Part shown: in pieces, positions 1 through 64,000 of the stretch
Numbering within the stretch: the stretch's first letter is position 1
Layout: the number at the start of each line of letters is the position of its first letter
Assembly: GCA_020184695.1 (NCBI GenBank)
Contig: JAANOX010000004.1
Coordinates: forward strand, 316,627-380,626
Origin: Histomonas meleagridis 2922-C6/04-290x
Taxonomy: Eukaryota > Protista > Parabasalia
DNA length: 64,000 nucleotides
Reading direction: 5' to 3'
Program-made: the position numbers and the translations under genes
The notes under the pieces: model-generated
Told to the model about the DNA's origin: nothing
Databases searched by the model: none
The model's input: the letters and a program-made list of their open reading frames with translations, nothing else

Positions 1-1
1 C

Positions 2-671
2 CCACCAAGTCAAATGCAAATAAAAAGTGTTACGCAACTTTTATATCGAAATATTAATTTTTTTAATAATGACGAACGTTTAATTTATCATTCTTTAACT
101 TCGTTAATGATATTAATACGTTTCACTCAAATTAATATAAATTTCTTGTTAACAAACCTTATAAAATATGATTTTATGTTCGATAAAGTCGAAACTGAAG
201 ATGTTTCTCTTCTTCTTGAGATTTTACTTTCAAGAAAAATTAATGATCGAAATATCTTCATCGAACATAATAAAAAAATTGCAAAGTTATCTTTGAGGTT
301 TTATAAAGATTTACAATTAAACCCAAATTGTCAAAAAATACTTCCGAAAATTGATGACTTTTGGGGAAAGAGCAATGAAAGGAAATTGGTTACAATTCAA
401 ACAAATTTACGAAGATTTTGTGAATTCATTAAAAGATGACGTCTTCGAATTGATAAACTCAATAACATTTATGGCGGAACCTGATATGAAATCGAAAATA
501 AGTGACTTTTTGGATTTATATTTCCCAAAGCCTTTGATGGTTAAAAGGAATTTCTCTTTTCAAAAGGAAATAACACAAATGATTAAAGTGCAAGAGAAAA
601 TTTATGAACAGATAAAGATAATACAAATATTTCAAATAACTCAAAAATGTATTGATATGCTTAGAGAATAA
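2..671 (+). CDS. Hypothetical protein, 5'-partial, split by one frameshift near 345-351
   Basis: ORF 14..439 overlaps ORF 351..671. Protein-like sequence continues in the second frame (MTFGERAMKGNWLQFKQIYEDF...) after the run 'ccgaaaattgatg'. The frame is open to the window start. The stop lies in TAAA. Confidence 0.5.
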
Positions 672-1149
672 AAAATTATTATATATATTTTAGTTGTGAT
701 TTTAATAATAGAATTTTTTGGATTTTTTGGTCATTATAAATTATTATAGAGTATACCGTTCCTTCATATGTCTGTAAATTTTTGAAAACACTTAATTTTC
801 AACATTACTCCCATCAATTAAAATTTATGATTCTATTATTTTCTTCAAGAAAGTATATATAAAAAGCATTATTTACATATTTTTGAATTTCATAAATTCG
901 ATTTTTTTTTCATCAAACATATGATTTTGATTATTTTTATAATATTAATTTGCTAATTATATATTATTTTAGTATTTTTGAAATTGATTTACAACAACTT
1001 CAATAATAAACGTTCAAAAACAAGTGCTAAACGTTTTTCACAAGAAAAATTCTGAGGATTTCCTTCTTTCAAATAATTCTATATGATCATAGAATAAAAA
1101 TTTTTTACTGAATGTAATTTTAAACGTTCTTTGGGTGAAGTCACCCAAA

Positions 1150-4100
1150 ATGCACACCATCAATGAAGAATTCGAAACCGTAGTACCAAAAGGACTTGAG
1201 TGGCTTTGCGAACTTGGTGTAGGCTTTACTAAAGGAGGTGATGTATTTTTTACAATACCTACATATCTTATTACCGAAAATTTAGAAAAATGGGTGAACC
1301 AAACTCCATCTAATGAATTAGATGAGGCCAAAGAATCCATTGAAAAATATCTTGTTGAAAAAGACAGTCTTTATCAATGGCTTAAATCTGAAAGTAATTC
1401 ATTACCATCACTTGTTCATATTTTAATTCGTAATACAACATTTCAAAACGAGATTATTAAGCTTCTTTGTCAATTTCTCTCAATGACAGGTTTAGAAGGT
1501 ATTCCCACAGAAAAAACAAAACACATAGTTAATCAAATCATTTCAGTTTTTTCATTTCTTCCCAAAGTTGTTGATCAAGACTATTTTGAAAGTACGATTT
1601 TTGATAGTTTAAGTACCACAGAAGAATGTTTTTGTCAATTATTAATTCAAAATTTCCATCATTTTTTTGATAATTCTGATACTATCATTAATCGTTTAAT
1701 TGACTTAATGGATCAAATGCCGAAATATGCCAAAGAAGCTCTTTCTTCATTAGAATGTTTTAATCTTACACAAGAAAAAAAAGATGAAGTTCGTGATAAA
1801 GTCCGTAATGACATGCTTTCATCAGTAAGTTCTAATGACTTGCCGACATTCATAAGGTTTCTAATTAACTCGACTGATTCAAATAATGCTGCGTCTACGG
1901 TGAGTGCGATTCGTAATCAAATCATTATTGTTGACAACAGCATCAAAATTCAAATTGACACTCTATCGTTGGACGATACAAACGTCTTCCTCCTAATTCA
2001 ACTTAAATCTGCTTTACAATTTAATCATGATTTTTGTAATGAATTTATACGTGTATTAGATACGTGTAATGATTTATGTATATTAGACGTATGGATATTA
2101 TTTTGTTTATTTTCTATTCCATCAAAAAGGATTAAAGCAGAACAATTATTAACCAAATTATCTGAAAATGGACTTTTCATAACTAAATTAACAAATTCAA
2201 TTGTTGGTTATATAAATGTATTAGAAACACTTATAACTACACTTACAGAAATAATCCCATGGGCATTAAATCATACTTCTAATAAAGTTGTTGAAGTTGG
2301 ATCAACATTAGCAATCATATTATTTAAAGAAATTGATAAACCGGAAATCCAACAAGATATATTAGCGTCATTAATACGACAAATTAATATCGGCATTGAT
2401 AGTAATAAAGAAAATGCATCGAATGTCCTTATACAATTATCGAAAGAAGCGTTACCAAAGTTAAGTTATCATTTACCATTACTTCAAGGCATATTATATT
2501 CATATGATTCTATTCCAGTATATATATTTAAGAATGTAATTAATGTAATAGTTTTAGCAACATTTAAAGAAGAAGGCGATTATAAAAATGGATCACAATT
2601 ATCAATATTTTATGAGAAATTAATACAATCTAATAAACGAGAAACAAAAGATATCGGAATTATTACTGCGTCATCAGTCATTAATCGATTATCATCAATT
2701 AACATTGAAAACATTGATATCATATTACAATATTTTAATAGTATTTTATCAAGTTTAAAAGATGATATTTTAGGAATTAATTTATTTTTAACTCAAATTA
2801 AATTAAATAATGATCGAAATAATTTATTTAATGAATATTTAATTAAAATATTAACAGAAAGTTTAAAGTCAATTAAAATCGAACGTAAAAATGATATAAC
2901 TGAATGGTTTTCATTATCTGAAGAAACAGATTATGCTATCGATTGTATAACAGATGTAATTAATGGAAGTTTTTATCAAAATCAAAAGAAATCGATTTTG
3001 TTAGTCGATCAAGTTCGACAATTACAACAAGGATTAAATAGTTCATTTGTTATCATGAATTCAGGAATCCAATTATTATTTGATTGTCATATTAAATTAA
3101 ACCATAATATCATTGAAGTAATGGATGATTATATTCATATGCCATTACATTTATTTGCACGTGAAGAAGATAAAGATGAAAACAATTTAACACATAATCA
3201 AAAAATTCAATGTTTATTATTAGCACATAGTTGGATATGTTCATTAATTAATTATATTTATGATTATAATGATATCTTTGATATAATTATTGAGAAATTT
3301 AATAATCGAATTGAAATAGAAAATGAAATCTTAAATTATATGAATCAAATAAAAACTTTTACACATCCTTTATATGGACAAATGTTTCCACGTTCTAAAG
3401 CTTATATTAAAAAGATTTCATCATCAATAGATCGATCATCAATGTTTATTAGTAAATTTAGAGGATCATTTATAGCACCACGTTATGAATCATTATATAT
3501 CATTAAGAACATTGATTTCCAATATGAACCAATTATCCTTCGATTATTAGATGATTATATTTATATATTAAATCCACCTAAAGATCCATTATTTAATGTC
3601 ATAAAACCGGACGAATTTGATTTAGATTTATTACAATATATATCAAATGATTTATTAAATCATTTTTGTTCAACAGAAACAAAATATTCACAAATGATTA
3701 TTGAACGAATTTTAACAATTATTAATATACAAATCCAATTACCGATTTATAAAGATAAAAATATATTTTCATTGTTCTTAAGTAGTATTAGTTTCCAACT
3801 TACACGAAAAGATTGTTTTTTACATTTCTCTCAAATGATATGTAATTCGATGCCATTAAATAATAAGTTATTAATGATCACATTATTAAAGAACATTATT
3901 CATTGTGGACCTGTTCAACGGAATATAATGGAAATAATGAACAATGAGTTTAATATCTTATGTAAACATTGTTATGAATTACTTTCTTCACGCCAAACAA
4001 TATTAAACAAAAATGGCGTGAAACAAATTCTTCCGATTTATTTTGAACATCATCAAAATTGTTTAAATGTAATAAAAGATTTAGTTAAAAATATACTGAA

Positions 4101-4695
4101 ACCAAATATATTCTCAAATGAACAAAGTGAAGAATGGACTTCTTTAACAGAAGATACATATGAATTTTATTTAAATAATTGTTTTAACATTATAAATAAA
4201 AAAGTTAACGAGTTTAATAAAAGAATTAAAAAAGATGACATTACATTAGATGAACAAAACATTTTGGTGATGATGGAAAGGTTAATATTATTATCCGATT
4301 TAATAAAAGAAATAACTAAAAACGCATTGGACCCAAAAATCCCAGATAAAACTTTAAGAATCGTAATGAGCTCAGGTTCAACGTGGATGGAATATTGTTC
4401 TGCGTTGTTGGAGTTCCTAAAAGACGCGTATCAAGTCGACAATAGGAAAGTACATAAGTTCTTGAATAATATGACAATGATACAAAAGAATTTGCAGAAA
4501 TTATCAAATTACGTAAGAAAAGACGTGCCGCAATTACAGAAATATTTGCCGAAGCTGAGTAAGGCGCTGTCGCAGTTTAACTACGATTTGAAATGCGCAT
4601 TCTCAACAGTGTTCGGTGATGAGGACGTAAAAATTGGTATATACTCTCAGGGGAACTCACAGATAAGCAATGTACAGGATGAAGATGACGAATGA
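1150..4695 (+). CDS. FANCD2: Fanconi anemia group D2 protein homolog (alpha-solenoid, about 1181 aa)
   Basis: Colinear similarity to recalled FANCD2 motifs: [20 protein letters not shown] ~ [31 protein letters not shown] ~ [23 protein letters not shown] ~ [21 protein letters not shown] ~ [27 protein letters not shown] ~ IRKQLSSTVFKYKLIGII. First ATG is at 1150. Confidence 0.8.
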   Translation: [1181 protein letters not shown]

Positions 4696-4764
4696 ATTGT
4701 TAAATAATAATAAAATGTTATTATGTTTTGATTTATGTTGAAATAATAATATTCTTTACGAAAT

Positions 4765-5055
4765 ATTTTATGTTGCGAAAAGACATAAATTCCTTCAATG
4801 CAATTGTAGTTTCGGAATTTTATTAACAAAAAAACAATTTTTCTAGCAAATGATGAAAATGGGAATAAAATTTTATGTTGAGAAAAGACATAAATTCCTT
4901 CAATGCAATTGTAGTTTTGGAATTTTATTAATAAAAAAACAATTTTTCTAGCAAATGATGAAAATGGGAATAAAATTTTATGTTGAGAAAAGATATAAAT
5001 TCCTTCAGTGCAATTGTAGTTTTGGAATTTTATAAACAAAAAAACAATTTTTCTA
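4765..5055. repeat. 105-bp tandem repeat, about 2.7 copies, intergenic
   Basis: 'tgttg(c/a)gaaaaga(c/t)ataaattccttca' recurs at 4771, 4876 and 4981 (period 105) with few substitutions. Confidence 0.95.
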
Positions 5056-5313
5056 ACTATTAATAGAATAAAATCTTATGTTAATAATAGAAATGTGTTT
5101 AAAATGAAAAAATATAAACTGTGTATTTTTGATTTCATCTTAAAAAAGCATTTCTCAAAAATAGAATTATCGCTTCCATTCAAAACATTTGGACGATAAA
5201 AAATATATAGAAATAACCGATAATTGATTTGAATTTTATGCTTTGAATCCCTCAAACGTTTAAGCTTTTGACGGCTAAACGATAACTCATTTGTAGCGGT
5301 TATAACAGTTCAA

Positions 5314-6525
5314 ATGATATCAGCTGTATTCCTGGTCAACAACGAAGGAGTCATTCTAATCGAAAAGCAATATCGCGAAAAAATAAAAAGAAGTGACATA
5401 GATTCTGCCCTAATTGCAATTAAAGATCATACAAAGGTTACTCCAGGAATCATCCAAAATGATGACTTATCAATATTACTTCTCCCTAGAGAAGATATAT
5501 GGATTGTTGGGGTATGTGAAGGAGATGAATTTGCTTTATTTGGCGTTTCTGTCCTTCAATACATTGGAAGACTTCTTCAAACCCAACTAAAGAATGGCGT
5601 TTCAGAATTTTCCATCAAAGATGAATACCACGTAGTTTACAGAATCCTTGACTATGCTGTTGATTTTGGTTATCCACTTTTCGATGAATGCAATTTAGTT
5701 AATACTTTATTGAACCGCCAAACATCAGATTATTCCAAAGGAGAAAGGCTACAGCTTGATCTCGAAAAGCCATGGCGTTCATGTGGCTTTAAACGAACAC
5801 CAAATGAAATCTTACTTGATGTCATCGAAACTATCGACGTTTCTGTCTCTGAACATGGACGTATGGACTTCTGTCATATCCGTGGGAGTATTGAAGCCAC
5901 AAGTAGACTTTCTGGAACGCCAACATGCAAACTTGTATTAAAGCCAACAACTCATTATGAAGACGCATCCTACCACCGTTGTGTCGACAACACTTACACA
6001 GGCAAAACAATCACATTCATTCCACCAAATGGCCAATTTACTCTCATGAGATATCGAGTCACGGCCGCCCAAGTTAATTTACCTGTTTGGATCATACCAA
6101 AGTTCACTTGGGATCGCAGTAGTGTTTCATTTGAGATAATTCTTAAGCCCGATCCAAATCTTCCGAAATTTATTAATAATCTATCGGTAAGTTTTGATCT
6201 TCCTGACGGCGTTACAATGCCTTCCTTCGCCCCTCAGACCGGAAGAGCAACATATGACTCCGCTACGAGGGAGGCGACATGGACGATCGGAATCTTCTCC
6301 GGTAAAGACCCGATCACACTTAAGGGAAGTGCGTCAACGCCTCCTGGCTTTGAGTTGGGCGGAAGGTTCCCCATTGTTTCTGCTAAGTTCTCTACGGTTG
6401 GTGTTGCACCATCCGGTTTTGCTGTTGAAAGATTAGATGTTGAAGGAGAAAACTATAAATCTTTCAAAGGGATGAAATATGTTACTGCATCTGGAAATTA
6501 TGAGTTTAGAACTGGTTTATGCTAA
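5314..6525 (+). CDS. AP3M: Adaptor complex medium (mu) subunit, AP-3 mu-like
   Basis: Longin N-terminus MISAVFLVNNEGVILIEKQYR; ILDYAVDFGYP; mu homology domain with WRS, NEILLDVIE, YHRCVD, FIPPNGQFTLMRY; C-terminal FKGMKYVTASGNYEFR. Confidence 0.85.
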   Translation: MISAVFLVNNEGVILIEKQYREKIKRSDIDSALIAIKDHTKVTPGIIQNDDLSILLLPREDIWIVGVCEGDEFALFGVSVLQYIGRLLQTQLKNGVSEFSIKDEYHVVYRILDYAVDFGYPLFDECNLVNTLLNRQTSDYSKGERLQLDLEKPWRSCGFKRTPNEILLDVIETIDVSVSEHGRMDFCHIRGSIEATSRLSGTPTCKLVLKPTTHYEDASYHRCVDNTYTGKTITFIPPNGQFTLMRYRVTAAQVNLPVWIIPKFTWDRSSVSFEIILKPDPNLPKFINNLSVSFDLPDGVTMPSFAPQTGRATYDSATREATWTIGIFSGKDPITLKGSASTPPGFELGGRFPIVSAKFSTVGVAPSGFAVERLDVEGENYKSFKGMKYVTASGNYEFRTGLC

Positions 6526-6596
6526 ATAAACAAAGCAAGTAAATGCTAGAAATATGTAATAGATTTTATATCTTTGTTAAAGTAAATTTCATTTAT

Positions 6597-7202
6597 TTAA
6601 TATGTTTCACATTTGGATTTTTTCGTTTTCTTTTTCGTTTCCTTTTGATCCTTTTGTAATAAAATATGTGCAATTCCTTCAAAGAGTTCTTTAATGTTCT
6701 TATATTCTCGATATGATACTTCTAACACTGGACATCCAAGTTCTTTACCAAGTGCTTGACCAACTTCAATCGGAACTGAATCGGGAGTTCGTCGTTCACA
6801 ATTGTTTGCTGCAATAATGCATGGAATCGTGACAACTCCTTTAGCTTGAAGTGCAGTTTTATATAAATCTTTTACACTTTCAACAGAGGTTGGATCTAAA
6901 ATTGAATAAACAAAAATAAATCCATTAACAATTTTCATTTCCCTATTCCTTGATTCCATAAAACCATCTTGTCCAGCTGTATCCAATATTTCAATAGTGA
7001 CTGATTTCCCATCAACTTTGATAGTTTTTGTGAATTCATCTTCTATTGTCAGCATATAAAGTGGTTCATATTGTTCTATAATATATGCTTTTGTGATTTC
7101 AGTCTTATCAGAGCCACCTCCGCCAAAAACACCAATCTTATAATAATATTTTTCTTCTGATTGCGTTTCATTTCCAGGTTTCTCATCTTGTTTTTGACTC
7201 AT
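6597..7202 (-). CDS. Ras/Rap-family small GTPase with degenerate nucleotide-binding motifs
   Basis: YKIGVFGGGGSDKT (G1), TIEDEF (G2), ILDTAGQD (G3), NNCE (G4), VSYR (G5), polybasic tail ending KKSKCETY. Likely start MSQKQ at 7202. Confidence 0.85.
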   Translation of the reverse strand: MSQKQDEKPGNETQSEEKYYYKIGVFGGGGSDKTEITKAYIIEQYEPLYMLTIEDEFTKTIKVDGKSVTIEILDTAGQDGFMESRNREMKIVNGFIFVYSILDPTSVESVKDLYKTALQAKGVVTIPCIIAANNCERRTPDSVPIEVGQALGKELGCPVLEVSYREYKNIKELFEGIAHILLQKDQKETKKKTKKSKCETY

Positions 7203-7431
7203 TTGGAAAGATAATAATTTTGTGATATCAACATATTGAAAACTTTTCAAAGAAAATTCAAAGAAATAATAGAATGAAGTGGGCAGAAAAACATTTAAAT
7301 ACTTATCTTTATTACTGCATTTAACTTCATAATATATCGAAATATTAAATTTTTTGTTGTGACAAATGATTAAACAAAAAAAAATATATTTCAATACTTC
7401 TATTTATTAATTTATATTTTACATTTCATGT

Positions 7432-8212
7432 TCATAATAATACTGGTGGTGTCGATGCTCCATATAATTTGTTTTCAACGTCCATGTTTTGAATATTTTT
7501 ATGGAAAACTTGCGTTTGTAATTCAATAAATACTTTGTACGTCACAAATGAGTCTGAGCCTGCTTGATGTTCTTTGCCAACACGTTCAACTGAATATTGA
7601 TCCGCAATGCCTTGTAAACCATTCGCAATATTAGGAAAACATGACGTATAATATTTAATATCATAAAAATGTGGAAAGTAAATGTGAAGCATTTTGAAAA
7701 AACTTTGGTTGTCGCTCGGGAGTGGTGAACTTGTAAGTGCTTTAAGAAGATATCCAAAATCTGAAATACTATGAAATGTAATCCACGTGATTTCATTGTT
7801 CATAACAAGACCACTCGTAAGAACAAAACGTCCAAAATCATAAACCAATACCTTCTTCATTAAATTTGGAAAAAAATCAATACCTGATTGTTGTAATAAT
7901 GTAATGGCACGTCCAAAAATGTGGATCTTTTTCAATATTAAATTTAAAGTTAAATTGCCACGTACAAACTGGACTTGGAACTTCTCCTTTAGAATTACCT
8001 AACGTGATCCCAATTTGAATGATTTTTAAGATATCAACATTACATCGCATTGATTGATACTCAAGTTCTTCGGTAGATTTAAAACAACCTGATGGTTTAG
8101 CTACAACACCTGGAAATTCGGTATCCATCCCACTAAATGGATAATCTTGAATTAAATCACTGATAATTTTCATTTCTTCTTCTAAATTATTTGCCCATAC
8201 TTCTCGAATCAT
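7432..8212 (-). pseudogene. CAF1: CAF1/POP2 (CNOT7/8) deadenylase copy 1, frameshifted (pseudogene or consensus errors)
   Basis: MIREVWANNLEEEM..MDTEFPG..LEYQSMRCNVDILKIIQIG..SDFGYLLK..HQAGSDS (DEDDh). Split over ORFs 7877..8251 and 7432..7935 by small indels relative to copy 2. Confidence 0.85.
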
Positions 8213-8563
8213 TTTTTTGTGTAAATAAAAGTGGAGGACGTTAAAATTCAACTCAAAGCAGTTCTTTTGTTTACCCCGATAAATTCTTAAAAGAATACTA
8301 TTAATTATCTAAGAAAAATTTTATTTGTTAATTTAAAGATAATTTTTTCAGATTTACTCAGCAAATTTATAAAATTAGTTCATATATTTATTATCTTAAA
8401 ATTATTAATTAATTATCAGCTGCCAATTTTTATTAATATGAAAGCAAATAAAAAATAAATTTAAATGTAATGTTGACATTTCGAAATGATGAATATTTAG
8501 ACAATTATATTTTAGAAAATAATTTTGATTATGTAGGATAATAATTAATTTTAGATAATGAAA

Positions 8564-8635
8564 GGGTGATTGGTCTAGTGGAATGATTCTCGCTTTGGGT
8601 GCGAGAGGTCTCGGGTTCGATTCCCGAATCGCCCC
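8564..8635 (+). tRNA. tRNA-Pro(UGG)
   Basis: GGGTGAT/ATCGCCC acceptor stem, TGGTCTAGTGG D arm, CTCGC-TT-TGG-GT-GCGAG anticodon arm, GGTTCGATTCC T loop, followed by a T-run terminator; 72 nt. Confidence 0.97.
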
Positions 8636-8670
8636 TAAATTTTTGTCACCTTCACCCAAAGGAAGTTCAA

Positions 8671-9941
8671 ATGGACATTCAGAAACAATGAAAGAACAAA
8701 AATCGTAAAAGATCAAAAACTTATTCCAATGTATTAAACTACACGGTGTTGCTACCAATAGCTCTAGCAGATCAAAAAGATTCTTTAAGAATCTCTTAAG
8801 AAGATTTATCATGATCACAAACATCTCAGGAATCCGAATTTAACCAATTTTGTTTTCATTTTCCATATATGGATTTTTCCAATATTCCATTTCTCACATA
8901 GATTAAGATTGGGTCAGATTGCTTTTTGGGTGTTTTTCATGTGCACTTTACTCCAGTGTTAAAAAGCCCAATTTTTCCACTCCGGAGAACATCCAGTTTT
9001 TTATTTCTTTGTTTCAAAGCAATAATTCTTCGTTGATATCGTCTTCTCTTTCTGTATTATACAATATTTGTGCTATCAATGAAGGAAGCCGCAAAAGAAA
9101 TCCCATTTATTATCTTATTGACAATGGAATAATATCAATTCTCAAAACTCTTCCACAATCTGTTCAAATGATACAATTCATTGAACTCTTAAGCACCATC
9201 CAAAGTCCATTTATACCCGATTTATGTTTACTCATCATTAATTATTTGAATTCTGATGATGTTGAATTTCTTTATCACGCAATGATTGCTGTTTATAACA
9301 TCTTCAAAACATGCGTCACGAATGTGAAAGAAATCAAAGAAATATTTTGGCCAATTTTTACGAATAATATTATACGTTATTTTTACGTTAAAAAAAACAG
9401 ATTTTATATTAAATTCTTTCGAGCATTAAATTGTTTTGATGGACTTCCTTATGAATATGGATCAACAATTCTTGAAATCATTTTTGCTTCTAAACCAAAA
9501 CGTAACACTAAAAGAGATAAATTGGTTGGCGTCGCAATGTCATTATTTTTATTTAATAATGAAAATTGGGCACCATTTTTATCCGAAAAATTTGTTTTTA
9601 CTTTCTTTGCTCCGAATGAAAAGAAATCGATATACGAAAAATCGTCGTTTAAAGTACAAAATTTTATCATTGAGGGTTTGGTTCATTATTTTAAGTTTGA
9701 GGATGGTAAAGATGTGTGTTATGGTATAGTCGGCGTGCTAATAGATGCTTTAGAACGTGATGGATTAGAATTACTTTGTTTAAGTAAATTGATTTCGATT
9801 TTGGTAATGAATGAGAAAAACACAATTTTGCTGAATTTGTTCACAGAAAAAATTCAAATTTTTAATGATTTATGTTTAAGTGAAAATGATAAAATACAAG
9901 AAATGGCTTTAAAAATAATAGAATGGATTGAACAAAGTTAA
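8671..9941 (+). CDS. ARM/HEAT-like helical protein (about 420 aa); 5' part frameshifted in this copy
   Basis: The intact N-terminus [10 protein letters not shown]...LLSTIQSP is read from the inverted copy (13518-12979). This copy has indels in 8680-8915 and is then open over 8919..9941. Leu/Ile-rich helical repeats; stop in TAAA. Confidence 0.6.
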
Positions 9942-10459
9942 AATTATTAAAATATATTATTGCATTTGTTTTATTTTTAAATTTTTTGGAATTTTAAATT
10001 ATGAAAATTGTAAAATTTCTTCGATGATATAGCTAAAAAATGTTTAGATTATTTTTGAAACAAAATGTGAAGTTTGTTCTTTTATTTAATCAGAAAACTT
10101 TAATATTAAATTATTTTTATGTGATATTAATACAAATTATTGAAAATGACTTATTTAAGCTATAACTTCATTTCTTTTTAATTAATTCAATTATTTTTTG
10201 ATGATTATACAAAGATGCATAAGTGATGTATTAGATGTTTAACTATTTTGGGGCCTGGCTAAGCACCCCTACGGTTTTAATGGGACCAACTCTATTTATA
10301 TGTTGCTAGATTGCGTGAAAAATTATTATTTTATGTTACATTTTCGGGAATTTTAGATGATTGAACAATTTTTAGAAGATATTGATGTAAATTTCTTTTT
10401 GAGATTGATTATTTTTAAAATCAGTTCGAAAAAAATTTGACTAAAGAAAAAAAACAAAA

Positions 10460-10642
10460 TAATACATTGGAATAAGTTTTTGATCTTTTTACGATTTTTG
10501 TTCTTTCATTGTTTCGAATGTCCATTTAAACTTCCTTTGGGTGAAGGTGAAAAAAACAAAAATTTAGGGGCGATTCGGGAATCGAACCCGAGACCTCTCG
10601 CACCCAAAGCGAGAATCATTCCACTAGACCAATCACCCTTTC
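10460..10642. repeat. About 180-bp duplicated tRNA-Pro plus ARM-gene 5' fragment (direct copy of about 13453-13635)
   Basis: 'aatacattggaataagtttttgatc...ggtgaaaaaaacaaaaatttagggg...aatcaccctttc' is near-identical to 13453-13635, and the flanks are unrelated. Confidence 0.9.
10567..10638 (-). tRNA. tRNA-Pro(UGG), additional copy
   Basis: Reverse complement identical to 8564-8635. Confidence 0.97.
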
Positions 10643-10750
10643 GTTATTTGAAAAAATACATTATTTTTTATTATAATAATTTTTATCATCTGTTTTTTTG
10701 GTTATTTTTCATATTATTATTTAACATTTGTCTATCAATCTTTTGAAAAT

Positions 10751-12882
10751 ATGGAATTAAAACATGTTGCCAAGAATCAATGTATAGAGAATAAACAAAT
10801 AAATGATGATATTATAAATTTGATCAAACTAAAAAAAATTATTTTCGATTTAACAAATGAAAATTTTGATACATCAGTTAGACAAACATTAAAACTATTG
10901 GATTTAAATTTTCCAAATTCTATTAATTTTATCATTGCTAATTTAATTTATTATGCGTTTTATTCACAAAAGAAAGATGTTTATCTTTATTTAAATTATT
11001 TAAAAACAATTCAAATCAAAGAAGAAGAAATAAATAGTAATAATAAAATTACGTTAAAGATAGTTGAAATTTTTATTAATAAATTACAAATTGGATCACA
11101 GGAGTCATATTATTTTATTGACAAAATGATTAAATTAAAACTGATAAGCGAAGATATTGTTAATAGTATTCAATCTAATTATTTTATACATTATCAAACA
11201 AAAGAAAATAAAAAGATTAAATATAATGCATTTGAAAATAACATTGAAAAAAAATTCAGAGAAAATTATTTAGAATTATCAAAGAATAATTGGGAACTTC
11301 ATAAAAAATTAATTGAAGAAGGAGTAAATCCAAATAAAATTGCAAAAATAATTCGAAATGATGAAATAGAAAAACTTCAAGAAATATCATCACAAACAAA
11401 CTTTGATTATAACCAAACAATTGAACCATCATTTTATGAAAGATGTTCATTCATTAATAAAGAAAATGTTTCATTAATTGATTATGCAGCATTTTTTGGA
11501 TCAGTTAAATGTTTTAAATATTTACTTACGAATGGTGCAAATGTAAAAAACACAGGCAAATATGCTGTTGCAAGTGGAAATCTTGAAATTATTCATTTAT
11601 GCGAACAAAATCATTCATCATTTGTAGATGCATATGAAACAGCAATTGAATTTCATCGAAATGATATTTTTTATTATCTTTATGAAAATAAATATCAAAA
11701 TATATATAAACATAGTCAAAAGTCACCTCCAAGATCAGAAGATATTAATCCACTTTTCTTTATAGATTGTGGCACTGAAACATTAACAGAATCTGAAAAA
11801 AGGCAAAAGAGCATTACTAATTTTGTATACTTTTGTATTATGAGTGGGAATTTTGAAATTTTATTATTTTTAGAGAAAGAAGGAATGAATATCTTATTAA
11901 TATAGCAGCAAAAATTGGTAATTTATATCTTGTCAAATATTTTCTTCAAAATTATCAAATTTCAAATAAAGTTTTGGTTTTTTCATCTGAATCAGGAAAT
12001 ATCGAACTTGTGAAATATATTCTTGAGCAAGAAGGAACAAATATTAATGAAAAAGATATTTGTTTTTAAGAAATTATGTCTATATTAATAATTTATTATA
12101 TTAAAATAATATTTGGAAAATGCTAAAAATATTTAAAACAGCACTTATAAAGGCATCAGAAAATGGATATATAGAAATAGTGGAATTACTTCTTAAACAA
12201 AAGGGAATTGATATTAATGCTCATGATATTAATATTTTATAATAATATTCAAAAATTATTCAATTAATTTAATACCGCACTTAAGTCAGCAGTTGAAAAT
12301 GGTCACATAGAAATAGTTAAATTACTTCTTGGGCAAAATGAAATTGATGTTAATACAAAAAATATGTATTTATCTTATTCAAAATATATTTTATTAATTT
12401 TATATTTCAAAATGATATTTGGAAACTATTTAAAATATTTAATACTTTACTCATTGAAGCAGCTAAAAAAGGGAACATAGAAATATCAAAATTACTTCTT
12501 ACACAAGGAAAAATTGATATAAATGCCAAAAATATTTAATTGTTTTATTTCAAATCTATTTGAATAATTTCTTGTTTCAAAGAAATAAATGGGAAATATT
12601 TGAATTGTTTTGGACAGCACTTATGTATGCAAGTGAAAAAGGTCATACAGAATTAGTTAAATTTCTTCTTGAACAAGAAGGAATCAATATTAATGCTAAA
12701 AATTTATATATTTTATATTTAATATTTGTCTTGATAATTTGATATTTTAAAATATTATATGGAAATAATTTAAAATATTTGAAACAGCACTCATAATTGC
12801 ATTTAAGAATGCTCAGGCACAAATAATTAAATTAATTCATGACTTCATCCAAAAGTCAAAAGATATAGATGATATCATCTAA
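10751..12882 (+). CDS. Parabasalid DUF3447-type ankyrin repeat protein with interrupted C-terminal repeats
   Basis: The N-terminal ORF 10751..11905 has SLIDYAAFFGSVKCFKYLL, YAVASGNLEIIHLCEQ and AIEFHRNDIFYYL. A frameshift near 11885 leads to LINIAAKIGNLYLVKY..GNIELVKYILEQEGTNINEKDI. This is followed by five ankyrin segments (12132-12230, 12268-12366, 12438-12536, 12608-12706, 12778-12882) separated by AT-rich inserts. The last segment ends in TAAA. Confidence 0.8.
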
Positions 12883-12927
12883 AAATATTTTTTCGAATGT
12901 ATTTTTTTTTTAAATGATTTGTCTAGA

Positions 12928-13518
12928 CTATTCTCCCACGTAACAAACTTTAAAATACCAAAAAACGTTTTTTGTTTGTGGACTTTGGATGGTGCTTAAG
13001 AGTTCAATGAATTGTATCATTTGAACAGATTGTGGAAGAGTTTTGAGAATTGATATTATTCCATTGTCAATAAGATAATAAATGGGATTTCTTTTGCGGC
13101 TTCCTTCATTGATAGCACAAATATTGTATAATACAGAAAGAGAAGACGATATCAACGAAGAATTATTGCTTTGAAACAAAGAAATAAAAAACTGGATGTT
13201 CTCCGGAGTGGAAAAATTGGGCTTTTTAACACTGGAGTAAAGTGCACATGAAAAACACCCAAAAGCAATTTGACCCAATTCTGAATTTATGTGAGAAATG
13301 GAATATTGGAAAAAATCCATATATGGAAAATGAAAACAAAATTGGTTAAATTCGGATTCCTGAGATGTTTGTAAATAATGATAAATTCTCTTAAGAGATT
13401 CTAAAGAATCTTTTTGATCTGCTAGAGCTATTGGTAGCAACACTGTGTAGTTTAATACATTGGAATAAGTTTTTGATCTTTTTACGATTTTTGTTCTTTC
13501 ATTGTTTCGAATGTCCAT
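12928..13518 (-). pseudogene. Truncated inverted copy of the ARM-like gene (N-terminal 180 aa plus 16 aa novel tail)
   Basis: ORF 12928..13596 from Met at 13518 matches 8671-9209, then reads non-homologous sequence (QTKNVFWYFKVCYVGE*) past the duplication breakpoint at 12979. Confidence 0.8.
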
Positions 13519-13559
13519 TTGAACTTCCTTTGGGTGAAGGTGAAAAAAACAAAAATTTA

Positions 13560-13631
13560 GGGGCGATTCGGGAATCGAACCCGAGACCTCTCGCACCCAA
13601 AGCGAGAATCATTCCACTAGACCAATCACCC
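13560..13631 (-). tRNA. tRNA-Pro(UGG), copy in right arm
   Basis: Reverse complement identical to 8564-8635. Confidence 0.97.
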
Positions 13632-13983
13632 TTTCATTATCTAAAATTAATTATTATCCTACATAATCAAAATTATTTTCTAAAATATAATTGTCTAAAT
13701 ATTCATCATTTCGAAAATGTCAACATTACATTTAAATTTATTTTTTATTTGCTTTCATATTAATAAAAATTGACAGCTGATAATTAATTAATAATTTTAA
13801 GATAATAAATATATGAACTAATTTTATAAATTTGCTGAGTAAATCTGAAAAAATTATCTTTAAATTAACAAATAAAATTTTTCTTAGATAATTAATAGTA
13901 TTCTTTTAAGAATTTATCGGGGTAAACAAAAGAACTGCTTTGAGTTGAATTTTAACGTCCTCCACTTTTATTTACACAAAAAA

Positions 13984-14769
13984 ATGATTCGAGAAGTATG
14001 GGCAAATAATTTAGAAGAAGAAATGAAAATTATCAGTGATTTAATTCAAGATTATCCATTTATTGGGATGGATACCGAATTTCCAGGTGTTGTAGCTAAA
14101 CCATCAGGTTGTTTTAAATCTACCGAAGAACTTGAGTATCAATCAATGCGATGTAATGTTGATATCTTAAAAATCATTCAAATTGGGATCACGTTAGGTA
14201 ATTCTAAAGGAGAAGTTCCAAGTCCAGTTTGTACGTGGCAATTTAACTTTAAATTTAATATTGAAAAAGATCCACATTTTGGACGTGCCATTACATTATT
14301 ACAACAATCAGGTATTGATTTTTCCAAATTTAATGAAGAAGGTATTGATGTTTATGATTTTGGACGTTTTGTTCTTACGAGTGGTCTTGTTATGAACAAT
14401 GAAATCACGTGGATTACATTTCATAGTATTTCAGATTTTGGATATCTTCTTAAAGCACTTACAAGTTCACCACTCCCGAGCGACAACCAAAGTTTTTTCA
14501 AAATGCTTCACATTTACTTTCCACATTTTTTTATGATATTAAATATTATACGTCATGTTTTTCCCTAATATTGCGAATGGTTTACAAGGTATTGCGGAGC
14601 AATATTCAGTTGAACGTGTTGGCAAAGAACATCAAGCAGGCTCAGACTCATTTGTGACGTACAAAGTATTTATTGAATTACAAACGCAAGTTTTACAAAA
14701 AAAAATATTCAAAACATGGACGTTGAAAACAAATTATATGGAGCATCGACACCACCAGTATTATTATGA
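13984..14769 (+). CDS. CAF1: CAF1/POP2 deadenylase copy 2, with 3' homopolymer frameshifts
   Basis: Open from ATG 13984 through MDTEFPG and SDFGYLLK. Frameshifts occur at T-runs near 14525-14545 and an A-run near 14700. The true end YGASTPPVLL* is inferred from copy 1. Confidence 0.85.
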
Positions 14770-14955
14770 ACATGAAATGTAAAATATAAATTAATAAATA
14801 GAAGTATTGAAATATATTTTTTTTTTTGTTTAATCATTTGTCACAACAAAAAATTTAATATTTCGATATATTATGAAGTTAAATGCAGTAATAAAGATAA
14901 GTATTTAAATGTTTTTCTGCCCGCTTTGATATTAAAAAATAAATCAAAAAAATTC

Positions 14956-15027
14956 TTCCGATACGGGGAGTCGAACCCCGCTCCCGTGGATGAAAACCAC
15001 ATATCCTAACCGATGAACGATATCGGA
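14956..15027 (-). tRNA. tRNA-Glu(UUC)
   Basis: Minus strand TCCGATA/TATCGGA acceptor stem, TGTGG-TT-TTC-AT-CCACG anticodon arm, GGTTCGACTCC T loop; 72 nt. Confidence 0.93.
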
Positions 15028-15405
15028 ATTTCGAATTTAGGAAATATTTTAAATATAAAAACTTATCAAATACTATTTAAACAGAAGATTCAAAATTGCT
15101 TCATAAGTTTTTCCATATTAATTGTTGAATCAGCTCAAGTTATTTCACACGAAAGTGTACATCTACCAACGAAATGCAATCGAACAAAAATTTTTGTTTG
15201 AATTGAACCATTTGGAAATGGTGTTGAGACATAACAAAAGAGCTTGAAATTGTCTTTGATGTTTGGCTGGATACATGTGAATCATTTTAGCTTCTAGAGA
15301 AATGAATATAGCAAAAGGGGGTTGTGCGTGGTTTCATGTCCAAAATTTTATTTCCCCATACTAAAATGACCGTTTAAAAATCCTTATTGGTTGGAAATTT
15401 AAAAC

Positions 15406-17556
15406 ATGGATAACTCACTCACAATGGAACAAATTGGCGAACATGTTCTTTCACAAGCAATAAATGGTGCATTGCTTTCAGAAAATTATGATCAAAGTCA
15501 TATAATTTCCACCATCATCAATCAGATTATTTTACTCGGGAATTCAACTACTGACCAATCAATTAAAGAAGATTTACTATCACTCGAATCTGAATACAAA
15601 AACAAAGACTTACAATATTTCGGATTTAAATGTTTTGAAGTTATCAAAAAATCACTTATTTTTCTTAATAAACACATTAATGCTAAATCTCAAAATGAAG
15701 ACAATTCAAGCAAGTTGCAGAACTTAATAGCTGAAAATTCAGAATTGAAAAAACAATTGTATGAATATCAAAAAACCATATCAAAGCAAGAATTATCGCA
15801 ACAAAGACACTCTCTTGACAATGCCATTTTTTCTCGTCAAAAAAGTAACAACAATAAATCAGTAAAATCTGATAAAGCGAGCTCAGATTATTCCAAACTA
15901 AAGCAATACAAGAATAAACTCAAACTCCTCAAGCAAGAAAATTCCAAGCTTAAGCAAGTTGAGCAAGATAACCTAACACTTCACATTGAAAATGAAAAAT
16001 TACAAATCGAAAATCAACAACTTCAACTACAAACTAATGACTCCCATTTCCTGAGCAGCTCCCATGATGATCATACCATCACAGTACTGCATTCTACCAT
16101 TGATCTTCTACAAGATCAAATATCTCGACAGCATGACGAAATATCACGTCTTAACTCCGACAGAAACATTCTTATCAAGCAAGCGAATTCACTTTTGTCC
16201 CTTAGCCATAAATATGATACGATTATTAATGATCAAATAATCAAATTCAAAACACAAGAAGACAATCTCCAACTTCAACTTAACCTTGCCAAAGACAAAA
16301 TCTCCACGTATGAAGAGCAACGAGCTCATCTTTTCAACAATTTGAAATCATTCATTAAAACCAAATACAATGACAATTCACAATTTTTCATCACTTTACT
16401 CGATGAGAACAACGTTAATTCTATCATTGATTTTATAAAAGAACTTTCCAACTATGAAAATGAACATGAAACAAATGAAAAATTTGAACTTATTAAAGAA
16501 AATGAACATTTAAATAATTATATTAAATCTCAAAATTTACAATTAATTACATCATTAAACATTAACAATTTAAATAATTATATCAAAGAAAACATTGATA
16601 AATCACAACAATATATATTTAATGAATTAATATCAACAAAAACAAATTTAAATATTACAGAAACACTTCGAAATATAACGAAATTTACTTCGAACGAATT
16701 ATTTGAAATTATAAAATTTTCATTTGTTTCGAATTTAATGTTAAAAACAATTAATGAGAACAAAGAAATGGAATATAACAAAACAATAAACGAATTAAAA
16801 GTTGAGATAAAACAATTAAATGATAACGAATTAAAAAATCAAATCAAAATGAAAAATATTAAAAACAAAAAAGTTCAAATCTTTCAACAATTAAAAGAAA
16901 TTTCGATGAAATATAATATTCTTAAAGCTCAATTTATGCAATTAAATGAGAACAATAAAAAGAAAAAAGAAATTGACTCAAAACAAATAAAAAATCTTCA
17001 AAATATTAATGAGAAAATGAAAATGAAATATAATAATCAAAAAGAACAAATAAAAAATTTGATACAAGAAAAACAAATATTAAATAATGAAATTAATTCA
17101 TTACAAAATGAAATTAAAGATAAAAATGAAAACGAAAATACAAATTCAAATGTTGAAATTGAAAATGTTCAAATTAATAAAGAATTAGAAAATGAAAATA
17201 AAACACTTATAAATCGAAATAATAATTTGGCGGAAATACATAAGAATTTGATGATAAAATTCGAAGAAGAAAAAATTATTAAAAATAAAATGAATAAAGA
17301 ATTAAAGAAAAAGAATAAAAAACTTCAAAAAATTGAAAATGAATTAGAAAATCAAATTAAATGTAACGAAAATAATAAAAAACAATTCGACGAAATTAAT
17401 AAATTGTTGAAACAAAAATTAGAAGAAACAAGAAATAATTTGTTGGAAAGTAGAAAAGAATTAATGAATAAAAATAATGAAATTAGTGCACTGCAATCGA
17501 ATTTGGTGACTTTGAAATACGAAAAGAAATTATTGGAAGATAAATGTGCAAAATAA
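15406..17556 (+). CDS. Long coiled-coil protein (716 aa)
   Basis: Uninterrupted ORF with heptad-rich K/E/N/Q/L composition; stop in TAAA. Confidence 0.8.
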   Translation: MDNSLTMEQIGEHVLSQAINGALLSENYDQSHIISTIINQIILLGNSTTDQSIKEDLLSLESEYKNKDLQYFGFKCFEVIKKSLIFLNKHINAKSQNEDNSSKLQNLIAENSELKKQLYEYQKTISKQELSQQRHSLDNAIFSRQKSNNNKSVKSDKASSDYSKLKQYKNKLKLLKQENSKLKQVEQDNLTLHIENEKLQIENQQLQLQTNDSHFLSSSHDDHTITVLHSTIDLLQDQISRQHDEISRLNSDRNILIKQANSLLSLSHKYDTIINDQIIKFKTQEDNLQLQLNLAKDKISTYEEQRAHLFNNLKSFIKTKYNDNSQFFITLLDENNVNSIIDFIKELSNYENEHETNEKFELIKENEHLNNYIKSQNLQLITSLNINNLNNYIKENIDKSQQYIFNELISTKTNLNITETLRNITKFTSNELFEIIKFSFVSNLMLKTINENKEMEYNKTINELKVEIKQLNDNELKNQIKMKNIKNKKVQIFQQLKEISMKYNILKAQFMQLNENNKKKKEIDSKQIKNLQNINEKMKMKYNNQKEQIKNLIQEKQILNNEINSLQNEIKDKNENENTNSNVEIENVQINKELENENKTLINRNNNLAEIHKNLMIKFEEEKIIKNKMNKELKKKNKKLQKIENELENQIKCNENNKKQFDEINKLLKQKLEETRNNLLESRKELMNKNNEISALQSNLVTLKYEKKLLEDKCAK

Positions 17557-17800
17557 AAATATAATAAAATAAAAATCCTGTTAACAAAATATATTTTTAA
17601 ATGTTGTGAATTATAATATTTATTCATATTAAAGAATTTTCCTTTAGTAACAACTTTACAATATTTCTTCTGTTATTGTTTCACATTTTTTCTCTTACAA
17701 CAAATATTCTACTTCAGAAATTTAGGAATACGGGAAAAAATCTTTTGTGTAAAGTTCTTTTTATGTAATCGTGTGAAATTTGATATGAACATGTGAAAGC

Positions 17801-18202
17801 TTATTCTTCCTTCTTCTTTGTTTGCCCGAGAAGAACTTTATGAATGTGTGGAACAACACCTGCAGATGCAATTGTAATGTTGGAAAGAAGTTGGTTCAAT
17901 TCTTCATCATTACGAATTGCAAGCATGATATGACGCGGTGAAATTCTTGTCTTCTTGTTATCACGAGCTGCATTTCCCGCAAGTTCCAAAACTTCAACTG
18001 TAAGATATTCAAGAACTGCTGCCATAAATACTGGAGCACCTGCACCAACACGATCTCCATAACGACCTTCACGAAGGAAACGATGCAAACGACCAACTGG
18101 AAATTGAAGTCCTGCACGACTTGATCTTGTCTTTGGATGAGCGCGTTCTCCATCAACTGCTGTCTTTGTAGCTGTTTTCTTAACACCTTTCTTGGCTGGC
18201 AT
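17801..18202 (-). CDS. H2A: Histone H2A
   Basis: [56 protein letters not shown]; no C-terminal SQ motif. Confidence 0.98.
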
Positions 18203-18351
18203 TTAAAATAATGAAGTAATCTTTAGTTGTTTCTTGCTCGTTAAACCCCGCGGTCTCTATTCAAAATTACATTCAAATATTTTGGGATTAAAATGACATC
18301 ATCAAAAGAGCGCGCAAATAATCGCGGGAAAAAAGTAAATCATTTTTTCAT
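18203..18351. promoter_or_regulatory. Bidirectional H2A/H2B promoter (149 bp)
   Basis: Head-to-head genes. Initiator-like TCATT lies just upstream of each ATG (18340 on +; reverse complement of 'aatga' near 18210 on -). GC-rich blocks 'ccccgcggt' and 'gagcgcgc...atcgcggga' lie between them. Confidence 0.7.
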
Positions 18352-18738
18352 ATGTCAACCAAGAAACCAGCTTCAAAAACACCAACAGAAAAGAAGCCAG
18401 CTGTAGAGGGAGAAGCTCCAGCAGAAACTGAAAAGGAAAAGAAACAACGTCATAAGAAGAGGAACGAATCTTTCTCATCTTACATTTTCAAAGTTCTTAA
18501 ACAAGTTCACCCAGATATTGGTATTTCCAACAAGGCAATGCTGGTTATGAACAACTTTGTTACTGACATATTTGAACGTATTGCACGTGAAGGTGCTAGA
18601 CTTGTTGATATGAACGATCGTAATACATTAGGATCCCGCGAAATCCAAACAGCAGTTCGTCTTGTTCTTCCAGGAGATCTTGCTAAGCATGCCGTATCCG
18701 AAGGTGGTAAAGCAGTTGCTAAGTTCAATGCAGAGTAA
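18352..18738 (+). CDS. H2B: Histone H2B
   Basis: [49 protein letters not shown]; stop in TAAA. Confidence 0.98.
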
Positions 18739-19300
18739 ATGCCTTATTAATATACATGAAAAAGAATATTTTTTCTCACAATCATTATTGTTAAACTGAT
18801 TTGTTTATTACATGCAAGAAGAGACTTAACGTCTTCCTTAATATGGTGTGTATTCCTCCTTTGCATAAAAAATAGAATTCTCATAATATGTATATATTAT
18901 ATTTGTTTTGTTATATATTTCCTTTATAAGTTATTGCACTGTATTTATTCGAATGATTTCTTGATTACCTCCATAAATATTTTCAAATCTAAATAAATTC
19001 AAAGAATTTTATCAAAAAAACTCAAAAAATTAAACTAAATAATACTAAGTATTATATTTTTATATAAAACATGTATTTATTAACAGTCCTATCTATGTGG
19101 TCATCTAGTTTTCAATTTATAAATTTATAAAATCTTCTTAATCGTTGGCAAATGGATCTTCTTCAGCATGTGAACAGAGAATATCCTTTACATTGTTACA
19201 ACAACAGGGGAATTCTCTTATTTAAAATGATGATTCTAAAGTAAAATAAATTAACAGAAATTAATATTTACAAACAATTAATTCTATATAAGTACACATT

Positions 19301-20632
19301 TTATCTATCGCTTAAATACAATTTGTGCCTATTTATTTGAAGCTCTTTTTCTAATCTTGCGTTATCTTCTTCTTCTTTTTCCAAGTTATTTTGTAATTTT
19401 CTATTTAAATCCTTTAAATTCTCGTTTTGACTTTGCAACTCTTTAATTGTTATTAAATGTTGTTTTTCGATATTTTCTTTTTCATTTAACTTCGCTCTAA
19501 AAGAATTTTGTATTTTTTCACATAATTTTATTTTGTTTATTTTAAATTCTTTTTTAATTTGCGCCACTTCGTTTTGATGATTTGCTGTAACTTCATCAAT
19601 TTGTTTCTGTAATTCGATCATTTGTTTAAATATTTTCTTCGTCTTCTTCTTATATGATGCCAATGCTTTATTTAATTCATTTTCTTTTTCTTGATAAGAA
19701 ACAATTTGTATTTTTAGTTGTTCGATTTCTTTGTTACTCTCTTTAATAACATTTTCTTTCATTTCGATGGTTTTGTTTATTTCAAGTATTTCGGAGTCAT
19801 ATAAACTCTGCGTTTTATCTTTCTCGTTTTGAAGAATATTTATATCTTTTTGATATTGCAAAATATTTTGTTTCGCATTTTGTAGTTCAATTTGTTTTTT
19901 GGACTTAAAATCTTCAAATTCTTTTTGAAGTTTTGCGATTTGCTTTAGAAGACGATTTCGTAAATTGTTTGTTTGCGATGTTTCTTCATTCAAATTTTGT
20001 AATTCGTTTTCTTTTTCATGAAGTGATTGTTTATAATTATGATTTTGGGTAGAAAGCTCGTTGATTTTTTTCTCTTGTGACTTAACAAGTTTTTCTAGCA
20101 TGATATTCTTTTGAGAAATTTCATTGATTTGTGATTCTTGATTTGAAAATTTGGTATGTATCGAATCTATATGATTTGTAAGGTCTTGATTTTCTTGTTG
20201 TGTAGATTTAATTTGTGCATTTGCTTTTTTCAATTTGTGTTGTTGTAGTTGACATTGATCAGCAATTTTTTTGTTCGTTTCATTCTGATCTATGATAAGT
20301 GTAAAAACAGAATTTAAAGTGTTTATATTTGCGTAACCAGCTTGATGTAATTTTTGGAAAAAATTGGTAAGTTGTTCTGATTTTTGTCTGGATTGAAGTA
20401 ATGATTTTCTTAATGTTATATTAATTGAAAGCTCTGATTTAAACAGATCGAACAATGATTTCAGGAAAGTTAAAGAAGCTGAATCTTCTGCTTGATTTGA
20501 ATTTCTAATAAAATATTCAATATTTTCGGATTCTTTCAAAATCTCATCTTGGAGCTTGGATATTTCAGTGTCAGACATCGAAAAAGTATCTCCAGAAGAA
20601 ATGAATTGGGATAAAGTTGAGCTTGTTTTCAT
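19301..20632 (-). CDS. Coiled-coil protein (443 aa)
   Basis: Uninterrupted heptad-rich ORF. An M3-like 'ggccgtta' lies near 20661, upstream of the start. Confidence 0.75.
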   Translation of the reverse strand: MKTSSTLSQFISSGDTFSMSDTEISKLQDEILKESENIEYFIRNSNQAEDSASLTFLKSLFDLFKSELSINITLRKSLLQSRQKSEQLTNFFQKLHQAGYANINTLNSVFTLIIDQNETNKKIADQCQLQQHKLKKANAQIKSTQQENQDLTNHIDSIHTKFSNQESQINEISQKNIMLEKLVKSQEKKINELSTQNHNYKQSLHEKENELQNLNEETSQTNNLRNRLLKQIAKLQKEFEDFKSKKQIELQNAKQNILQYQKDINILQNEKDKTQSLYDSEILEINKTIEMKENVIKESNKEIEQLKIQIVSYQEKENELNKALASYKKKTKKIFKQMIELQKQIDEVTANHQNEVAQIKKEFKINKIKLCEKIQNSFRAKLNEKENIEKQHLITIKELQSQNENLKDLNRKLQNNLEKEEEDNARLEKELQINRHKLYLSDR

Positions 20633-20988
20633 GCAACTTTTTACCGCCTTTTCATAAAGGTGGCCGTTAACAGATCGGTTAACTAGTGTGGGGTGCCCCC
20701 AACAAGGTCATTAATTCTTTGTGTTTCTTTATTAAGTAACAAAATATACCACCAATATGAAAATGATAAATATATCATTTATTTTAATTATCAATTAAAA
20801 AAAATATTGTAAAATATCATCCGATCCCATATGAAAGAAATATAACACTCAATCAAATTCAAATAAGCATTAAAATATCTGAAATGTCTCATATCTATAA
20901 TTTCTTAAATATATCTGTACATCCATCATTGCGATAACAAGAAAAAATAAAATTTACTAAACTAAAATTTTTATTAAAGGCGATCAAA

Positions 20989-22110
20989 TTAAATTTGTTC
21001 AATAATGTTATCTTCTTTAAAATCTTTTGCAAAAGGATCATCTTCGATATTTTTCATTTGGAGTTCTGATGAATATGTTGCTTGTGTTTCTTTTTCTTCT
21101 TCATTTATATCACATAATTCGTTACTTTTTTGTTCTTTATTTAGAAATCGAATTAATAATATAATAAGTAATACAATAACAACAATTAAAATGAAAACAA
21201 CAACACAAACAATAATAATAACAATCGTATTATCATTTTTATTAAATTCATTTATATAAAAAATAGTAAAAAAATCAGAATAAAAACTATAATAATTTGA
21301 ATATATAAATATTGTGTAATTATAATAAATAAATTCTGTTATAATATAAGTGAATATTGAGTTTATATTAGAAATTGAATATGAATTTGTTAAAAAAGAA
21401 TTGAAAATACTTAATGTTTGGCTATATGATAATGAATATATCAATGTAAATGAACAAGAAATAGTTGAAACAGATTGAAACATTCTCGAAATGCTTGTCT
21501 TGGAATTGATGTTAATTTATTTCCAATAAAAATTGTTTCTAAATTAGTACAATGAAAAAATGTCGCTTCTTCAATTGTCTCAACGTTTTCACCAAGATTT
21601 AATGCTGTTAAACTTGAACATTCTCAAAATGCTTGTCTTGGAATTGATGTTAATTTATTTCCAATAAAAATTGTTTCTAAATTAGTACAATGAAAAAATG
21701 TCGCTTCTCCAATTGTCTCAACGTTTTTACCAAGATTTAATGTTGTCAAACTTGTGCATTCTTGAAATGAATTAACACCAATTGATGTAATAATATTTGG
21801 GCAATGAAATGTTATAGAATTCAATTTGATACATCTACTAAATGCAGGATTTGGAATTTGCCTAATATTTCCAAATATTTCAACTGCTTCTAAATTAGAA
21901 CAATCACTAAATGAATAATTTCCAATTTTTGTAATCGTTTCGCCAATTTCAACTGTTTTAAGGGATTCCCATTCGGAAAGAGCATTGTTTGGTACTTCTG
22001 TTAATCCAGCTGAAAAAATGATTTTTTCTGCAATAGCACTATACTTATTTATGAAACTCGAATCTAATTTATCTTCACTGACTATTATAAGTGTTCTTGT
22101 AGTTTTATAC
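20989..22110 (-). pseudogene. BspA-like LRR surface protein pseudogene (LRRs, internal deletion, TM, acidic tail)
   Basis: TpLRR repeats (ITSIGVNSFQECTSLTTLNLGKNVETIGEATFFHCTNLETIFIGNKLTSIPRQAF). CGA>TGA stop at 21624. Frameshifted junction at about 21480 to a S/Y-rich stalk, TM IVIIIVCVVVFILIVVIVLLIILL and tail EDDPFAKDF. No in-frame ATG. Confidence 0.8.
21480..21755. repeat. 138-bp tandem duplication (two 23-aa LRRs) inside the BspA pseudogene
   Basis: 'acattctc..aatgcttgtcttggaattgatg' occurs at 21480 and 21618. Confidence 0.9.
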
Positions 22111-22476
22111 TATTCTTCTGATTTTGTTCAAATGAAAAAAGTTATAAATTAAAAATGGATAAAAAAATTGAATTTTAATTTTGTTGACATTATTTTTGTG
22201 ATTGCAAATGAATATAATGAATAAATTAATAAGAAAAATAAGATTTATTAAATTTAAAAATTTATTATTATGAAGAAAATTCATATTTTTTCGTTGATTT
22301 TTAGACATTTTATTAAGATCATTTTCAAATTGTTTCAACATTTTTGTTCGTGAGATATAATATTTAAAAAATTCAAATGATTTTGCTTTAAATAAATTAT
22401 TTCTTGCATATAATGAAATATTACATGATGAATTTATCACTAAAAATGAATAAAATTGAAATGAAAATATTTCTTC
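21731..22476. repeat. 746-bp dispersed direct repeat (partner 35022-35767)
   Basis: Near-identical from 'caagatttaatg' to 'atgaaaatatttcttc' at both loci. Confidence 0.93.
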
Positions 22477-22928
22477 GGTAATATTATTTCCAGTAAATAC
22501 AATATTTTTGTTTAATAGATTGATATTATATTTTAGCATTAACTTATTTTGGAATGAGAAATTTTGTTTTAATTTATCATTTTCTTTTCGGATTAAAGAT
22601 GAAATTACTATAATTTTATTGCACATAATAAATTCATTTGCTATTATAAAATATGGAATTATGAAATTTTTTATAGAAGCAACAAAGGGAAAGTATGAGG
22701 TCCGATTGTTATTAAATTTTCTTTAATTTCAACAGAAATCAAATTTTTCCAATCTGAAAAATCAATGTCTGTTATTTCAACTTCAATTATTAAATATTTT
22801 ATTTCATTTGTGTATGAATTTAATTCTTTAAAATCATTAATATTGCTAATAATGTGTGTTGATGTTGAAAAATCAATTGTTTCAAATGAATGAACAAAAA
22901 ATAAGCTGATAAAAATAGAAGTAAACAT
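22105..22928 (-). pseudogene. Degenerate upstream BspA-like gene (signal peptide plus first repeat)
   Basis: MFTSIFISLFFVHSFETIDF..FSDWKNLISVEIKENLITIGPHTF, then a frameshift into very AT-rich sequence. Confidence 0.45.
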
Positions 22929-23594
22929 CGTGTTATGTATTTCTTTTTCTTTTCCTTGATAAAATAATAATTTTTTAATAAAAAATATTTTTACAAATAA
23001 AAATAAAGCAAAATAAATGAAGCTATTAATCAAAATATTAATGTCACCATTATAGATCCAATCATTTTTTATTTGATTTTGATTTTTAGGTTGAAATAAT
23101 GAATCAGTTTTTCCAAAAACAAATTTTCTAGAATTCATAATAGATTTGATGAGATAAATATTTAACATTGTTAATAATAATGTAAGTGATTTCCCTTGTT
23201 CGATAACTACTTAAGTTTTTCAAAAAATAAATTTGTTTCTTTTTCGGTTAATGTTTGGGGTTTCACATCACATTAGGGCTACCCCAGAAAAACTGACTTT
23301 TCATCGACTTCACTTTTTGAACGGTTACTATCGTATTTTTTCAAAACCAAATTATGTTGAGCACAAAATGGAGTGAATTATATGCATATAAATCAATTCT
23401 ACAAACATCAAGAAAAGAATTAAAAGTGATTCCTAAATTATATATAATAGTTTTACACAAATTAACTTGAATATTTGTATTTTTATTTACACAAGAATAA
23501 AATTAGATACAACAAAGGATTAAATTTATATACTAACAAATATAAAAACTTTATTTTTATGAAACAAACAAATTTAAGGAGAAAAAAATCATTG

Positions 23595-24275
23595 TTATGC
23601 TTTTGTTTCGCTTTCTAATTTCTTAATTTCTGCTTCCAACTGTATCTTTAGGTTCTGCAAGATAACAATTGGATCAGACTTTGGTCGAGCAACTTTACCT
23701 ATGAGCTGAGCTTGGTCAATTTGCTCATGAATTGGGTGTTTTACTTTGTCATTACATATGATATCAATTAATTTTTGCTCTTCTCGTTGCAAATTATGTA
23801 ATTCCAACGTTGCTTTATGCATTTCCTTTTGCGCTGCTTCATAATCAGCCGACATTTGATCAATATCACTTTTTATCGATTGCTCCAAATTAATTAATTG
23901 TGAAATCATAATTTCATGCTTTCTGTTCCAGGAGTACGTTTCTTGCTTTATTTTCTTGAGTTTTATTGAATATTTCTTCTGTTTGTTTATCAAATTTTGA
24001 CTATCTTGACTTATTCCGAATTTGGGTCTGAGAATATACAAAGTAAAATCTTCGATTTCTTTTTGTATTTCGTTTTTTTTCAAGTTAAGATTCCTTGTCT
24101 CTTGTTCAATATCTTCGTTATCAAGAGTTCTCTGAATAAAAATCTCATTAGATGTCCTAATAGAAGCTTCGAGCTGTTTAATTTCTTCTTTAATTTTTTT
24201 GATTTGTTTTTTGTGCTGAGCTTTTGCAGTCATTTTTTTTTTGCTGGTTTCTAACGGTTGTTTATATTTGGACAA
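23595..24275 (-). CDS. Coiled-coil protein (226 aa)
   Basis: Uninterrupted ATG ORF with heptad composition. Confidence 0.7.
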   Translation of the reverse strand: MSKYKQPLETSKKKMTAKAQHKKQIKKIKEEIKQLEASIRTSNEIFIQRTLDNEDIEQETRNLNLKKNEIQKEIEDFTLYILRPKFGISQDSQNLINKQKKYSIKLKKIKQETYSWNRKHEIMISQLINLEQSIKSDIDQMSADYEAAQKEMHKATLELHNLQREEQKLIDIICNDKVKHPIHEQIDQAQLIGKVARPKSDPIVILQNLKIQLEAEIKKLESETKA

Positions 24276-24674
24276 ATATAAACGGTTTATTAAAACCCGT
24301 TTAACTTCAAGCTAGAAAAGAAAACGTTTTCTTCCTGAAAGTCATGGATGTAACTGTCCTACAAAAAACAACGCTTCGTGAAAGAATTTATTTTCGATAT
24401 AATTTTTTTTGACTTCTAAAAAGATTGATGAAAAATGAATCATTTATAAATATTTTTAAGAGAATCTTAGGAAGTAAATAAAAAAGACAAAAACTTTGAG
24501 ATTATTATATAGATAGAATTCAGTTTCAACACCAGGAATTGATCGGGGCGCACAAGCTGTCAAAACGATGACAATTAATTCAAAAAATGTCAGTGTTTCC
24601 AGTGCAATTTTATCGAGGCTGAAATTTTGATTTTTTTTTGTCTTACTGTTTCTGATTCTTTTCGGACTTTTCGA

Positions 24675-26078
24675 ATGAATTGGAAAGAGACACCCTCGCA
24701 ATATGTTGATAAGAGAGGGTACAAACCAATCGATGAATGTTATCGACTTGATGTATCAATTCAAGAGCCAGATAAATATGGTATTTCAGACATAACAGGC
24801 AATCTTACTAACACTAATTCCTTATATTGGGGTGAAAAATCGTCGAGTTTTTCTTATTACGGGATAACATTTTATAATCAAAGTTTTTTTGTTCTGTTTG
24901 GTACATTTGCAAATGGCGATAAAGTTGACCCTGGGTGGGCACGTTCATTCTTTCGTAATCGAAGCATTCAAACCAATAATCATAATTATTTTAATCATCA
25001 AAAAGAGATATATAGTTTTTTAACCGGTTATCCAGAAGCCCATCTTGCCTTTCGTCTTGTTACCATTTCCTTTATAGTTAAACGAAGTGATCAAAATATC
25101 AGTGAAAAATCGTTTTTATTACCGAACACAATTCAAGGCGTTGTCTATGAAGGCCAAAACCTTCGCCATGAGATTCAAGGGACCGAGATCAACTTTGATA
25201 ACTTTTTATCCGAATTGCGAATATATGGAGTCCTTAACGGGCTCTGCATTATTTTTCTTCATTTTGGGTGGTCATCTCTTAAAACGGAGCTTACATCAGT
25301 CAGTAATCTTCATTCCATATCATATTGTTCATTATTGATTACGTATGGATTTGATTTATCGTTTGCGAATATCTTAACGAAACGATATAATTTACGTAAT
25401 TTTCCTTCGTTATTGTTTTATTTTTTGTTTACTATCCAAATTATATATTATATTATATTACAATTTCCAATTTTTATAGTTATCTTAAAAGAACATATGT
25501 CGAATCCGATCTTTGTCATTTTGGATGTTTTCATATTTTTCACTTCTTTTTTCTTTTCTCCATTTAATTGGAAATCTAATTCATATTTTTTTGTTATCTT
25601 TTCATTATCGCAATGGCTTCCACAAATCATCAAAAATGTAATTGTTGGGCAACGAAATAACATAACATTTAAGTTCTTAATCCCAATTTCTATTGAAAGG
25701 TTCATCATAATATATTACTTTTATATATATTCCAATAACATATTTAGTACGACTTCTGTTCCTTTGGGAATTGTCGCGTTCATTTATTTGCTGTTGCAGT
25801 TCCTTTTGCTGTTCGGACAAAGCGTTTTGGGGCCGTCGTTCTTCTTGCCGACAGTGCTACGCAAGCAGCCGTACAACTACTGGAGATGCCCGCCCGAGAG
25901 CCAGGCAACGTGCTGCATATGCCTGTCCCAGCTCGACGAGAGCGATCAGGACGTCGTGGTGACGCCTTGCGAACACGCGTTCCACTATAACTGCTTGAAC
26001 ACGTGGATAAAGGAAAAGGACGTGTGCCCAATCTGCCAGAAGGAGATCCCCCCGATAGAGCCGAAGCCGAAAAAATAA
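24675..26078 (+). CDS. Multi-pass membrane RING-H2 E3 ligase, Tul1/FLY1-like
   Basis: Luminal N-terminal region, several hydrophobic helices, WLPQIIKNV and QSVLGPSFFLP motifs, C-terminal CCIC..PCEHAFHYNC..W..CPIC RING-H2. First ATG is at 24675; the true 5' end is uncertain. Confidence 0.8.
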   Translation: MNWKETPSQYVDKRGYKPIDECYRLDVSIQEPDKYGISDITGNLTNTNSLYWGEKSSSFSYYGITFYNQSFFVLFGTFANGDKVDPGWARSFFRNRSIQTNNHNYFNHQKEIYSFLTGYPEAHLAFRLVTISFIVKRSDQNISEKSFLLPNTIQGVVYEGQNLRHEIQGTEINFDNFLSELRIYGVLNGLCIIFLHFGWSSLKTELTSVSNLHSISYCSLLITYGFDLSFANILTKRYNLRNFPSLLFYFLFTIQIIYYIILQFPIFIVILKEHMSNPIFVILDVFIFFTSFFFSPFNWKSNSYFFVIFSLSQWLPQIIKNVIVGQRNNITFKFLIPISIERFIIIYYFYIYSNNIFSTTSVPLGIVAFIYLLLQFLLLFGQSVLGPSFFLPTVLRKQPYNYWRCPPESQATCCICLSQLDESDQDVVVTPCEHAFHYNCLNTWIKEKDVCPICQKEIPPIEPKPKK

Positions 26079-26129
26079 AAATTGTTTGTATCAAATGTTG
26101 TGTTTTTTATGAATAGAAATGATTTATAA

Positions 26130-26400
26130 TTAATAAGTTATAGCATCTTTGGAACATAATAACTATGTTATATACCACATAATTATTTCTACTTAAAGAA
26201 TAAGTTATAGCATCCTTGGAATATAATTAACTCAATGTTGGAACATAATTAACTGCGTTATTATTTCACACAATTATTTCTCCTTAAAGATTAAGTTATA
26301 GCATCTTTGGAACATAATTAACAGCGTTTAAGTTTATATTCAGTTGGTATATTATTTACAGCGTTTACATTGCACATGGTTATTTCTCCTTAAAGAATTG
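26130..26400. repeat. Degenerate intergenic tandem repeat (3 copies of 'taagttatagcatc(t/c)ttggaa(c/t)ataat')
   Basis: Core motif at about 26135, 26202 and 26292. The companion motif 'attatttct(a/c)cttaaaga' also occurs three times. Confidence 0.8.
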
Positions 26401-26603
26401 ATTATAATTTATCATTTTGTTGCAAGTGATAAAATGTATTTCACTTTTTTGTTAACTTTCAGAAATTTGTTCTGTTTTCTGAAGTTTATATAAAAATTTG
26501 AATGGTATGATAAGATTGGTGGTTTCAAAGTGATTTGATCGTGGTTATTTGAATGATTTACTTGAATAAGACGGTTGCAATTCAATAATCTATCGGTAAA
26601 AAA

Positions 26604-28247
26604 ATGGTGCTGTCGAGAACAAGGAAAAAGATGGACATTAAAGTGGTTTCGCATGTGGACATACCTGACGAGCCACAAGTTAAAACAATGCTATCTAACT
26701 TTAATGACGACGATTATTTATCTCAATTAACATCTGATACATGTATTTTTTGCGGTTTTAGTATTTATAGGCAATCTGACACAAGTGGACATCTTCTTCA
26801 AGACCACAAATGTCTTGCACCAATTTGTATCGAATGTTTAAAACGATGTTTAGAACATCAATATCAATTTAAAGTCGATCATTTATTCTGTCCCATCTGT
26901 CTTTCCAACTTCACAGATGAAGAAATATCACAAATCCATCCCAAATTATCCACCAAACTTCAACAAGATATCATGCTTCGTAATGTCAAAAACATGGTCA
27001 AATGTCGTTTTTGTCCAAATTATTTCATTTTCGAGCCTGGCTCAATTGACGAAGTCCCTACAATAGCTAATGGTCAATATCTCACACTAGCACAACGCGA
27101 ATGCTGTGCCAAATATATGGTCACCTGCAACGAATGCAACATTTCGAGCTGCATCAATTGCGGTGCTGTTCCGTATCACATTGGGGAGACCTGTGCCGAG
27201 CATCAGCTCTGGGTACAAAGTTACGTATGTCGAATTTGCGACAAGCCCGCCAAAGATTTTGATCCATTACATGATAACTTATCTTTACTAACATGTGGCG
27301 ATCCATATTGTGTTGAAACCTCACGTGCCATGTGTAAACATGTTCACAAATGCGGACATGCATGTGTTGGCATTGATGGAGAAAAATCACATCCTCCATG
27401 TCCTGAATGTTCCGACAATGGGTCAGTCTGCCCGTATTGCCACAAGGACTTATGGGGCAACATCTGTTTGCGCTTGAAATGCAACCACACGATACATCAA
27501 TCGTGCGCATTTGACATCGCATTGAAATTTGATGCGAAACAGAAAAGTGGCCAACTTACGTTACCGTTATGTCCTGTTGACGGCTGCGGCGAATTTGTGA
27601 AGCACGACTGCTTATATACGAGTGATATCCTTGAGTACACCAAAGAAGAGTGGAATGAATTCGAGAAAATTGTAGACAGAATCGCTCTACAAAGAGTTAT
27701 GGCAGAAGGAATTCAATTCCATCCTGAAGTTACTTCAAGTATGTCGCCATATGCTCATTATGGAAGTAAGGCTGCTTTGTATTGGGCAAAGAACAATTAC
27801 CGATTTATGATATATGGCGAACAACATATTTATGTCGACGGAAGGATTTCGGACCCAATGGATAATGAGACTTCATGCCCATTTAATCCTTTGTATAGAT
27901 TTCCTGTTTGTACTTTGCACGGATATAATTACATGCAATATAAATGCGCGTGCTGTTGTTCAATTGGTGTTAGAAAATGCCCGAATAAGGACGTGAGATA
28001 TAAAGATGACCCATTCGTGTGGTACTGCGACATTTGTTATCATATGTTGCCTGGAAGAGAAGAGGCGGCAAAGGCTTGCAAAGGAAATTGCATGTTCTCC
28101 CCACACGCAAACTTGAAGAGTGAATACTATGGAAAATGCGCAATGTGCGGAAAGGTGGTGTCGAAGGTAATATATTCTTCGAGAAGAGCGGAATTAAAAG
28201 AGAAGTTACCTTCGCCTGTGATATCAAGACCTTGGAATTCGTTGTGA
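26604..28247 (+). CDS. Cys-rich E3 ligase: RING plus IBR-like module fused to a MYCBP2/PHR-type RING-Cys-relay domain
   Basis: N-terminal CIFC..CLAPICIECL..CPIC, then CNEC..CINCGAVPYHIGETC. Then CGDPYC..CKHVHKCGHACVGIDGEKSHPPC, RING CPYC..LKCNHTIHQSC..CP, ALQRVMAEGI, WAKNNYRF and CTLHGYNYMQYKCACCCSIGVRKC, colinear with the recalled MYCBP2 C-terminus. Confidence 0.75.
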   Translation: MVLSRTRKKMDIKVVSHVDIPDEPQVKTMLSNFNDDDYLSQLTSDTCIFCGFSIYRQSDTSGHLLQDHKCLAPICIECLKRCLEHQYQFKVDHLFCPICLSNFTDEEISQIHPKLSTKLQQDIMLRNVKNMVKCRFCPNYFIFEPGSIDEVPTIANGQYLTLAQRECCAKYMVTCNECNISSCINCGAVPYHIGETCAEHQLWVQSYVCRICDKPAKDFDPLHDNLSLLTCGDPYCVETSRAMCKHVHKCGHACVGIDGEKSHPPCPECSDNGSVCPYCHKDLWGNICLRLKCNHTIHQSCAFDIALKFDAKQKSGQLTLPLCPVDGCGEFVKHDCLYTSDILEYTKEEWNEFEKIVDRIALQRVMAEGIQFHPEVTSSMSPYAHYGSKAALYWAKNNYRFMIYGEQHIYVDGRISDPMDNETSCPFNPLYRFPVCTLHGYNYMQYKCACCCSIGVRKCPNKDVRYKDDPFVWYCDICYHMLPGREEAAKACKGNCMFSPHANLKSEYYGKCAMCGKVVSKVIYSSRRAELKEKLPSPVISRPWNSL

Positions 28248-28543
28248 TTGTTTGATAAACAAGAAAATAATAATTTGTTTTTATTGATAACTAAAAATAA
28301 ATTTTTACTTTTTTTTCTTCAAAATAAATTTATTTCGTGTTATTCATAATATAATTCTGAGCTTATTATTGATCATAGATGAAACTATGCATATATATTA
28401 TATGTTCATAATATCAAGATCGTAGGATGATCGCTATTTTAGAATAGTAAGAATCGAAAGTCAATATTGACATTAAGAATGAAATTAATAAACGTAAATA
28501 ATTTTAACGTGCTTCTTATAACGTATTTTAACGTCTCCTTCAA

Positions 28544-29659
28544 ATGGATACATGGGTTTCTCCAGAAGATAAAGAAATAATGCGTGCAAACGCAATGAGA
28601 AAACGTATGCTTGATCGAAAGGCTACTTTGCTGGATCCACAAAAAAGACGAATTGGAATTGATGTTGCTGCAATTCAACGCCAAATACAAGAAAAAAAAG
28701 AACGTGAAGCCATGGAAAAAGCACGTGATGAAGCTTTTGATCAAATGGTATTAGAACAACAAGCACTTGTTCTTGAAGCACAAGAACGCGAAAGAATGCA
28801 AAGACGGCAAATAGCCGAAGACGATGATTTATATCGTAAAAACTATCAAAAGCCATCTCAATCACGTGAGTATGACATATGGCGTAAAGATATCAAGCGC
28901 ATTTCCAAACCAGCACGAAATCCCGAAAATGAATCCACACTTGGTCCTAGTTCAGGCCAAGTATTTGAAGGCGAAGATCCTGGTATCTCACAGCGATTAC
29001 TAAAACAAGCTCAACAACGTGAAGAATGGCATCGTGAACAAATGCGTGAAAGAGAAGCCATCAAACAAAAGGAACAAATGGAAGATTTACAATACCAATT
29101 AGCAGAACTTGAGACTCAAAAGAAAGTTCTTGAATATATGGAAGCCACAGAACGCGCCAAGTCGGAAGTCGATCGTGAAATTGCAAATGAAAACATTCGA
29201 ATGATGAATGAGAAGAAACGACGCGAACAAGAAGAAAGAGAACATGAGCAACAAATGAACGATGCCGAGTTACGTAACAATGCGCGCTCGCGTACAATAA
29301 TGGAAGTAATGTCATCGCGCAAAGATTCGCCGCAAGAGTACAGAGGAATGACAATTGATGAGCAAAAAGCTGTTTTTGATGAGCAAGCGAAACAAATCGA
29401 AGAAAAGAAACGAATTAAAAATGAAGAAAAAGAACGAGAAAATCAATGGGATCAATACTTCGAATATTTAAGACAAGAAGGTGATCGAAAAGAGGCGGAA
29501 TACTTAAGAAGAAAACAAATGGAACAAAAGGAACTGTTCGAATTCCAAAAAAGACAAAACGAGGAATTCAAAAAACGACAAAGATACTTAAATAATGTGG
29601 TTTATACAAATGTGCCTGATGATTCTTATTACAATCAATGGGGACATGATACAAGATAA
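28544..29659 (+). CDS. RIB43A: RIB43A-family flagellar microtubule inner protein
   Basis: LLDPQKRRIGIDVAAIQRQIQEK, GPSSGQVFEGED, C-terminal YTNVPDDSYYNQWGHDTR and Q/E/R coiled coils. Confidence 0.85.
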   Translation: MDTWVSPEDKEIMRANAMRKRMLDRKATLLDPQKRRIGIDVAAIQRQIQEKKEREAMEKARDEAFDQMVLEQQALVLEAQERERMQRRQIAEDDDLYRKNYQKPSQSREYDIWRKDIKRISKPARNPENESTLGPSSGQVFEGEDPGISQRLLKQAQQREEWHREQMREREAIKQKEQMEDLQYQLAELETQKKVLEYMEATERAKSEVDREIANENIRMMNEKKRREQEEREHEQQMNDAELRNNARSRTIMEVMSSRKDSPQEYRGMTIDEQKAVFDEQAKQIEEKKRIKNEEKERENQWDQYFEYLRQEGDRKEAEYLRRKQMEQKELFEFQKRQNEEFKKRQRYLNNVVYTNVPDDSYYNQWGHDTR

Positions 29660-29843
29660 GTAAATGAAGTTATTTTTGTTTAAATTACAAACAGATTTAC
29701 AAAATTGAAAAATTCACATGTTAAAGGTAATAAAGAGTGTTAACAAGATATCATCTTTTTAATTTATGATAATAGTTTTTCTAGAAAATTCTATAAAATT
29801 AATAAATAAGTTGAAAAAAATTACTTTTATGTTATATATTATA

Positions 29844-30977
29844 TTACAAAGCTTAAGCTGATTAACATATATAAACATGTTTAAAGATGTTTATATAAAA
29901 TATTTAACTACACTCACAATGAGAGAATTTTATAATTGAATTATGCTTTTGTCACAACTTGTAATATATATATACAAAATACAAAACACAAAATATATTA
30001 TAATAATATTTTCAATATAAATAAAAAATTAAATTGATTATGAATTTAATATGTTTAAATAAATAAATAAATAAACAAAAAAATTCATGGAAAAACTAAT
30101 TTTACTGTTCCTTACATAATTCAAACATTTTAAAATGTTTATAATGGCTGACAAAATAAATAATCTTGAAAAGATCCAACGAATCTTTCACTATGATTCC
30201 CAAACATTAACTCAAAATCATTATCATCCATTAACATTTCTTGTTCTAATGAAAAAATTCCAGATTCTGTCTTTTTTTGTTTGTCAATAGATAATAATGT
30301 TGGTGAAATTGTTTCATTTTTGATGTTAAAAATTTCATGAATTTCTGGTGGAATTATTAAATCTGTTCGTTTCTTTGAGATTATATTCTTCCCAAATTGT
30401 AAATAACAATTACTTCGAATTGGATAAATATTAATGCTTTGTGAACATAAACAACAAACGAGTTGAAATTTAGAAGAAGATATTTTGTTGATTGAAATCT
30501 TTTTCCAATCTTTAATATAAATTGATGAAGAATTAATTTGAAGTAATGGAAAATTTTGTTGATTTCGAATAATTTCTTTGAGTGATTTGTTATTTAATGC
30601 TGTTTTATGATGAAGATCAACCACTTTCCCATTCACATCAATGTTATTACAATGACAATAAAAGTGTTTGAACTCCATAATCTTTTAATGAGATGCCAAA
30701 TGAAATTATGAACGTGGCAAGAGACAAAACTCTCGTTTTCTCAAAATTGAATGTACAAAATTTCTGGTTTATTTTTAATATAGCTTTTACAAAAAGAAAC
30801 ACAATTTTTGAGGGAGGTTTCTGCGAATAATTCATTGAAAAAGCAATATAAACAAACAAGAAAATAATTTTTTCTTTTGATATATAAAGTTTAACAAGAA
30901 ATCAATAATATAAATGAACGAAACAATTAAATTTTATTATATATTTTATCATTTTTCTCATCAATTACAATTAGTTC
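29844..30977. repeat. Left arm of inverted duplication B (partner 35885-37003)
   Basis: 'ttacaaagcttaagctgattaac' (29844) is the reverse complement of 36981-37003. 'catcaattacaattagttc' (ending 30977) is the reverse complement of the sequence starting 35885. Confidence 0.93.
30139..30678 (-). CDS. Hypothetical protein with CxC..CxxC putative Zn site (179 aa)
   Basis: YCHCNN and VCCLCSQ motifs; intact ORF with a duplicated copy at 36169. Confidence 0.65.
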   Translation of the reverse strand: MEFKHFYCHCNNIDVNGKVVDLHHKTALNNKSLKEIIRNQQNFPLLQINSSSIYIKDWKKISINKISSSKFQLVCCLCSQSINIYPIRSNCYLQFGKNIISKKRTDLIIPPEIHEIFNIKNETISPTLLSIDKQKKTESGIFSLEQEMLMDDNDFELMFGNHSERFVGSFQDYLFCQPL

Positions 30978-31950
30978 TTCTAAATCTTGACATGGTGATA
31001 TTTCTATCGTACTATAGAAAACAACGTATCAACTTTTTTGAACGAAATGGATGATAAGAACCTAACGGCGAACAAACATAGTTAAAATCCGACGGTTATT
31101 CCAACATGCAAAGCAACACAAACAATGAAATAATTGAACAAAAATCTCGAGCTGCATTTGCTTTTTCATCACTTTCAAATTACAGTGTTATTCTTGCTAA
31201 TTCAAAAGCTTATGGTTCTTCAGTTCATCGAATTCGGTTATCAAAACATCAAGAGATTTCCGGAAGAACTCCACATTACACGTGGAATCCAAGCGAAGGT
31301 TTGTAGCTTAAATTAACTGATAAATTCAACATCTTTTCAGTTTTGAAGTTCTTCATTTCTTTCTCAATTTACATCATTTAGATACTATTACTCAGCTCTG
31401 AGTAAACATTAACTATTTAGTGCGGTTTTATCTACTATCATTTTTGTTCATAATTCTTCTATTATAATAATTCATGTCTTTGCTTGATCAAGCAAAGGAA
31501 AGTTGCGACCAAAACAAAATATCACCATCATTGAAAATGTATGCCATGCATCTGCATTAAATCTTTTAGTTACTGGAATTTTCATCTTTTAATTAGAAGA
31601 AACATTAAAAAAATTCCAAAACCATTATCAAATTCACAATAAATAACGATTCATGTAAGTAAATGAATATTGTTGATAAAGATTTCAAAAATTTATTTAA
31701 GTTATAAGGATCAATTGAACAAATATTTAATTAGAAACAAACTTTTTTGTATGTCATATAGTAATAAAAACTTAAAATGTACAACATAAATATTATTCAT
31801 AAATAGCTTTATGTTTTTAATATGAGCTATGTTTCAAGGTATAGCGTTCATCTTAATGCGTTATCAAAATAAAAGAAACTAAGTTAAATATTTTTTGCTG
31901 GCGATTTAAAAATATCAAAGCAACAATTTTTTGAGTCTAAACTAATAAGC

Positions 31951-33381
31951 ATGTCTATAGATAACTTAAAGAAGTTCGAAATGAAGTTTTGGCATGAAAG
32001 AAATAAATTTTATGTAAACTTTTTAAATATTGAAATTTTGGGATTTCAATTTCCCACTTTTTCAATACAACGGTGCACCGGAGAGCAAATGTTTAACTTT
32101 CTGCAGTGGCCTTCTAATAAAACATCATCAACAGAATCCCAAATTCCATTTTCGCCAACTCATCCAATGATTGCAAATTTGCCTGTTATTTCAGGTGTTT
32201 CAATTCTATCAAACGTTAATGAAAATCCTTCTTTAAATAAATTACATAACTGGTTTAAAAAATATCCTGACGTTGCCCAACACGTTTTTTTTCATGTTTA
32301 CTCTCAAACGTTAGATCAAAAGTTTTATGAATTTCGGAATTTTGCACTTACTTCGCAAATTGATGAAGGAATATCTTTAGTTTTAAATAATGAGCATCAG
32401 ATATCAGAATTAGCTCCTAGCAATTTTGCAAAGCCCGAAAAACTAAATCAACAATTTCAGAATTTAATTGAAATGAGAAAATTACATACATTAATAATGG
32501 AAAACGCTATTGCTTCAAAGCACCTTGAAGACTGTCGAATAAAATGCATAAAGACAGAACTCCAAAATTTGAATCTTAAAATCACACGATTACTATCTCT
32601 TCTCACAGCAGTGAATGCTGCTCCTCTCAGTTACATCCCTGTTGTATATTTTCAGCAACTTTCACTTACGCAAGACTTCATTCGAACACATAATAAGCAT
32701 TGCTGTATAATTGAGAATAAAATAGCCCAATTAAAACAAAACACTTCCAGCTTACATCAAGGCATGCTCAAATTAAGCCAGAAGTATCAAACCGATGAAG
32801 AAAATCAGTATCATCAGCTTGCCTATTTCCACACGTTAATTGCATCCTACAGGCAACAATATGACCAAGACAACAAGTGCATCAATCTTTCTGCAGATAT
32901 TTCTGCTTTTAGTGATTTCTTAAATCATCCAAATTCTATTGCATATCCATTAATGGCTGAATTCATGGAAACCCAAAACTCAGAATCATTTCATACCTTA
33001 GTTAAAGGATTGATCAAAAAGTTTAACATCCAAAGCAAAGAAGAAGAGCATTTAATTCACTCACTTTGTTCGATGACTGTATCGGAAACCGTAACCGTCC
33101 ATATTCAATTCTGTGGAAGTGGCACTTTTGACAACGATCAAATTTTGTATGGCATTGAATTGTTTACAACAAACGATCCACTGAATTTGTTAAAGTTAAT
33201 ATCTAATCATAATTCAGGAGATTGCAAAGCAGTAGTTGAAGAAACAGCAAACATTATGAAAATGTTTTCACCTAATTACAGACAAATTTTACTTATCATT
33301 CACGAATTCTCAATTTCGGAATATCTTTCTGAGAGAACAAAAGAACTGCGAAACGAAATTGGTAAATATATTGAGCAATAA
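31951..33381 (+). CDS. Hypothetical helical protein (up to 476 aa; start may be MFNFLQWP at about 32088)
   Basis: Long uninterrupted ORF with normal codon usage; stop in TAAA. Confidence 0.7.
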   Translation: MSIDNLKKFEMKFWHERNKFYVNFLNIEILGFQFPTFSIQRCTGEQMFNFLQWPSNKTSSTESQIPFSPTHPMIANLPVISGVSILSNVNENPSLNKLHNWFKKYPDVAQHVFFHVYSQTLDQKFYEFRNFALTSQIDEGISLVLNNEHQISELAPSNFAKPEKLNQQFQNLIEMRKLHTLIMENAIASKHLEDCRIKCIKTELQNLNLKITRLLSLLTAVNAAPLSYIPVVYFQQLSLTQDFIRTHNKHCCIIENKIAQLKQNTSSLHQGMLKLSQKYQTDEENQYHQLAYFHTLIASYRQQYDQDNKCINLSADISAFSDFLNHPNSIAYPLMAEFMETQNSESFHTLVKGLIKKFNIQSKEEEHLIHSLCSMTVSETVTVHIQFCGSGTFDNDQILYGIELFTTNDPLNLLKLISNHNSGDCKAVVEETANIMKMFSPNYRQILLIIHEFSISEYLSERTKELRNEIGKYIEQ

Positions 33382-33832
33382 ATACTTTTGTATAGCTTTT
33401 TTATTTAATTCATTTTTTACTTATGAATACAATTATAAGAGAAAGAAAGAATTGCTCATAGACCGACAACAAAATTTGAGATAAATCATAAATTTTTATA
33501 TAATTTATTACATCAGCAAATAGAAATTATAACATATGTTCAGTCCCAAAAATATGAATTAATTAAAATATGTAAAGAAAATAGGGAAAAAAGTTTATTT
33601 CGTATTAACATTCTCCTTAGTGAAGTGAGTGAAAATTGGAATATTGCTAAAATTATAAATTTAAATCTAAAAAAATTTATTAAATATATATTACTAAATA
33701 TGTTCTCTATGAATAATGCTACGGTATAGGCGTGGGTTATATTAAGGTGTCTGTGCACAGGCTTTTCTAGAGATATTATGCACTGTCATGCATTTTAAGT
33801 ATATTACCAAATACATAAGTAGTAAATGTTCG

Positions 33833-35400
33833 TTACAATTCATTCGCTTCATATAGCCATTGATCTTTATCTTCTAAAATCATTTCTTTATCCATTTCAC
33901 CAATTTCATTCGTTTGCACATCTCTGATTTCTTCTGTTTCCGTTTCTTCATCCAATTTGTTCGTCTTTTTATGACGCTTCAAAAAGATAACAACACCAAC
34001 AAGCAATAGAAGTATAAAAACTGCTGAACAAATAATTGCAATTATACGCCGTATTGGAAATACTTTTGTTGTTTGTTTCATTTTGTGTTTCAGAATAAAA
34101 GAAAAAATTTGAATAATAACTAATATATGTCGAAAATTGATAAATTGTAAATATGTAAGTTGAATTGTGTCTGAAGGTAATAAATACTTGAAGAAAAATA
34201 TGAAATAACATATGTATTAATGACAGATCTATCCAAAATACTTAATGAATGTGAAATGGATATCGCAAAAATAAATGAAAATGAATAATTTGAATTCACT
34301 AATGGATATGAATTACTGCTTCCGAATGAATTTGATTTAGTGAACGTATTTGACTACGAATATGTATTTGACTGCGAATATGTGTTACTTTGTGATAATG
34401 TATTACTCATAGTAAATGTATTTGATTGTGAATATGTGTTACTGCGTGTGAATGAAGATATTGCTGGAATACATTCATCAAATATCGTTTTGCTAATGTT
34501 AAGTTCTCCAAATGATTCACTCTCATATGATGTTGACATTACAGTAACTGTATCTATTCGTGTGTTTTGAAATGCATTCGCTCCAACAATTGGTTCACGC
34601 GTTCCATAATAATATATACATTTAAGTTGTGTACAATTAAGAAATGATGAATTGCCAATATTTTCAACATTTCCTTTAATATAAATTGATGTTAAATTCG
34701 TACAATTTTCAAATGCATAGTCACCAAGCGATGTAACTGAAGTCTGAATGCTGAATATTTTTAAACTTGAACAATAGCCAAATGCAGTTGACTCAATTGT
34801 CGTTAATTTATTTCCAATAATAATTGTTTCTAATTTAGTACAAAAATAAAGACCATATTCACAAATTGTTTCAATGTTTTCTCCAAGATCTATAGTTGTT
34901 AAACTTGAACATAGACTAAATCCATAAGCACCAATTGTTGTTAATTTATTTCCAAAAATAATTGTTTGCAAACTTGAACAATAATGAAATGCACAATATC
35001 CAATTGTATCAATATTTTCTCCAAGATTTAATGCTGTCAAACTTGTGCATTCTTGAAATGAATTAACACCAATTGATGTAATAATATTTGGGCAATGAAA
35101 TGTTATAGAATTTAATTTCCTACATCTACTAAATGCAGGATTTGGAATTTGCCTAATATTTCCTAATATTTCAACTGCTTCTAAATTAGAACAATCACTA
35201 AATGAATAATTTCCAATTTTTGTAATCGTTTCGCCAATTTCAACTGTTTTAAGGGATTCCCATTCGGAAAGAGCATTGTTTGGTACTTCTGTTAATCCAG
35301 CTGAAAAAATGATTTTTTCTGCAATAGCACTATACTTATTTTTGAAACTCGAATCTAATTTATCTTCACTGACTATTATAAGTGTTCTTGTAGTTTTATA
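33833..35400 (-). pseudogene. BspA-like LRR / Ser-Thr stalk / TM surface protein pseudogene
   Basis: Open frame from about 35390 to 34354 with 23-aa TpLRRs (IGYCAFHYCSSLQTIIFGNKLTTIGAYGFSLCSSL) and SQSNTY repeats. A TAG at 34354 is followed by frameshifts, then TM IIAIICSAVFILLLLVGVVIFL and an acidic tail. No in-frame ATG. Confidence 0.8.
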
Positions 35401-35767
35401 CTATTCTTCTGATTTTGTTCAAATGAAAAAAAATATAAATTAAAAATGGATAAAAAAATTGAATTTTAATTTTGTTGACATTATTTTTGTGATTGCAAAT
35501 GAATATAATGAATAAATTAATAAGAAAAATAAGATTTATTAAATTTAAAAATTTATTATTATGAAGAAAATTCATATTTTTTCGTTGATTTTGAAACATT
35601 TTATTAAGATCATTTTCAAATTGTTTCAACATTTTTGTTCGTGAGATATAATATTTAAAAAATTCAAATGTTTTTGCTTTAAATAAATTATTTCTTGCAT
35701 ATAATGAAATATTACATGATGAATTTATCACTAAAAATGAATAAAATTGAAATGAAAATATTTCTTC
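35022..35767. repeat. Direct copy of 21731-22476
   Basis: Near-identity; it ends abruptly 117 bp before the inverted arm B. Confidence 0.93.
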
Positions 35768-35884
35768 TTTTCACTTTTTTACCGGCCTGAGTTGAACGAC
35801 GTTCTTGTGGAAAAGGACCGTAAAATTGACGCAAAAAGTTGATTCGTATAGAAATAACGTTCTCTCATTCCGATGCCACAGATC

Positions 35885-37003
35885 GAACTAATTGTAATTG
35901 ATGAGAAAAATGATAAAATATATAATAAAATTTAATTGTTTCGTTCATTTATATTATTGATTTCTTGTTAAACTTTATATATCAAAAGAAAAAATTATTT
36001 TCTTGTTTGTTTATATTGCTTTTTTTCAATGAATTATTCGCAGAAACCTTTTTTTTGTAAAAGCTATATTAAAAATAAACCAGAAATTTTGTACATTCAA
36101 TTTTGAGAAAACGAGAGTTTTGTCTCTTGCCACGTTCATAATTTCATTTGGCATCTCATTAAAAGATTATGGAGTTCAAACACTTTTATTGTCATTGTAA
36201 TAACATTGATGTGAATGGGAAAGTGGTTGATCTTCATCATAAAACAGCATTAAATAACAAATCACTCAAAGAAATTATTCGAAATCAACAAAATTTTCCA
36301 TTACTTCAAATTAATTCTTCATCAATTTATATTAAAGATTGGAAAAAGATTTCAATCAACAAAATATCTTCTTCTAAATTTCAACTCGTTTGTTGTTTAT
36401 GTTCACAAAGCATTAATATTTATCCAATTCGAAGTAATTGTTATTTACAATTTGGGAAGAATATAATCTCAAAGAAACGAACAGATTTAATAATTCCACC
36501 AGAAATTCATGAAATTTTTAAAACATCAAAAATGAAACAATTTCACCAACATTATTATCTATTGACAAACAAAAAAAGACAGAATCTGGAATTTTTTCAT
36601 TAGAACAAGAAATGTTAATGGATGATAATGATTTTGAGTTAATGTTTGGGAATCATAGTGAAAGATTCGTTGGATCTTTTCAAGATTATTTATTTTGTCA
36701 GCCATTATAAACATTTTAAAATGTTTGAATTATGTAAGGAACAGTAAAATTAGTTTTTCCATGAATTTTTTTGTTTATTTATTTATTTATTTAAACATAT
36801 TAAATTCATAATCAATTTAATTTTTTATTTATATTGAAAATATTATTATAATATATTTTGTGTTTTGTATTTTGTATATATACTACAAGTTGTGACAAAA
36901 GCGAAATTGAAGCATAAAATTCTCTCATTGTGAGTGTAGTTAAATATTTTATATAAACATCTTTAAACATGTTTATATATGTTAATCAGCTTAAGCTTTG
37001 TAA
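35885..37003. repeat. Right arm of inverted duplication B
   Basis: Reverse complement of 29844-30977 with small indels. Confidence 0.93.
36169..36710 (+). pseudogene. Frameshifted inverted copy of the 30139..30678 gene
   Basis: Identical protein to EIHEIF, then extra 'aa' at about 36520 shifts the frame. Confidence 0.75.
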
Positions 37004-37066
37004 CCTAATAACACAACAAAATAATATTTACTTTTCATAAAAGTAATTTATTTTTTAACTTATTTA

Positions 37067-38002
37067 TTAATTTCCACAAAACTTTTGGAAATATATTACG
37101 AGTGTTATTGGGAGCAAAAATGCAAATATTGTCCATGCAACAACTTCTGTTTGGCGAACACTTGGGACACTCACAACATATTCAGAGAACGATGGAATAG
37201 CTATTCGTTGGAATGCTTCTGCTAGTGCGTGTCCTGCTTCTGAAATTTGCTTGCGACTGATTTGTTGGCACTTTTCGATGTAAGCATCATTAACAGTGCT
37301 TCCGTTTGTGAGCTGTGCATAGCCATACTCAATGGTTAAGTTCTTTGTTTGTGCAATAATTTCGGTGGCAAGTGTGGTTGAAAATGTTGTTGAGGATGAA
37401 TATGTTGATGTTGGATATTCTTTGATTATTGCATCAACAGTGGAGTTGACTTGGCTCCAGTCAAGACTTGGATATAACCCACAACCTGTTTCCCATAAAT
37501 CAAAAAGTGAAATAAAGTTATTATTATGTTTCACATAAAAATTCTTGGCATTGTCGTCACCATTGGGAAATTCATTGGTAAAAAGTTCTGTAACGTGGAA
37601 AATTGAATGCATATCACAAATTGTTGAGAGAAATACTTTGAGATTAAATACAAAGCACCATGGGCGAGTTGAATCACTCATTATTAAATGCTGTAGTGTA
37701 TCATCAATGTTGGCCAAAACATCATCAGTATCACCATGCTCAGAAATATTGAGATGTTGTTCATTGATTGGATCGCGACGGAAGTGCCAATGATCAAAAG
37801 AAGCAATGTTATAAGGTGGTTTTCTGGCTGTGTATGTAAACATTGCTCCTTCTGCTGCATTTGTGAAATGATCTCCTCCAATTTTGTAAGCATTCATCAT
37901 AAGTCTTCTATAATCCGAACTCACTGAACGCATGCCAAGTTCGAAAGCGATAGCGAGCATTTGTTCGCTCCATGAAAAAGCAAAACCTATGAACAGCCAC
38001 AT
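37067..38002 (-). CDS. S1/P1 (class I) nuclease-like membrane protein, probably catalytically inactive
   Basis: Signal peptide then W; HWHF; LKVFLSTICDMHSIFH ~ LxFLxHFxGDxHQPLH; GDDNAK ~ GDxGGN; SLFDLWE ~ NLHxxWD; C-terminal TM VVAWTIFAFLLPITLVIYF. Confidence 0.7.
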   Translation of the reverse strand: MWLFIGFAFSWSEQMLAIAFELGMRSVSSDYRRLMMNAYKIGGDHFTNAAEGAMFTYTARKPPYNIASFDHWHFRRDPINEQHLNISEHGDTDDVLANIDDTLQHLIMSDSTRPWCFVFNLKVFLSTICDMHSIFHVTELFTNEFPNGDDNAKNFYVKHNNNFISLFDLWETGCGLYPSLDWSQVNSTVDAIIKEYPTSTYSSSTTFSTTLATEIIAQTKNLTIEYGYAQLTNGSTVNDAYIEKCQQISRKQISEAGHALAEAFQRIAIPSFSEYVVSVPSVRQTEVVAWTIFAFLLPITLVIYFQKFCGN

Positions 38003-38814
38003 TTTGGAACAACGGAAAAATCTATCGTTATTGAATTAAGAATTTTTCATGTCACATGACTCTAAAGACGACATTAAAAAATCATTAAATCGAATGCAAA
38101 ACTTATGGATAAACGTATCAAATTATTATCTAAGAAAATATTCCCAGTTTAAGCTGATTTTAATATAATTCGTTTTAAATGATTGTCAAAACCTATCAAA
38201 TTTAATAAGATTACATGGAATAATTGAAACAATATGAAAAAACCAAGTGAATAATATTTTAAATTGGGATTTGATTTTTGTTGAAGGCAAAAATCAAATC
38301 CGATGTTAAATATAGAAGATGATTGTTTTTCAAACTGTATAAATATGTAATTAATAATATTATATATTTTAAATGATTATTGAATACGATATGTCATATA
38401 AAAATATTATAATATTATAATTATAGAATTATTCAAATTTATTAAAAAAAAATATCTTTCATACTAAATTTCATGAAAAAAATTATTAGAACGAATATAA
38501 AATTATGAACTTATCTATATAAATTTTATTTAATTTTAAAACTCTATTCGAATTTCGTTAAAATATTTAAAACAGCACTTATGAAATAATTTTTAAATTG
38601 TTTTACTGAAATAATGAAAATGTATGTACCTCTTTAAGAAGAAAGCCATCATGAAAAACATATATATAAAATACAAATTATAAAACATGTGTTTCTTTAC
38701 TTTCACAAAATGTTAACAATAAGAATCAAATCTTGAAGAAACATATTTTTAATTTGAAGTTGCGCTAATGTTTAAATTTAAAAATAATCAAAAATAGTAA
38801 AATCACAACATTTA

Positions 38815-40110
38815 TTATTCGTATTGTATGTGTAAAAACAAGTTATCATTCGTAATTCCATATTTTTGTTCAAGTTTATTATTTTCAGTTATTGTCAATG
38901 TTCTATCAAAACCAAAATAATAACCAGAAACATGTTGAAACACTCCATGGAACACAAGCGCATACATTCCAGGTAACAATTCCGAACAATGGAACCTTGA
39001 ATAAACCTTTGATGGAAACAATTTGTATAATGAGATTATAAACATTACCGCTTTTTGACCACTTAGAATCTTTGGGTGATCACTTGTAGATGAATACATT
39101 GCTAGCATTGCTAATGGTGACTTTGGTCCACATGTATCAATTGTAAAAGATATTTTACATGTTTCTATATCGTAAAAAGTGCCAATATTATCGGCATTCG
39201 AATTCATGAAGTTTATCGCAAAAGTGTCGAAGGGAATCTGTAAATATTTTGCAATAACAACATTGCTTTGAACAGAAGGTATATGAATTCTCCAATGAGG
39301 AACTTGTTTGTTTGCCTCCGGTTCACGCTTGACAACTTTCTCTACTGGCTTCTTTGGAGGCGTTTTTTGAAAAATTGATAAATCAAATTCTCTGTAAAAA
39401 TAAGGTTGGAAGCCAGAGTTACGGAAACGATTTTGAGAAAATTCTTTTTGTGGAAGCGGATTGTCGTAAAATGAAACATGTTCAAGATTTCGAAATATTC
39501 CTTTAATATTCAGAAAATCTTTTGTGGATTTAAGTCCATTCCCAGCAAATCTTAGATGTGTTATCGTAAGAAATCGTGTGTCTTCATCAAAGTATGAGTA
39601 TTTATAGCATTTTAAAGCAGATAAAAAAAGTAAAAAACGAATTGAATTGGATAACTTTTCTGGTTCTTCCTCTAATTCAGTCAGTACATTAAATCCACGT
39701 TGATTTAGATATGATAAATCAAGGATATTTGGATGAATTATAAGATTCCTATTAAAATCAACTTGCTCCACAAGATATTCAGTATCAACTGGTGATATAT
39801 ATAAAGGTTCACCATTAAATATTATATTATATGGAATTTCTTCTTCTAAATTACAATGACCAAAAAAAGTGAAAAATGGTAATTCTGGATCTGGGGAATA
39901 TTCAACATTTTCACTTCCTTTAACTGGATGAATTTTATGGTTTAATAATATATGAAAAATATATTTAATATCATTTTGATCAAGAACAGGACCAACAGCA
40001 TACGTTCGTGGGGGGTTTTGTTTTTTTGGAGGGAATGACTGGTCCCTAGCTGCTTTTGGTGCATTGCCCTTATTTGCAAATGGAGCAAAAGGGTTAATAT
40101 TCCCAAACAT
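38815..40110 (-). CDS. mRNA export factor Mex67/NXF1(TAP)-like (LRR plus NTF2-like)
   Basis: LRR ITHLRFAGNGLKS..NLEHVSFYDNPL; NTF2-like ..IGTFYD..KISFTID..VFHGVF..FDRTLTI..ITNDNLFLH. No C-terminal UBA/TAP-C domain. Confidence 0.65.
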   Translation of the reverse strand: MFGNINPFAPFANKGNAPKAARDQSFPPKKQNPPRTYAVGPVLDQNDIKYIFHILLNHKIHPVKGSENVEYSPDPELPFFTFFGHCNLEEEIPYNIIFNGEPLYISPVDTEYLVEQVDFNRNLIIHPNILDLSYLNQRGFNVLTELEEEPEKLSNSIRFLLFLSALKCYKYSYFDEDTRFLTITHLRFAGNGLKSTKDFLNIKGIFRNLEHVSFYDNPLPQKEFSQNRFRNSGFQPYFYREFDLSIFQKTPPKKPVEKVVKREPEANKQVPHWRIHIPSVQSNVVIAKYLQIPFDTFAINFMNSNADNIGTFYDIETCKISFTIDTCGPKSPLAMLAMYSSTSDHPKILSGQKAVMFIISLYKLFPSKVYSRFHCSELLPGMYALVFHGVFQHVSGYYFGFDRTLTITENNKLEQKYGITNDNLFLHIQYE

Positions 40111-40179
40111 CTTGGTTGAAAACCGTTAACCAAACGAATGAATCCGTAAACCATAGAAAAAACGACACTTTTCAAGCAA
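40111..40179. promoter_or_regulatory. 69-bp bidirectional promoter with M3-like motif
   Basis: Divergent ATGs are 69 bp apart. On the minus strand 'aacggttt' (40119-40126) fits the T. vaginalis M3 consensus DRCSGYTD. Similar motifs lie upstream of other starts (about 5295, 15369, 50928, 51725). Confidence 0.55.
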
Positions 40180-43100
40180 ATGAGTGGAGACCTAATAAAT
40201 GAAATCACAACACATGCAGAAAATTTATTTCCACAAGCTAAATCTGCAGTAACATATAGATCTACAATTGCATATTTTCTGCAGAATATCAGAGCTTTTT
40301 TAGATAATATTCAATCACTCAAAGATAAAGAATTATCACAAGTTGAAATACAAGCTCTTCAACGTTTTGATGGAATCATTTCTCATTTATTAAATTCCGC
40401 ACTTCCTCAACTTTCAGATCAATGGGTCTCTACTGCACTTCAATCATCGTCAACACATTTTCATCATTATATAGATAAACAAAGGAAGGCCTTGATTGAA
40501 ATATGTAATGATCTTTCATTTGATTCATCTAAAGTTGTAGTTTTTGATATAAGGCAAGATTCTGTAAATAAAGTAACCGATTTATTGGATTTAAAAAAAT
40601 TACTTCGTGATGTTCGCAAAAGAAAACTTTCGGTTCCTAACTCAGTGGGTGTTCAACAACTCATTGAAACTCGGCTTCGTTCTATATCGAAACATTTACC
40701 TAAAAAAGCAAAAAGAGGTATTAAAGAACAACAATCAACAGATGTAATTCCAATTATTGAACTTCATCGAAATATGGACAAAGAATTACAAAATTTCATA
40801 TCCAAAGATATTCCAAATGAAGATTTAGAGATTGGTGATGCACTTGGGACTGGGGGTTTTGGCACTGTTTATAAAGCTATTCGTCTTTCCACGTCAGAAC
40901 TTCTTGCAGTAAAAGAAGTTCGAAGTGATAAACTCACATTATCAGCATGGGCTTCACTTTATTCGGAAGTTGCTACAATGGCACCTCTTTCTCAACACAA
41001 ATATGTCCTTGAACTTGTTGGTGCTCATGTAACAGAGCCTTATCGAATCATAACTCGATTCTGTTCTGGAAAGTCACTTTTTGACAGATTACATCGTCCT
41101 AATTCCGGGGCACCCCTAACATCACAACGTCTTACAGCTATAGCATGTCAAGTAGCAGAAGGAATGTCATTTCTTCATTCAAATGGAATTGTTCATCGTG
41201 ATTTAAAAACAATGAACATTCTTCTTGATGGTGATGATATTGCCAAAATTGCAGATTTTGGACTTGCAGGAATGATGAAAGATAACGAAATGTTATTTGG
41301 TGGTGTTGGCACACCTCATTATACTGCTCCGGAAGTTCTTGAAAGGAAAAGTTATGGTTCCAAAGTTGATATTTATTCATATGGAATCATTCTATGGGAA
41401 ATGGCTGTTAGACAAATTCCTTATCGTGATAAATCACCACAAGAAATTTATGATCATGTAGTTAACAAAGGATGGCGTTTACCATTTACAAATAATGTTC
41501 CGAATTGTCTCAAACAAATCATTAGTCGTTGTTGGAATGTTAATCCAATAGAGCGTCCAGATTTTGATGAGATTGTACATCTTTTTAAGAGCGGCAAATT
41601 ATATTTTAATGGAAGTCAAAATCTTAATTTAGAAATTCTTGAAAGTGGTAAAGGATGTCCTCCAATTGACTTTAATTATCTAGTTTCAGTTCTTAAAGAT
41701 CCATCAAATATTCATTTTCCGAGTGTTGTAACATTTCTCGAGAAAAACATTGATTCGAAACTTAAACAACGCTTACGTGAATCGAACATCATTGATAACT
41801 ATAACTCTGATTCACCCAATCCAAGTTCTATCTTATCTATCTCCACTTTATTACTTGAAAACAGCGAATTGAAGCATTTTGTCAAAACCGTTGCCGATCG
41901 CATCATTCAAAAAGGAATTGAAAGTGACGATGTTCAATTGATCCAATCCTCTATAAAATTTTGTTTAAAAATCCCATCAAAAGACTTCAAAATTATTGTT
42001 CATTATATCCCTGACTTTATTTCACGTTCTAAGCAAGATGACACTTTATTATTTTTAGTTATACGAATTTTTTCACGTTTACCTCCAACAGATGTAACAT
42101 TTTATGAAGAAGAAATATATTTATTTTTCACCAAAATTAATTTTGAGCAAACGCCAGACCAAGAAACGCTTGAATCAATTTCGATATTAATACCGATAAT
42201 TTCCGATCGCTTAGAACAAACGCAAATTAACTCAATGATTGGGTTAATTGAGACTGATTTAAATTGTCCGATTCCATTAATAAAATATATCATTGCTAAA
42301 ACTAAGAAAGAGACAAATGTTCGCTTAGTTAAAGCGTTAATATTTGCAGCATCACATTCGAACATTACTGAATGTTTACTTGAGGTATTACAACGATGTT
42401 CTGATAAAGACATCACGAAACTTATTAAAAACAATGAAATCTTTGAACAGATACAAAATTTATTGAAAGAAAAGAAGTCTATTGATTCATCATTGTTATT
42501 ATTATTTTATTTATTACATGATGAAAATGTTCCAGTTTTATTAATTAATCATCCAATCATTGATTTAGTATTACAAGTCAAAGGACATGTTGCACAACGA
42601 TTACAAATATTTACGTTGTTATTTAGCTCCGAATTATTTTGTTCGAACACTACAATTAGTAATTCTGTGATACAATTAATTATATCTTCATTAAACATTG
42701 AGTCATTAAGTGAATACTCATTAAAATTAATTGGCGCGTTATCATTACATTCGATTGGTTGTTCATTAATTAATGAGACTGAAATGTTATCATTGTTTTC
42801 GCAAATGTTTTTGTCTTCAACTTGTAATGACTTAACAACGCAATTATTAATTTTAACAAATCTGGCTAAAGCTGAATGTCAAATACCAGAAGTATCATTA
42901 ATAATCTCTTGTTTAATGCAAGAATTAATTGTGTCAACGATAAATCGAATTAATATATTGTTCACATTAATACATTTAATAAAGTCATCCCCAAATAGCG
43001 TACAAGAACATGATATACAATACGCAATTTTGCCAATGCTGACAAAGAAACAAGAGCCAACAATTAATGTGCTGTTGTTCCAGTTACTCGACGCGTGCGA

Positions 43101-43410
43101 TATGATAATACTAAGAAATGTGTACAAAATTATTTTGGAGAAAACTTTCGAAATTTTGTCGAACTCGTTGATGATGTTCCCTGAATTGTTAAACGCGGCA
43201 ATACAGTTAATGCTGTCGTTGTCGACTTCGTTCGACTTGAATGAGTTCTTTAACAAAACAAATTTTAGAGAATTCGTAAAAGATGTTAAGTCGCAGATGG
43301 AAATATATCTGAATGAAAACGAGGGAATCAGCTCGAAGGATAAGTTCGAAAGTATTAAAGAACAAATTTCAAATTGTTCATATATACTGAATCAAAAAGC
43401 TGTCGAATAA
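40180..43410 (+). CDS. TKL-family protein kinase with C-terminal ARM/HEAT region (1076 aa)
   Basis: GTGGFGTV, LAVKE, HRDLKTMNILL, DFG, GTPHYTAPE, DIYSYGIILWE, RPDF. Confidence 0.93.
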   Translation: MSGDLINEITTHAENLFPQAKSAVTYRSTIAYFLQNIRAFLDNIQSLKDKELSQVEIQALQRFDGIISHLLNSALPQLSDQWVSTALQSSSTHFHHYIDKQRKALIEICNDLSFDSSKVVVFDIRQDSVNKVTDLLDLKKLLRDVRKRKLSVPNSVGVQQLIETRLRSISKHLPKKAKRGIKEQQSTDVIPIIELHRNMDKELQNFISKDIPNEDLEIGDALGTGGFGTVYKAIRLSTSELLAVKEVRSDKLTLSAWASLYSEVATMAPLSQHKYVLELVGAHVTEPYRIITRFCSGKSLFDRLHRPNSGAPLTSQRLTAIACQVAEGMSFLHSNGIVHRDLKTMNILLDGDDIAKIADFGLAGMMKDNEMLFGGVGTPHYTAPEVLERKSYGSKVDIYSYGIILWEMAVRQIPYRDKSPQEIYDHVVNKGWRLPFTNNVPNCLKQIISRCWNVNPIERPDFDEIVHLFKSGKLYFNGSQNLNLEILESGKGCPPIDFNYLVSVLKDPSNIHFPSVVTFLEKNIDSKLKQRLRESNIIDNYNSDSPNPSSILSISTLLLENSELKHFVKTVADRIIQKGIESDDVQLIQSSIKFCLKIPSKDFKIIVHYIPDFISRSKQDDTLLFLVIRIFSRLPPTDVTFYEEEIYLFFTKINFEQTPDQETLESISILIPIISDRLEQTQINSMIGLIETDLNCPIPLIKYIIAKTKKETNVRLVKALIFAASHSNITECLLEVLQRCSDKDITKLIKNNEIFEQIQNLLKEKKSIDSSLLLLFYLLHDENVPVLLINHPIIDLVLQVKGHVAQRLQIFTLLFSSELFCSNTTISNSVIQLIISSLNIESLSEYSLKLIGALSLHSIGCSLINETEMLSLFSQMFLSSTCNDLTTQLLILTNLAKAECQIPEVSLIISCLMQELIVSTINRINILFTLIHLIKSSPNSVQEHDIQYAILPMLTKKQEPTINVLLFQLLDACDMIILRNVYKIILEKTFEILSNSLMMFPELLNAAIQLMLSLSTSFDLNEFFNKTNFREFVKDVKSQMEIYLNENEGISSKDKFESIKEQISNCSYILNQKAVE

Positions 43411-43481
43411 TATAACTATAAAATTGTTTAATAAAAATGTTTGTTAATATAAAATGTTTTGTGTTTTAATAAGCAATTTTA

Positions 43482-44760
43482 TAGGGGGTGGAAAAAGTGC
43501 GTTCGTCACCCTTTTTTTCAATGAATAAAAAAGTAAAAGAAAATTTGTTTATTTATTATGCTATGTATTCACCTTGAGTTTCAATTGTAATCAAAAGTCT
43601 GTTCATCCATTCATTATATACGGCTCTGCAGGTGTCTTTAGGAATACTATACAGTAATGCCTCAACCTTTTGAAAAAGTTGATCTCCATCTTCAAACTCC
43701 TCACCTTCGAGCATTTTTTTTAGATATCCGAACAGGAAAAAGTCAGACAGTGCGAGATCTGGCGAAAATGGGGGTTGCGGAGACTCTTTAATGCCCAATT
43801 CATTCAATTTTTCATGAACCAAATGAGGTCGGGAGTTATCCATATGCAAAAAATACTTCTTAGTTGGAATTTTTTTTGCCAAATCTCAAAGTACAACTTC
43901 AGAAAAAAAATTTCGATTAAATTTTTGACCTATTGGGAGCATTGTCATTGATTTGATACCAGTTATAGACCATATAACAGATATCATTACTTTTTTGGAG
44001 GCAATGATTTGTTTGGGTTTGTTTGGTTTTTGCACTCCAGATTTAATTCACATCGAGTTTCTCCAGTTCACAAAATAAATCCAGGTTTCATCTTGTGTCA
44101 ATATGTGCCTCAGCCTGTGGTCATTTGAACTAGAAAGGAATTCGGATAATTTAGAAGCAATGGCGGCTCTTTTGGCTCTAATCTTTGGAGTCGACTTATG
44201 TGGGATCCATTTAAAGTTAACTTTTTTCATCCCTAAAATATTAATCATTATATTTTTCACTGTTTTTGGATCTGCGCCTACATTCTTCGCAATTTTCTTC
44301 GTCGATGCATACGGATAACTTAATATAAAATTGGTTATTTTTTGATCTAAATCTGATCTTCTTGGTCTCCCTGTTTTTTTTCGATTCGAAAATTGAGAAG
44401 GTATGTTCATTCATCTTTTTTGTTAATTTCTGAACTGTTCGAAGTGTGATAATATTATCACCATATACAGCACATAATCGTCTATATATGTCTTGATTTT
44501 CATTTGATTCTAACCAAAGGAAATGTATAACAGAACGTAATTCCTCAATTCAAACTGACATAAGAATGATTAAACGTTCTTTTTCAGAGGGTATCCTGAA
44601 AAAAAGTTGTTTTACTTCATGCATCATATTTATTTGGAAAAAAGTATTATAATAAAAATGATAATATATTTATTATAGATTTTATTTATATAACTTGATT
44701 TTATAAATATCTAATATAAATCAAAAAAAGGCTTGACGAACGGACTTTTTCCACCCCCTA
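43482..44760 (-). mobile_element. Full-length mariner (Tc1/mariner) DNA transposon, 1279 bp, TA target duplication
   Basis: TIRs 'tagggggtggaaaaagt(g/c)cgttcgtca' at 43482 and reverse complement ending 44760, flanked by TA at 43480-81 and 44761-62. Confidence 0.93.
43556..44561 (-). pseudogene. Mariner transposase, disabled (3 in-frame TGA plus 1 homopolymer frameshift)
   Basis: MSV*IEELRSVIHFLWL..RRLCAVYGD HTH, TGRPR, KWIPH, ILTQDETW, LHMDNSRPH, QPPFSPDLALSDFFLF. Stops near 44550, 44048 and 43886. Confidence 0.9.
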
Positions 44761-45260
44761 TACTTTTGTTAACTAAGAAACACAAGAAAACAATTAAGTA
44801 ACGCATGCGATAATATAAGTAATGTTTACTAAATTATCATAGGGATAACATTAGAAATATTGTTGAATTAGTTTGTCTTGAATAAGTTCTTTAATAAAAC
44901 AAATTATAGAGAATTTGTGAAGAATGTGCTTAAATTGCTAATCGAAAATTATTTGTTTGAAAGGCAAGGAAATAGTCCGAAATTATCTTAGCACAAGCAT
45001 CCAGTTGTTCATATAAATCATGTAAAGTGTTATAATAATATTATTTCCTTTGTTCAAAGATATAGTTAATATTAATGCTTGCGATATGCAAATAATATGA
45101 GATATTAATCAAATTATTATAGAAAACATTCGAAATATTCGCTGAATATACTTCCTGAGCTCTTAAATGTCATTCAATTCAACATATCTTTGCCAAATTT
45201 CCTTAATTTGTTTTCCTAAAACGTCGAAAGTTATTATAAAAAGAGATTTTTACTTTACAT

Positions 45261-47894
45261 TCATTCCCATTTTGAGTTCGCGTTTATCATCTTTATCATC
45301 ATTTCCTTATAATTATTTGCGTCGCCAATCTTCACCACTATGAATTTATCCTTTTCGTATCTTTTGTTGCATTCCTTCATTTGTTCCTCGTTTTCGCACA
45401 GCACGAACTTTCTTGCGATTGCATTTTCCTTGAACGCCGACCTCACCACGTTTGGCTTATCATCGAACGTAGCGATCAAAACTGAACTTTTATATATATC
45501 ATTTGCGTCAGGTATATCATTAGCTTCATAATTTGCGATGTTACATAAAGCGTACGCTTCTTCGATTGTTTTCTCTTCGATTGGTAATCTCAATGTAATA
45601 TTTTTCATTTTATTTAATATTTCTTTGTTCAAATTTGTTAATCCGAACAAGAAATTTGATTTAATTCCATTGTTATTATTTTTACCGATTATTGAAATGT
45701 AAACTTTAATTGATGAATTTCGTATTAGTTGAGACACGTGAATATTATTTAATCCAATCATTATTAAGTTCTTTAGTATAGTATATTCACTATAACAATT
45801 ATTATTACTTGTGATATTTAATGGACTATTAACATTAAATATATATTCCGAAAGATATATATAATTCGAAACAATATGCGATGGATTCATATAAATCGTT
45901 AATTGCGTGAAGAATGACATTATGTCTTCATAATTATCAGGCTGTGAACCTGACTCGATTTCTAAGATGTTTTTAGCTTTAATTAAACATTCGTCTAATT
46001 CTTGATACTTTAATAAGGGATTATATAACCCGTTCTGAAAGATATATGAAAATCGATGTCCAATTTCATCGAATTTGGTCATTTGTTCATATAAATTATT
46101 AAATGATTGATTACTACATTTATATTTTTGCTTTAATATGTTATAATGTCGTCGAATATAAACATTCATAATATGATCAAATGATTTAAGTTCAGGTCGT
46201 AATGTTAAAAATGTTTCGAAGTTGATGACTTCAGATGAAAAGATATGAAACATTATTTGTAATGTACAATTCCCATTAAGTTTAGTCTCATTATATTCTT
46301 TTAATTCATGTATGTACTTATCAAATGAATCGAAAAATGTCTTCGGATTTTGGACGTAATCTTTTGCGTCTTTCGGAAGTTGGATTTGACTTTCTGTTCT
46401 TCTTTCAATCGATTTACGTAAATTGTTGTTAGGCTTGTTCTCAATCATTATATATATTATTAACTGAATGATCTCATTGATACTGTTCGTTGTTAATAAC
46501 TGAATCGTTTGGATTTGTTGATTAAGTTTCGTGGCGATTTTAATTTCATCATTTCCTTGCTTGTTGAATGTAATCATGTCGTTTAAATATGAACATAATT
46601 TATCAGTATCATAATCACCAATAAGTGAATCTAAGGCTTCAAAACAATATACTTTCGATGGATATTTATGTGGATCACCTGAATCAACTAAATATTTGAT
46701 CATGAATTCACGCGGAGTATTTGGTAAACCGGAATATTTGGAATATGGTGGTACCGTTGGCGAATTCTTAACTAAGAAAATAAAACGATGCATCATTTGA
46801 TTCGTGGCTGTTTGCGAATTTGAGGAAATTCGTTGTTTACGCGTGTTAACGGTCTCAGTGTCGATATAACCGCTGAATGTAAAGCTCTGAATTTCCTTTG
46901 ATGTGTCAAATGGAATCGGATTACAGCGATAAATACCTTCAAATGTCTTAAACTCATACTCTGTTAAGAACTTCATCGATGATAAGTTGGTGATATGCTT
47001 TTCTGTGTCTTTTGTGATTTCGGCTTTTTGAAATCTGGTAACTTTGAAATCTTTCATGGACTGTATAAGTTTGTTTGAAACTTCAGAATTAAGTTGGAGA
47101 TGCTTAATAAACAGTTTTTGGACTTCGGGTTTAACATTATGGAAAATATGTAATCCAAGATATGCTTTGAGATTTTCTGAAAATGGCTTTAAAAAACATT
47201 GCTCAAAAACCCTGCAGACAGGTCCATCAAACTCATTGAAGAACTTGATGACATATGATGGACAATATGAAAGATTCTTTACCCATCCTTTTTGAAGTAA
47301 ATCAAGAACTTCTGTAGAGTTAAAGTCTTCGCCATAAGAAATGAAATGATCAATGATGGGCCGAAATGCCTTGGAAACAAAAGTTAGGAAATGAGGTGTG
47401 AAAAATAATGAACGAAGATACATATAATTCGACTCTGCTTGACTATTAGACTTGAACAATATACGGATGTATTCCATGTAACTCTCAATTGAACTCTCGA
47501 AAAGAAAATAATTGAAATATGTTGGGATTAAACAAAAAGTAATATAATCAATATAATCATGTTGGGACTGATCAATGCTTAAACAGAATGTTGCAAATGT
47601 AAGTAATTCAGGAAATTGTGTGGGTGTAGGCTTCATATTTATTATGTTTGACTTATTGAGTTCGAATAATGTTGGAACACAGGGTTCCAATTCTACATGA
47701 AATTTCCGCTTCGAGCATTGCTCAATAACATATAATGTTAAATAATATTTCTTCATCTCGAAAAATATTGATTTAATTCTTTCGTCAATTGAGCCAAATT
47801 GTTTTTGTTTGACATCACGTTCAAGTTCACAAAGGGATTCATCGTTTTTGATGATTTTTTGATTTTCTCTTAAAGCTTCAACAAATTTTTCCAT
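45261..47894 (-). CDS. Large hypothetical protein, possible RasGAP-like N-terminus and VPS9-like domain (GAPVD1-like)
   Basis: 877-aa ORF. YEDIMSFFTQLTIYMNPSHIVSNYIYLSEY resembles the VPS9 GADDFLPVL..ANP..L.SN..YI motif. The similarity is weak. Confidence 0.45.
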   Translation of the reverse strand: MEKFVEALRENQKIIKNDESLCELERDVKQKQFGSIDERIKSIFFEMKKYYLTLYVIEQCSKRKFHVELEPCVPTLFELNKSNIINMKPTPTQFPELLTFATFCLSIDQSQHDYIDYITFCLIPTYFNYFLFESSIESYMEYIRILFKSNSQAESNYMYLRSLFFTPHFLTFVSKAFRPIIDHFISYGEDFNSTEVLDLLQKGWVKNLSYCPSYVIKFFNEFDGPVCRVFEQCFLKPFSENLKAYLGLHIFHNVKPEVQKLFIKHLQLNSEVSNKLIQSMKDFKVTRFQKAEITKDTEKHITNLSSMKFLTEYEFKTFEGIYRCNPIPFDTSKEIQSFTFSGYIDTETVNTRKQRISSNSQTATNQMMHRFIFLVKNSPTVPPYSKYSGLPNTPREFMIKYLVDSGDPHKYPSKVYCFEALDSLIGDYDTDKLCSYLNDMITFNKQGNDEIKIATKLNQQIQTIQLLTTNSINEIIQLIIYIMIENKPNNNLRKSIERRTESQIQLPKDAKDYVQNPKTFFDSFDKYIHELKEYNETKLNGNCTLQIMFHIFSSEVINFETFLTLRPELKSFDHIMNVYIRRHYNILKQKYKCSNQSFNNLYEQMTKFDEIGHRFSYIFQNGLYNPLLKYQELDECLIKAKNILEIESGSQPDNYEDIMSFFTQLTIYMNPSHIVSNYIYLSEYIFNVNSPLNITSNNNCYSEYTILKNLIMIGLNNIHVSQLIRNSSIKVYISIIGKNNNNGIKSNFLFGLTNLNKEILNKMKNITLRLPIEEKTIEEAYALCNIANYEANDIPDANDIYKSSVLIATFDDKPNVVRSAFKENAIARKFVLCENEEQMKECNKRYEKDKFIVVKIGDANNYKEMMIKMINANSKWE

Positions 47895-48021
47895 TGTCAA
47901 CCCAAAAAATTACTATAGACGGTTTTAGCGGTTATTCATATACTTACACTTTTATCTAAACTATTGAAGGAAAAAGAAACAAAATCACATAATTAAAATG
48001 ATTTGGAATCTTGCAATTTAC

Positions 48022-48678
48022 TCAATCATCCCTAGCTAATTTGACTCCAAGATCGTATGCCTTTTGTAGATCAATTGGGAATTGCTCTTCGTGCACTTTC
48101 CTTTTATGTTCTTCACTCATTGTCTCGATGTGGTATTTCTTATAGTCATTGCATTGCAAAGTATCAAATGCTCTCACTGCTTCACAATTACCAAAAATTT
48201 GCCTTAAGAATATCTCCGTAGTAACAGGCATTATTGAGAGTTTTTGTTTGGAAGAGTTATCAAACCATTCTTTTGAAATATTCATTGTGGTTATAAATCC
48301 AACCTTTGCTTTTCCTTTGTATCGAGACATTGGTGATTTATATAAATGGTTGACAAACATCAACCTTTCAAGTAAGCATCTCATCATACCACTTTCGCTG
48401 AAGAAATACAATGGAGTTCCGAAGCACATTGCTTTGTATGATTCACATTCTTTAATATATTTTGTAAGATCATCATTAAGAGAACAAACACCCATTTTAT
48501 CATCAGTTAAGTGGCAACTTAGACATCCTTGGCATCCTTTGAAATTAAGATCAGAAAGATGTACCAATTCCGTCTGAGCTCCTTGAGATGATGCTCCTTC
48601 TAGGAACTTTTTTAGCATTTGAGCTGTGTTGCCATTCTTCCTTCCACTTCCATTAAATGCCACGACTTTCTTCAGCAT
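48022..48678 (-). CDS. Iron-sulfur flavoprotein (Isf) / NADPH-dependent FMN reductase family
   Basis: NGSGRKNGNT phosphate loop, CQGCLSC..C [4Fe-4S] motif, FGTPLYF, LLERL, AYDLG. Confidence 0.9.
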   Translation of the reverse strand: MLKKVVAFNGSGRKNGNTAQMLKKFLEGASSQGAQTELVHLSDLNFKGCQGCLSCHLTDDKMGVCSLNDDLTKYIKECESYKAMCFGTPLYFFSESGMMRCLLERLMFVNHLYKSPMSRYKGKAKVGFITTMNISKEWFDNSSKQKLSIMPVTTEIFLRQIFGNCEAVRAFDTLQCNDYKKYHIETMSEEHKRKVHEEQFPIDLQKAYDLGVKLARDD

Positions 48679-49130
48679 AAGAAATGAGATTACAACGTGT
48701 CATTTTTTTTAAGCATTCAAAATTGATGAATTAGCGTAAACTAAAATTATTCAATTTTTGACTGAAACGGTTCCAGAAAATGTAAACTATTCTATTAATG
48801 TGAGCGAAGTTTCAGCTTCTTCTTGCCCATTTCCCATATTCATTAAATCTTCTCTATGTTTTAAACTTACTAGCTACCTTAAAAATATATTTTATCTTTA
48901 ATATTATTTTTCATAATTAATCAAACCTAAATCTGAATTGTATCTTTCAAAAAAAAAAAACTTGATGATTCCAATATTATGTCCAGGAAACAGGTTAAGC
49001 AAGCTTCGTTTCACCTCAAATACCGGATCTCGTTTTTCTAAAAAGGATATTTAATGATTATGATATTTTTACTTAAAATCACTATTTATCTACAAAACAT
49101 AATTTTACATATACATAGTATATCTAAATT

Positions 49131-50117
49131 TTATTTATTTTTCTTTGGTATTGGAAGATTTGGAAGTGGCGGATTTGGATAACTTTGATTTCCAATCAGC
49201 TTTTTCCTAAGGTCATCTTCCGACAGTTCATTGTAAATATTTTTATGGATGATTAATTTTTCCAAATATATTGGAGATATATCTACTCCAAATTTAGAAT
49301 TCAAGTTATACTTCCTTTGCTTTTCCAAAAGAGCTATATAACAGTAAACAAGTAACTTACCATATAAGTGAACCAAATTTTTCCATTGCGGCGTGAGCGG
49401 TTTTGGAATTGATCCACCATGCAAAAATGAATCAAACTTTATTTGAAAGAGCCAGTAAAACATTTTCATGTGCTCGCAAACATCTTTGCCTGATTTGTTG
49501 ATTGCAAGCGTTTTCTCGAAGTCATCAAGATAATGTAAATTTGTAATTGTTCCAAAATATAAAAATGTGTTATAAAGCTTATCAAGTTGATTCCACTGAT
49601 GGGAATAAATCCAGTCAGTTGCACCTGGACAAATAATTTGGATATTAGTATCTAATAAAATATCAACAATTCCTTGTGGAATTTTGGGGGTCTTCGAACG
49701 GGGATCAAAATAGACAGTGAGCAATGGAGTGGAAAAGCTTAGCAAAGAGATCTCATCACTTTTTTCGGAAAAAATCATTAACGACATTAATTTAAAATGA
49801 GCTGCACTCTCCTTGAGCTTGTTAAGAGTTTCTTCATCTTCGTCATCTTTGCCATAAACCAGTAAAGTTTCACCAGGTAGCCATTGTAATTTGGGCATCG
49901 CTTCGAACATATTTTTTGTGTAAATTGTCCTCTGTTTTGTTGCTTTGCTTTTTGTTTGAAATTGACGATTCAAAGGATCAAAATCAGTTGAGTAAATAAC
50001 ATGTTGTTCCTCTGGTTGATTTACAACTTCTTGCAAAAGCAACTCTGTTTCCAAGTCGTCATCATCTTCGCTGTTTTCGCTATCATTGCTCTGTTCATTA
50101 GGATTACCCCAGTTCAT
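49131..50117 (-). CDS. Hypothetical protein (328 aa)
   Basis: Uninterrupted ATG ORF with acidic N-terminus; no recognised motif. Confidence 0.7.
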   Translation of the reverse strand: MNWGNPNEQSNDSENSEDDDDLETELLLQEVVNQPEEQHVIYSTDFDPLNRQFQTKSKATKQRTIYTKNMFEAMPKLQWLPGETLLVYGKDDEDEETLNKLKESAAHFKLMSLMIFSEKSDEISLLSFSTPLLTVYFDPRSKTPKIPQGIVDILLDTNIQIICPGATDWIYSHQWNQLDKLYNTFLYFGTITNLHYLDDFEKTLAINKSGKDVCEHMKMFYWLFQIKFDSFLHGGSIPKPLTPQWKNLVHLYGKLLVYCYIALLEKQRKYNLNSKFGVDISPIYLEKLIIHKNIYNELSEDDLRKKLIGNQSYPNPPLPNLPIPKKNK

Positions 50118-50438
50118 GAAGGGATTTATGTTACGATTAAAACGCGCAGAAATTTCGTCACTTTTCGATAAGCAAATTTGCGCGATTGCAAAAAATCAGT
50201 TGATTCCAAAATTATTCATTATAAAACCACTTCAAAAAAAGTAAAAACGCTTTCTTATTATTACTAAAATTTTATTTTTTTTCTTGATTTTCTCGAGGTT
50301 TAAAAATTTTTATTTTGAAATTAATCAATTAAAATATTATTCAACTTCAATATTAAAATCACTAAATAATTTTGCATGGTTAGGTAAGTGAATTTCATTA
50401 TTTAAGTTAGTTTTCGATAAAGAAAAAATTAGACGGCT

Positions 50439-50912
50439 TTACTCAGCATCTGGTTTAGCTTCCTCAGCTGGAGCATCTCCTTCTGGTTGTTCGTCATCAT
50501 CATCATCATCATCATCGTCGTCTTCATCAAAACCTTCCATATCGGCAGGATCAAAATTAAAGTTATTTTCAGCATCGTCGTCATCCGATGAATCAACCCA
50601 ACGGTTCCAATCTACGCTAACATAATGAAGCTTAACTGTTGTTTTAGCAAGTCTTGGCCACCAAACTGTTTGATCCTTCTTCTTCAAAACAATTTCAATT
50701 CCACTTGGCCTTACAATGTACTTAGATTCTGCCTTTTCTATTTCTGCGAAAAGCTCTATTTTTGTGTTGTATTCAATATCTTTTCCATAACTCTTTCCCT
50801 TAAAAATGAAGGAATTTCCTTCGATTTGTACTGATGGTTCAACTGCGTCAATAACCTTAACTGTAACAAGAACAACATCTTTACGTTGTGCCCAAATGAT
50901 TGGTGCTTGCAT
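50439..50912 (-). CDS. p23: Hsp90 co-chaperone p23 (CS domain, acidic tail)
   Basis: WAQR, WWPRL, VDWNRWVD and a poly-Asp tail. Confidence 0.92.
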   Translation of the reverse strand: MQAPIIWAQRKDVVLVTVKVIDAVEPSVQIEGNSFIFKGKSYGKDIEYNTKIELFAEIEKAESKYIVRPSGIEIVLKKKDQTVWWPRLAKTTVKLHYVSVDWNRWVDSSDDDDAENNFNFDPADMEGFDEDDDDDDDDDDEQPEGDAPAEEAKPDAE

Positions 50913-51776
50913 TTGTTCGAAATAAATAACCGCCGCTATAAGTGATCGATCATTTAAAAGTTGTCAGTTCACATTTGTATAAACTATTTAAATAATAATC
51001 AATTCTGTCAAATTTCTCCATCGTTTTTGTATGGTAAAACTCTTTCAAATTTGGCCAGGAAAAGGAAAGCATGATCAACGATTGATTACTGGAGATTCTT
51101 GGGCGAAATCAATATAAGATCCTCAGTAATTAATTTTTTGCTTTTTAATTTCGATGTTTATGTACTTTTGAAAAGATCTTTTTGATTTAAATCTTTTTTT
51201 GAAGTCTTCTCCTCCTTTAAACCAATGTTACCTTATTTTGTCCGACCATTTGCAAGTTTGGTATTTGAGATATATATGCAAAATTCTATTAAAATTTGAC
51301 TTAATTATCAAACATATGTTTTGAAAGAAGCCGCAAAATAGTTGCTTTAATGCCTCTATGAATGTTGGATTCTCGAATGGAAAAAATCATTTCAATTCTT
51401 CGAAACACATTTTTGCCAATAAATCTTATCGACATCGTAACGATAGGTGACTTTTGATCGCTGAAATAATTTTCTGGAATTGATTGAATAATTGAGAGTA
51501 ATACTTTGAATGATTTTATTTGCTGTTGAAATGGTATGCAATTTATTCTATAAGTATCTCAAATATCCATTGTATATTAAATGTATTTTTTCTGATCTTG
51601 ACAATGTTAAATAAACAATAAAATTAAATTTATAATATACATATTATAGTTATAGTAATATTAAATATATTTTAACTCTACATTTTCATGTGTTCCAAAT
51701 TTTATGTTTCAAATCATTCTGCCAACGGTTGATTTTATTTAGTTGAATTCCTTAACGTCTACGAAAAAACAAATAA

Positions 51777-52946
51777 ATGGATCCACAACAATTTGTCAAA
51801 ACATTACTTGATATACCTTGCAACAAATATTGCGCTGATTGTGGCTGTGCAAACCCACGATGGGCATCAACAACAATAGGTGTTTTCATATGTTCAACTT
51901 GCGCTGGAATACATAGAAGTTTCGGTACACATATTACGCTTGTTAGATCTTGTGATCTTGATAAGTGGACAACAGAACAAGCAAGAAGAATGAAAAAAGT
52001 AGGAAATGAAATAGGAAATAATTATTGGGAACATAATTTAGATCAGGCTCAAAAAAGAACATTAGTTCACAGCAACCTTGGGCTGTTTGTCAAAGACAAG
52101 TATATTGGTAAAAAGTGGGCAGACTTTGGTGATCCACCTCCAAACCAGATTAAAGACAATAAATCAAAAGAAAGCCACTCTTCCAACCTACATAGCACAG
52201 ATTACTACCAAGGTATAATTAACGATACTAATCAACCTCAATCCACATTAAGCGCCTTCAAATTTTCGAAGCCAATAACTGCTCATTGCACCAAAAAGAG
52301 CCACCGTGAAAGCAAGAAGCCAAGAGCTTCAGCAGCAGAAAGATTTGGAAAATCCAAATCCAATAATTCAAACACTTTTGAAGTCACCCCAGCAAACTCT
52401 TCTATTTTAAGTCAAGAAGCAACAATTAGCGACAGCCAAGAAAATGTTTCCAATATAATGGTACAGGATCAAATCAAAGATAATGATACACATAAAGAAA
52501 TTAAGCAAGAAGAGCACAAAACTCCAAAAGAAACCAATGACCCTCAGATAGTTTCAAACGAGTTTAAAAAGAGTGACTCTAAAGAAGAGATCATAATCAT
52601 TAATAATAAAGAAGATAACCAAATAACTAAAAAATCCACAGAAAGTGAACAAAAGGAATATCAAGAAATAGACGTTCTAAGTCCTAAAAAGAGATCGAAC
52701 CTATCAACAGATAAAAAATATGAAGAATTGAACTTAGGTGCAAGCGAGACTGGGAAAGAAGAAGCTCGCCTCGCACTAGATAAAAATAATTTGTCGAGAA
52801 CATCAGCATACATAAAGACAATTCCGAAATTCGGTCGACCTATCTCTAACAAACACAATTCCGCGAGACAAAGCACAGAAATCCGCGTATGCAGCAGCCT
52901 TTACGCAAATATTGTCACTAGACCGCGCAGAGAACCCAAAAAATAA
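51777..52946 (+). CDS. ArfGAP (SMAP/Gcs1-type zinc finger) with low-complexity tail
   Basis: CADC..PRWAS..GVFICSTCAGIHRSFG..VRSCDLDKW..VGN; catalytic Arg present. Confidence 0.92.
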   Translation: MDPQQFVKTLLDIPCNKYCADCGCANPRWASTTIGVFICSTCAGIHRSFGTHITLVRSCDLDKWTTEQARRMKKVGNEIGNNYWEHNLDQAQKRTLVHSNLGLFVKDKYIGKKWADFGDPPPNQIKDNKSKESHSSNLHSTDYYQGIINDTNQPQSTLSAFKFSKPITAHCTKKSHRESKKPRASAAERFGKSKSNNSNTFEVTPANSSILSQEATISDSQENVSNIMVQDQIKDNDTHKEIKQEEHKTPKETNDPQIVSNEFKKSDSKEEIIIINNKEDNQITKKSTESEQKEYQEIDVLSPKKRSNLSTDKKYEELNLGASETGKEEARLALDKNNLSRTSAYIKTIPKFGRPISNKHNSARQSTEIRVCSSLYANIVTRPRREPKK

Positions 52947-53592
52947 ACGAGCACTATCCTATTGAATTACTTGAAAACCGCTTTTTAAAGCATTGAAAAA
53001 TTGTTTTGAACTTACAAATAATGTCAATTTTAATTCAAAAGCATTCAAATTTTTGTGGTTATTCAATTTCTTTTTGTGCACATTTGATCAAATCAATCAC
53101 AACGTGAAATCAAGGAAAAGCAATCAAAAAGAGTTGACCAAAAATACCAACTGGTACCAAATCTATTCGGACTTATAATCGGTTTGGGAAGTTTGCAAAA
53201 GAATTATAAAATTTATTCTTTTCCATTCTATCATGCAATCATAAGGAATTCTGACTTAAGTGATAAAATAATAAGAAATTCTTATAGGAAAGTTTCCATT
53301 TGTTCACAATAAAATCAGACCTATTTTATTTATTGATTTTGTAAGTGTGATAAAACATTATGAAAAGTGACACTTTATTTAAAACGATGATCCATCTATT
53401 GAAAAAGTGGTCATTTCACAACGGTCACCGCTGTTTCAAACCATTTTCATCAAGCAATCTATTTAAAAAAAATTCAAAAATTGAATCTCTTTCACATTAA
53501 TTGTTATTTTACAATTCTAATGAAAATCATAAAATTTCTTTTTGTTAATCAGCCACATAAAAAAATATTTTTATAAAAAGAAAATTTAGCAT

Positions 53593-54651
53593 TTAGCAAA
53601 CATCTTCAGGGTTCGGATGCTCGTCTTTTTCTTCGTCAGGCTTCGGCCCGAGGAGACACGCTGCTATCCTCAGCCCGAGGTTCTTGTTTTCCTCTTCTGT
53701 TTCATAGTCGTCTAACTCACGCAAAACGAAGATAATGTGCGAGTTGATGAGCGTCGACTTACCGATTTCGCTTTGTGTCAAGAGCATCAAAGTTTCGAGA
53801 ATGTGAAATCGATTTTCTGGAAGTGGCTCTGGATCGCCAAATATAATTGTTGGGAATGCTTTGTGAAGCATTTCTGCTGCAGTAATGTTGTCCTCAATTG
53901 TCTTTGAGATGAGTGGTCTGACAAGATATGGAAGGATATTAGCTTTTTTGAGCAAGTACTCATGTTGTTTTTGATCGAAACAAAGATTACGGATGACGCC
54001 AATGATTCCTTGTTTTCTTATTGGATTATCGCCAGATATTGAATCCATAAGAGTTGGCATGAAGAAGTCTGGTGTCTCGAAGAAAATTTGTCTGCCCTCT
54101 GGCATAAGAGTGGCGTTCATTAATACCATAGCTGCATATTCATATTCGTCAGATGGAGATGATGCAATTAGATTAAGCCCACGAAGAGGAGATGCATGTG
54201 GAATAGATGTTGAATCTTGTGGAGTAGTAAATCTAACAGCTAATCGAAGAAGTCTTTGACCTTTAAGATCTTTATCTTGCAAATCAAGTAATTGAAGACA
54301 ACCTGATTTTTGGGTTGTAAGGTTTGTAAGAAGCATTAATCTTTCATGTACAACTGTTGGCTCCGCTGATATAATTGCATCGACTAAACGAGTAACAGCC
54401 TTAAGACCAATTAATTGGTCAATAGCAGATGGAACATTTGATGTAATATTGATAAGTGTTTCTATACTGTTTTTAGCAACATCTTTATTTGGAGAAGAAG
54501 TGTGTCTAAGAAGATCTGGTACAACTTGCTTTAAAAGAGCGCAATGTTTTTCATCAGCAGATAATGATTTGCATATTTCTGTTACTTGAGCTAATGTATT
54601 ATCATCAGTCTTTTTTAAGAGGTCAGAAATTGTTCCAATTGATTCTTCCAT
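53593..54651 (-). CDS. HGH1: HGH1 (FAM203) eEF2 chaperone homolog
   Basis: ARM-like; ETLINIT, MLLTNLT, AMVLMNAT..GRQIF, RKQGIIGVIRNLCFD..HEYLL, ILETLMLLTQ..G, VLREL. Confidence 0.8.
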   Translation of the reverse strand: MEESIGTISDLLKKTDDNTLAQVTEICKSLSADEKHCALLKQVVPDLLRHTSSPNKDVAKNSIETLINITSNVPSAIDQLIGLKAVTRLVDAIISAEPTVVHERLMLLTNLTTQKSGCLQLLDLQDKDLKGQRLLRLAVRFTTPQDSTSIPHASPLRGLNLIASSPSDEYEYAAMVLMNATLMPEGRQIFFETPDFFMPTLMDSISGDNPIRKQGIIGVIRNLCFDQKQHEYLLKKANILPYLVRPLISKTIEDNITAAEMLHKAFPTIIFGDPEPLPENRFHILETLMLLTQSEIGKSTLINSHIIFVLRELDDYETEEENKNLGLRIAACLLGPKPDEEKDEHPNPEDVC

Positions 54652-54767
54652 TATGATTTTGGTTCGACCACTTTTCTGTGGTCATTAAATTTTGGGATTC
54701 GGGCACCCCAAACAGCATTCAAAAGTGAATTGATCATGTTATTTCTATCGTCAAAAGTGTACTTTCA

Positions 54768-55373
54768 ATGCGAACAGCAAATAGGGTTCGTTGCGAGAAA
54801 GTGGTCCTTATAGGTGCTGCTTCTTCCGGTAAAACATCCATTCTTACACGCTTTGCCCAGGGTAAATTTAGCCAGGAAACAGAAGCTACCATCGGTGCAT
54901 CTTTCATACCAAAAGTTATTAATGTTGATGGAACTGATATTAAACTTGATATATGGGATACTGGAGGTTCCGAAAAGTATAGGTCTCTTGCACCATTGTA
55001 TTATAGGGATGCTCGTGCAGCAATTATTGTTTATGATATTACCAATGAAAACTCTTTTAGAGAAGCTGAACAATGGTGTCAAGAATTTAGGGAAAGAGGA
55101 ACTCCTAATGCTATAATATTTTGTGCTGCAAATAAATGTGATCTTGAACCACAAAGACAAGTATCAAAGAAAATGGGCGAAGAGTTCATCTTCCAGAACC
55201 AAATCTTGATGCTCCAAAACACATCTGCATTAACTGGTGAAGGTATTAATGAGCTATTTAATAATCTCGGAAAAGAACTTCTCCAGCTTCCGCCCACAGA
55301 TTCTGGTGAAGAAATCCAAATCATAGAAGCAGAGAACGGAAAAGGCACTTCCAAAGGAGGGTGTGATTGCTAA
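54768..55373 (+). CDS. Rab GTPase, Rab5-like
   Basis: GAASSGKTS, TIGASF, WDTGGSEKYRSLAPLYYRDA, NKCD, TSA, C-terminal CDC prenylation motif. Confidence 0.92.
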   Translation: MRTANRVRCEKVVLIGAASSGKTSILTRFAQGKFSQETEATIGASFIPKVINVDGTDIKLDIWDTGGSEKYRSLAPLYYRDARAAIIVYDITNENSFREAEQWCQEFRERGTPNAIIFCAANKCDLEPQRQVSKKMGEEFIFQNQILMLQNTSALTGEGINELFNNLGKELLQLPPTDSGEEIQIIEAENGKGTSKGGCDC

Positions 55374-55911
55374 ATCTAATAACTTCAGTCAAACTTTTTT
55401 AATTTTTTTTTATAAAACTTTTGTGCAAAGTGTAAAAACACTTTTAAAAGTGCAAATAAATTATTATTAATTTCAGATGCATTCTAAGTCTTTGTGGAAA
55501 AGCTTGTGGAAAGCATTATATTATATAAATTTGAATTAATAGACTCACATATTATTGGCATATAAAATGGGGTATACAAGGTCTGGAGCAAAAAACGATT
55601 GCCCGAATAAAATTTAGTATTTAAATAGTTATTAAATGTTTCTTTTTAATAATTTCCATTTTAATGATAGAATTCTCTTCGTTGAAATCGACTGCAAATG
55701 GATTTCCTGCAATCCTTGTATTCTAAATGCCAGTTGGTGAACAATGTATAAATGCATTATATGATGATTCTGAACTTTCAATATTAACATATATTTTCAT
55801 TAATGTATTCCAAAATAAAATAATGTAAAATTTTCATAATGAGTCATTCTATAAGAATTTTTATAAAAATATTTATTATTTATTTATTGCAAATAATTTA
55901 AAAAACTCTTT

Positions 55912-58900
55912 TTAGCTACATGATTTGGATTTGGCAGCTGCGACATCATTTAATGAAAATGTATTTGATAGACTACCAGACGCCATTCCGAACAATGCAT
56001 TCCATTTGGCTTCGAAGTTAATTTTATCATTTCCACTTAATTTATTTATAATTTTTGACTTCAATAAATTCAAATCATTTCGTAGTTTTTCGTCTCCACT
56101 TGTTCCGACTGTTTTTGCTTGTATTGCTCTATCAAGAGCATTATAAACATTAATGAATTCATTATATGTCGAAATTGATTTAATTCTATTCAAAGCGTCC
56201 AAATCTTCTTTCATTAGTTCACCCTTCTTCTGCCATGGTTTACCCGGAACAATATAATATGATTCGTTTGGACAAGCTCTGCAGTAAGGAGCTGCAACAG
56301 AAAAGTCAATATCAGATGATGAGTTTTGGTTATAATTAATAATATATGCTGTAACTTTTTTGAATTTTATGTTATTCTTTCTCATTTTTCCATCTGCTAT
56401 TTGTACTGTTCCGCAATTAACCACTCCATCTGTTACAATAATCAAGTGATCATGATAATTATTTCCTGCCCTTGCTGCAATGTCTGCAATAAGATCAGAA
56501 GCTGTTCCTTTAGTACCATACTTTTTGCTAATTATACCTAACATTTCATTATATGTTACTTCTTTATAACTTGAGTTCCATGTAAAGATCTTATCGCCAG
56601 ACTTATAATGCTTATTAATAATATTTTTAAGCTCATTATGATAAAAGTCTTTATTATGGACTGAGCCAGATGTATCAATTGCAAATAATCGTGTTTTAAT
56701 TTGGGAAGGCATCGCCAAAAATTTGTTCCATTTTTCACCAATTCTTATATCGAATTTAACTGGTTTTGGACGCCATCTTTTAGGATCACAATTTTCTACC
56801 CAATAATGTATTTCTGGTCTTGCTGTCCATCCTGCAATGTTTTGAATGTATCTAAAAGTTCCATCGGTGAACATTTTCTTAAAGCATTTTGTATAACCAC
56901 AATCTATAATAATGTCTCCATTTTTTGTCGGAATACATGGATAAAACATTGAACTTATTCCACCTGCTGAATCATGTGAAAATGGTATAAATGGTTTCAT
57001 TTTCTTTTCATCTAAAACATATGAAATTGTTTTCCCTTCATATATCTTCCCAAGGTTATGTGCCAATGAAGTTCGAGTTACACCTTTTGTAATTTGGGGC
57101 TTTCGATTAAATGTTTTAGGTTTATCTAATTTTCCAGTTTCATCACCATATAAAGTTTGTTCTCCGGCATGTTCACCACCAATACGTAATTCAGAACATT
57201 CGTTTTGTAATTCAGGGAACTTAGCTCTCTCAAGGAATAAGTTGACTTGATAATAAAGTGGTTTCCCTTCAGCCCAAAATACAATTGATCCTCCATTTTG
57301 CCAAAATTGGATTAAAACTTCAATAAATTGTCCAACAAGATTTGGATCTGCAACATGTTGATTGGGTTGAGGAGGTAATACTTCATAAGGAGGACCACAC
57401 ATTACCCATGTAGCATAATAATCACATTCATTATTGTTTTTAGTTAATTCTTTAATTGCATCATAGTAATTTAAAACAACTTTAGTTGTAATTCCGAAAT
57501 ATTGTAAAGCCGAATCAATACATTCTTGGCCTTTCCTTCCATGATGAATATAATATGGTAATAAATATTTAGTTTCTGATTCACTTAGTTCTTTTGTCCA
57601 TAACATTACAATAAGTATTTTTTGACCTTGTAATGAGTTTTCTAATAACATTTGAGTGCCTTTACCAGTCGGATTAATAAATTCATTATTTGCTCCTCTT
57701 ACATTTTGTTCCAAATTACAAAAGTCTGAAAATGCATCTATACCTAATGGAATATCATGTAATTCTTTCTGTAATTCAGAAAATGTAGGATTATCTTTGC
57801 ATTTAATTAAATCATTAAATATTTTTTCTAATGTTTCTGAATTTGGTATTTTGTTTTGAATCAAATGTATTTGATCAAGTCTTTCTGTAACATCTTCGCC
57901 GAAAATTGATGCAATTCCATTCATTAAATGTGAAGGATTTGGCGAATAAACAACTTGTGGGAATAAATTTAAAATTCCTTTTGGATATATACCTACACCA
58001 ATACCAATAGTATTAATTCCATATTGAACACATGAATTAACTTGTTCAATAATTCGTTTTTGTTCATTTACTTGATATAAACCATCAGTAATTATAAATA
58101 ATATACTTGAATAATCAGCTGATTTAATTCTTCTTAAATCAAAAGCTGTATGAATAGCTGAAGCTAAATCAATATTAGTTATTTGATTTCGAAGATATGA
58201 AAATAATGTTTCCCAAATTGGTGATTTAGGATTTAATGCATAAAATGTACTTACACCAGAACATAAAACATTTGGTGTTGGAGAACCTGCTATAATTAAA
58301 TCAAAACTTGGTAAATCAAGAATTGTAAATACTGATAAAAGATTTCGTATAGTTTGAAATGTATGTGCACCAGAAAGTTCATTAAAACATGAAATAGATG
58401 GATCAATAATAATTGTAACTCCATAATTACGAATTAATCCTCCTTTTTCTACTAAATAAATTAATGGATCTGGTACTGGATTTATTATATTTAATATCAA
58501 TGCAGTAATATCAAAATCTGTACCTGTTGATGATAATATTGTTTGTGATGCTTTATTAGGTTTAAATATTGTTTCTATTGAAGAATTATAAATTTTCTTT
58601 CGTTCAATAAATTGAGAAATTATTTTTTCAATATTAATATTTTGATTTTTCTTATTTATGTTTGAATTAATTCGATTTGATTTATTTCGATAATGTGACA
58701 TTTCTAATTTTTCAAATCGATTTGAAACTAAACTTAATACATTTGTTCTACCTGAATAAATTCCATTACAATTATTAAAATTCACTTTCATTAAATCTTC
58801 AAAATATTTAATGTTATTTAATTCTGGTATAATTCCTGGGAATTCGGGTTTTGTAATTTCTTTAAATTGTGATGGTAAATTTTTAATTACTTCACGTTTC

Positions 58901-61900
58901 ATTACATTCTTAAATAATTCTATAATAGATTTTATTATTTGGTTACTAATTTGTGCTTGAATTATTGATATTTTTATAAATGATTTTGCATTTTGATTTG
59001 TTTCTTCTTCAAAATTACGCCAAACATTTTCAACATATTTTAATTTATCATCAATTAATTTACTCGATTTAATAAAAATAAATCCAAATGAATAATTAGG
59101 TTCTACTAAAAGATTTGACCATACTTTAGTTCTAACAAGATTTTCATCGATTCCATCAGTAAATGTGAAAAATGAAATATTTGGTCTTTTTTCAAGAACT
59201 TTTTCATGAATTGTACTCATTGCATATTTAATTGAATGTATTAAATTAGTTTTACCTCTTTTAATTAAATAACAATCAAGAATTTTTTGTAATGCAACAT
59301 CAGAATGATCTTCTTCAAAAGGTTTAATAACACATGTGAAATTATCATCAGCAATTAATAATACAGAATAAGGAATCTCTAATGAATAAAGTGCTGATGT
59401 TAATGCACATATTATCATCATATTAAACATTTTATTTTTATCTGAAATATATGATTTGCAATCAATTAAAATACACACACAAATATTAGAATATGGTGTT
59501 GTTGTATCTGAAGCAGCTTTAATAAATGCTGCGCTTAAATAATAACTTTGTTGTATAAGTTCTTGAATTGGATAAACATCTTTGTTTGGTTTATCATTTT
59601 GTATTTTATGTAGTTGTTGTTCAATTACTTTATAATTTTCTTCATTTTTAATTTCTTTCATTCGTTGAATTGTTCGTTCAATTCCTTGTTCTTCTGTAAA
59701 TGCATTATTTGATTCATCGAATTGCTTACTACTAATTTGTTCAGTTTTTGTTTCATCATTTATTAAAAGGAAGCCTCTATTATTAATATTTTTATCTTCT
59801 TTTCTTTCTTTAGTTTCACTTTCACTTTCAGTATCATCATCATTCATGTTATCTTTTTGAAGGACTTCTTGCATATTTTTGAAGACTTTTTGAAATTTAA
59901 CATTAAAATCAGTTTCTTGAGAACGTTTTTGTTCATAAAATATTTTTCCATTATTTGAATTTTGTTCATTTGGTATTATTGGGATTTGATCATCTTCATT
60001 ATCAAATTGATCATTAGAAAGTATTTGATTTGATGATTGGTTAATTAAATCATATCGCTTATGTTTCAAATTTTTTTCATCAGCAACTGTTTTCCATTTC
60101 GTTTGAATTTGATAAATTTGGCAAGGCTGTGGTAATTCAATGAAATCTTGTGTTAATTTTTGTGATTCATTAATTATAACATTTGGTATTTGGGGTTTTC
60201 TTATGTTAACACCTGCTTTTGCTAATTTACTTGTAAGTAATTTAAAGGATTCACAAAATGATTTAATATATGGTGATAAAAATGAAGAATCTGTTGGCTG
60301 TAGTTTAAGATATATTTGTAATAACCTTGAATAATATTTTTCTGCAGGTTCAAAACTTTGTTTAGAATTCTTTAAATTTCGAATATAAATTGGTAATATT
60401 CTTGTGCCTTGTATACATGATGAATAAAATTCGATTAATGAAGATATTGAATCATGTTTTCCTGGAATAGAATTTACTTTAGAAAGTGTATCAAAATTAA
60501 AACTTATTTCAAATAATGCATCTTGTTGAACTTCATTTTGTTCTATAATATTTTGTTCATTAAAATTCTTTTTGAATGATTCTTTAAATTCATTCGTTAA
60601 ATAACATTTTGATTTACTTTGTTTTGTATCATTCTTTGGAATTTGATTTATAAATTCTTCATAATTTTTGTTCTCTTCTTTAAATTTGTGTTTAAATTCT
60701 TTTTGGATCTGACTTTGAATTGTTTGCTCATCAAATTGAATATATTCTTCATATAATTCATTCATCTTTTGTTTCATTTCTTTTGGTTGTGGAGATGGAT
60801 ATAGTTTGAAATCATTTTCTTTTAACTCATTATATCTTTGCTTAAATAATTTATATATTCTAATAATGATATTATATCTATAAAGATCAATAATTGGTTC
60901 ATGAGATTTGATATTATTAGGAACTAAATCAATTATATTCTTTTTAAGATTTCCTGGAAGATATTGTATAAATTTATTAATATTAACTATAAATATATTA
61001 TACATTGAAAGAAATATAAAATATCTAAAATCTCTTTCTTTTATATCGGAGTGTGTTTCTATCAAATTTAATATATTAAAAGATTTTGTTTTTGCTTCTT
61101 CAATATTTTCTTCTGATATTTCCAACTCATTTAAATCATCAATTTCAGGATAAATCGAAAATGCCGGAAACCATTGACCTTTATTATCAAAACCAACCAA
61201 TGCTATACCTTCTTGTTCGCCATCAATATTAACTCTAAAAGATGCCTGATTTATCTTAAATTTTCCAGTTACACATCCATGAACATATTCACATGAAATA
61301 TTATAACTTCTAATTTCATTATCATAATATTTTATTGTTATATTAGAAGACATTTGATTATTGAACTCAAATGGAGTAACAAATATTTTTGAAATACTAA
61401 GAGTTTGTCTGTTATATGAATAATTTGGAATTTCCCAATTATTATTTTCATTATTAAAAATTAACACAGGATATGATAAATTTACATACATATTTGTTGC
61501 ATCCTTAAAATTAATATTAATCTTTTTAGTTAATTTATGCGATTTAATTGTCAAAGAATATGGATAATATAAATATTGGGATGTGGCATATTCTAACATC
61601 ATATCAAATTCAAATATTTCTTGAACATAAATATCATCAGGTTTTGTAGAAATTATTGCTGATCTTGGAAGATTTGGTGTTAATTCAGCTATTTGTTTCC
61701 CAATATGTGGAGTTCCAATTATTTTACAATGTAATGGAATGTACCATTTATCTTTATTTTTTGAATAATAAATATTTAAATTGTTTGTGTATCGCTTTGT
61801 TGAGAAATCATATATTTCAAAAGTGAAATCAAACGGTATTAATATTGCATCAATATTTATAGTAATCATAAAAGTAGAAGAAAATGTTAAACATACATTA

Positions 61901-64000
61901 CAATGAAGTCTTGACATTTCTTTAACTGATGGCATGTTTACAATTATATGGTCTTTAAATGTGTTAAGATCTGGTTTTTCTGATGTATTTCCTTCAAGAC
62001 TTTCAATACTTGCAAAATATTTTAACTCTTCTTTCATATAATAATTTTTAAAATTAAATGTAATTGCTGAACCTGATAAAATTTCTTGACAACATAAATT
62101 ATATATTCCTTCTTTAAATGACAATTGATATTCTTCACATTCGATAAGTATTGCCAATGGAATTAATTTGAAATAAAAGTTACATGGAAGTTTTAATTCT
62201 TTATATGATTGTGATGTAAAATGAATTTGTGTTGAAATATTTAATTCTGTAATATCATTATTTAAAGGTGGTAATGATACAAGAATTTGTACAATTTCAC
62301 CAGGTTTTATATTATGTCGAGCATAAAAAAGATTTGAATATTCTTCTTTCTCTGCTTTAACATCAATTGAAAATTCTTCATCAATAGATGATATAAAATT
62401 AATTAATACATTGCCTTCATATAATGATGGAACAAGTGGTCCTATAGGACAATTAAGTGTTTTATAACAACATTGAATACTTCCTTTGGATACACTTAAG
62501 ATAGGAGTAGAAAAGAAATTGGAATCAGAAATATCATCAAATGAAGGAACATATTGCTCTATTGTTGTTGAAGGATATGGAATTTGATATGAATTTGAAA
62601 ACATTTCTTTATGTAAATTAGTAGAACCAACTTCATTCCAATAATTTTTAATATTTTCTTTAATGAAATTATCAAATGCTTTTAGATGTTTATCTAAATG
62701 ATCTAGAAGCTTTTGTAAGCTTTCAGCATATTCTTGAGTTTCTTTACAGCTTGTTTCATCGCTAAATTTGACAGTTGAATTGGATCTAATTTTTGTTACT
62801 TTATCGATTAAATTTTTAGGAATTTCGAATGTATTATTGGATATTTTTGCATTTTCAAATGCATCAAATATTTTTTGTACTTCAGAATGAATAATATTAT
62901 TTAAATCATTGAGAGACTCTAAGAAATTATAATTATTATAATAATTCTTACCAAAAATAATTTTCGGTGCTGTGCTTGCATAATTTTGTTTTTTAATAGG
63001 GAAAATTTTGTCATAATCAATATTTACGATTGGATAAATATTTACATCTATATATTTATAATAAACAGAAAATTTAGTTTTTGTATAAAATTTTAAAGTA
63101 ATTTTATTTGATTCATCAAATATTTTTTCAGGACATTTTCTTAAACTACATGTGATTTCATTTAATTTTTTTAATGTTTTCTGTTTTATTTCATTACAAT
63201 TATCAAATTTATTATTTTCTCGTAAATTATTTTTTAAATTTTCATATTCACTTATTTTCCTTTTTAGTTCATTAATTTTTCCTTCCCTTTCCCTTTCATT
63301 TTCTTCCTTCTTCATTTGAATATATTCATTCCTTTTAGTTTCTTCTTCTTGTTGAATCACATTTGAAAAATCTTTAAGAAACCGAGGAAAATCTTCTTTC
63401 ATTTTATTAAGGAAGTTTAATAAATCTTTGGATTGTTCAGCTTTTTTAATTTTCTTTAATTTACTTATAGTTGTTAAATTAATTAAATTGATAATTAAAT
63501 CATTAGGATTAACAATAAATTGAAAAACTTTATTTTTAATCTTTTCTTTCTCGATTTCTTTAGGTTTAGACTTAATAATTTCTTGGAATTTAGATTTAAA
63601 TATTAAGATAACAATTTCTTTAATGAATGTTTCAATACTTTTATATTTCAATTCATTCAAGGTTGTATTAAAATTCAATTGATCTTCTGATAAAGAATAT
63701 AGAAATCCATGTAACAGTCGAATATTTTGATCAATAAACTCTGGTGGAACTGTTGGTAAAAAAAGATTTAACCAATTAGTTCCAATTTTTTGATGATTTG
63801 ATAATTTTCTTTGAATAGTTTTATGTATTTCTAAATGAAGCATTTCACATATTTTTTCACTTGTTTTTGTGTTTTGATTTACATCAAAAATAACACAGTT
63901 AATTGAAGAAACAATTCGTAAAACAAGAAGCCAAAGTGGAATTCTATTTTCTTCAAATTTTTGTGTCGAATAAATTGCTTGAATTTGTTGTGTACATTTT
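55912..64000 (-). CDS. Giant multi-vWA protein (>2690 aa), 5'-partial
   Basis: The frame is open from 64000 to the stop at 55912. There are three vWA-like units (ILIDCKS..FTFTDG; IIIDPSIS..FIITDG; FAIDTSGS..IIVTDG), with coiled-coil and beta-rich Ig-like segments upstream. Confidence 0.8.
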   Translation of the reverse strand, partial: KCTQQIQAIYSTQKFEENRIPLWLLVLRIVSSINCVIFDVNQNTKTSEKICEMLHLEIHKTIQRKLSNHQKIGTNWLNLFLPTVPPEFIDQNIRLLHGFLYSLSEDQLNFNTTLNELKYKSIETFIKEIVILIFKSKFQEIIKSKPKEIEKEKIKNKVFQFIVNPNDLIINLINLTTISKLKKIKKAEQSKDLLNFLNKMKEDFPRFLKDFSNVIQQEEETKRNEYIQMKKEENEREREGKINELKRKISEYENLKNNLRENNKFDNCNEIKQKTLKKLNEITCSLRKCPEKIFDESNKITLKFYTKTKFSVYYKYIDVNIYPIVNIDYDKIFPIKKQNYASTAPKIIFGKNYYNNYNFLESLNDLNNIIHSEVQKIFDAFENAKISNNTFEIPKNLIDKVTKIRSNSTVKFSDETSCKETQEYAESLQKLLDHLDKHLKAFDNFIKENIKNYWNEVGSTNLHKEMFSNSYQIPYPSTTIEQYVPSFDDISDSNFFSTPILSVSKGSIQCCYKTLNCPIGPLVPSLYEGNVLINFISSIDEEFSIDVKAEKEEYSNLFYARHNIKPGEIVQILVSLPPLNNDITELNISTQIHFTSQSYKELKLPCNFYFKLIPLAILIECEEYQLSFKEGIYNLCCQEILSGSAITFNFKNYYMKEELKYFASIESLEGNTSEKPDLNTFKDHIIVNMPSVKEMSRLHCNVCLTFSSTFMITINIDAILIPFDFTFEIYDFSTKRYTNNLNIYYSKNKDKWYIPLHCKIIGTPHIGKQIAELTPNLPRSAIISTKPDDIYVQEIFEFDMMLEYATSQYLYYPYSLTIKSHKLTKKININFKDATNMYVNLSYPVLIFNNENNNWEIPNYSYNRQTLSISKIFVTPFEFNNQMSSNITIKYYDNEIRSYNISCEYVHGCVTGKFKINQASFRVNIDGEQEGIALVGFDNKGQWFPAFSIYPEIDDLNELEISEENIEEAKTKSFNILNLIETHSDIKERDFRYFIFLSMYNIFIVNINKFIQYLPGNLKKNIIDLVPNNIKSHEPIIDLYRYNIIIRIYKLFKQRYNELKENDFKLYPSPQPKEMKQKMNELYEEYIQFDEQTIQSQIQKEFKHKFKEENKNYEEFINQIPKNDTKQSKSKCYLTNEFKESFKKNFNEQNIIEQNEVQQDALFEISFNFDTLSKVNSIPGKHDSISSLIEFYSSCIQGTRILPIYIRNLKNSKQSFEPAEKYYSRLLQIYLKLQPTDSSFLSPYIKSFCESFKLLTSKLAKAGVNIRKPQIPNVIINESQKLTQDFIELPQPCQIYQIQTKWKTVADEKNLKHKRYDLINQSSNQILSNDQFDNEDDQIPIIPNEQNSNNGKIFYEQKRSQETDFNVKFQKVFKNMQEVLQKDNMNDDDTESESETKERKEDKNINNRGFLLINDETKTEQISSKQFDESNNAFTEEQGIERTIQRMKEIKNEENYKVIEQQLHKIQNDKPNKDVYPIQELIQQSYYLSAAFIKAASDTTTPYSNICVCILIDCKSYISDKNKMFNMMIICALTSALYSLEIPYSVLLIADDNFTCVIKPFEEDHSDVALQKILDCYLIKRGKTNLIHSIKYAMSTIHEKVLEKRPNISFFTFTDGIDENLVRTKVWSNLLVEPNYSFGFIFIKSSKLIDDKLKYVENVWRNFEEETNQNAKSFIKISIIQAQISNQIIKSIIELFKNVMKREVIKNLPSQFKEITKPEFPGIIPELNNIKYFEDLMKVNFNNCNGIYSGRTNVLSLVSNRFEKLEMSHYRNKSNRINSNINKKNQNINIEKIISQFIERKKIYNSSIETIFKPNKASQTILSSTGTDFDITALILNIINPVPDPLIYLVEKGGLIRNYGVTIIIDPSISCFNELSGAHTFQTIRNLLSVFTILDLPSFDLIIAGSPTPNVLCSGVSTFYALNPKSPIWETLFSYLRNQITNIDLASAIHTAFDLRRIKSADYSSILFIITDGLYQVNEQKRIIEQVNSCVQYGINTIGIGVGIYPKGILNLFPQVVYSPNPSHLMNGIASIFGEDVTERLDQIHLIQNKIPNSETLEKIFNDLIKCKDNPTFSELQKELHDIPLGIDAFSDFCNLEQNVRGANNEFINPTGKGTQMLLENSLQGQKILIVMLWTKELSESETKYLLPYYIHHGRKGQECIDSALQYFGITTKVVLNYYDAIKELTKNNNECDYYATWVMCGPPYEVLPPQPNQHVADPNLVGQFIEVLIQFWQNGGSIVFWAEGKPLYYQVNLFLERAKFPELQNECSELRIGGEHAGEQTLYGDETGKLDKPKTFNRKPQITKGVTRTSLAHNLGKIYEGKTISYVLDEKKMKPFIPFSHDSAGGISSMFYPCIPTKNGDIIIDCGYTKCFKKMFTDGTFRYIQNIAGWTARPEIHYWVENCDPKRWRPKPVKFDIRIGEKWNKFLAMPSQIKTRLFAIDTSGSVHNKDFYHNELKNIINKHYKSGDKIFTWNSSYKEVTYNEMLGIISKKYGTKGTASDLIADIAARAGNNYHDHLIIVTDGVVNCGTVQIADGKMRKNNIKFKKVTAYIINYNQNSSSDIDFSVAAPYCRACPNESYYIVPGKPWQKKGELMKEDLDALNRIKSISTYNEFINVYNALDRAIQAKTVGTSGDEKLRNDLNLLKSKIINKLSGNDKINFEAKWNALFGMASGSLSNTFSLNDVAAAKSKSCS

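Follow-up and report, generated by a model that had tools for sequence, protein, structure and literature searches.

The window, the whole 64,000-nt stretch of DNA that was analyzed from Histomonas meleagridis, a poultry parasite and trichomonad relative, carries at positions 10751 to 12882 an ankyrin gene with a DUF3447 domain (Table 1). Its last five 33-codon repeats are set apart by four spacers of 71 nt and one of 37 nt. The N-terminal ORF scored 30.6 bits against the DUF3447 profile (PF11929; cut-off, 26.9 bits; E value, 3.2e-7) and also exceeded the cut-off for Ank_4, with weaker, sub-threshold matches to other Ank models. The 33 homologues of this ORF comprised metagenome proteins sharing 46 to 52% identity, together with paralogues from H. 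meleagridis and Tritrichomonas foetus. The four internal exons aligned with Pfam Ank (PF00023) at positions 3 to 32 of 33 (E values, 1e-9 to 4e-6), scoring 27 to 38 bits against a cut-off of 21.1. The gene is missing from the NCBI annotation, and the whole region is identical in the assemblies of both sequenced strains.

Table 1. Features of the ankyrin gene in the window
Feature	Position	Strand	Basis or remark
N-terminal ORF, 384 aa	10751-11905	+	Family-specific N-terminal region, DUF3447, first ankyrin-like repeats; ends TAG
Frameshift between two ankyrin-like repeats	11884-11892	+	Three-frame translation
Second-frame coding segment, 57 codons, two ankyrin-like repeats	11890-12060	+	Ank 2e-5, Ank_2 1.4e-5
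Spacer 1, 71 nt	12061-12131	+	Stops in upstream frame (TAA is the third codon) and in downstream frame
Ankyrin exon, 33 codons	12132-12230	+	Ank 6e-7, profile positions 4-32
Spacer 2, 37 nt	12231-12267	+	Aligns as a 71-nt spacer minus 34 nt internally (gap at columns 29-62)
Ankyrin exon, 33 codons	12268-12366	+	Ank 1.2e-6
Spacer 3, 71 nt	12367-12437	+	Spacer alignment, conserved core
Ankyrin exon, 33 codons	12438-12536	+	Ank 4.4e-6
Spacer 4, 71 nt	12537-12607	+	TAA directly 3′ of exon
Ankyrin exon, 33 codons	12608-12706	+	Ank 1.1e-9
Spacer 5, 71 nt	12707-12777	+	Spacer alignment, conserved core
Terminal cap-like repeat, 34 codons plus TAA stop at 12880-12882	12778-12882	+	Similar terminal exons with own stops in L093 and L004

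The N-terminal ORF ends in its TAG because of a frameshift that is present in the assembly, the repeat-bearing frame opening at about position 11890. The region of the frameshift is approximately 10 nt shorter than in the paralogues P0001 and P0005 (compared by eye) and is not a spacer. The second-frame segment that follows ends (...NINEKDI) at the first spacer, and from there on the exons contain no stops. At the local GC content of 23 to 25%, about 0.09 stops per random codon are expected, and the probability of five stop-free 33-codon frames was estimated at ∼1e-7.

All spacer and exon coordinates proposed in an earlier sequence-only reading of this DNA held when recomputed, and the same boundaries were recovered from stop-codon maps. 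The four 71-nt spacers could be aligned without gaps, and all four carry TAATTT at positions 29 to 34 and TGG(A/G)AA at positions 54 to 59. The conserved core turned up three times in the window, each time inside this gene, whereas 0.13 occurrences would be expected. The 37-nt spacer is entirely free of G, and the conserved TGG has been lost from it. Each insert had been described as leading to a stop, often within a few codons. This needs correcting for the spacer at 12367 to 12437, which is open in the upstream frame, so that a stop is reached only 38 codons on, within the next exon.

The paralogues and the gut-metagenome orthologues share the 170-nt unit of exon and spacer (99 + 71 nt), which recurs in L001, L004/L005, L007, L093 and the H. 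meleagridis paralogue L008. In L093 the gene is complete: after the N terminus come eight exons without stops, interrupted by seven spacers, and it closes with a C-terminal tail and stop of its own before the next gene begins. One of its spacers is 72 nt long, in frame, and contains TAA. Across 23 junctions of this Histomonas type, the upstream frame had a single stop in the 12 codon positions before the spacer and the downstream frame had none from the spacer end onward, while the spacer interior carried stops in all three frames (4%, 6% and 10% per codon). Exon length changes in whole codons and the spacer stays at 71 nt. A pN/pS of 0.59 was obtained for the exons, with 1508, 829 and 1753 differences at the first, second and third codon positions, respectively. 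In L002, the spacer is a 57-nt version that is in frame and open. Of the H. meleagridis paralogues, the second (L008) is plainly no longer functional: a transposon has inserted into it, and its exons contain stops. Gene callers and annotators ended the proteins at the first spacer in every case, and the tails obtained by reading on past it are short and hydrophobic. None of the 33 homologue proteins, all from metagenomic or genomic DNA contigs, reads across a spacer except that of L002 with its in-frame version.

In another parabasalid, represented by the contigs Ga0209639_* and Ga0074193_*, the same arrangement was found with a shorter spacer: approximately 235 (234 to 236) distinct junctions are spaced at 116 nt (99 + 17), compared with 132 to 136 uninterrupted junctions spaced at 99 nt. 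Spacer length was 17 nt in 234 cases and 16, 18 and 19 nt in one, two and five, with no instance of 14, 20 or 23 nt. In 236 diverse junctions, the stop-free zones end exactly at −24 and resume at −6. The residue preferences on both sides of the spacer are those of uninterrupted junctions, and taking out the spacer leaves residues and spacing in exact register with the 33-residue ankyrin period. Where interrupted and uninterrupted junctions have 120-nt flanks that are ∼95% identical, the 17 nt are the sole difference. Of 42 repeats that had been missed by the search pattern, 41 were still stop-free. Three JGI datasets proved to represent the same organism with 100% identity, and pN/pS was therefore computed on paralogous repeat pairs in place of strain orthologues. 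Values of 0.57 to 0.79 were obtained in the three more divergent bins and 1.59 in the 31 most similar pairs. Divergence of the spacer sequence equals or exceeds that of synonymous sites. The column pairs with the highest mutual information lie one period apart, indicating concerted evolution of adjacent repeats.

T. foetus provides a further case, TRFO_20532, in which the annotated protein ends at the first spacer and four further intact ankyrin exons follow past the annotated stop. Its spacers are ∼19, 50, 49 and 190 nt long, one of them ending with a pyrimidine run and CAG, and reading the gene through would need frame shifts in both directions. The P0033 locus of Trichomonas vaginalis (L091), on the other hand, is an ordinary, uninterrupted ankyrin gene. 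For T. vaginalis, 923 frameshift-split genes have been counted, and whether these are pseudogenes or are recoded has been debated since Carlton 2007. In long reads from this species, mature mRNAs run unspliced across several broken ORFs (preprint 10.64898/2026.08.31.748405).

Comparison of these genes thus bears out the proposal of non-coding inserts that have to be skipped, the same architecture being present in several genes and species. The spacers are non-coding and their edges exact; they keep their length even as their sequence drifts; and the design is present in at least three parabasalid lineages. The exons had also been proposed to be constrained as protein, and the repeat-pair comparison agrees: they evolve in the manner of coding sequence, under protein-level constraint in frames that shift from one exon to the next. 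Throughout the family, exon stops and indels were not as frequent as those in spacers, and L008 has the features of a pseudogene. The caution that the window copy might be a pseudogene still stands, and is strengthened by the 37-nt spacer lacking the conserved TGG. With one frameshift near 11885, separate from the spacers, and one truncated spacer, but no stops in its exons, this copy may be decaying or recently inactivated.

Signals of known intervening sequences were sought at the spacers. As the sequence-only reading had noted, consistent GT/AG ends are lacking: in the 71-nt class GT occupies no fixed position, and the 37-nt copy has no G to offer. In the 17-nt class, GT was present in 92 of 236 junctions (39%) and G came first in 57%, no AG column pair was found, and a GT..AG of suitable length was possible in only 41 of the 236. 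Shifted GT-AG or AT-AC boundaries were considered by scanning all offsets in the 236 junctions, where no dinucleotide exceeded ∼65%. Only 45 of the 236 spacers began with AT, and TT or AT stood at the 3′ edge, unlike the ATATCC-like start and AC end of U12-type AT-AC introns. The trichomonad intron motifs of PMC12316389, namely, the 5′ motif (GYAYGY or GTWYWD) and the branch/3′ motif (RCTAACACAYAG or TCTAAC..AACAG), had no match in the window at one mismatch or fewer, which for the 3′ motif agrees with the earlier reading, and the extended splice motifs are absent from the spacer consensus.

Structural signals were equally scarce. Folding of the inserts with their flanks had been suggested as a check; the RNAalifold consensus was empty, mean minimum free energy z-scores were −0.04 and −0.08, and helices of the tRNA type (bulge-helix-bulge) or IRE1 type were not found. 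Across the 236 junctions, aligned without gaps, neither covariation nor pairing in excess was seen for any column pair. A group I or II intron fold was not seen in these 17- to 71-nt segments, and no Rfam family was identified in the region. End complementarity of 3 bp did not rise above the reporting threshold, nor was there covariation of the kind expected from a euglenid-type end stem. A direct repeat or palindrome, described earlier at the window junctions, did not generalize in the pairing and structure tests on the 236 junctions, where neither terminal repeats nor end microhomology was found at the spacer edges. The edge dinucleotides were mixed (5′, TG or TA; 3′, TA or TG) in place of ciliate-type TA boundaries. 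For bypassing, the 3 nt before the spacer equaled its last 3 nt in 14 of 236 junctions, the best take-off and landing codon pair was observed 80 times against 63 expected, and the consensus contained no in-frame slippery heptamer (X XXY YYZ).

Several other identities for the spacer were considered and rejected. Coding in the downstream frame (..FQNNIWK.FKIF..), a peptide that seemed conserved when only a few copies were compared, was contradicted by about one stop per spacer in 23 copies, often TAA for CAA, and residues of this type are what T-rich DNA yields in any frame. Similarity to a decayed partial ankyrin repeat, seen by eye, lay within the AT-rich background. Homology between the 17-nt spacer and the stretch of equal length that closes the 71-nt spacer, starting at the conserved TGG, was unconvincing, with ∼9 to 10 of 17 consensus positions matching in AT-rich sequence. 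No description of such spacers was found in literature searches.

The 71-nt segments are best explained as intron-like intervening sequences that may be excised from the transcript by a non-canonical route, a reading to which we give a little under even weight. They would belong to an old, lineage-wide class of intervening sequences in the DUF3447/ankyrin genes of Parabasalia, inserted in phase 0 where hairpin-loop codons link one ankyrin repeat to the next. Once they were removed from the transcript, the joined 33-codon exons would form a regular ankyrin solenoid closed by a C-terminal cap. Such a route would use neither GT-AG nor the trichomonad branch/3′ motif and would seemingly be set by position and length more than by sequence. 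RNA-level removal, and a machinery responsible for it, we infer from the comparative data. Since the same design recurs under selection in other trichomonad-like protists, where it involves hundreds of repeats, an undescribed means of skipping appears probable. More tentatively, non-spliceosomal removal or skipping set by position and length (17 nt in one lineage, 71 nt in that of Histomonas) might operate throughout Parabasalia in dozens of genes and at hundreds of ankyrin junctions, and might also account for part of the frameshift-split genes of T. vaginalis. Against excision, validated trichomonad introns depend on GT/AG together with extended motifs and measure 23 nt or more (PMC12316389; PMC13548475), and the spacers show no conserved ends, secondary structure or covariation of the kind that a processing enzyme might be expected to recognize. 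Also against it, all spacers examined sit at ankyrin junctions, the genes examined being ankyrin genes, and a general machinery might act elsewhere. The unspliced multi-ORF mRNAs of T. vaginalis, the dead L008 and the window frameshift that is not a spacer weigh on the same side.

An alternative that we regard as unlikely is that the proteins are simply truncated: translation would end within a few codons of entering the first spacer, and the repeats beyond it would be silent, kept intact by youth or gene conversion as a cassette archive or a slowly decaying array; the window locus would then be a pseudogene. The annotations that always end at the first spacer, the short hydrophobic tails, the concerted evolution of adjacent repeats, the pN/pS of 1.59 in the most similar pairs, the window frameshift and the true pseudogene L008 all speak for it. 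However, the unique terminal caps, which could not be refreshed from other repeats, are intact with their own stops in three genes. Lengths are fixed at 17 or 71 nt although the sequence is nearly saturated, which argues against silent DNA, as this has no cause to hold length. The stop-free zones flush with the spacer edges in 236 diverse junctions, the 41 of 42 intact repeats found without ascertainment by the pattern, and the exon length changes confined to whole codons likewise count against it.

Translational recoding, in which the spacers would stay in the mRNA and the ribosome would shift (−1) or hop at each junction, is improbable, and the frameshifting or bypassing put forward in the sequence-only reading is accordingly disfavored. 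Novel translational frameshifting was once proposed for the split genes of T. vaginalis. Both main lengths, 17 and 71 nt, are 2 mod 3, the L002 version is in frame and open, and stops in the upstream frame of the 17-nt spacer are about half as frequent as expected from shuffling; the 923 split genes and unspliced multi-ORF mRNAs of T. vaginalis could be read in the same way. With a −1 shift alone, a stop-free path existed at 232 of the 236 junctions; the figure for shuffled spacers was 225 ± 3, and such a path therefore barely discriminates. The T. foetus gene would require both shift directions, the 72-nt spacer of L093 is in frame with a TAA, and spacers of 19 and 37 nt are 1 mod 3. Lengths never differ by 3 nt in either direction, although a translated spacer would tolerate this. 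With no slippery heptamer and take-off and landing codons matching near chance even at best, 7 to 17 sequential events, each at ∼100% efficiency, would be needed, and it is the residues and spacing without the spacer that fit the ankyrin period exactly.

Ordinary spliceosomal introns with shifted GT-AG ends, or a relaxed lineage-specific splice code, are very unlikely. The young consensus of the 17-nt spacer opens with GTTGAG, several metagenome copies of the 71-nt spacer carry ATGT at positions 16 to 19, one T. foetus spacer ends in a pyrimidine run and CAG, and the narrow range of lengths is reminiscent of the minimal introns of some other protists. The GT, first-position G and AG frequencies given above, the G-free 37-nt spacer and the absent trichomonad 3′ motif do not fit such introns; 17 nt is less than the trichomonad 5′ and 3′ motifs combined and less than the 23-nt minimum; and shifted edges would delete codons whose residue preferences match those of uninterrupted repeats. 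RNA editing and DNA excision, both raised earlier, were without support, and programmed excision in some nuclei or life stages, similar to ciliate internal eliminated sequences, is the least credible reading, for while the exact presence or absence of 17 nt at near-identical junctions would suit it, the ends are inconsistent and not TA-TA, terminal repeats are absent, bulk DNA assemblies from culture and metagenomes all carry the spacers, and parabasalids are not known to have germline/soma nuclear dimorphism.

Known intervening sequences of eukaryotic nuclear genes fall into a few classes with defined signals (spliceosomal, tRNA-type and IRE1-type). The spacers fail every such signal tested, though the exons flanking them behave in evolution as a single protein whose reading frame rotates. 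Should the spacers be removed or skipped, intron pipelines that accept only junctions with canonical motifs would miss them (PMC12316389; PMC13548475), and the gene catalogues of Histomonas, Tritrichomonas and related organisms would truncate or omit such genes, as with TRFO_20532 and the window gene. The question raised for T. vaginalis in 2007, whether its 923 split genes are pseudogenes or are recoded, could then be put to a direct test on a substrate that is clean, repeated and conserved. Trichomonad-like parasites would in that case have an undescribed step of gene expression. If the spacers are not skipped, silent repeat arrays are nevertheless kept intact, with spacers held to an exact nucleotide length.

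Among known systems, the genes of intron-rich eukaryotes with one exon per repeat are alike in having the same phase and position in each repeat and in spreading by duplication of exon plus intron, but their introns are ordinary GT-AG introns of variable length. Minimal introns (∼15 to 16 nt in heterotrich ciliates and 18 to 21 nt in chlorarachniophyte nucleomorphs) share the narrow length, the limited internal conservation and the detectability of retention through length or stops. They keep strict GT-AG and occur in all kinds of genes, whereas the spacers have degenerate ends and were seen at ankyrin junctions only. The nonconventional introns of euglenids also have non-GT-AG borders, but their ends are reported to pair into a stem and their length to vary; the spacers lack end complementarity and are fixed in length. 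Bypass elements, as in phage T4 gene 60 and the "byps" of Magnusiomyces mitochondria, are likewise short non-coding inserts in ORFs that are retained and skipped, with many possible per genome. These depend on matched take-off and landing codons and local structure, which the spacers lack, and the spacers lie in nuclear genes.

The spliceosomal introns of trichomonads (type A, 56 to 196 nt; type B, 23 to 28 nt [PMC12316389]) occur in the same organisms and are short, AT rich and rare in intron-poor genomes, some of them in ankyrin genes. The spacers lack the GT/AG, the extended 5′ motif and the 12-nt branch/3′ motif that mark these introns; those of the 17-nt class fall below the length of any validated trichomonad intron, and validated T. 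vaginalis introns are single in each gene, in contrast to the many spacers per gene. The split or "RT genes" of T. vaginalis (Carlton 2007, as quoted; preprint 10.64898/2026.08.31.748405) likewise consist of adjacent ORF pieces of one protein, with stops or frameshifts between them, and often belong to repeat families, including ankyrin. Such genes mostly have single breaks, read as stop-codon readthrough, whereas the spacers are regular, fixed in position and length, and shared across lineages, between exons that are under selection.

The DUF3447/ankyrin gene lies in AT-rich, gene-dense sequence (GC content of the window, 23 to 36%) in which ORFs are long and uninterrupted. Four proteins of the window match NCBI entries exactly, and the ankyrin gene is absent from the public annotation, which was produced ab initio with AUGUSTUS (PMC8529796). 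The locus belongs to Histomonas meleagridis, and positions 10701 to 12950 are identical between contig WSYJ01000151.1 of GCA_020186115.1 and the attenuated strain GCA_020184695.1. The N-terminal ORF stops where it does because of a frameshift, and two further repeats follow in a second frame. After 12060, the gene continues as four ankyrin exons of 33 codons each and a last, cap-like exon, separated by four spacers of 71 nt and one of 37 nt. Profile matching placed each internal exon on Pfam Ank positions 3 to 32 of 33; if the exons were joined directly, the period of 33 residues would thus be regained. The inverted duplication around the gene is 96 to 100% identical in its larger blocks, and its arms contain genes for a CAF1 deadenylase and for tRNA-Pro(TGG).

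Positions of features in the window and, where a locus is named, in related sequences
Feature	Position	Strand	Description
N-terminal ORF, 384 codons	from 10751, stop at 11905	+	DUF3447 domain and ankyrin repeats
Second-frame segment	~11890-12060	+	two further ankyrin-like repeats
Inverted duplication, ~1.95 kb	7277-9209 and 12979-14926		ankyrin gene between the arms
Direct repeat, 228 nt	10460-10687 and 13453-13680		
tRNA genes	8564-8635, 10567-10638, 13560-13631, 14955-15028		three identical tRNA-Pro(TGG) and one tRNA-Glu(TTC), all within 6.5 kb
CAF1 gene	13945-14776 (inverted copy ~6597-7935)		frameshift in or beside T-run at ~14527-14535
Mariner/Tc1-like element	L008:5208-6487 (WSYJ01000186.1)		G-rich terminal inverted repeats, degenerate transposase ORF; inside P0013
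Spacer version, 57 nt	L002:1921-1977		in-frame, stop-free
IS1595-type DDE transposase-domain ORF	L004:4380-5279 / L005:4622-5521		parabasalid-like contig, 2.5 kb downstream of ankyrin gene
Hydrophobic wrong-frame reading	L054:2900-5000		~22 residues, then stop, on reading from an exon through the 17-nt spacer into the following repeat; also in other JGI loci
Exons past the annotated end of TRFO_20532	L096:4966-5680 (MLAK01000617.1)		four more intact ankyrin exons, last with own stop

Searching proteins with the N-terminal ORF as query returned 33 relatives, the majority from gut metagenomes (41 to 54% identity), and nearly all of these proteins end at the first-spacer position or a few hydrophobic residues beyond it. 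The 170-nt unit (99 + 71 nt) recurred on the contigs of metagenome loci L001, L004/L005, L007, and L093. The clearest case, L093, has an N-terminal region and eight stop-free ankyrin exons separated by seven spacers, six measuring 71 nt and the other 72 nt, and its array closes with a distinct C-terminal tail and its own stop before the next gene begins. Repeat spacings other than 170 nt differed by whole codons (167, 173, and 182 nt) around a constant 71-nt spacer. In L002, the gene caller passes through the spacer (P0017), which shows that spacer length can change, restoring the frame. A second H. meleagridis paralogue (L008) also carries 170-nt units; with an inserted mariner-like element, into which the annotated protein reads, and stops in the ankyrin exons downstream of it, this copy is plainly dead and illustrates decay in the family.

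A stop-codon map was built for the 71-nt class from 23 junctions pooled across five or more genes. The upstream frame contained one stop over the 12 codon positions preceding the spacer and the downstream frame none from the first codon past it, while stops occurred within the spacer in all three frames (4%, 6%, and 10% per codon). The exon and spacer boundaries proposed in the sequence-only reading were thus recovered, together with its view that the inserts are noncoding. An early impression of a conserved spacer peptide in the downstream frame was lost with a larger sample. Exon pN/pS was 0.59 (uncorrected and from paralogous repeats, as are all such values here), with 1508/829/1753 differences at the three codon positions; these exons evolve as coding sequence. 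Spacers diverged by 0.485 per site, although a small number of columns are conserved, among which TTGGAAT (spacer positions 52 to 58) stands out.

A family-alignment scan of JGI metagenomes identified 80 loci from one organism, which on the basis of its PFOR, PPDK, long intron-less ORFs, and transketolase identities (T. vaginalis, 66%; H. meleagridis, 65%; Tritrichomonas, 57 to 58%) is a parabasalid. In this single genome, the commonest repeat spacing of the DUF3447/ankyrin genes was 116 nt (99 + 17; 234 distinct cases), followed by 99 nt (132) and 105 nt (22); spacings of 115, 117, and 118 nt occurred one, two, and five times, and the count returned none of 113, 119, or 122 nt. Most of the ∼70 loci with repeat arrays were affected. 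Counted from the T codon of TPLH, the upstream frame was stop-free to −24 and the downstream frame from −6, with stops in both frames between. Residue preferences flanking the 17 nt matched those of uninterrupted junctions position by position, and where the 120-nt flanks of an interrupted and an uninterrupted junction were ∼95% identical, the difference was exactly the 17 nt. Among repeats missed by the search pattern, and hence not selected for intactness, 41 of 42 were stop-free. Exon pN/pS, again uncorrected, was 0.57 to 0.79 in the three more divergent bins and 1.59 in the 31 most similar pairs, while the spacers diverged at least as fast as synonymous sites. Divergence and length data together indicate that spacer sequence is free, spacer length fixed, and the exons constrained. 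Five 19-nt spacers (spacing, 118 nt; L026, L030, L052, and L056) lie in otherwise regular arrays, three being the consensus plus two bases. If spacers were retained, the JGI product would terminate in a stretch resembling a tail anchor.

In T. foetus, annotated TRFO_20532 (P0023) ends at the first spacer (...NITNIEIFFPG), so the published model of this gene probably stops short. Its frames run 1, 2, 1, 2, 1 across spacers of ∼19, 50, 49, and 190 nt, bounded by eye in this one gene. No such interruption occurs in P0033 (L091), a relative from T. vaginalis.

Four observations require a mature product that lacks the spacers: exons are selected in rotating frames, spacer removal restores the 33-residue period and loop residues exactly, every array closes with a cap exon of its own, and spacer-free genomic copies exist at the same boundaries. 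From "must be skipped" we infer "excised from RNA": removal of the spacers from RNA by a noncanonical route seems the most likely explanation, with just under even confidence. The main rival, which appears unlikely, is that the first spacer marks the true protein end and that the repeats beyond it are silent, intact through conversion or youth; however, spacer length is fixed, unique cap exons are intact, and the stop-free boundaries are sharp.

Translational recoding is improbable. Bypass elements of the matched-codon kind were rejected since candidate take-off and landing codons agreed no more often than expected by chance, which disfavours the ribosomal bypassing put forward earlier. Frameshift sites of one kind fail on T. 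foetus, where both directions are needed, and on L093, whose in-frame 72-nt spacer contains TAA. The occurrence of 19-nt and 37-nt spacers also counts against frameshift sites, as does the absence of any 3-nt drift in length, since a translated spacer would tolerate such drift. A stop-free switch path was present in 232 of 236 junctions; the shuffled value, 225, was only slightly lower.

Hidden canonical introns deserve very little credence. In the 17-nt class, 57% of copies start with G and 39% with GT, AG emerged at no position, and a GT..AG of suitable length was possible in 41 of 236 junctions. The 37-nt window spacer lacks any G, a motif scan found no trichomonad 3′ motif, and GT/AG together with extended motifs is required in the validated introns of trichomonads, none of which is shorter than 23 nt (PMC12316389; PMC13548475). 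Canonical introns were rejected on these grounds, in agreement with the sequence-only reading, which had seen neither consistent GT/AG ends nor that motif. Folding of the inserts, suggested at the same time, gave no consensus structure and MFE z-scores near zero; with no covariation or excess pairing in 236 ungapped junctions and no Rfam match at the spacers, structured introns were also rejected. Least probable of all is DNA excision. Terminal repeats were not found at the spacers and TA ends were inconsistent, so elements with either were dismissed; the direct repeats read at the junctions are not general to the spacers.

The suspicion of a pseudogene, raised from a frameshift near 11885, still applies to the window copy. 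The frameshift is present at ∼11884 to 11892, where the sequence is ∼10 nt shorter than in paralogues and separate from the spacers, and the second spacer has lost 34 nt, the conserved TGG included. The H. meleagridis assembly is ONT based and Illumina polished, and nearby, in CAF1, it has at least one frameshift associated with a homopolymer; the break could therefore be an assembly error, but its site lies outside a homopolymer. Recent inactivation of the window copy has a probability of about one half, and would leave the reading of the spacers, as a class, unchanged. The CAF1 frameshift, with a product of 231 residues in the public annotation and indel differences between the inverted copies exactly at the T-run, reflects an error of ONT sequencing in the homopolymer or else a genuine break.

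Literature searches found no account of elements like these. A passage of the T. vaginalis genome paper gives 923 frameshift-split genes and raises a possible novel frameshifting mechanism, and a preprint (10.64898/2026.08.31.748405) describes long mRNAs across several broken ORFs, ankyrin genes included, interpreted as stop-codon readthrough. Trichomonad intron pipelines retain only junctions supported by canonical motifs (PMC12316389; PMC13548475). Elements like these spacers would therefore go unreported. The minimal introns of some other protists have a similarly narrow length distribution, but their ends are unlike those of these spacers.
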